Shown here piece after piece: positions 1-32,000 of a DNA stretch of 32,000 nucleotides. A program made the position numbers and the translations under genes. Position 1 is the first letter of the stretch. Each line of letters starts with the position of its first letter. Under the pieces are notes generated by a model. The model ran no database searches. It saw only the letters and a list, made by a program, of their open reading frames with translations, and was not told the DNA's origin. This DNA is from Vibrio cholerae ATCC 14035 (lineage in GTDB: Bacteria; Pseudomonadota; Gammaproteobacteria; Enterobacterales; Vibrionaceae): positions 270,001 to 302,000 of the forward strand of contig NZ_JHXR01000002.1 of the NCBI RefSeq assembly GCF_000621645.1. Direction: 5' to 3'.

Positions 1-1132
1 CACTGGCATGCGTACTCTCCATCATTAATCCACTCTCGCCTCTCAAAGCCTTATCCACGGCTTGCGAACTGACCTTAAGCAAACCAATCGCGGATTGTTT
101 ACTGCGGATCTGATTGATTGCCGCTCGATCACCCGTTAATGAATTCAATGTCCCGATGAAGGCCGAAGCATCTTCCAGCAGTAAACGGGGCTGACTACGC
201 ATCAGGTGATCACTGCCCACTAAATAGCTCTGGCCGGTATTCCCAAGCCCGTTTTCTTTCCAACGGGAATCGAACGTCATAATGCTATTAATTTCATCCA
301 CTGGCATTTGAAAGATCAGAACACCAACTCGAGTACTACCGTTAAAGATAGGGGTCGAAATGAATGAAGCCGCCGCCTCATAAGAGGGATAGTAAGGTGC
401 AAAATCGTCAAGATAATACTGATTATTGGCTAAGGTTTTGGCTTGCACATAAGCCCTTGCTAGTCCGCTCTCTTTGTACGGACCGCTCAGCAAATTGGTC
501 GCAAAATCAAGCTCTTTGAATACGGTGTACACCACATGACCGTCATTATCGACCATAAACACATCATACAAACCGAACTGCTCTAAATACTGCTTAATCC
601 CAGGATGGTACTTTTGATGCAAAGCATCATACGCGTTACCTAGCGAATCACTCTCCCACTCATGCTTAGCGCCAAGCGGGTTAGGGTTGCTGGCAATATA
701 ACGGGCTTGTAACGCTTCCGCGGATCTGGATAACAGATTCAAACGCGCTAACGGGTTCGCATCTTGGCCGTCGTTTAACTTCTGATAATTCTGACCAAAT
801 TGAGTGGTGTAATAGTCTTTTAGGGCAATGAGCGAAGAAGCTGGCACCTGTTCAACGGGGTAAGCTTGGTAGGCTTGAGTCAAGCCTTCCATTGCCTCCA
901 CAGTGGAGACCATATTAGCTAAGGTCACAAGTTGCCCCGCTACTCGTGTTAAATAGCGTTCAATCTCACTTTTTTTGGTTTCACGAACCGAAAGGAGTTG
1001 GTTCGAGGCTCGCTCATAGATCGCTTGTTTAGACAGAGTGGCGGCGCTCCAACCCACCCACACTCCTGCAATCACGACCGAAAAAATGGACAGCAATGTC
1101 ATAGACAATACGATTTTGTTGGCAATTTTCAT
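1..1132 (-). CDS. Transmembrane Cache-domain sensor, most likely a methyl-accepting chemotaxis protein (N-terminal 377 codons only; the 3' end lies outside the window)
   Basis: Absent from the ORF track because it runs off the edge. Manual minus-strand translation from the ATG at 1132-1130 (AGGGGA SD-like upstream) gives 377 open codons. It starts MKIANKIVLSMTLLSIFSVVIAGVWVGW (TM helix). It continues ...GQSYLVGSDHLMRSQPRLL...AVDKALRGESG, motifs typical of periplasmic double-Cache sensor modules. The output domain is not visible, so the MCP call is an inference. Confidence 0.65.
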   Translation of the reverse strand, partial: MKIANKIVLSMTLLSIFSVVIAGVWVGWSAATLSKQAIYERASNQLLSVRETKKSEIERYLTRVAGQLVTLANMVSTVEAMEGLTQAYQAYPVEQVPASSLIALKDYYTTQFGQNYQKLNDGQDANPLARLNLLSRSAEALQARYIASNPNPLGAKHEWESDSLGNAYDALHQKYHPGIKQYLEQFGLYDVFMVDNDGHVVYTVFKELDFATNLLSGPYKESGLARAYVQAKTLANNQYYLDDFAPYYPSYEAAASFISTPIFNGSTRVGVLIFQMPVDEINSIMTFDSRWKENGLGNTGQSYLVGSDHLMRSQPRLLLEDASAFIGTLNSLTGDRAAINQIRSKQSAIGLLKVSSQAVDKALRGESGLMMESTHAS

Positions 1133-1325
1133 GCTTTTCCCCTGAGAAACTCAGTCAGATATAGAGGTAAAGAGTCGCCAACGATACGTCATAAAACCAA
1201 AACTTCTTTGTTATAGGAATAAAGACTCATTGCAAGCATAGTCATCCCCTATTCCATCTACCAAAAAATACCGCAGAAATTGTCGTTATCCGGCCAACCC
1301 ATAGTCAACGAGTTGATTATAGTTC

Positions 1326-1351
1326 AAAAAAAAGCGACCCTTTCAGGTCGC
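1326..1351 (-). terminator. Rho-independent terminator downstream of the SDR gene
   Basis: The minus strand reads GCGACC-TGAAAG-GGTCGC followed by T8 (A8 at 1326-1333 on the plus strand). Confidence 0.75.
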
Positions 1352-1369
1352 TCAATTATGTTGTTCAAA

Positions 1370-1499
1370 TATACCCTTCCTACTTGAAGCTGCAGCGGTG
1401 CTAGCAACATTCGCCCCCCCCCCCATTCACATAGTCTATCTATGCTCATGGGGATTACTCATTTGCCGCCTACCTGCAACGCCAAGTAGTTTGGGTATA
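1370..1499 (-). repeat. ERIC-like (enterobacterial repetitive intergenic consensus / IRU) element, copy A
   Basis: About 130 bp with terminal inverted repeats TATACCCTTCCTACTTGAAGCTGCAG ... CTGCAACGCCAAGTAGTTTGGGTATA. It is the reverse complement of copies at 9533-9658 and 11176-11301. The core resembles the ERIC consensus (GTGAATCCCCAGGAGC...GGGGTGAGCG...GCCAACGC). It sits between the SDR stop and its terminator. Confidence 0.8.
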
Positions 1500-1526
1500 G
1501 GGGCTTAATCGCACTTTTTTGATTAA

Positions 1527-2246
1527 CTAGGGCTGTTGTTTGGTCGGTGCCAACGCAATCTCACGAATGCACACGCTTTGTGGCTGCTGATAAGCAAACA
1601 GTACCGCACGCGCCACATCATCCGCGGCCAACACGCCGCCCATGTCCACTTTCCAAGCATCGTAGCCCTCTTTAATTTCGCTTGATGTGGTGTGTGAAAG
1701 CAGCTCTGTTTCTACCGCTCCTGGAGCAATTGTGGTCACGCGCACATTGCTGGCGGCCACTTCCTCACGCACGTTTTCAGAAATCGCATGTACCGCAAAC
1801 TTAGTTCCACAGTAAGCAGCATGATTCGGGAAGGTTTTCTTACCCGCAATAGAACTGATGTTCACGATCGTACCGTGGTTGCGCTCTTTCATATCGGCCA
1901 ACACGGCGTGCATACCGTTGAGCAGGCCTAGCACATTCACATCAAACATGCGCTTCCATTCATTCGCTTCTTGAGTATCAATCTGCCCAAGCAGCATGAC
2001 ACCGGCATTGTTCACCAGCAGATCCGCAGGGCCATACAGCGCTTCGGCTTTCGCAATCGCAGCCACTAAGGTCGCCGCCTCTGTCACATCCACTTTTTCA
2101 CACAGTGTATTGGGCAAATTCAGGGCTTCTAAACGTTCCACGCGGCGCGCGACCAACAGCAACGGATGACCCGCTTCACTGAAACGGCGAGCAATCGCTT
2201 CACCAATACCAGAACTTGCACCTGTAATTACGACTAATGATTTCAT
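1527..2246 (-). CDS. Short-chain dehydrogenase/reductase (classical SDR)
   Basis: 239-aa ORF. It has the TGASSGIGEAIA cofactor motif, NNAG, and the catalytic S...YCGTK (YxxxK) motif. Confidence 0.9.
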   Translation of the reverse strand: MKSLVVITGASSGIGEAIARRFSEAGHPLLLVARRVERLEALNLPNTLCEKVDVTEAATLVAAIAKAEALYGPADLLVNNAGVMLLGQIDTQEANEWKRMFDVNVLGLLNGMHAVLADMKERNHGTIVNISSIAGKKTFPNHAAYCGTKFAVHAISENVREEVAASNVRVTTIAPGAVETELLSHTTSSEIKEGYDAWKVDMGGVLAADDVARAVLFAYQQPQSVCIREIALAPTKQQP

Positions 2247-2393
2247 TGGATTACCTCATTCATTCTTAGAAAAATTCTCCTGAGCACAGGAGTTCGTTGC
2301 AATGCGGGCATTCTAGGCGAAAGCTGATTGTTGATATATAGTCGACAGGGTCACAAACTGTTGCCAAATTACGACAAATAAAAGGGACTCTCG

Positions 2394-3299
2394 ATGCAAC
2401 TTAACCAACTCAATCTGGCCGACATTCGCGCCTTTGTACTGATTGCCAAACTCGGCAATTTCACTAAAGCCGCGGAAGAGCTAGAGGTTTCTCGCTCACA
2501 TGTTTCACGCCAGCTGAGCCAGTTGGAAAACAGCATGGGCGTCACTCTTGTCATCCGTACCACACGCAGCCTTTCGCTCACGGATGCTGGGGAACTCTTC
2601 TATCGTCAATGTGAACAAGCCCTGAGCAGTATTGAACAAGCCGTGTTAGCCGCTGTAGATGATGTGCAAGAAGCGCGCGGGGAGCTACGCATCAACAGTG
2701 TGGGCGGGCATATTGGGGAAGAGTTAATTGCGGACATTTGCAGTGCCTTTATGCAAGAAAACCCTGAAGTGCGTATTCACCTCGATTTCAGTAGTCATCG
2801 CGTTGATTTGATTGAAGAAGGCTTTGACGTGGCATTTCGGATGGGAAAATTAGAAGATGCCAGCTTCGTAGCGCGTAAACTCACCGAAATCCGTATGAGC
2901 ACGCTCGCTAGCCCCACGTACTTTACCCTGTGTGGTCAACCTCAACATCCCAAACAGCTCGCCGAGCATCGCTGTTTAACGGGGTCGGTGAAACGTTGGA
3001 GCTACCAACATAAAGAGACGAAGCAGGCTCTCGAAGTACCCGTTGATGGAGATTTACAGTGTAAAAACGGCCGAGTGTTAGTTCGAGCGGCATTGGCGCA
3101 TAACGGTATCATTCGCGTTCCGACGTTCTACTGCCACCAAGAGATTGCCCGCGGCGAATTGGTCGAAGTGTTTCAGGATTGGCATATCCCAAGCGTTGAG
3201 TTTTCGCTCATCTACCATAAAGACAAATATCAACCAGTGCGCTTAAAGCGGTTTATTGAGTTCAGTAAGCGTTATTTTGAGCAGGGCATCATCGAATAA
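2394..3299 (+). CDS. LysR-family transcriptional regulator, divergent from the SDR gene
   Basis: 301-aa ORF with an N-terminal wHTH (FTKAAEELEVSRSHVSRQLSQLENSMGVTLVIRTTR) and a LysR substrate-binding-type C-terminus. The divergent arrangement with a likely target gene is classic. Confidence 0.9.
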   Translation: MQLNQLNLADIRAFVLIAKLGNFTKAAEELEVSRSHVSRQLSQLENSMGVTLVIRTTRSLSLTDAGELFYRQCEQALSSIEQAVLAAVDDVQEARGELRINSVGGHIGEELIADICSAFMQENPEVRIHLDFSSHRVDLIEEGFDVAFRMGKLEDASFVARKLTEIRMSTLASPTYFTLCGQPQHPKQLAEHRCLTGSVKRWSYQHKETKQALEVPVDGDLQCKNGRVLVRAALAHNGIIRVPTFYCHQEIARGELVEVFQDWHIPSVEFSLIYHKDKYQPVRLKRFIEFSKRYFEQGIIE

Positions 3300-3404
3300 A
3301 TCTACGAGTCACGACTCTCGCAATACGGCAGCATAAAAGACTGGTCAAGTTCGGCGCGCTTAGCGACAATACCGCACTTTGAATGACAACGAATGAGAAA
3401 TACC

Positions 3405-4010
3405 ATGCGCAGTTTTATCCTTCGAGCTCGCTCCGCACCGACCGATAGCCAACGCCTACTGGACGAAATTGGTGGCAAATGCCATACCGAAATTTTGGCG
3501 CACTGCATGATGAACAGCCTGTTTACCGCGCAGTCGCATCGTGAAGATGTGGTGATTCATCTGGTATTGGAAAGCACGCGCGATTATTCACGCACCATCA
3601 CCGTTGAAGCGAATGAAATCAGTGATGTGGGCGGATTCCATGAAGCGGCGTTGATTGCTCTATTGGTGAAAGCGCTGGATGCCTCAGTTGGCATGGGCAA
3701 AGAACAAACGCGTGTGGTTCAGCCGGGTTTAACCGTGCGCACCATCAGCTTTGAAGCGCTACTCGGTGAGCTGGCGGAGCATCATTCGCTGTACATGATG
3801 GATAAAAAAGGCGATTCCATTCGTGATATTAAGATTGGCCCGAACCCGTGTTTTATTCTGACCGACCATATCCCGATGCCGAAAAAGAGTGGTAACTCGA
3901 TGAAACGTCTTGGGGTAGAAAAAATCAGCCTTGGCCCCAAAATGCTGTTTGCCTCTCAATGTGTCACGCTAATTCATAACGAGATTGATCACCAAGAAGC
4001 AGGGTGGTAA
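3405..4010 (+). CDS. TrmY-like SPOUT methyltransferase (putative pseudouridine N1-methyltransferase family, UPF0217)
   Basis: The ORF is 3393-4010; I prefer the second ATG at 3405 (MRSFILRARSAPTD...). The C-terminal region NPCFILTDHIPMP...ISLGPKMLFASQCVTLIHNEID looks like a SPOUT trefoil-knot SAM site. The overall sequence matches my recollection of the Vibrio members of the archaeal TrmY family. Confidence 0.7.
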   Translation: MRSFILRARSAPTDSQRLLDEIGGKCHTEILAHCMMNSLFTAQSHREDVVIHLVLESTRDYSRTITVEANEISDVGGFHEAALIALLVKALDASVGMGKEQTRVVQPGLTVRTISFEALLGELAEHHSLYMMDKKGDSIRDIKIGPNPCFILTDHIPMPKKSGNSMKRLGVEKISLGPKMLFASQCVTLIHNEIDHQEAGW

Positions 4011-4033
4011 TCCCTCCCCTCATCAATAACCAA

Positions 4034-4068
4034 CAGCCCTGATGAATCTGTTCGTCAGGGCTGTTTTT
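4034..4068. terminator. Strong hairpin terminator between the convergent trmY-like gene and ribB (probably bidirectional)
   Basis: 13-bp stem CAGCCCTGATGAA / TTCGTCAGGGCTG with loop TCTG, followed by T5 on the plus strand. A T-rich tract (TTGGTTATT) follows it on the minus strand. Confidence 0.8.
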
Positions 4069-4074
4069 CTTCGC

Positions 4075-4731
4075 TTAAGCCAGTTTTAGATCAAACTGAA
4101 TGCGGTATTGCACCATATCTTCAATGGTCAATACGGGCATATTGTGCAGTTTGCCAAACGCGATGATTTCTGGCGTTTTTGCCATGCTGCCATCTGGGTT
4201 GGTCAGTTCGCACAACACACCCGCTGGCTGTAAGCCCGCCATCTGCATCAAATCCACCGTACCTTCAGTATGGCCACGACGCGCCAATACCCCACCCGCA
4301 CGAGCACGTAGCGGGAATACATGACCCGGACGCGCCAAATCTTCTGGCTTTGCTTGTGGGTTCGCGGCGGTTTTGATGGTGGTGACGCGATCTTGCGCGG
4401 AAACTCCTGTGGTTACGCCATGTTTGGCTTCAATCGATACCGTAAACGCCGTTTGGTTCGCACTGTTGTTATTGACCACCATAAGCGGTAGGGCTAAACG
4501 ATCGGCTTGCGCTTCAGTCAGACACAAACAGACAATGCCGCTGCATTCACGGATCATCAATGCCATTTGCACTGTAGTAAGAGATTCTACTGCGTAGATA
4601 ATATCGCCTTCATTTTCGCGATCTTCATCATCGAGCAGCAGTACACCACGCCCTTCACGTAAGGCTTGCAGTGCGTTTTCTACACGAGTAATGGGGTCGC
4701 CGAATTCGGCAAGTAATGAGGACTGATTCAT
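4075..4731 (-). CDS. ribB: 3,4-dihydroxy-2-butanone-4-phosphate synthase
   Basis: 218-aa ORF with hallmark motifs ([19 protein letters not shown]). GGAG SD upstream. Preceded by an FMN riboswitch. Confidence 0.95.
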
Positions 4732-4850
4732 GGTAATACTCCAAAAAATGACCAGAATCAGGGCTTATGAGGGATCAAAATCCAAAACGAAAAGCACTGA
4801 AAACCGAAAGATGTAGCAAAGCCGCACCTTGAAATTCAGTGTGTTTGTCA

Positions 4851-4981
4851 TTCTCTCTCATCCGGACTGTAACCGTCGGCTCTGGCTTCTCACCAGATCT
4901 GCTGACCTCGACGAATCGAGCGCTCGTGGGCTCGCCTTGCGGCATACCACCGGTGGGGAATTTCGCCCCGCCCTGAGAATA
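4851..4981 (-). promoter_or_regulatory. FMN riboswitch (RFN element) in the ribB leader
   Basis: The minus strand reads TTCTCAGGGCGGGGCGAAATTCCCCACCGGTGG...GCCCACGAGCG...GTCAGCAGATCTGGTGAGAAGCCAGAGCCGACGGTTACAGTCCGGATGAGAGAGAA. This matches the conserved RFN core. The roughly 120-nt expression platform (4732-4850) contains the T-rich CACTGAA...TTCAGTGCTTTTCGTTTT. Confidence 0.93.
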
Positions 4982-5120
4982 TTGTTGTGTTTCAGACGAT
5001 TCTGAAACGCCGCTTAGTGTAGTCAGTTCAACGGGCGGTGAAAAGCGTTACGGACAAACTTGTTTTGAATATCACCGTTTTTGAGCAAGAAAAGTCGATA
5101 AAAAGAACATCAGCGCGGAT

Positions 5121-5148
5121 AGAAAAACAGCGCAGACTCGCTGCGCTG
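5121..5148 (-). terminator. Rho-independent terminator of the speF-potE operon
   Basis: The minus strand reads CAGCGCAG-CGAGT-CTGCGCTG followed by TTTTTCT, about 30 nt after the potE stop. Confidence 0.8.
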
Positions 5149-5178
5149 TTGACCTGATAGCTTAAGCTTTAAACCCGA

Positions 5179-6498
5179 TCAGGCGTGTTTCATGGGTGTA
5201 TTGAGCTGTGAGCGAGAGATCGCCCCGTACAGCACCCAACCGAAGAAGGTGGCAATCGAGCCAAGCATAACCGCGGTTTCACCGGAACTGTACAGCGCGT
5301 AGAAGCTGTACATGGCACCAATAAAGGCCATCACGTTGGCCACTTTCGCTTGGCTCACCGGTACATTGAGCTGCTTTTGCATCACGCCCAGCGCAGCCAT
5401 AGAGAGGATGTACGGAATGATGTTGGTCACGACCGCCAAATTCACTAACGCCTCAAACTGCTTATTGAGTGAGGGACTGATGGTCATCAAACTCAACACC
5501 GTTTGAATCGAGACAATGGTCAGCATACCCAGCACAGGGGCATCGGCTTTGGTCACTTTAGAGAACAATTTCGGGAAGAAACCTTCATCGGCCGAGGCTT
5601 TAAACACTTGCGCAATGGTAAATTGCCAGCCAAGCAGTGAACCGGTACAAGACACAATCGCACACGCCATGACAATCGCGCCCATGGTTGGGTTAAACAT
5701 CTGCGCAAAAGCCAGACCAAAGGGTGCGTTCGAGTTAGCCAGATCGGCGTTTGGTACAATCCCGGCAATCACGTTGGTCGAGATGATGTAAATTACCGCA
5801 GCCCCCAAGGTGCCGCCCATGACCGCAATCGGTACGTTTTTCTCTGGGTTTTCCACCGCATCGGCGTTAGCACACGCCGATTCTAAACCCAAGAATGCCC
5901 ACAACGTCATTGCAATTGAGCCGCCCAACGCTTGGAAAAATGGCAAGCCATGTGGGTTCCATGCAGAACGATATAAGTCAAAATCAAACCAGTACCAACC
6001 GATGATGGATACCCCAATCACCGGAATGATGATGCCCCAAACGGTAACACTCGAGACTTGGCCGGTAATACGTGCGCCACCAAAGTTAGCCACAGTGGCT
6101 ACCCACAATACCAAAATAGTCGCGATACAGGTTTCAATCGGAGTGAGATGAAAACCAAACAGCACATCGGCATAACCGACAGCGGAAATGGCAATCGCCA
6201 CGTTGGCAATTAACAAGGAAACCGCATAAGTATAGTTGGCCATAAAGTTGCCGCTGCGGCCAAACGCGTATTCGGCGTAACCACCCATACCGCCGGATTT
6301 TTTACTGAACATACCGCATTTTGCAAAGGCAAACGCCAAGGCAGTTGAACCTGCGGCAGTGACTAACCAAGATAAGATAGAAATGGTGCCGACTTGGGCA
6401 AGCTGAGTCGGGAGCATAATGATGCCCGATCCCATCATGTTAACGATAGTCAGGATGGTGAGTTGCACTACACCAATTTTGTTATTGGATTTACTCAT
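5179..6498 (-). CDS. potE: Putrescine:ornithine antiporter (APC family)
   Basis: 439-aa ORF, near-colinear with E. coli PotE as I recall it (VVQLTILT.VNMMGSGIIMLPT.LA.VGTISI.SWLVTA..., SGGMGGYAEYAFG.SGNFMANYTY). It lies immediately downstream of speF. Confidence 0.95.
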   Translation of the reverse strand: MSKSNNKIGVVQLTILTIVNMMGSGIIMLPTQLAQVGTISILSWLVTAAGSTALAFAFAKCGMFSKKSGGMGGYAEYAFGRSGNFMANYTYAVSLLIANVAIAISAVGYADVLFGFHLTPIETCIATILVLWVATVANFGGARITGQVSSVTVWGIIIPVIGVSIIGWYWFDFDLYRSAWNPHGLPFFQALGGSIAMTLWAFLGLESACANADAVENPEKNVPIAVMGGTLGAAVIYIISTNVIAGIVPNADLANSNAPFGLAFAQMFNPTMGAIVMACAIVSCTGSLLGWQFTIAQVFKASADEGFFPKLFSKVTKADAPVLGMLTIVSIQTVLSLMTISPSLNKQFEALVNLAVVTNIIPYILSMAALGVMQKQLNVPVSQAKVANVMAFIGAMYSFYALYSSGETAVMLGSIATFFGWVLYGAISRSQLNTPMKHA

Positions 6499-6531
6499 GA
6501 TATTCCCCTTCTATGGGTCTTTTCGTGTTGT

Positions 6532-6559
6532 CATCGGGGCAGAAACCTCTGCCCCGATG
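6532..6559 (-). other. Intercistronic stem-loop between speF and potE
   Basis: 9-bp GC-rich stem CATCGGGGC / GCCCCGATG with a 10-nt loop in the 67-nt speF-potE spacer. No T-run follows on the minus strand, so it is more likely an mRNA processing or stability element than a terminator. Confidence 0.5.
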
Positions 6560-6565
6560 CCCCGA

Positions 6566-8728
6566 TTAACGTTTCAGTACATAGCCCATGGCTTGCACTC
6601 GTCCCTCGCCTGTCGGCTCCAAATACACCCCTTGCAATTCAGGCGCAAAACCCGGCAGCAAGTTAATGCCTTCTTCTAGAGCGAGGAAGTAACGCTGTAC
6701 TGAACCGCCCCATATTTCTCCCGGAACCACACACAACACACCCGGAGGGTAAGGCAGTGCGCCTTCAGCGGCGATACGGCCTTCCACTTCACGCAGTGGG
6801 ACTAGCTCAACCTGACCACGTACAAAGGCCAAGTTCGCTTCTTGTGGGTTCATTACCGCACGTGGGAAATAACGCGCGCGGAACATCTCTTTTTGCAGCT
6901 GTTTCACATCATGGCTGACATACAGATCGTGCATTTCCTGACACAACTGACGGATGGTGTAGCCTTTGTAACGTTCGCGATTCGCACGGTACACGTTCGG
7001 CAATACTTCGCTCAGTGGTGCATCTTCTTCAATCAAGCGTTCAAAACGAGCAATTTGTGCCACTAAATGCTGCATCTTCGCCATATCTTCGGCTGGGGTG
7101 AGCAAAAAGAGGATCGAGTTCAAATCGCACTTCTCTGGGATGATGTTGTTCTCACGCAGGAAGTTGGCCAGTATGGTGGCCGGAATACCAAAGTGCTCGT
7201 ATTCGCCGGTTTCTGGGTCAATCCCCGGTGTGGTGAGCAGGAACTTACAAGGGTCAACGAAATACTGACCATGTTCGTAACCTTCAAACGCATGCCATTT
7301 CTGACCCGGTTCAAATTCAAAGAAACGCAAATCATCGGCAATTTGCTCGGTGGGGTGAGATTGCCAAGGTTTACCCTCGATCATTGGTGGAATGAACGGC
7401 TTGATGTATTTGCATTTTTTCATCAGTAGCTTACGGGCTTCGATACCGGTTTTCACCGCTTCGCGCCATAGGTAGCGGCCACTATCCCCTTCGTGCATTT
7501 TGGCGTTCACATCGAGCGCCGCAAACAGCGGGTAGAATGGGCTGGTTGAAGCGTGCAGCATAAAGGCATTGTTAAAGCGTTTATGGTTGCAGTAACGCTC
7601 TTGGCCTTTAATGTGGTGATCTTTCTTGTGGATTTGCGAAGTTTGCGAGAAACCTGCCTGCTGTTTATGTACAGACTGAGTGACGATAATGCCCGGATCT
7701 TCAGGCTTCAGATCGAGAAGAAGTGGTGAGCAATCTTTCATCATGGGAATGAACTGTTCATAGCCCACCCATGCTGAGTCAAACAGGATGTAGTCACACA
7801 AATGACCGATGCGATCCACCACCTGACGCGCGTTGTAAATCGTGCCGTCGTAAGTACCGAGCTGAATGATGGCAAGACGGAATGGGCGTTTCGCTTCCGC
7901 GCGGCTTGGGTCGACATTACGTACCGCATCACGTAGGTAAGATTCGTTAAAGCAGTGCGTATCAATCCCACCGATAAAACCGAATGGGTTACGCGCCGTT
8001 TCTAAGTAAACCGGTGTCGCACCCGCTTGAATTAACGCACCGTGGTGGTTGGATTTATGGTTGTTGCGATCAAACAGCACCAGATCTCCCGGTGTCAGCA
8101 GGGCGTTACACACCACTTTGTTGGAAGCTGAAGTCCCGTTAAGTACGAAGTAGGTTTTATCCGCGTTGTACACTTTCGCGGCGTAAGCCTGTGCATCATG
8201 CGGTGCACCTTCATGGATCAGCAAGTCGCCCAAACGTACGTCCGCGTTACACATATCAGAGCGGAACAAGGTTTCACCAAAGAAATCAAAAAACTGGCGA
8301 CCAACCGGGTGCTTACGGAAGAACTGACCACCTTGATGGCCTGGGCAAGCAAAAGTGGAGTTACCCATGTCCACGTATTTTTTCAATGTACCAAAGAAAG
8401 GTGGCAACAAACTTTCTTGATAACGACGCACGGCAGTTTCCACTTGCTTACCGTAGAACTCGACTTTGGCATCACACAGCTCAAATACCCCGGTGATATC
8501 GGCGCAAAAATCATCTGGGAATTGGTCTTCGCAGCACACAGCAACAAAGATCGGCAGTTTCAAACCGGTCGCATTCATTTTATCTATGATGCCGTTTTGT
8601 ACGTCTTCGACGGAAACCACCGCCGCACCAATGTCACAGAAGTCGGTTTTCAGTACATCCACCACTTCACGTTGGGTTGTGAAGCAAGAGCGAACCGATA
8701 AACTCGTAGCAATTTTTAATGAATTCAT
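6566..8728 (-). CDS. speF: Inducible (biodegradative) ornithine decarboxylase, PLP-dependent
   Basis: 720-aa ORF, colinear with E. coli SpeF as recalled (CPGHQGG.FFR.HP.G, FDRNNHKSNHHGAL, SVHKQQAGFSQTSQIHKKD, GALPYPPGVLCVVPGE). Confidence 0.95.
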   Translation of the reverse strand: MNSLKIATSLSVRSCFTTQREVVDVLKTDFCDIGAAVVSVEDVQNGIIDKMNATGLKLPIFVAVCCEDQFPDDFCADITGVFELCDAKVEFYGKQVETAVRRYQESLLPPFFGTLKKYVDMGNSTFACPGHQGGQFFRKHPVGRQFFDFFGETLFRSDMCNADVRLGDLLIHEGAPHDAQAYAAKVYNADKTYFVLNGTSASNKVVCNALLTPGDLVLFDRNNHKSNHHGALIQAGATPVYLETARNPFGFIGGIDTHCFNESYLRDAVRNVDPSRAEAKRPFRLAIIQLGTYDGTIYNARQVVDRIGHLCDYILFDSAWVGYEQFIPMMKDCSPLLLDLKPEDPGIIVTQSVHKQQAGFSQTSQIHKKDHHIKGQERYCNHKRFNNAFMLHASTSPFYPLFAALDVNAKMHEGDSGRYLWREAVKTGIEARKLLMKKCKYIKPFIPPMIEGKPWQSHPTEQIADDLRFFEFEPGQKWHAFEGYEHGQYFVDPCKFLLTTPGIDPETGEYEHFGIPATILANFLRENNIIPEKCDLNSILFLLTPAEDMAKMQHLVAQIARFERLIEEDAPLSEVLPNVYRANRERYKGYTIRQLCQEMHDLYVSHDVKQLQKEMFRARYFPRAVMNPQEANLAFVRGQVELVPLREVEGRIAAEGALPYPPGVLCVVPGEIWGGSVQRYFLALEEGINLLPGFAPELQGVYLEPTGEGRVQAMGYVLKR

Positions 8729-9067
8729 ATTTAGCCTTTCTTATTTTTTTTGAGTAAACGAATTCCAAGCCAAATTATTTTTAGCGTGCAGGAAATCGCT
8801 CAGCAAAATAAATATTGCCGTCACAAAGGCTGAGATAGAAATAATGGAGAGCCCCAGCCTAAGAACGGGTGAATATTCTTTTGCTTAATAATGATTTTTC
8901 TTGGGCATACCTAGAGATTCACTCAGTTTCGGTAGGAGCAGGCAAAACCAACATGATTTCACATCACGCCAAAGGGCGTAAAAATCCATGAATATGCCTT
9001 AATACCTCAACATGAGGAAAGCAGGTATAGGACGAACCTTTAGCTGACAAGCAGCCTAAAGCTCTCG

Positions 9068-9184
9068 TTACAGATGAGATGTCGATTGGGTAAAGAAAGA
9101 GTAGTCAAAGTAGTCACGGTGAGACGGCATCATGATGTGCCGAGTCCTGCGAATGTGTGCCATGATTTTTGATTTCTTTTTCAT
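9068..9184 (-). CDS. speFL: speFL-like leader peptide (ornithine-sensing arrest peptide), 38 codons
   Basis: Too short for the ORF track. On the minus strand, ATG at 9184 with a GGAG SD 8 nt upstream and TAA at 9070-9068. Peptide: MKKKSKIMAHIRRTRHIMMPSHRDYFDYSFFTQSTSHL. Compare E. coli SpeFL as I recall it: MENNSRTMPHIRRTTHIMKFAHRNSFDFHFFNAR. They share M.HIRRT.HIM and HR..FD..FF. It lies 340 nt upstream of speF. Confidence 0.8.
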   Translation of the reverse strand: MKKKSKIMAHIRRTRHIMMPSHRDYFDYSFFTQSTSHL

Positions 9185-9532
9185 ATACAACTCCGTTACA
9201 AATAATCAAGAAACCAGTTTACGTCGTTTTGCTTAGAAAGCAGGCGCATTCTATACCCCAAGGAAAAATTAAAATTTGACCATTATCACACCTTAATACG
9301 CATAGATATATATTTTAGATTTATTTACCAACAAGAATAGGTATTACCATATATATCCTAGGAATTGAGCAAAACTATAAGAAAATAATATAGCGGAGAA
9401 CAAAATAAACAGAACAACGCACTATCAAACACTCGTAATCCAACCGGATAAAATGCAACATTAACAACAAATGCCACATATTTAATGACATTCAATAACA
9501 CTGCTGTTTTTCAATTTGACGTGAGATCCTGC

Positions 9533-9658
9533 TATACCCAAACTACTTGGAGTTGCAGGTAGGTGGCAAGTGAGTTCATCCCCATCAACATACACAGGCT
9601 TATGATTGGAATGCACGAGCGTAGCCAACACCGCGGCTGCTTCAAGTAGGAATGGGAT
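9533..9658 (+). repeat. ERIC-like element, copy B (3' of the aldehyde dehydrogenase gene)
   Basis: TATACCCAAACTACTTGGAGTTGCAGGTAGGTGGCAAGTGAGTTCATCCCCAT...GTAGCCAACACCGCGGCTGCTTCAAGTAGGAATGGGAT. The ends are roughly 90% identical to copy C, and the centre is diverged. Confidence 0.8.
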
Positions 9659-9710
9659 CGCATCAAGCCAGACGCTGGCTGGCTTGATATAGTGAGCGAC
9701 ATCAGAAAGA

Positions 9711-11153
9711 TTAGCGCCCAAAAAATCGAGTGAGGACGCGTAACATCGATTGACGATAAGTCAGCAGCCAACCACTACGTGGCAACCACGCGGCTGAACG
9801 CAGCACCGTCTTACTGTGCGAAAAAGTCTTAAAGCCTTCGATTCCGTGGTAATGCCCCTGCCCTGATTCACCAATGCCGCCAAATGGCGCATCATCCGCC
9901 GCAACATGCATTAAGGTATCGTTCACACACGCACCACCACTGTGGGTACGCTGCAAAATATGATTAGCCAGATGGCTCTCTTTGGTCATCACGTACAGCG
10001 CCAATGGCCGTGGGCCTTGATTGACTCGCTCAATCGCTTCTTCAATATTGCGATAACCGATCACCGGCAGGATCGGGCCAAAGATCTCTTGTTGCATCAC
10101 CAGCATGTCATCACTGACTTCGGTTAACAGATGCGGCAGCATCTGCCTTGCTTCAAGTTCTACTGTTTTGCCCACTACAGTATTGAGTTTGGCACCTTTT
10201 TGCTGTGCATCATCCAAACAGTGTTGTAATCGGTCAAACTGCGCTTGGTTAATGATTTGTGTCACATCCATACTACCATGACGGATAAAACGGCGCGCAA
10301 AACGCTGCAAATAAAGCTCAACGAAGGTCGCGACTTTCGCTTGCGGCAGCATGACGTAATCCGGTGCGACACAGATCTGCCCGGCATTGGTGGTTTTACC
10401 CAGCATGATGTTATCCACGCTACGCGCGAGATCCGCATCGTCAGCAATGATCACTGGAGATTTGCCCCCCAACTCTAACGTCACAGGTGTTAAATTTTTC
10501 GCGGCCGCTTGCGCCACTAACTTGCCTACGGCGGTTGAACCCGTAAACAGCAGATGATCAAATCGCAAGGCACTAAAAGCCGCAGCAACCTTCGCATCAC
10601 CTTGCACGCAAACCGCGATATCGCCTAACGCGGCAATCACACGCGCTAGTACCTGATTGGTGGCAGGTGTGTACTCGCTCAATTTCACCATCACCTGATT
10701 CCCCGCAGCAACAGCGGTGATCAGTGGTGCAATACTAAGCAAAATAGGAAAATTCCAAGGTACCATTACCCCCACCACACCCAAGGGCTGAAATTGCACT
10801 TCAACACGCGAAGGCAGCAGCATCCATCCTGCATGTCGCCGCTGCGGCTTCATCCACTTTTTCAGTTGCTTAGCCGTGTAATTGAGATGATTTAACGTTG
10901 GCAGTAAATCGCACAGACCGCTATCAAAACGACTACGGAAACCATAATCTTGATTGACTGCGGCAATCAGGGCTTCGTTTTCACGCAATAAAGCCTGTTT
11001 GAGCTGGGTTAAACGTTGCAAACGGTGGGTCAAACTCGGATAAGGCGTATTGGCATACTGCCTTTTTAGGCGCGTAAATTCAGCCTGCAAAGCTTCGATT
11101 GCTGACGAGATTTCTGGTGACTCAGCACGAGACACCACAGAGAGTTGAACCAT
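9711..11153 (-). CDS. NAD(P)+-dependent aldehyde dehydrogenase (coniferyl-aldehyde dehydrogenase-like subfamily)
   Basis: 480-aa ORF with ALDH catalytic motifs LELGGKSP (Glu) and NAGQICVAPDY (Cys), plus the PWNFP motif. GGAG SD upstream. Confidence 0.9.
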   Translation of the reverse strand: MVQLSVVSRAESPEISSAIEALQAEFTRLKRQYANTPYPSLTHRLQRLTQLKQALLRENEALIAAVNQDYGFRSRFDSGLCDLLPTLNHLNYTAKQLKKWMKPQRRHAGWMLLPSRVEVQFQPLGVVGVMVPWNFPILLSIAPLITAVAAGNQVMVKLSEYTPATNQVLARVIAALGDIAVCVQGDAKVAAAFSALRFDHLLFTGSTAVGKLVAQAAAKNLTPVTLELGGKSPVIIADDADLARSVDNIMLGKTTNAGQICVAPDYVMLPQAKVATFVELYLQRFARRFIRHGSMDVTQIINQAQFDRLQHCLDDAQQKGAKLNTVVGKTVELEARQMLPHLLTEVSDDMLVMQQEIFGPILPVIGYRNIEEAIERVNQGPRPLALYVMTKESHLANHILQRTHSGGACVNDTLMHVAADDAPFGGIGESGQGHYHGIEGFKTFSHSKTVLRSAAWLPRSGWLLTYRQSMLRVLTRFFGR

Positions 11154-11175
11154 AGTAAACTCCGCAGAAATAAAA

Positions 11176-11301
11176 TATATAAACTACTTGGAGTTGCAGG
11201 TAGGAGGAAAGTGAGTTCATCCCCATGAGCATAGATACACTATGTGATTGAGGTGAACAAACGTAGCCAACGCCGCTGCAGCTTCAAGTAGGAAGGGGAT
11301 A
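11176..11301 (+). repeat. ERIC-like element, copy C (between the AsnC-family gene and the aldehyde dehydrogenase start)
   Basis: Same orientation as copy B. It ends only about 20 nt upstream of the ALDH SD and begins about 25 nt after the AsnC-family stop. Confidence 0.8.
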
Positions 11302-11325
11302 AGCCCCCCTCGGGCGTAGAGTATC

Positions 11326-11808
11326 TTAACTTGGCAAGCTGTAAATCAGCTCAGGGTTGATACCAAAACTGGTTTTGTGCTCTTCAATCACAAACTCACT
11401 ACGGGTTTGAATCACGCCGGGTAAAGAGCCCAACTTGCCCGACATAAACGCTTGATACGCTTTCATGTCTTTGACGCGCACTTTAATCATGGTGTCAAAA
11501 TCACCAGAGAGCGAGTAACAGGCTTCGATTTCTGGGATATCCGCAACAGCGTGAGCAAAACGTTCAAAAATTGAGAAGCTGCTTTGATCAAGCCGAATAT
11601 GGATAAAGACCTGCACATCCAAGCCTAACTTTCCCGGATCGAGATCCGCGTGGTAACCGCGAATGTATCCCTCTTTTTCTAAACGTTTTACCCGCTCTGA
11701 ACAGGGCGATGTCGTGAGATTCACCAACTTGGCCAGCTCAACGACCGGTAAACGCCCTTTGGCATGTAAGATCCGCAAAATATCGCGGTCAACTCGATCC
11801 AGACTCAT
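11326..11808 (-). CDS. Lrp/AsnC-family transcriptional regulator
   Basis: 160-aa ORF with an N-terminal HTH_AsnC (DRDILRILHAKGRLPVVELAKLVNLTTSPCSERVKRLEKEGYI) and a C-terminal RAM/AsnC_trans_reg domain. Confidence 0.9.
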   Translation of the reverse strand: MSLDRVDRDILRILHAKGRLPVVELAKLVNLTTSPCSERVKRLEKEGYIRGYHADLDPGKLGLDVQVFIHIRLDQSSFSIFERFAHAVADIPEIEACYSLSGDFDTMIKVRVKDMKAYQAFMSGKLGSLPGVIQTRSEFVIEEHKTSFGINPELIYSLPS

Positions 11809-11900
11809 ACAGCAACATCCTTTGACTGTTTAGACCCGAATACAATACTGATAACCCCCAATCGGCAGAAATAGTGTGCGGCAAGGCGTGATGTACCTCA

Positions 11901-11927
11901 CGCAAAAGGGCATCTTACGATGCCCTT
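11901..11927 (-). terminator. Rho-independent terminator downstream of the MCP gene
   Basis: The minus strand reads AAGGGCATC-GTAA-GATGCCCTT followed by TTGCG; the T-run includes the stem's own T residues. Confidence 0.6.
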
Positions 11928-12005
11928 GGTTTTCTCCTTGCGACTGAAGCGGCTACCGTGTCCGCCCAGTTCCAGTCAAATCACGCGATGTTGCACCGCT
12001 GTAGC

Positions 12006-13895
12006 TTATAGCTTAAAGCGTGAAATCTCCTTATTCAGCTCTTGTGCCATCGCATGCAGTGATTTCGCCTGCTGCACGGATTGCTGAGCTTCTTCGGCTA
12101 ACTGGTCGCTCACTTCACGGACAGATTCAGTATTCACATTGATATCCGCCGTCACTAACGATTGCTCTTCCGCCGCTGAAGCGATTTGCGTCGCCATATC
12201 GCTGATCTGCTGAATCGCTTCACTGATCGCTTGCAAGCTTGCTCCGGTTTGGTTGACATCCGCGACACTGGTTTCCACCAACTTATGGCTTTCGGTCATT
12301 ACCGATACCGCAGTGGTGGTGACTTTCTGCAAGCCAGCAATCTTAGTCTGGATCTCTTCCGTCGATGCGTGGGTGCGCTGTGACAGCACACGAACTTCAT
12401 CCGCAACCACCGCAAAACCGCGTCCTTGCTCTCCGGCACGCGCCGCTTCAATCGCGGCGTTCAATGCCAGCAAATTGGTCTGTTCAGCGATGCCACGAAT
12501 GGTCGACAAGATGGTGGAAATTTCATTGGCATGCACTTCAAGCTCGCTGATGATACGCACCGCGCCAGTTAACTCTTGAGCAAGCTGGTCAATCGACTGT
12601 TTACTTTGTTGCATTTGCGCAAAGCCATCTTCGCCCAATTGCACCGATTGAGTGGCGTTCTTCGCGGTATTTTCGGCATTGCTGGCGATTTCAGCTGTCG
12701 CCGACGCCATTTCCGTCACCGCTGTCGCGACCATAGTGATTTCATCTTGCTGGGTGCGAATGCGTTTGCTGGCTTGAGTCGCCGAGGCGGCCGCGTGGTC
12801 AGCCCCTTGAGTCAGCGCCACCGACACTTCACGCACATTTTTTACCATTTGATGCAAGCGATCGACGAACTTGTTGAACTTATCCGCCAGCAAACCGACT
12901 TCATCTTGGCTGCGAACATCCAAACGACGAGTCAAATCGCCATCCCCTTCGGCGATATCCGCCAGAGCATTAGCGATATTACCGAGCTCATTAAGCTGAC
13001 GAGCCACAAACCAAGACGTAAGCAGTGCCATCACAAGCAAGATACCTAGTCCAATCCCGATCTGCACCATCAACATGTCATTCAGTGGCTGCTCCAGAAC
13101 CCCTTTATCCATCACCATGACCAGTAACCAATCGGTATTCGCCACTTCCTCAGCCATCAAGACCTTATCTCGCCCGTCCATGCTCAGTTGGAAGAGCGAA
13201 TGGTCTTTGGCCGCGATATTGAGCTTAGAAATAGTCAGTTGAGCCGACATCTCTTCCGTCGGCTTTAGGATCAAATCTTGAGTTGGGTGAGCAACGATTT
13301 TGCCTTTTTGGTTCACCAGAATCGCGTAACCTTTTCCGGGCACTTCAATCGCTAACACATCTTTAATCAGCTTATCTAACGCAAGATTGGAGGCGGCCAC
13401 CCCAATCAATTGACCTTGATAGCGAACAGGCTCTGCCAAGGTCACAACTAAGGTTTGCATGGTGACGCTCACGTAAGGTTCGGTCGTGATCGGTTTGCCG
13501 GCTGCTTTTGCTTCTTTGTACCAACCACGGACTCGAGGGTCATAATCTGCGGTATTGAGTGACGGATCTTGACGGAACATTTCGCCCTGCTCATTACCGT
13601 AGTAACTCAATCCAAAAGAGCCAGACTGCAGTGTCTGTCTTAAATGAGGGACTAACTCTAACTGCGGATTGCGTTCAATTTCTTCACGTAGCCCTTTAAG
13701 CGCGAGCTGCTTGCCCAAAAACCAGTCACCAATCCCTTTGGCATGCGCTTGTAAAGTATTGCGACTTTCACTTTCAATCGCCCGCCAACTGTCCTTTTCA
13801 AAGGTCTGATACCCTGCGGCGACTAACGCCGCCGCCGTCACGGCAATCGCCACGACCACAGAGAAAACCATTTTTCTCTTTAAACTCAATCTCAT
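12006..13895 (-). CDS. Methyl-accepting chemotaxis protein with a periplasmic dCache sensor, HAMP and MCP signalling domain
   Basis: The ORF is 12006-13925. I prefer the ATG at 13895 ([19 protein letters not shown]..., GGAG SD 8 nt upstream). The protein has two TM segments, a HAMP region and the highly conserved signalling hairpin ([32 protein letters not shown]). Confidence 0.92.
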
Positions 13896-14267
13896 GAACA
13901 ATACTCCATTCATATCAAATTGCACTGATATGGGAGCAAGTTAGCGAAATGACGAGGAATTACCTTGCGAAAACTCCCACAATCGTAATGAGTGATAACA
14001 AGGAATGACTAAAGTGTGAGCTTCTGTCCATAATGGTGCACAAAAGCCACTAGCTGGCCCCATCAGTAAGCATTGGACTTAAAAGAAAATAGAAACAAAG
14101 CGTTGCCATGCATTCCCATCCAATATCATGAATATGCCGCAGTTGAGATGCCATATGCCGATACAATTTGAAGTGGCCGGTAAGCAGCCAGCGAGTGAAA
14201 GGTGACGCTAAAACCGATTTGCACAGCCGCAAGCTCGTCTTAGGTGAGCCCAATCATGACGCGGAAA

Positions 14268-14489
14268 TCATGCGCTTGCGAATAAATCACGCTGCGCCGC
14301 TCGCTCATTCTGCTGGTTACAGACTCGGCAGAAATAGCGTTGCTCCATCTGATAATAGTGTTGGCCTTGCATCAGCATGGTGAGAAATTGTTGGAAACCT
14401 TGCCAGCCTTCAGGTTGTGACTGCACACGTTTCATCACCATTTTGTGTGCGGTGTGTTTACCACAACTACGACAATACGCTTTAGGCAT
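14268..14489 (-). CDS. Small zinc-ribbon protein of unknown function (73 aa)
   Basis: It has a strong AGGAGA SD 7 nt upstream of the ATG. Two CxxC pairs are present (C6-x2-C9 and C54-x2-C57): MPKAYCRSCGKHTAHK...RYFCRVCNQQ. I recognise no family. Confidence 0.6.
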   Translation of the reverse strand: MPKAYCRSCGKHTAHKMVMKRVQSQPEGWQGFQQFLTMLMQGQHYYQMEQRYFCRVCNQQNERAAQRDLFASA

Positions 14490-14621
14490 GACGGAGATCT
14501 CCTATCCGATTGGTCACTATTGACAGTTGACGCATTTTGCAGCGATAGGTTCCGTAGACATAATTTGTTGTGCAAATTTCGTGACCTATATTTGAAAATT
14601 ACTCAATAATGCCCAGGCAGA

Positions 14622-14651
14622 GCAAAAAGAAAGCCTCGCAAAGCGAGGCTT
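14622..14651 (-). terminator. Rho-independent terminator of the put operon (after putP)
   Basis: The minus strand reads AAGCCTCGC-TTT-GCGAGGCTT followed by TCTTTTTGC, about 20 nt after the putP stop. Confidence 0.8.
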
Positions 14652-14672
14652 GTTCCGTAGAGTAAAATGGAC

Positions 14673-16163
14673 TTATTCCAGTTCAATCAACTGCTTTTTG
14701 AAGGTGGCGTGTTGCGCTTTTACCTTCTCATCCGGTTCGCCGGTGAGCAGGCTGACCACAACAATCGACAGGGTTGAAAGGATAATTCCCGGTACGATTT
14801 CGTACACATCAAACCAACCGCCAGACAGTTGTTTCCAAACCACAATCGTCACACCACCGACAATGATCCCCGATAGCGCACCATGACGGTTCATACGCGG
14901 CCAGTACAGGCTCAAGACCAGAGCAGGACCAAACGCCGCACCAAAGCCAGCCCAAGCGTAGGACACCAAACCCAGCACTGAGCTATCTGGCGTCATCGCT
15001 AAAAACAGGGCAATCAGCGAGATCAAAATCACCGCGATGCGACCAACGCGGACAATGTCTTCGGAGCTAGCATCGGTTTTGAACACTTGCTTGTAGAAAT
15101 CTTCCGCGAGTGCCGATGAAGAGACCAGCAGCTGCGAATCCGCAGTACTCATGATTGCCGCCAAAATGGCGGCCAGCAAAATACCAGCGATGACTGGGTG
15201 GAACAGCGAGTTCACTAATAGCATGAAGATTTTTTCGCCATCATCCAGACCAATCGTGCCTGATTGAGTAACGAAAATCAGACCCGTTAAACCGACCAGA
15301 ATCGCGCCAGCCATTGAAAGCCCAGTCCACACTACTGCGATACGGCGCGCCGTGGTCAGATCTTTATTGGAACGTGAGGCTTTGAAACGCGCCAGAATGT
15401 GCGGCTGACCAAAATAGCCCAAGCCCCAAGCCACTAAAGAGATGATGGCAATCGCCGACAGAGGTTCGCCTTTCGCGTCATTCCACAAGGTCAGCAGTTC
15501 AGGGTTAATCGCTGCCAAATCGTGATTAAGCTGAGTAAAGCCACCATTCATTGCCGCAATCGGCACGATCATCAGTGCCGCTGCCATGAGCAAGCCTTGC
15601 ACCAAGTCCGTCCAAGAGACCGCTAAGAAGCCACCAAACAGGGTGTACGACACCACACAAACCGTACCTATGATCACCGCGGTGGAGTAATCCAAGCCGA
15701 ATACGGTTTCAAACAGTTTACCGCCTGCCACCAAACCCGAACTGGTATAGAAGAGGAAGAACAGCAGAATAAAGAACGCAGAAATGGTTTGGATGAGTTT
15801 TGAGTTATCGTTAAAACGGCGTGACAAAAACTCAGGTAAAGTCAGAGAGTCCGTGGTGATGCTGTAGGTGCGCAGACGCTTAGCATTCACTAACCAGTTA
15901 GCCCAAGTACCGACGAGCAAGCCGCCAGCCAACCAGAATGATTCAATGCCGGCGGCATACGCGTAACCCGGCAGACCGAGCAGTAACCAGCCACTCATGT
16001 CGGATGCGCCAGCAGAGAGTGCTGCAGGCCATGGCCCTAATGAACGGCCACCCAGAAAGTAATCGGCTGAGTTTTTCGTTCGCTGATAAGCGTAAACCCC
16101 AATCGCCAACATCAAAATGAGGTAGACGATAAAGGTGGTTGTAATAGCGAAGCTATTTTCCAT
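14673..16163 (-). CDS. putP: Sodium/proline symporter (SSS family)
   Basis: 496-aa polytopic membrane ORF with the SSS-family pattern (YFLGGRSLGPW, GASDMSGWLLLGLPG). It is linked to putA. Confidence 0.93.
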   Translation of the reverse strand: MENSFAITTTFIVYLILMLAIGVYAYQRTKNSADYFLGGRSLGPWPAALSAGASDMSGWLLLGLPGYAYAAGIESFWLAGGLLVGTWANWLVNAKRLRTYSITTDSLTLPEFLSRRFNDNSKLIQTISAFFILLFFLFYTSSGLVAGGKLFETVFGLDYSTAVIIGTVCVVSYTLFGGFLAVSWTDLVQGLLMAAALMIVPIAAMNGGFTQLNHDLAAINPELLTLWNDAKGEPLSAIAIISLVAWGLGYFGQPHILARFKASRSNKDLTTARRIAVVWTGLSMAGAILVGLTGLIFVTQSGTIGLDDGEKIFMLLVNSLFHPVIAGILLAAILAAIMSTADSQLLVSSSALAEDFYKQVFKTDASSEDIVRVGRIAVILISLIALFLAMTPDSSVLGLVSYAWAGFGAAFGPALVLSLYWPRMNRHGALSGIIVGGVTIVVWKQLSGGWFDVYEIVPGIILSTLSIVVVSLLTGEPDEKVKAQHATFKKQLIELE

Positions 16164-16235
16164 TGTGTTTTGTCCTCTTTTTCAAGATCGCCTTTCATGC
16201 CCCCTCTTATCCAAAGGGGGCAAACGCAGAAAGGA

Positions 16236-16934
16236 CTAATGAGTATCCACACCTAGCTCCAAGAGCGTCGCGTTTCCACCCACTGCTGTTATATTTATTG
16301 TGCGTGTGCGCTCGGTAATAAAGCGCAGTGATAAATGTGGATCATGTGCCACCGGCAAGGTAAGCAGATCCGTTTCTGAAACGAGACTGACAATCGCGCC
16401 TGTACGTTTCGCGAGCTGACGGTTGATCGTGGCCTCAACCGACGGGGTTCCGACATATCCAACGCATCTCACATCTGATTCGATCAGTTGGTGATACGCA
16501 TCGAAAGAAGCAAACTGCAACAAATTTGCCGGAAGGGATGACTGCTGGTAAGCAGCCACTAACGCAGAACTCAACTCTTTATCGTCACTGCAAAAAACGA
16601 CACTGTTCCCCGCTACGAGTGCGGCAGTCAGTTGAGCCACTACGGCTTGTTTGGCTTGAATACCGTTATCCTCTTGGATGATCAGGGCAACACCACGCCC
16701 TGCGGTATAAAGCTCATTGGTTTCTCCGGTAGGCCCAATCAGTTGGTGCGTATGCGCCAACAAAGTCGATGCCTGTTGAAGATGGTAGGAAATCACTTTT
16801 GCCACACCGGGCATGCTGTTTTCCAATAAAGATTTCAACGCGAGTAAACACTCACATTTCGAGTCAAAGTCGGTCAGATTCCAATTTTCCCAAGCAGAAA
16901 AGGCGTCTGAAAAACGGGTTACTTGATGCACCAT
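16236..16934 (-). CDS. Stand-alone homologue of the PutA C-terminal domain (ALDH-superfamily Rossmann-like CTD with the conserved C-terminal motif)
   Basis: 232-aa ORF. LIGPTGETNELYTAGRGVALII, LTAALVAGNSVVF and the C-terminal ERTRTINITAVGGNATLLELG parallel the last ~230 residues of E. coli PutA as recalled (LPGPTGERNTW..., LAAVLAVGSQVLW, ERSLSVNTAAAGGNASLMTIG). An AAGGAG SD lies 7 nt upstream. The ORF is in the same frame as putA, 21 nt after its TAA. Confidence 0.8.
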   Translation of the reverse strand: MVHQVTRFSDAFSAWENWNLTDFDSKCECLLALKSLLENSMPGVAKVISYHLQQASTLLAHTHQLIGPTGETNELYTAGRGVALIIQEDNGIQAKQAVVAQLTAALVAGNSVVFCSDDKELSSALVAAYQQSSLPANLLQFASFDAYHQLIESDVRCVGYVGTPSVEATINRQLAKRTGAIVSLVSETDLLTLPVAHDPHLSLRFITERTRTINITAVGGNATLLELGVDTH

Positions 16935-16955
16935 GATACGTCTCCTTGCTGTGGG

Positions 16956-19900
16956 TTATTGGTATTGCACTTGAGTAAAGCGGTAAAGATAGTGAGGCCC
17001 GCCCGCTTTCGGCCCCGTTCCTGACAAGCCTTGTCCGCCAAACGGTTGTACCCCCACCACAGCCCCGACTTGATCGCGGTTGATATAGCAGTTGCCCACT
17101 CGAGCATGTTTTTCAATCCAGCGATACGTGGTTTCGTTACGGCTATGAATGCCCATGGTTAAACCAAAACCAGTTTGGTTGATTTTGTCGACGATCTGCG
17201 CCAATTCGCGTGCTTTAAACCGAACAATGTGCAAGATCGGGCCAAACTGCTCTTCACTCAGCGCGGCAATATCATCAATTTCAAAGGCGGTTGGCGCAAC
17301 AAAGTCGCCATGTTGGCAAGCGTCATCCAAAGTAAGCTGAGCGATTTTCTTCTGGGTTTGGCTCATGTGTTCAATGTGCGCCAACAGTTTCTGTTTGGCT
17401 TTTTCATCAATCACTGGACCGACATCGGTTTGATGCAGATGTGGCACACCGACTTTCAGCTCTTGCATCGCGCCCTGAATCAAAGTAATCACGCGATCGG
17501 CAATATCCTGCTGTACAAACAGCACACGCAGTGCCGAACAGCGTTGGCCAGCAGAGGCAAAAGCGGAACGCAGCACATCACGCACCACTTGCTCTGGCAG
17601 CGCGGTACTGTCGACAATCATGGCGTTTTGACCGCCAGTTTCTGCAATAAATGGTACCGGAGCCGCTTCACGTTGCGCTAACGTTTGGTTAATGCGCTGC
17701 GCCGTGGCGGTCGAGCCAGTAAACGCCACACCCGCGATGGCCGGATGAGAAGTGAGTGCGCTGCCGATATCGGCACCGCGTCCCGGCAAAAGTTGGATGG
17801 TTCCAGCAGGGAAACCCGCTTCTTGCATCAGCTCAACCGCGCGATACGCGATCAAACTGGTTTGCTCGGCAGGTTTGGCAATCACGGTATTTCCGGCCAC
17901 CAAGGCAGCACTGATTTGGCCAAGGAAAATCGCCAGCGGGAAGTTCCACGGGCTGATACACACAAATACACCACGACCTTGACGGCTAACACGACGTGTT
18001 GATCCATCAAAGCTTTCGACACTGAACTCGCCCAGCACATCGACTTGTTTGGCGTAATAACGACAGAAATCGACCGCTTCACGCACTTCATCAATGCTGT
18101 CGTGAATGGTTTTGCCTGCTTCTTGGTGACACAAGGCCACCAACTCAGGCATATGCAGTTCAAGCAGATCCGCCAGCGCATCCAATTTACTCGCACGCAC
18201 TTTGGCATCAAGCGCATTCCAAGTTGCAAAAGCTTGTTGAGCAGAGTCGATCGCATCGGAAACATGATCAAGGTTAGCGTGAAACACCTGACCGACTTGA
18301 ATACGACGATCGTAAGGCGCAGTGACGGGCTCTGCACTGTGATCCGCCTTGATCATGCTTTCGTAATAAGAGTGCCCGCCAATGATCGGTACCGCATGCC
18401 ACGTCTTATCTAACCAAGCGTGGATCTGAGCTTCAAACGGCTTCGCTTCACTCTCAATATCAATGTTGATCCCCAATGAGTTTTTGCGCTCGGCAAAAAT
18501 CTCCGTTGGCAGTGGGATCTTACGGTTATTTAAGGTTTCAAACGCAAGCAGCATATCGACTGGATGCTGAGTCAACGCACCAATCGGGCAGCGCGAGTCC
18601 ACCAAGCGGTGTACGAACGAACTGTTTGCACCATTTTCCAATAATCGACGCACCAGATAGGGCAGCAGATCTTTATGGCTGCCCACGGGGGCATAAATCC
18701 GTACCGACTGCTGATAAGCGGCTTTCGCATGGTGATAAAGCGCATCCCCCATGCCATGCAAACGCTGAAATTCAAAATCTTTGTGTTGTGCCATCACCGC
18801 AATCGCGGTAACGGTTTGCGCGTTATGGCTAGCAAATTGCGGGAACAGATTGCCGCGTACCGATTCGCTCAGTAAGAAACGAGCACAAGCGAGATAAGAA
18901 ACATCGGTCGCTTCTTTGCGCGTATAAACCGGATAGCCAATAAAGCCTCGTTGCTGTGACATCTTAATTTCGCTGTCCCAATACGCACCTTTGACTAAAC
19001 GCACAGGAATGAGATCGCCCTGCTCTTTCGCGAGAGCCGTCAGCCAAACCAATACTGGCAACGCACGTTTGGAGTAGGCTTGAACCACCAAACCAAACTT
19101 ACCCCAACCACGCAGCGTGTCGCTGCGGTAGAGCTTTTCAAACAGATGCAGTGACAGCTCTAAACGATCCGCTTCTTCGGCATCAATCGTGATGGCGACA
19201 TCCAGCTCTTTCGCGCGCTCAAGCAGTTGAATAAGTGTGCTGTACAGCTCGGTCATCACGCGATCGGCATTCGCCACTTGGTAGCGAGGATGCAAAGCAG
19301 AAAGTTTGATCGAGACCGACGGCGCAGGGCTGGTCTCCAGACCATATTTATCGCGGCCTACCGCTTCAATCGCCATCAAGTAATCTTTGAAATACTTGTG
19401 CGCATCGGCAGAAGTCAGCGCCGCTTCACCCAACATATCAAACGAATAGGTATAACCCTTATCACGCATCGGGCGACCATTTTTCTGCGCTTCTTCAATG
19501 GTGCGTCCAAGCACAAATTGATGGCCCATGATCTTCATGGCTTGATGCATGGCTTTGCGGATCACAGGTTCAGTCAGCTTATTCACTAAGCGATTCACCG
19601 CTTGCACTGGGCTTGCGATATCTCCATCTGCCAAGCCAATCACTTTACCTGTCAGCATCAAGCCCCAAGTTGAAGCATTCACGAATACAGAATCTGAATT
19701 TTTCAGGTGGGATTTCCAATCCGCAACACCCAAGCGGTCTTTAATAAACGCGTCAGCCGTTTCCGCATCAGGAATACGCATTAACGCTTCCGCCAAACAC
19801 ATCAGCAAAATACCTTCTTGGGTATCCAAGCTGTATTCCAAAAGCAGTGCATCAATCATCTGCACCGCTTTTTTATCGCTGCGGATCGCTTCAATTAAGC

Positions 19901-20075
19901 GCGTGGTTTTCTCTGCCATTGCTGCTTTTTCAGCATGGCTTGGCGTTGCGAGAGGCAATAATTGGGTCAGCCATTGGGATTCGTCCACCATATACAGTGG
20001 CGAGATCAGCGACCATAGTTTATCCAGCGGCTGCTCGATAAACGCTGCGTTCAACACATCGGTTGCTGTAAACAT
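16956..20075 (-). CDS. putA: Bifunctional proline dehydrogenase / L-glutamate-gamma-semialdehyde (P5C) dehydrogenase, lacking the RHH DNA-binding domain and the CTD
   Basis: 1039-aa ORF. PRODH barrel motifs are present (SIKLSALHPRY, RLVKGAYWDSEIK, YLVRRLLENGANSSF). So are GSALDH motifs (ISPWNFPLAIF, ETGGQNAMIVD, SAGQRCSALRV, GTGPKAGGPHYLYRF). The N-terminus aligns to about residue 87 of E. coli PutA. Confidence 0.95.
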   Translation of the reverse strand: MFTATDVLNAAFIEQPLDKLWSLISPLYMVDESQWLTQLLPLATPSHAEKAAMAEKTTRLIEAIRSDKKAVQMIDALLLEYSLDTQEGILLMCLAEALMRIPDAETADAFIKDRLGVADWKSHLKNSDSVFVNASTWGLMLTGKVIGLADGDIASPVQAVNRLVNKLTEPVIRKAMHQAMKIMGHQFVLGRTIEEAQKNGRPMRDKGYTYSFDMLGEAALTSADAHKYFKDYLMAIEAVGRDKYGLETSPAPSVSIKLSALHPRYQVANADRVMTELYSTLIQLLERAKELDVAITIDAEEADRLELSLHLFEKLYRSDTLRGWGKFGLVVQAYSKRALPVLVWLTALAKEQGDLIPVRLVKGAYWDSEIKMSQQRGFIGYPVYTRKEATDVSYLACARFLLSESVRGNLFPQFASHNAQTVTAIAVMAQHKDFEFQRLHGMGDALYHHAKAAYQQSVRIYAPVGSHKDLLPYLVRRLLENGANSSFVHRLVDSRCPIGALTQHPVDMLLAFETLNNRKIPLPTEIFAERKNSLGINIDIESEAKPFEAQIHAWLDKTWHAVPIIGGHSYYESMIKADHSAEPVTAPYDRRIQVGQVFHANLDHVSDAIDSAQQAFATWNALDAKVRASKLDALADLLELHMPELVALCHQEAGKTIHDSIDEVREAVDFCRYYAKQVDVLGEFSVESFDGSTRRVSRQGRGVFVCISPWNFPLAIFLGQISAALVAGNTVIAKPAEQTSLIAYRAVELMQEAGFPAGTIQLLPGRGADIGSALTSHPAIAGVAFTGSTATAQRINQTLAQREAAPVPFIAETGGQNAMIVDSTALPEQVVRDVLRSAFASAGQRCSALRVLFVQQDIADRVITLIQGAMQELKVGVPHLHQTDVGPVIDEKAKQKLLAHIEHMSQTQKKIAQLTLDDACQHGDFVAPTAFEIDDIAALSEEQFGPILHIVRFKARELAQIVDKINQTGFGLTMGIHSRNETTYRWIEKHARVGNCYINRDQVGAVVGVQPFGGQGLSGTGPKAGGPHYLYRFTQVQYQ

Positions 20076-20414
20076 GTGGTTTCCTTCATCTCATACCTGA
20101 CAGATTGAGTCAGGTTTCCTGCAATGGCTGGCAGTGTATTTTGAGCGTGAGAAGAAAACTTGTCAAAAAGTCCTAGTATTTTGTCAATAACTCTGAGTTT
20201 TAACAAAACAAAAACAAGATCACACCAATTCAAGTAAGTTTCATCGCCAATTATTTTGCAATTGTTGCAACTCAACAACGACAAAAAGTGAGCCACTCTA
20301 CATCAATAAGCAGGCAGATGCGTAGTCACTAGAGTTTTGTCACCAAGAGATAAAAGGCTTGAGGATTGAGTCTTCGCGAGCTCAATAAACGAGGAATTCA
20401 AGGATCACTCAACA

Positions 20415-21278
20415 TTAGATCGAAGAAGAAAAGCGCCGCTTATATTGCGAAGGTGAAATACCATGTAACCGAGAAAAAGTATGCGTGAACGTACTTTGAT
20501 TGGAAAAACCCGTCAGCTCCGCAATCTGACCCAAATTAAGTCGACCTTGCTCAATCAACTTCTTCGCCATATCGACGCGTTTGTTCAACACATATTGATG
20601 CGGCGTGAGCCCCATTTGCTCTTTGAACAAGACATGAAATTGGCTTTCACTTAAGAACACGCTTCCTGCTAACTGTGCAACGGAAATTCGGTGCGCTAAG
20701 TGCTGCTCGATATAGCGATCCACCACTTCCATATCAAAGCGAGACTCTTTATGGACACTGGCCAGCGCGCTGATGTGGCGCTGCAAAAGTGCAACAACCG
20801 TATCGTTACAAGCTCGGCCAAGCAGCAAGTCGTCAGGACTGGCTTGCATCTCCTGCACCAGCATTTGAATTAAACGTTGGATCTGACCATCGAGTTGAAA
20901 ATAAACGTCACCGACCACGAGTTCATTGAGTTTGCGCAGTAGTAGCGGATCATCGTCACTCGGCACTGGCATATTGAGCACCAGAATATCCGATTGCCCC
21001 ACGACACCACCAAACGCATGATCCGAACCGGATGTCACCACACACCCCTGCCCGGGCCCGACAATATTCCCCATACCACGGACTTCAAATTCAGCCTGCC
21101 CTTTCAAGCCAATCACAATTTGCGTGTAACTATGATCATGGCAAGCCATATGTGAAGGCAAAGTGATCAGTTCTGCCGGTTTAGGCGACAAAACTTTGGC
21201 AATGGAAGAAGCCTTGCCAGCCTCTGGGGCATGCGATTGAGCCATTTCAACCTCATCAGGTGGGATTTGCGCGGCCAT
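20415..21278 (-). CDS. AraC/XylS-family transcriptional regulator with an N-terminal cupin-type sensor domain
   Basis: 287-aa ORF with a C-terminal double HTH (IAELTGFSNQSTFTHTFSRLHGISPSQYKRR). The start is ambiguous: ATG 21278, or ATG 21245 which has a better GAGG SD. It lies directly upstream of putA in the same orientation and divergent from crvA. Confidence 0.85.
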   Translation of the reverse strand: MAAQIPPDEVEMAQSHAPEAGKASSIAKVLSPKPAELITLPSHMACHDHSYTQIVIGLKGQAEFEVRGMGNIVGPGQGCVVTSGSDHAFGGVVGQSDILVLNMPVPSDDDPLLLRKLNELVVGDVYFQLDGQIQRLIQMLVQEMQASPDDLLLGRACNDTVVALLQRHISALASVHKESRFDMEVVDRYIEQHLAHRISVAQLAGSVFLSESQFHVLFKEQMGLTPHQYVLNKRVDMAKKLIEQGRLNLGQIAELTGFSNQSTFTHTFSRLHGISPSQYKRRFSSSI

Positions 21279-21669
21279 GGTATCTCAAATTGCTTCAAAA
21301 CGAAATCACTCCCATTTAGAGGCTTTGATAGCCAATTACGCACATATTAATAAAAGATCTTGGCTGCAATTGGGTTCAATTCTCATCTCGGAACAATGAT
21401 CAAGTGCACATAAATTACGGTCAATGTGTACTCAATTTAAAAAACGTTAAAGTAGATCGGAAAACTCAGCTTGCATATTTCTCGAATCTGCTCAAAATGA
21501 AAATGCTTAGATCTAAAGTTCAAAAAATCAGTCACCTAGTGCACAGATTTGTGATGATTTCTGACTAAGCGGAATAAAATTTGCATTAATAATTCAGCTA
21601 TCTACAAAGCTGTCAAAAGTTTGTCTTTCCCACTTTATGTGGCTAAACATAAATATGTTGCAGGGACCT

Positions 21670-22776
21670 ATGATTAAACGTCGCATCCCAGCGCTATTGC
21701 TTGCGCTATCCCCTTTATGGGTATCTGCATCGGTGTACGCAGAGGAGGTCACTCAGGCTGACCCCGTTGCGGCTATCGATGAGAAATTGAGTAACAAACA
21801 AAATGAAATCAACGCGATTCTCACCGACTACGAGGTGGAAAGCGGTAAACTGCAACAACTGAAAAATGAGCAGAGTCGATTAAAACGTGAAGGCGAAGAG
21901 CTAGATGCTAAGCGTAATCGTGCTAAGTCTGAGTTGGACAAACAGTATACTCGCCTTCTTGAAGATCCAGACACCGACCTAGTCACCTTTCAAAAACGCT
22001 ACCAAGAGGCGTGGAATGCGCTCAAGTCGAATCAATCACAAAAACTCGACAACGAACAAGCGGTGACTGAAATTGAAATGCGTCTGTCGCAAATCAAACA
22101 GCGACAAGCGCGTTTGGATACTGAGCTGACCAATTTGGAAGAAGCCAAAATTGAGGCTCGCGTTAAGCGTTTAGCGGCGGAACTGCGTGAAAGTAGCGTG
22201 TTAGAAACTACCTTCAAGACGACCTGTTCAACCACCATGACACTGGGTGAATGTGCTAATCAGGGCCAATACCTGACGAAGCAGAAAGCGGTGAAAACTT
22301 TCCGTGAAAATCTCATCAATGATGTCACGGAATCCGCGATCGCGAAGCAAAACTTGAAAGGCGTTGAGTTCAATATTCACGTTCAAGAAAGCCAAATGAT
22401 CCGCTCAGGTTTTGAAGGTAACAACGAATACTTCACCCAAATGCAAGCTCAGCTACAAGCCAAACCAGAAGCTGTCGCGGCGTGTAAACTGCTGAATGTG
22501 GAAACCCGTTACTGTTTAAAGGGTGAGTCAGAACAAGCGGCTCCTAAGAAACAAGATAAACAGTGGGCGAACGTGACAGTACGCTCTGATCAATACAATG
22601 ATTCTGTGACCATTAATGGCGTCAACTATGGTAGTACTCCCGTTGAACTCGTATTACCAGCGGGTAAACACCAAGTCACCGTATCGAAAGAAGGTTATGA
22701 AACCTACAATCGTGTGATTACGGTCAATGGCAATGACACGGTGTGGGTAAAACTCAGACCAAACAAAGACAGCTAG
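21670..22776 (+). CDS. crvA: Periplasmic coiled-coil / PEGA-domain filament protein (cell-curvature determinant CrvA)
   Basis: The ORF is 21637-22776. I prefer ATG 21670, which yields a signal peptide MIKRRIPALLLALSPLWVSASVYA|EE. A long heptad-rich Q/E/K/L region follows, then two Cys pairs. The C-terminal PEGA domain reads VTINGVNYGSTPVELVLPAGKHQVTVSKEGYETY. The symbol comes from my recollection of V. cholerae VCA1075. Confidence 0.85.
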   Translation: MIKRRIPALLLALSPLWVSASVYAEEVTQADPVAAIDEKLSNKQNEINAILTDYEVESGKLQQLKNEQSRLKREGEELDAKRNRAKSELDKQYTRLLEDPDTDLVTFQKRYQEAWNALKSNQSQKLDNEQAVTEIEMRLSQIKQRQARLDTELTNLEEAKIEARVKRLAAELRESSVLETTFKTTCSTTMTLGECANQGQYLTKQKAVKTFRENLINDVTESAIAKQNLKGVEFNIHVQESQMIRSGFEGNNEYFTQMQAQLQAKPEAVAACKLLNVETRYCLKGESEQAAPKKQDKQWANVTVRSDQYNDSVTINGVNYGSTPVELVLPAGKHQVTVSKEGYETYNRVITVNGNDTVWVKLRPNKDS

Positions 22777-22825
22777 CCGCACAAAAATCCAACGATTTCT
22801 TGTCGGAATTCACAAACCTGTCGAT

Positions 22826-22887
22826 AAAACGCCATTTTGTCACTAAGTTATTGAAAGATGACTTCTGACAAAATGGCGTTTTCGTTT
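22826..22887 (+). terminator. Long-stem terminator after crvA, overlapping a putative crvB promoter
   Basis: 17-bp perfect stem AAAACGCCATTTTGTCA / TGACAAAATGGCGTTTT with a 23-nt loop, followed by TTTTCGTTT. TAGAAT (22887-22892) with TGACAA about 16 nt upstream could serve as the -10/-35 for crvB. Confidence 0.65.
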
Positions 22888-22935
22888 AGAATGCTCATAA
22901 CTTAGACTTAATTTCCTAACTTGAAGTAGACCACC

Positions 22936-24753
22936 ATGCGACAAGGGATTCCCGCTTTATTATTAGCACTTTCACCTTGCTTAATGGCAGCACCAGTGCT
23001 AGCAGAAGAAGTCACCTCTTCTGTTCTTGCCATTGACGATGCGCTGTTTGGCAAACATACCGAGCTGCAAAATGCCACGGATGCAACCAAACTTCAAAAA
23101 GTGGCCGTCGATAACCAACAGGCCGAGCTGAATCGCTTGACTCAGCAAGCGAAAGCTTTGGATGCGGCGCTAAAAACAGCCAAAACCAACCTTGAGCGTG
23201 ATTATCAAAAAATGATTGATGAGCCGGATCTCGACATCCAGCCATCACAAAACGCGTATCAAGCCGCATGGGCTCAGGTCAAACAGAACCAAGTCGCACG
23301 TTTGGATGCTGAACAAAAACTGCAAGAGATGCAGTCGGTATTGGCACAATACCAGGTGCAACAGCAGACCATAGAGCAGAGTATTGCCCTACTCCAACAA
23401 GACAAAATGCGCGCACGTGTGGATAGACTGCGCGAGGAGTTGCAACGTTCTGGTGAACAAAAAGTCAGCTTCACCAATGTGTGTAGTTCGGACATGACAT
23501 TTGCACAATGTAGCAAACAGACCACAGATTTAGCGTTGCAGAAAGCGGTCAGCCAATTTCAACTTTGGCTTATCGATGAAAGCAGTGAGTCCAACGCGAT
23601 CAAAGGACAATTGAGTAATGTCTCGCTCAATATCCATCTGCTCAAACATGAAGTGGTCGATTCTGGTTTCTATGACGGCATGCGGTTTAGAAGCATAGTG
23701 AATGCTCAACTTGAAGCTCGTCCCGCGGAAAACGCTCCTTGTAAGCTCTTGAATATTGACTCGCAGTACTGTTTCGCGCCCGGTCAAGGTGATATGTCGC
23801 AGCAGCAACAAGAAGTGGCTTGGATTAACTTAGCCATCCGCTCCAATCAACATGGCGATCGGGTGACCATTGGTGGTGTCAATTATGGCAGTACTCCGGT
23901 TGAAGTATTACTGCCTGTTGGTAAACATCAGATAAAAATTGAAAAAGAGGGCTTCCGCACTTTTGAGCAAGAAGTCAACATCACCTCCGATCAGACCATT
24001 CGGGTTAACTTGCATGAAAAGGCGAACCCTTTACGTGTCGGACAGAAATTTGCCGATTCGGGAAAAAGTAAAGTCAGCGCACCAGAGGTGATCACCATTC
24101 TACCGGGGCAATATCTGTTGGGCGAAAATGCCGCCAAACAATATAACCTTGATCATGCTTTCGCACTCAGCTCAACGCCCGTGACAGTTAGCCAGTTTGA
24201 AAACTTCGTCACTCAAACCAAATACAAAACTGATGCGGAACTCAAAAATCTCTGTATTTCGGTGAATGAATCGGAAATTGCTCCAGTATCCGATAGCGAT
24301 TGGCGCAACCCAGGTTTCAAACAGAGTAAAGATTCACCCGTTGTGTGCGTCAGCCAGAATGATGCCAAAGCTTATGCTCGCTGGCTTTCTAAAGAAACAG
24401 GCTTTACGTACCGCTTACCCACGGAAGAAGAGTGGGAAATCGCCGCTCGTGCAGGCAGCAAAACCGATTACTGGTGGGGCAATAAATTTGGTGCTGGTAA
24501 AGCCAACACGGGATGGGCAGGAACCTCTTGGTCTAACAAAAGTACCTCCCCAGTCAAAGCCTTCGCTCCTAACGCCTTAGGGTTTTACGACATGGTAGGT
24601 AATGTTTGGGAATGGACTGGCGATTCACGCGGTTTAGCCAAAGGTGGCGCTTGGAGCTTCTCGCCTGAAATGGCAAAAGCCTATAGCGAGCTTTTTGTTG
24701 GCCCAACAACGGCGGCCAATTATGTCGGTTTCCGAGTATTGCGCGAGCTGTAA
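22936..24753 (+). CDS. crvB: CrvA paralogue with an added C-terminal FGE-sulfatase (SUMF1-like) domain (CrvB)
   Basis: 605-aa ORF. The signal peptide MRQGIPALLLALSPCLMAAPVLA|EE is nearly identical to CrvA's. The coiled-coil region, two Cys pairs and PEGA domain (VTIGGVNYGSTPVEVLLPVGKHQIKIEKEGFRTF) are all shared. The last ~220 aa carry FGE-sulfatase motifs (YRLPTEEEWEIAARAG, FYDMVGNVWEWT, GFRV). Confidence 0.85.
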   Translation: MRQGIPALLLALSPCLMAAPVLAEEVTSSVLAIDDALFGKHTELQNATDATKLQKVAVDNQQAELNRLTQQAKALDAALKTAKTNLERDYQKMIDEPDLDIQPSQNAYQAAWAQVKQNQVARLDAEQKLQEMQSVLAQYQVQQQTIEQSIALLQQDKMRARVDRLREELQRSGEQKVSFTNVCSSDMTFAQCSKQTTDLALQKAVSQFQLWLIDESSESNAIKGQLSNVSLNIHLLKHEVVDSGFYDGMRFRSIVNAQLEARPAENAPCKLLNIDSQYCFAPGQGDMSQQQQEVAWINLAIRSNQHGDRVTIGGVNYGSTPVEVLLPVGKHQIKIEKEGFRTFEQEVNITSDQTIRVNLHEKANPLRVGQKFADSGKSKVSAPEVITILPGQYLLGENAAKQYNLDHAFALSSTPVTVSQFENFVTQTKYKTDAELKNLCISVNESEIAPVSDSDWRNPGFKQSKDSPVVCVSQNDAKAYARWLSKETGFTYRLPTEEEWEIAARAGSKTDYWWGNKFGAGKANTGWAGTSWSNKSTSPVKAFAPNALGFYDMVGNVWEWTGDSRGLAKGGAWSFSPEMAKAYSELFVGPTTAANYVGFRVLREL

Positions 24754-24778
24754 TGTTGACTCAAACAATTATGCATAA

Positions 24779-24800
24779 AGGGGGGATTTCCCCCCTTTTT
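24779..24800 (+). promoter_or_regulatory. AGGGGGGATTTCCCCCCT palindrome: the VqmA operator of the vqmR promoter, and structurally a crvB intrinsic terminator
   Basis: G6 (24780-24785), ATTT, C6 (24790-24795), then T5 (24796-24800), located 26 nt after the crvB stop. The sequence equals the VqmA-bound palindrome as I recall it from VqmA-DNA structural work. It is centred about 43 bp upstream of the inferred vqmR transcription start. Confidence 0.7.
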
Positions 24801-24830
24801 CATTTGTACCGCGTTCGGTAAAGTACAAAC

Positions 24831-24981
24831 CAGAGCATGAGTTGCATGACTGATGCTTGGTATCAATATGATACCTCTGTGTGTTCAGCAGACCCTCGCT
24901 GGATTCATGGAACCTCTTCTACACGTCGACAAGATATGTTTCTTGTATTTATGCCAGCCCGTCTTCAGGCTGGCTTTTTTT
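24831..24981 (+). ncRNA. vqmR: VqmR Hfq-dependent small RNA (approximate 5' end)
   Basis: A -10-like TAAAGT (24819-24824) lies downstream of the operator. The 3' end is a clear terminator, GCCAGCC-CGTCTTCA-GGCTGGC plus T7 (24953-24981). The implied length of about 151 nt and the position directly upstream of vqmA match the published VqmR locus as I recall it. Confidence 0.75.
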
Positions 24982-25072
24982 CATCCAAACAGTCCCCCGA
25001 ATAGGCAAGATAAGCTTACAATCGACCCTGCTCTTGGTATCATATCGCCGCATTTCCAGTGGAGGATATGGC

Positions 25073-25813
25073 GTGCCTAACCATCTGACATTAGAGCAGA
25101 TTTCTTTATTCAAACAATTACCCGGTTATTGGGGATGCAAGGACTTAAACTCGGTTTTTGTGTATGCCAACCAAGCCTATGGCGAATTGATCGGCTTAAA
25201 GCGCGCTGAAGATTGCATCGGGCGCACCGATTTTGAAATGCCTAGCCCAACAGCAGCTTGTGCTGCCGAATTTCAACAGCAAGATCGCTATGTGATTGAA
25301 ACGGGGCATTCCGTCAAAGTGCTCGATATTCATCCCTACCCTGATGGCCACTGGCATGCGCATATATTTACCAAGACACCGTGGCGTGATAGCCAAGGCA
25401 AGATCCAAGGCACCATTTTCTTCGGGCAAGATTTAACCGACACTGCGATTCTTGAAGTTGGTCATTGGGTCTGCCGAGCAACTGGGTTATCCACCTCCAC
25501 CACATTTAAATCGGTCGCCGATCGCGATACCTTGAAACTGACCGCGCGTGAATCAGAAGTCCTATTTCTGCTCTTATACGGTAAAAAACCGCAGCACATT
25601 GCACGAGTAATGGGGATTTCGATTAAAACGGTGGAAGGGTATGAGGCCAAACTACGCAGTAAATTTGGGGCATTGAGCAAAGACCAACTGATTGACCTTG
25701 CTTTAGATCGGGGATTCGGCTCAGTCATCCCGAAAACCTTGCTTAGAAAACAACTTTCCGTTGTGCTGAGCGATCACACGATCCCCAAAAAAGTTGACGT
25801 TGTCGCCCAGTAA
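25073..25813 (+). CDS. vqmA: LuxR-type quorum-sensing receptor/transcription factor VqmA (PAS ligand-binding domain plus LuxR HTH)
   Basis: The in-frame GTG at 25073 is preceded by a GGAGGA SD (25061-25066) and gives a 246-aa protein, MPNHLTLEQISLFKQLPGYWGCKD... The C-terminal HTH_LuxR reads LTARESEVLFLLLYGKKPQHIARVMGISIKTVEGYEAKLRSKFG. The 310-aa ORF in the track is an artefactual 5' extension that runs through the VqmR terminator. Confidence 0.9.
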   Translation: MPNHLTLEQISLFKQLPGYWGCKDLNSVFVYANQAYGELIGLKRAEDCIGRTDFEMPSPTAACAAEFQQQDRYVIETGHSVKVLDIHPYPDGHWHAHIFTKTPWRDSQGKIQGTIFFGQDLTDTAILEVGHWVCRATGLSTSTTFKSVADRDTLKLTARESEVLFLLLYGKKPQHIARVMGISIKTVEGYEAKLRSKFGALSKDQLIDLALDRGFGSVIPKTLLRKQLSVVLSDHTIPKKVDVVAQ

Positions 25814-25841
25814 GCAACAACGTCAAGCTGATTGATTGGGC

Positions 25842-26477
25842 TTATGGCGCCAGTCTATCGACTGTCCAATTGTCATCTTGCCGCGAATACAAGAAGCGAT
25901 CATGCAGACGATGTTCACCACCCTGCCAAAATTCCAGACTTTCCGGCCTGATGCGGTAACCGCCCCAGAAGCTAGGCACAGGAATTTCACCGTTTGCAAA
26001 CTTCTGCTTAAGCTCAAGATACTTGCCTTCCAATACTCCACGAGCAGAGATTCGGCTACTTTGGTGGCTAGCGATTGCTGCTATCTGGCTCTCTTTCGGG
26101 CGCGACATGAAATACTTCATGTTTTCCATGGCGGTCAGTTTTTCCGCCACACCTGTGATGTGCACTTGACGTTCTAGCGGATGCCAAGGGAAATGGAGGC
26201 TAATTTTGTTATTGTGCGCAATATGCTGCGCTTTGCGGCTGCCCAAGTTGGTGTAAAACACAAAACCGACATCATCGACATTTTTCAGTAGCACGATACG
26301 CTGAAAAGGTTGCCCGTGTTCATCTACCGTCGCAACCGTCATCGCGGTTGGGTCGGACAAGTTGGCGTCAATTGCTTGCTGCAACCAAAGATTGAACTGG
26401 TCAATTGGGTTGGCCTGCAAATCTTTTCTTCTTAGACCACCATGAATGTATTCGCGGCGAATATCTGAAAGATCCAT
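25842..26477 (-). CDS. pdxH: Pyridoxamine/pyridoxine 5'-phosphate oxidase
   Basis: 211-aa ORF with PNPOx signatures ([28 protein letters not shown]). Confidence 0.93.
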
Positions 26478-26700
26478 TTCTGCTCCTCACTGATTTTTGC
26501 CCGATTGTGCGCCTATCCCGCTGATAACTCAAGCGAGCAAAGTGATGCCAAGGCCGACAAAATAAGATCACAAATTCTAAAAATTAAGTAATTTATTAAA
26601 ATGCTGAATAGGCCTTTCGCCGCAGATAGCATATCCTTAACAATTATTGGCCCACGTAATAAAATCAACCGACTATCAATGGTGTGAACAGGAACCACTC

Positions 26701-28092
26701 ATGAGCAATCGCAGTTATAACAAGCTCACCGCCGAAGAATTAGACTATGTGGACGATAAAACCGCCGCACTGCTACTCAATACGCCGCACAGCGCACGAA
26801 TCATTCTCTGGGTCATGGTGGCATTTTTTATTCTAGCGATTGCTTGGGCGTCATGGGCAGAAATCGATAAAGTCACGGTCGGCCAAGGTAAAGTGGTTCC
26901 CTCCTCACAAGTGCAAGTGATCCAAAACTTGGAAGGGGGACTGGTCAAGCAGATCCTCGTCCGTGAAGGTGAGCAAGTCCAAAAAGGCCAACAGCTTATC
27001 TTGATCGACGACACACGCTTTCGCTCCGATTTTCGCGAGCGCGAGCAGCAAGTTGCAAACTTAACCGCCAGTGTTCTACAACTTTCTGCTTCCATTTCAA
27101 GCGTCATTATCGATGAGAATTTTGAAGAGAAGAACTGGGCAAATAGCGTACAACTTGATTACAGCAAGCTTGCTTTCCCTCCCGTATTGAGTGATAGCCA
27201 GCCAGATTTGGTTGAACGCCAACGAGATCAATATCGCCAAGATCTCGATAACCTGCGCAACCAATTGTCCGTTCTCTCTCAACAAATCAAGCAGAAACAG
27301 CAAGATTTGATTGAAGCCGAAGCGCGAATCATCAACCTTCGCCAAAGTTATGATTACGCGAAAAAAGAACTCGACATCACTGAGCCTCTCGCCAACGAAG
27401 GCGTAGTCCCGAAAATTGAACTGCTGAAACTACAGCGCCAGTTGAATGATACTCGCCGAGAGTTAACCTCAACTGAGCTAAAAATTCCCGTACTCAAATC
27501 CGCGGTCCGTGAAGCGATGCTCAGTCGAATTAATGCCGCGCAAAAATTCCGAACTGAGCAGCAAGATAAACTCAACCAAGCGCAAGATAAGCTCTCATCT
27601 CTCACTGAATCGGCGGTCGGCCTCGAGGATAAAGTGAACCGTACGGTAGTGGTTTCCCCCGTAACAGGCACCGTAAAAACCCTTTATGTGAACACGGTAG
27701 GTGGGGTGATTCAACCGGGAATGAACATCATCGAAATCGTACCGACTGAAGACACTCTATTGGTCGAGGCTCAAATTGCGCCGCAAGACATCGCCTTTCT
27801 GCGCCCAGATCTGCCAGCTATTGTGAAATTTAGTGCTTATGATTTCACGCGCTATGGTGGCTTAGAAGGCACGCTCGAACACATCAGTGCGGACACTACA
27901 CAGGATGAGGAAGGGAATAGTTTCTATTTGGTTCGCGTACGCACTAAAGAAACCACTCTCGGGCATGATCAAAATTTGCCGATCATTCCGGGAATGACCG
28001 CTTCTGTCGACATTATTACCGGTAAAAGAACTGTATTAGATTATCTGCTGAAACCGATTTTAAGTGCGCAAAGCAATGCGCTGAGGGAATAG
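26701..28092 (+). CDS. lapC: Type I secretion membrane fusion protein (HlyD family)
   Basis: The ORF is 26647-28092; I prefer ATG 26701 (MSNRSYNKL..., AGGAA SD). The protein has an N-terminal TM segment, long coiled-coil hairpin regions, a lipoyl/beta-barrel part and the C-terminal T1SS MFP motif (GMTASVDIITGKRTVLDYLLKP). The symbol is by analogy to the Pseudomonas Lap system. Confidence 0.85.
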   Translation: MSNRSYNKLTAEELDYVDDKTAALLLNTPHSARIILWVMVAFFILAIAWASWAEIDKVTVGQGKVVPSSQVQVIQNLEGGLVKQILVREGEQVQKGQQLILIDDTRFRSDFREREQQVANLTASVLQLSASISSVIIDENFEEKNWANSVQLDYSKLAFPPVLSDSQPDLVERQRDQYRQDLDNLRNQLSVLSQQIKQKQQDLIEAEARIINLRQSYDYAKKELDITEPLANEGVVPKIELLKLQRQLNDTRRELTSTELKIPVLKSAVREAMLSRINAAQKFRTEQQDKLNQAQDKLSSLTESAVGLEDKVNRTVVVSPVTGTVKTLYVNTVGGVIQPGMNIIEIVPTEDTLLVEAQIAPQDIAFLRPDLPAIVKFSAYDFTRYGGLEGTLEHISADTTQDEEGNSFYLVRVRTKETTLGHDQNLPIIPGMTASVDIITGKRTVLDYLLKPILSAQSNALRE

Positions 28093-28100
28093 CCCGCCCT

Positions 28101-28763
28101 ATGAAACGTTGGATTGTGCTGTCTCTGGCTATCTGTGCCTCCTCACTCTCGCTAGCGCTCACAAGCAAAGAGCAACAGTGGGTAGATGCGGTGAAGGCAA
28201 CGTATGGCCAGCGAGCAGGCAAACGCGTCGAAACATGGCGTCGCAAAATGGCTGAGCTCGCTCCCGCATCAGAGCAAGAGCAATTAAAAGAAGTGAATGC
28301 CTTTTTTAATCAGCTCAACTTTGTCAACGATATTCACCTATGGGGCTCGAAAGACTACTGGGCGACCCCCTTAGAATTTCTCGGTAGCAACGCGGGAGAC
28401 TGTGAAGATTTCACAATTGCGAAGTATTTCTCGCTGTTAGAACTCGGTGTATCAGATAAGAAACTTCGTCTCGTGTATGTTAAAGCCATTGAATTAAATC
28501 AATTTCATATGGTGTTGGCGTATTACTCCACTCCGAGTGCCGAACCAGTGATTTTGGATAATATCAACCCACAAATTAAACCTGCGTCGAAACGTAAAGA
28601 TCTACTGCCGATTTACAGCTTTAACGGTAAAAATTTGTGGTTAATGAAATCGAATAACGGTCAATTGGCTGGGGACTCTTCGAGACTCAGTTTATGGAAT
28701 GATTTAAGAGCACGAGAGCGCTCACTGAAATTAAATAAACCTCTAGTTAGCTATGATGAGTAG
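28101..28763 (+). CDS. lapG: Periplasmic transglutaminase-like cysteine protease (BTLCP/DUF920), LapG-type adhesin-release protease
   Basis: 220-aa ORF with the signal peptide MKRWIVLSLAICASSLSLA. Catalytic-triad context: GDCEDFTIAKY (Cys), FHMVLAYY (His), ILDN (Asp). Confidence 0.85.
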   Translation: MKRWIVLSLAICASSLSLALTSKEQQWVDAVKATYGQRAGKRVETWRRKMAELAPASEQEQLKEVNAFFNQLNFVNDIHLWGSKDYWATPLEFLGSNAGDCEDFTIAKYFSLLELGVSDKKLRLVYVKAIELNQFHMVLAYYSTPSAEPVILDNINPQIKPASKRKDLLPIYSFNGKNLWLMKSNNGQLAGDSSRLSLWNDLRARERSLKLNKPLVSYDE

Positions 28764-28768
28764 GCACT

Positions 28769-30679
28769 ATGACGCTATACAAACAACTAGTCGCAGGGAT
28801 GATTGCGGTGTTTATTCTGTTGTTGATTTCGGTTTTTACTATCGAATTCAACACCACTCGCAACAGTCTTGAACAACAACAACGCTCTGAAGTCAACAAC
28901 ACCATAAATACGGTGGGTTTGGCTTTAGCGCCTTATCTGGAGAAGAAAGACACCATTGCGGTAGAGTCAGTCATCAATGCGCTGTTTGATGGCAGTAGTT
29001 ACTCGATCGTACGTCTGATTTTTCTCGATGACGGTACGGAAATCCTGCGCTCATACCCTATCCAACCCAATAATGTGCCGGCTTGGTTTACTCAGTTAAA
29101 TCTGTTTGAGCCCATCCATGATCGGCGTGTTGTAACCAGTGGTTGGATGCAATTGGCGGAAGTGGAAATCGTCAGCCATCCTGGTGCGGCTTACGCTCAA
29201 CTCTGGAAAGCATTAATTCGTTTAAGTATCGCGTTTTTGGCGATCTTAGTGATTGGTATGTTTGCCGTCGCCTTCATTTTGAAGCGCTCTCTAAGACCAC
29301 TACAACTCATCGTCAACAAAATGGAGCAGGTTGCTAACAACCAATTTGGTGAGCCTCTACCGCGCCCCAACACTCGAGATCTGATTTATGTAGTAGATGG
29401 CATCAATAAGATGTCTGAACAGGTCGAGAAAGCGTTTAAAGCCCAAGCCAAAGAGGCGCAGCAACTGCGTGAACGTGCTTATCTTGACCCAGTTTCTCAT
29501 CTTGGCAACCGAGCATACTACATGAGCCAATTGAGTGGCTGGCTCTCTGAAAGCGGCATCGGTGGTGTAGCCATTCTACAAGCTGAATTCATCAAAGAGC
29601 TTTATGAAGAGAAGGGCTATGAAGCCGGTGATGGCATGGTGCGCGAACTGGCGGATCGCCTTAAAAACTCCATCACCATCAAGGACATCTCTATCGCTCG
29701 TATCTCCACTTACGAGTTCGGTATCATCATGCCTAACATGGATGAAACTGAGCTCAAAATCGTGGCAGAGAGCATCATCACTTGTGTGGACGACATTAAC
29801 CCTGATCCTACTGGTATGGCGAAAGCCAATTTATCGCTTGGCGTGGTAAGCAATAAGCGTCAATCCAGCACCACAACGCTCTTGTCCCTGCTGGATAATG
29901 CGTTAGCTAAAGCGAAATCCAATCCTGAGCTGAACTACGGCTTTATTAGCAGTGATACTGATAAAATCATCTTGGGCAAACAGCAGTGGAAAACTCTGGT
30001 CGAAGAGGCAATCCATAACGACTGGTTTACTTTCCGCTACCAAGCCGCCAACAGCAGTTGGGGAAAAACATTCCATCGCGAGGTCTTTTCTGCGTTTGAG
30101 AAAGACGGCGTGCGTTACACGGCAAACCAATTCTTGTTTGCCCTTGAACAGCTCAATGCTAGCCATATCTTCGATCAGTACGTGATTGAACGTGTGATTC
30201 AACAGCTTGAAAAAGGCGAACTGACCGATCCACTCGCGATCAACATCGCACAAGGCAGTATCTCTCAACCGAGCTTTATCCGTTGGATCAGCCAAACCTT
30301 AAGCAAGCATCTTTCTGTGGCCAACTTACTGCATTTTGAGATCCCAGAAGGCTGTTTCGTCAATGAACCGCATTACACTGCGCTATTTTGTAACGCAGTA
30401 CGCAATGCAGGGGCGGACTTTGGGGTAGACAACTACGGACGTAACTTCCAATCTCTCGACTACATCAACGAGTTCCGTCCTAAATACGTCAAACTGGATT
30501 ATCTATTTACTCACCATTTGGATGATGAACGCCAGAAATTTACCCTGACCTCAATCTCGCGCACCGCGCATAACTTAGGGATCACCACCATCGCATCACG
30601 GGTTGAAACACAGACTCAGCTCGATTTTCTTTCAGAACATTTCATCGAAGTCTTCCAAGGCTTCATTGTTGATAAGTAA
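28769..30679 (+). CDS. lapD: Inner-membrane c-di-GMP receptor LapD (LapD_MoxY_N periplasmic domain, HAMP, degenerate GGDEF, degenerate EAL)
   Basis: 636-aa ORF with two TM segments flanking a periplasmic domain that carries the GW loop (TSGWMQL). A HAMP domain follows TM2. The GGDEF position reads RISTYEFG and the EAL position reads REVFSAF, both degenerate as expected for a receptor rather than an enzyme. Confidence 0.85.
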   Translation: MTLYKQLVAGMIAVFILLLISVFTIEFNTTRNSLEQQQRSEVNNTINTVGLALAPYLEKKDTIAVESVINALFDGSSYSIVRLIFLDDGTEILRSYPIQPNNVPAWFTQLNLFEPIHDRRVVTSGWMQLAEVEIVSHPGAAYAQLWKALIRLSIAFLAILVIGMFAVAFILKRSLRPLQLIVNKMEQVANNQFGEPLPRPNTRDLIYVVDGINKMSEQVEKAFKAQAKEAQQLRERAYLDPVSHLGNRAYYMSQLSGWLSESGIGGVAILQAEFIKELYEEKGYEAGDGMVRELADRLKNSITIKDISIARISTYEFGIIMPNMDETELKIVAESIITCVDDINPDPTGMAKANLSLGVVSNKRQSSTTTLLSLLDNALAKAKSNPELNYGFISSDTDKIILGKQQWKTLVEEAIHNDWFTFRYQAANSSWGKTFHREVFSAFEKDGVRYTANQFLFALEQLNASHIFDQYVIERVIQQLEKGELTDPLAINIAQGSISQPSFIRWISQTLSKHLSVANLLHFEIPEGCFVNEPHYTALFCNAVRNAGADFGVDNYGRNFQSLDYINEFRPKYVKLDYLFTHHLDDERQKFTLTSISRTAHNLGITTIASRVETQTQLDFLSEHFIEVFQGFIVDK

Positions 30680-30693
30680 CCAAGGTCAGAGGC

Positions 30694-32000
30694 ATGCAAG
30701 ATACGTTACTCAATTCGCTGGTGTACGTAAGCCGTTATTATGGTTTAGCGAATTCTCCTGAAGCACTGATCAACGGCTTACCGTTGGCTGACGGCAAGCT
30801 CACGCCTTTTCTGTTTCCTCGCTCGGCGGAAAGAGCTGGGCTGATCGCAAAAGAAAACCGCGCGCCGTTAGACCAAATTCCTCATCTGGTGTTTCCTGTG
30901 GTATTGCTGCTCAAAGGCGGTGAGGCCTGCGTACTCAATAGCATCAATCAGGAAACGCAAGAGGCTGAAATTGTTACCGCAGAGTCGGGGTTAGTCCCCG
31001 TCGCTTACTCGCTCAGTGATTTAGAAGCGATGTATATTGGCCGTTACTTTATGGTCAAAAAGCAGTTTCGCTTTGATGAACGCTCACCAGAAGTCCTGAA
31101 ACCCAGAGATGGGCACTGGTTTTGGAGCACCATCTATAAATCCAAGCATATTTATCGCGATGTGTTGATAGCGTCACTGCTGATTAACTTGTTTGCCGTT
31201 GCAGCGCCGATGTTTTCACGGATTGTGTACGACAAAGTCGTCCCCAATTTGGCTTTTGAAACCTTGTGGGTGCTCTCTAGCGGCATCTTAGTGATCTTTT
31301 TGTTCGATTTCGTATTTAAAATGCTGCGCAGCTACTTCATTGATGTCGCAGGAAAAAAATCGGACATTCTGATCTCTTCCAAACTGTTTAGTAAAGTGAT
31401 GGGCATCCGCATGGAGGCTCGCCCACCTTCGGTTGGTGCTTTTGCTCGCCATTTGCAAGAGTTTGAATCGATTCGTGAATTTTTTACATCCGCGACGATT
31501 TCTTCACTGATTGATCTGCCATTCGCCCTGCTCTTTTTAGTGTTGATCTGGTTAATGGCTGGACATTTGGTGTGGGTGCCTGTGATCGGTGTCCTGATTT
31601 TGGTGATTTACTCATTTCTCATTCAAAGCCGCTTAAAACGGGCAATTGAAGAAGGCTCAAGACTCGCCTCACAAAAGTACGCCAACCTCATCGAAAGCTT
31701 AGCAGGACTAGAAACGGTGAAGCTGTTTGGCGCGCAAGGACAATTCCAGTACCGCTGGGAAGAAGCCGTAGCGCACATGGCGAATTGGAACATTAAAAGT
31801 CGCCGCATCACCGATAGTATTCAAAACACCGCCGGTTTTGTGCAGCAAGCAGCCAATATCGGCATGATCATTGTCGGGGTCTACCTGATTTCCAACGGTG
31901 ACCTGACCATGGGTGGACTGATTGCCGCAACGATGCTCAGTGGCCGTGCGATTGGCCCCTTAGTACAGCTCTCACTGCTTTCAACCCGTTACAACCAAGC
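30694..32000 (+). CDS. lapB: Type I secretion ABC transporter, N-terminal C39-like domain plus TMD (partial; the NBD lies outside the window)
   Basis: Absent from the ORF track because there is no stop in the window. ATG at 30694, then 435 open codons: MQDTLLNSLVYVSRYYGLANSPEAL... The C39-like domain has no catalytic Cys at the expected position. ABC type-1 exporter TM helices follow (LLINLFAVAAPMFSRIVYDKV..., LIESLAGLETVKLFGA). Confidence 0.85.
   Translation, partial: MQDTLLNSLVYVSRYYGLANSPEALINGLPLADGKLTPFLFPRSAERAGLIAKENRAPLDQIPHLVFPVVLLLKGGEACVLNSINQETQEAEIVTAESGLVPVAYSLSDLEAMYIGRYFMVKKQFRFDERSPEVLKPRDGHWFWSTIYKSKHIYRDVLIASLLINLFAVAAPMFSRIVYDKVVPNLAFETLWVLSSGILVIFLFDFVFKMLRSYFIDVAGKKSDILISSKLFSKVMGIRMEARPPSVGAFARHLQEFESIREFFTSATISSLIDLPFALLFLVLIWLMAGHLVWVPVIGVLILVIYSFLIQSRLKRAIEEGSRLASQKYANLIESLAGLETVKLFGAQGQFQYRWEEAVAHMANWNIKSRRITDSIQNTAGFVQQAANIGMIIVGVYLISNGDLTMGGLIAATMLSGRAIGPLVQLSLLSTRYNQ

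Follow-up and report, generated by a model that had tools for sequence, protein, structure and literature searches.

The 32,000-nt stretch of Vibrio cholerae ATCC 14035 DNA analyzed here (the window) contains two adjacent genes, and the locus raises the question of whether they are the crvA-crvB cell-curvature module and, if so, whether anything can be learned from them beyond the published system.

Identity of the gene pair

Both ORFs were found on the + strand at the coordinates given in Table 1, next to each other as in the original prediction. By exact-sequence look-up, the first fell in the cluster of [quoted passage not shown]/Q9KKM8_VIBCH, and the second in a cluster containing Q9KKM6_VIBCH. 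VCA1075 is crvA (10.1101/2020.04.15.043257), and crvB has been defined as the larger homologue immediately 3' of crvA, with a C-terminal CrvB-specific (CBS) domain of ~250 aa (10.1101/2020.02.20.954503). The second ORF fits this definition, being a larger crvA homologue located directly downstream with an extra domain at residues 382-603. Moreover, BLASTP between both products revealed 37% identity over 362 aa (E 1e-84), so that the paralogy and the match to CrvA and CrvB stood up to the check. We assign the pair to the crvA-crvB module of V. cholerae chromosome II with a probability of about 0.93. The system was reportedly described by Bartlett et al. (2017, Cell) and by Martin et al. (preprint in 2020, Nat Microbiol in 2021). 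Compared with the described CrvA/CrvB, the pair in the window shows no difference in sequence, gene order, CBS domain or neighbourhood; it is an already published system, as had been stated at the outset, so the novelty of the find is low and this copy adds nothing new by itself. Short antisense ORFs (83-93 aa) within crvB, at 23012-23811, were put down to chance, given how well supported crvB is as a gene.

[quoted passage not shown] CrvA alone can make small puncta, and the C-terminal domain of CrvB promotes the assembly of long filaments. By biasing peptidoglycan insertion, the filament makes growth faster on the outer face, and the rod bends (PMC5502672, PMC11369160). Few periplasmic (periskeletal) polymers are known, and CrvAB is among them; as it is also a two-gene module able to bend unrelated bacteria, it is relevant to cell-shape biology and to V. 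cholerae colonisation. With respect to the CrvAB preprint, the present analysis adds a Cys pattern, a PvdO-like CBS domain, a hairpin model and elements of the intergenic spacer. The sole new lead among them is the set of invariant Cys pairs, which probably form disulfide bonds.

Table 1. Features of the crvA-crvB locus, with positions numbered from the first letter of the window.
Feature	Position	Strand	Details
Intergenic region 5' of crvA (promoter, 5' UTR, translation-initiation region)	21279..21669	+	391 bp
crvA CDS	21670..22776	+	368 aa; VC_A1075
CrvA signal peptide MIKRRIPALLLALSPLWVSASVYA	21670..21741	+	predicted signal peptidase I cleavage after VYA
CrvA helical coiled-coil region, residues 32-172	21763..22185	+	AlphaFold, heptad test
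CrvA alpha/beta middle domain, residues 175-285	22192..22524	+	C186, C195, C272, C282 (codons 22225, 22252, 22483, 22513)
CrvA PEGA domain, residues 299-363	22564..22758	+	PF08308 E 3.8e-24
Perfect 17-bp inverted repeat AAAACGCCATTTTGTCA / TGACAAAATGGCGTTTT, then U-rich CGUUU	22826..22882	+	terminator-/attenuator-like hairpin
Promoter-like CTGACA-16 nt-TAGAAT 5' of crvB	22865..22892	+	10/12 consensus match
crvB CDS	22936..24753	+	605 aa; Q9KKM6_VIBCH
CrvB signal peptide MRQGIPALLLALSPCLMAAPVLA	22936..23004	+	predicted cleavage after VLA, from sequence
CrvB helical coiled-coil region, residues 30-169	23023..23442	+	AlphaFold, heptad test
CrvB alpha/beta middle domain, residues 172-282	23449..23781	+	C183, C192, C269, C279 (codons 23482, 23509, 23740, 23770)
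CrvB PEGA domain, residues 296-362	23821..24021	+	PF08308 E 1.5e-23
CBS domain, residues 382-603	24079..24744	+	FGE-sulfatase fold, PvdO-like; C440/C471 (codons 24253, 24346)
Intrinsic terminator after crvB, AAAGGGGGGATTTCCCCCCTTT then T run	24777..24798	+	consensus match

Export, helical region and cysteine pairs

Inspection by eye of the CrvA N-terminus revealed a basic n-region, a hydrophobic core and small residues at -3/-1, and we infer that both proteins are exported through signal peptidase I-type signal peptides; their periplasmic location is experimental in the literature. In line with the near identity noted for the two signal peptides, their core, IPALLLALSP, is identical. As the 30 nt encoding this core carry 10 synonymous differences between crvA and crvB, and blastn between the genes detected a single 68-nt stretch, recent gene conversion was ruled out, and selection at the peptide level is what keeps the core. 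CrvB as a lipoprotein processed at C15 (LSPC) was also rejected, given the Pro at -1 and the presence of this Cys in only 83% of orthologues.

AlphaFold models (pLDDT 86 for CrvA and 77 for CrvB) placed two helices at the beginning of each mature protein, at residues 32-98 and 104-172 of CrvA (~67 residues each, pLDDT >90) and 30-95 and 102-169 of CrvB, separated by a conserved DPDTD in the former (residues 99-103, nt 21964-21978) and by EPDLDI in the latter (residues 96-101). Of this break, P100 and D103 are invariant across a joint CrvA and CrvB alignment, and over the wider Crv family P100 is conserved at 90% or more. Heptad a/d periodicity of the helical segments exceeded that of shuffles (z 4.6 for CrvA, 4.4 for CrvB), so the ~130 heptad-rich residues announced for each protein correspond to an extended coiled coil of ~140 helical residues. 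Foldseek superposed the CrvA helical region on antiparallel hairpins at 2.2-2.9 Å, and the region is predicted to be an intramolecular antiparallel hairpin.

The middle domain that follows was modeled in CrvA as strand-helix-helix-strand-strand-helix (pLDDT ~90) and contains four Cys residues in the arrangement C-x8-C-x76-C-x9-C, which was invariant in 79 CrvA and 78 CrvB sequences of Vibrio and in 27 representatives of the family with identities as low as 22%. All Cys of the mature proteins are invariant (4/4 in CrvA, 6/6 in CrvB), compared to 22% and 17% of columns overall, respectively. Across the 27 representatives, which span 22-57% identity, invariance is limited to 10 columns, four of them being the middle-domain Cys; the number of mature Cys is even (4, 6 or 8) in all 27, with fixed spacing, and further Cys of the family always come in pairs, as C440/C471 of CrvB or a CxxC in distant long forms. 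The four motifs quoted for the two pairs per protein were exact, but the third invariant pair of CrvB had been missed. Export together with an even number of conserved Cys is the combination that marks disulfide-bonded (DsbA-substrate) periplasmic proteins, and the pairs are likely to be structural disulfides made by DsbA that would lock both the middle and the CBS domains. The earlier remark that these pairs had not been examined agrees with the absence of any mention of cysteine in the CrvAB preprint and of relevant papers in full-text literature searches for CrvA with disulfide and for dsbA with curvature; the articles in Cell (2017) and Nat Microbiol (2021) may already deal with domains or cysteines.

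PEGA domains had been claimed for both proteins, and profile searches recovered them with 84.8 and 83.0 bits against a PF08308 gathering cut-off of 20.8. That of CrvA was modeled as a beta-sandwich, matched by Foldseek to carboxypeptidase-regulatory-like domains; a sequence search of CrvA against the PDB produced chance-level matches only. In the architecture that we propose, each mature Crv protein would start with an antiparallel two-helix heptad hairpin, its arms of ~67 residues joined by a conserved DPxxD turn, followed by the alpha/beta Cys domain and the PEGA beta-sandwich, to which CrvB would add a PvdO-like FGE-fold domain.

Other readings of these regions were considered. CrvA has been termed coiled-coil-rich and intermediate filament (IF)-like (10.1101/2020.04.15.043257, PMC5502672), and a parallel dimeric rod of the IF type would also account for the significant heptad periodicity, all the more as the hairpin comes from monomer AlphaFold, which can artefactually fold back helices that pair between subunits. 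Nevertheless, both arms have the same length, with the Pro/Asp break exactly between them and invariant in the joint alignment, and both the pLDDT values >90 and the Foldseek matches point to a hairpin. Moreover, IF and crescentin rods are more than twice as long as the ~140-aa Crv rod, and a parallel rod is the less likely of the two arrangements. Regarding the Cys residues, invariance alone would fit a tetrathiolate metal (e.g. Zn) site as well as two disulfides, and the 2+2 layout of the four common Cys is also a structural zinc signature, but the proteins reside in the periplasm, an oxidising compartment with DsbA, and the extra Cys of the family are always paired, as expected of disulfides. 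As the x8/x9 spacings also exceed the shorter ones of typical zinc knuckles, we consider a metal site very unlikely. Disulfides between molecules, covalently cross-linking the filament subunits, might be suspected from the conservation of Cys in a polymer-forming protein; this possibility is remoter still, since the filament reportedly comes apart and forms again with growth phase, which fits poorly with covalent cross-links, and the strictly constant local spacing is better explained by intramolecular bonds closing loops. Intramolecular disulfides thus stay our preferred reading of the pairs, which offer a simple genetic and biochemical handle (three invariant pairs) on the folding and assembly of a presumably nucleotide-independent filament.

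The CrvB-specific domain

An additional enzyme-like domain of ~220 aa had been proposed for the second gene only. In agreement with this, PF03781 was detected in the second ORF only (residues 382-603, E 1.8e-56, 192 bits versus a cut-off of 23.3). The best PDB match by sequence was PvdO (5hha, 6e-25), also found by Foldseek at 5e-11, with PvdO, pFGE and FGE spanning 5e-11 to 5e-7. PvdO and pFGE/SUMF2 (1y4j), the best matches by both sequence and structure, are the nearest solved relatives of the domain, and neither, although of FGE fold, is known to have FGE activity. The "enzyme-like" part of the proposal fared worse. Catalytic FGE uses two Cys in its C-terminal active-site loop (C336/C341 in the human enzyme), and none of 78 CrvB orthologues had a Cys beyond residue 471. 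FGE alignments to CrvB stop at GNVWEWT, and the tail beyond could be aligned with that of PvdO only, which has no Cys either. With no Cys in the counterpart of the FGE active-site loop, the CBS domain is probably not a formylglycine-generating enzyme. Nor did the comparisons favour a sulfoxide synthase: EgtB and OvoA carry an N-terminal DinB-like domain with iron-binding histidines, and CrvB had no DinB-type Pfam match and reached only 47-60 bits with the EgtB, OvoA and SenA NCBIfam models (cut-offs 360-420), all NCBIfam enzyme equivalogs being far under their own cut-offs.

The domain could still be an active oxidase of FGE, EgtB or PvdO type that acts chemically on CrvA, on itself or on the cell wall, its chemistry driving assembly. 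This would agree with the strong FGE-sulfatase match, with the conservation of the CBS domain, which is higher than in the rest of CrvB (mean column identity 0.67, versus 0.50-0.58 elsewhere), with the database name "SUMF1/EgtB/PvdO family nonheme iron enzyme" and with the annotation of PvdO as a dihydropyoverdine dehydrogenase, which by its NCBIfam name is needed for an oxidation. However, apart from the catalytic pair missing in 78/78 orthologues, the lack of a DinB-like iron-binding domain and the low equivalog scores, the FGE fold can be purely structural in the periplasm, as in PorK/GldK, and the module works in five unrelated hosts, and a CrvA-CBS fusion suffices (10.1101/2020.02.20.954503). 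An enzymatic role is thus unlikely. A PvdO-like domain devoid of the FGE catalytic residues argues for a role in binding or assembly, and CBS is probably a non-catalytic module of this kind, which corrects the database name "nonheme iron enzyme" for CrvB.

PvdO resembles CrvB in having no Cys in the active-site-loop segment and in ending with GFRV-REL, and C471 of CrvB aligns with a PvdO Cys; by contrast, PvdO is a stand-alone periplasmic protein of pyoverdine maturation, whereas the CrvB domain is fused to a polymer-forming scaffold. PorK/GldK of type IX secretion (PDB 9mzu, 9ots, E 6e-9) are FGE-fold structural parts of a large periplasmic assembly, but they are lipoproteins that form rings with PorN, and the distant similarity is an analogy rather than a membership.

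Genetic context and comparison with known systems

The 391-bp region upstream of crvA is common to a divergent AraC-type regulator gene (20415-21278, - strand), and an AraC-like gene occupies this position immediately 5' of crvA in 73/79 Vibrio loci. The sRNA VadR has been reported to pair with the translation-initiation region of crvA (PMC7695739). An alternative ATG at 21637, which would produce a protein of 379 aa, is less favoured than that at 21670, because the latter gives a canonical signal peptide, has GCAGGGA just 5' and is the RefSeq form.

The spacer between both genes folds with a z of -4.86, its hairpin reaches -15 kcal/mol or stronger in 76/80 species, and the stem positions are 87-98% paired, with several pair types. 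The promoter-like site overlaps the 3' arm of the hairpin, and the motif TTTTCGTTTAGAAT was found in 63/80 spacers. From these elements, the chances are about even that crvB is expressed from a separate promoter, placed behind a terminator-like hairpin close to crvA; the CrvA:CrvB ratio could then be set independently.

The tandem order, A then B, was found in 79/80 Vibrio species loci, the exception being a contig that ends after crvA. A search of the plasmid collection yielded one match, an 80%-identical locus on a 599-kb replicon of Vibrio sp. HDW18. Single-gene relatives occur outside Vibrionaceae: CrvY-like homologues that keep the Crv Cys pattern are located directly upstream of mreB-mreC-mreD (Aliidiomarina and related genomes) or beside peptidoglycan enzymes, and three long-form clusters are directly upstream of mreBCD. 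These neighbourhoods extend the likely reach of the system, and Crv-type polymers could therefore be a wider gammaproteobacterial shape device. Quite tentatively, we put forward that the disulfide-locked C-x8-C-x76-C-x9-C core might be needed for filament assembly, in a Crv family wider than Vibrionaceae that would serve as such a general device; if assembly depended on this core, curvature would depend on DsbA and on the periplasmic redox state. In any case, the added value of this work is modest, consisting of molecular hypotheses (Cys pairs, CBS role, mreBCD-adjacent relatives) on which the literature searched is silent.

CrvY of Aliivibrio fischeri (VF_A0834) is a single gene with a CrvA-like N-terminal part and a CBS domain, and the long-form relatives (Vibrio stylophorae P0272, Aliidiomarina P0427, P0293 and P0306) are like it in architecture and contain all three Cys pairs. 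Unlike CrvY, with VF_A0834 compared by its description only, the window holds a duplicated and specialised two-gene version. Crescentin (CreS) of Caulobacter crescentus is, like CrvA, a coiled-coil-rich polymer of the inner curve that biases wall growth (PMC11369160, PMC5502672), but it is a cytoplasmic protein without substantial sequence similarity to CrvA/CrvB (10.1101/2020.02.20.954503). Moreover, it is devoid of signal peptide, Cys domain, PEGA domain and FGE-fold domain, and the helical part of CrvA is much shorter than that of crescentin and is predicted to be a hairpin.

Identity, neighbourhood and expression signals of crvA and crvB

The two same-strand ORFs of the original prediction were recovered at exactly its positions. 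In exact-sequence look-ups, ORF1 was grouped with 'hypothetical protein VC_A1075 [V. cholerae O1 biovar El Tor N16961]' (Q9KKM8_VIBCH) and ORF2 with Q9KKM6_VIBCH. As VCA1075 is named crvA in 10.1101/2020.04.15.043257, and as ORF2 fits the definition of crvB as the larger homologue directly downstream of crvA, with a C-terminal CBS domain of ~250 aa (10.1101/2020.02.20.954503), the module is real, was rightly interpreted and, as the original prediction stated, is already known. An upstream ATG at 21637 would extend ORF1 to 379 aa; the 21670 start is the RefSeq form and yields a canonical signal peptide. The products are paralogues (BLASTP, 37% identity over 362 residues, E 1e-84).

Curvature needs both proteins, which do not cross-complement; with neither MreB nor FtsZ required, the pair bends E. 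coli, P. aeruginosa, C. crescentus and A. tumefaciens. Both lie in a single filament of the periplasm, on the inner side of the curve; without CrvB, CrvA forms puncta, and CrvB promotes long-filament assembly dose-dependently (10.1101/2020.02.20.954503). According to 10.1101/2020.04.15.043257 and PMC5502672, this filament patterns asymmetric peptidoglycan insertion. The VadR sRNA represses crvA translation at its translation-initiation region (PMC7695739).

The gene order around the locus is putP, putA, a divergent AraC-type regulator, crvA, crvB, VqmR sRNA, a PAS-LuxR gene, pdxH and HlyD/LapG/LapD-like genes (see table). The order crvA-crvB is kept in 79 of 80 Vibrio species, the lone exception being a contig that ends after crvA; the divergent AraC-type gene is retained beside crvA in 73/79 Vibrio loci, and a VqmA-like gene stands after crvB in only 35 of 79 species. 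Candidate targets of the AraC-type regulator are the put genes or crvAB. The nearby adhesin-retention cluster includes a LapD-like c-di-GMP receptor, and curvature genes are reported to be c-di-GMP-responsive. In Vibrio metoecus OP3H (locus L004, 5397-6113, 238 aa) and V. furnissii CIP 102972 (locus L068, 4986-5906, 306 aa) the crvA ORF is shortened and the tblastn match is full-length, reflecting either a frameshift or pseudogene or a sequencing error.

The crvA-crvB spacer (median 153 nt in Vibrio loci) holds a perfect inverted repeat followed by UUUUCGUUU, with a U-rich tail. A spacer hairpin of -15 kcal/mol or lower was found in 76/80 species, and the stem positions pair in 87-98% of 53 unique spacers, with five covarying positions showing several pair types. 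Most Vibrio species conserve both the repeat and the promoter-like site that overlaps it; 63 of the 80 spacers contain the motif TTTTCGTTTAGAAT. From these signals we infer that transcription may be partly terminated after crvA, with crvB having its own putative promoter.

Features of the crvA-crvB region (window coordinates) and loci of distant relatives (own coordinates)
Feature	Coordinates	Strand	Remarks
FMN riboswitch	4846-4984	-	RF00050, 114.5 bits
AraC-type regulator gene	20415-21278	-	divergent from crvA; 391-bp intergenic region
crvA (ORF1)	21670-22776	+	368 aa, ORF reading
IPALLLALSP core, CrvA	21685-21714	+	identical in CrvB
Perfect 17-bp inverted repeat	22826-22842 / 22866-22882		crvA-crvB spacer; fold z -4.86
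Promoter-like CTGACA-16 nt-TAGAAT	22865-22892		overlaps hairpin 3' arm
crvB (ORF2)	22936-24753	+	605 aa, ORF reading
IPALLLALSP core, CrvB	22948-22977	+	identical in CrvA
Strong terminator	24777-24798		after crvB
VqmR sRNA	24831-24984	+	Rfam RF02834, 182 bits; 78 nt past crvB stop codon
PAS-LuxR ORF at VqmA position	near 25073 (likely GTG start)		after VqmR
HlyD-type type I secretion adaptor, LapG-like cysteine protease, LapD-like c-di-GMP receptor	26647-30679	+	adhesin-retention cluster
mreB-linked long forms	L082 6001-7875, then 7973-10373; L088 6001-7881, then 8010 onwards; L089 6001-7959, then 8050 onwards		Aliidiomarina maris and two metagenomic contigs
Distant family member	L086 3556-5500		beside NlpC/P60 peptidase and SLT lytic transglycosylase
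Chromatiales short form	L084 1600-4065		two genes away from PBP1b-type synthase

Domain plan and conserved cysteines

The predicted signal-peptide core and cysteine motifs were found as written. The 30 nt that encode the ten shared signal-peptide residues carry 10 synonymous differences between the genes, in which blastn detected only one 68-nt stretch, so that the duplication is old and the signal-peptide identity has been held by selection. Among CrvA orthologues mean column identity is 0.79 in the signal peptide and 0.66 in the coiled coil, an unusual ranking for signal peptides. The proposed coiled coil agrees with a home-made heptad test, in which a/d occupancy of the helical segments was far over shuffled controls (z 4.6 and 4.4), and PEGA was matched in both proteins by its Pfam profile (E 3.8e-24 in ORF1, 1.5e-23 in ORF2).

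AlphaFold models (mean pLDDT 86.4 for CrvA, 77.2 for CrvB) share one plan. Behind a disordered signal peptide come two long helices matched in length (residues 32-98 and 104-172 of CrvA), then an alpha/beta domain (in CrvA a strand at 175-185, helices at 192-217 and 222-227, strands at 236-248 and 253-264 and a helix at 270-275) and, past a linker of low confidence, the PEGA beta-sandwich. The helices are separated by DPDTD in CrvA and EPDLDI in CrvB, P100 and D103 being invariant over the alignment of both. Since the helical part was fitted by Foldseek, at 2.2-2.9 A, to antiparallel hairpins (iSH2 and colicin E3 among them), the monomer prediction suggests that the two helices pair antiparallel within one molecule, as a hairpin of ~10 nm, and do not form a parallel rod of the intermediate-filament type. 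The PEGA domain matched carboxypeptidase-regulatory-like domains, and no solved structure was matched by Foldseek to the middle alpha/beta domain.

Two cysteine pairs per protein had been predicted; both are present, and a third pair of CrvB (C440/C471) had been overlooked. In 80 Vibrio species loci, C186, C195, C272 and C282 are invariant in 79 CrvA sequences (22% of columns invariant overall), as are C183, C192, C269, C279, C440 and C471 in 78 CrvB sequences (17%), and the mature proteins of these sets contain no further Cys. When 1.84 billion representatives were searched exhaustively, full-length relatives were recovered down to 22% identity. Aligning 27 of the distant relatives left only ten invariant columns, four of them the shared cysteines, spaced C-x8-C-x76-C-x9-C throughout (x75 in one sequence). 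Long forms, which carry the CBS domain with its FGE fold, always have an additional pair there, with ~30 residues separating the two cysteines, and the mature Cys count of the 27 is 4, 6 or 8, never odd.

In exported proteins of DsbA-containing bacteria, an even, conserved set of cysteines is the mark that structural disulfides are expected to leave, and we consider that the conserved pairs would form such bonds with a probability of roughly 0.7. The four shared cysteines might alternatively build a zinc site, or the shared cysteines might cross-link separate molecules; the constant short spacings favour a putative pairing into two local loop-closing bonds. Distant long forms carry an extra N-C-x-x-C-G (columns ~745-760 of the family alignment) where V. 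cholerae CrvB reads NTGWAG (residues ~516-521, window ~24481-24498); the extra pair is either a metal site or a fourth disulfide that particular lineages gained or lost. In the literature that was searched on CrvA/CrvB, disulfides, and dsbA and curvature, including the full text of 10.1101/2020.02.20.954503, CrvA/CrvB cysteines are not mentioned, and DsbA serves in the CrvAB papers as a signal-sequence marker only. The putative disulfide-locked core is an incremental lead.

Relatives beyond Vibrionaceae

Homologues of crv have been described as confined to Vibrionaceae/Vibrionales, with the 'closest homologs' outside used as outgroup (10.1101/2020.02.20.954503). The Cys pattern nevertheless recurs in full-length relatives from Ferrimonas aestuarii, Aliidiomarina maris and a Chromatiales MAG, and those outside Vibrionaceae are single genes of short or long form. 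In three long-form clusters, the gene has an MSHA-pilus-like cluster on one side and mreB-mreC-mreD-maf-rng-yhdP on the other; it is co-oriented with mreB, 91-129 nt upstream of it, and looks like an insertion. As representatives of separate 50%-identity clusters, the three share <50% identity with one another; a single family may be the source of all three loci. At the Ferrimonas locus (L081) and at L087 and L090, no peptidoglycan-enzyme or mre neighbour was present. The gene context of the distant relatives is suggestive of an envelope or shape role, and single-gene relatives adjoining mreBCD constitute an incremental lead.

The CrvB-specific domain

As predicted, only the second gene encodes an extra domain, an FGE-sulfatase match at residues 382-603 (E 1.8e-56). 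CrvB contains zero Cys past residue 471, its scores against enzyme equivalog models are all far under the cut-offs, and a DinB-like domain was absent from the profile search; the domain therefore has an FGE fold without the defining catalytic feature of FGE or EgtB/OvoA, which leaves 'nonheme iron enzyme', its name in databases, without support. In published genetics this domain is necessary, a CrvA-CBS fusion is sufficient, and the module functions in five hosts (10.1101/2020.02.20.954503). Taken with the missing catalytic feature, these results argue that the domain probably has a non-catalytic role in assembly or binding; a PvdO-like activity of some kind is possible. The best solved relative by sequence is PvdO (5hha, 6e-25), followed by pFGE/SUMF2 (1y4j, 3e-20) and FGEs (~1e-16), with PorK/GldK more distant and the same ranking in Foldseek. 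A probably non-catalytic, PvdO-like CBS domain is again an incremental lead. Alignments with FGEs end at the GNVWEWT motif, and the last 38 CrvB residues align only with the PvdO C-terminus, which is likewise Cys-free. CrvB resembles PvdO further in that both end in GFRV-REL and in that C471 is aligned to a PvdO Cys.
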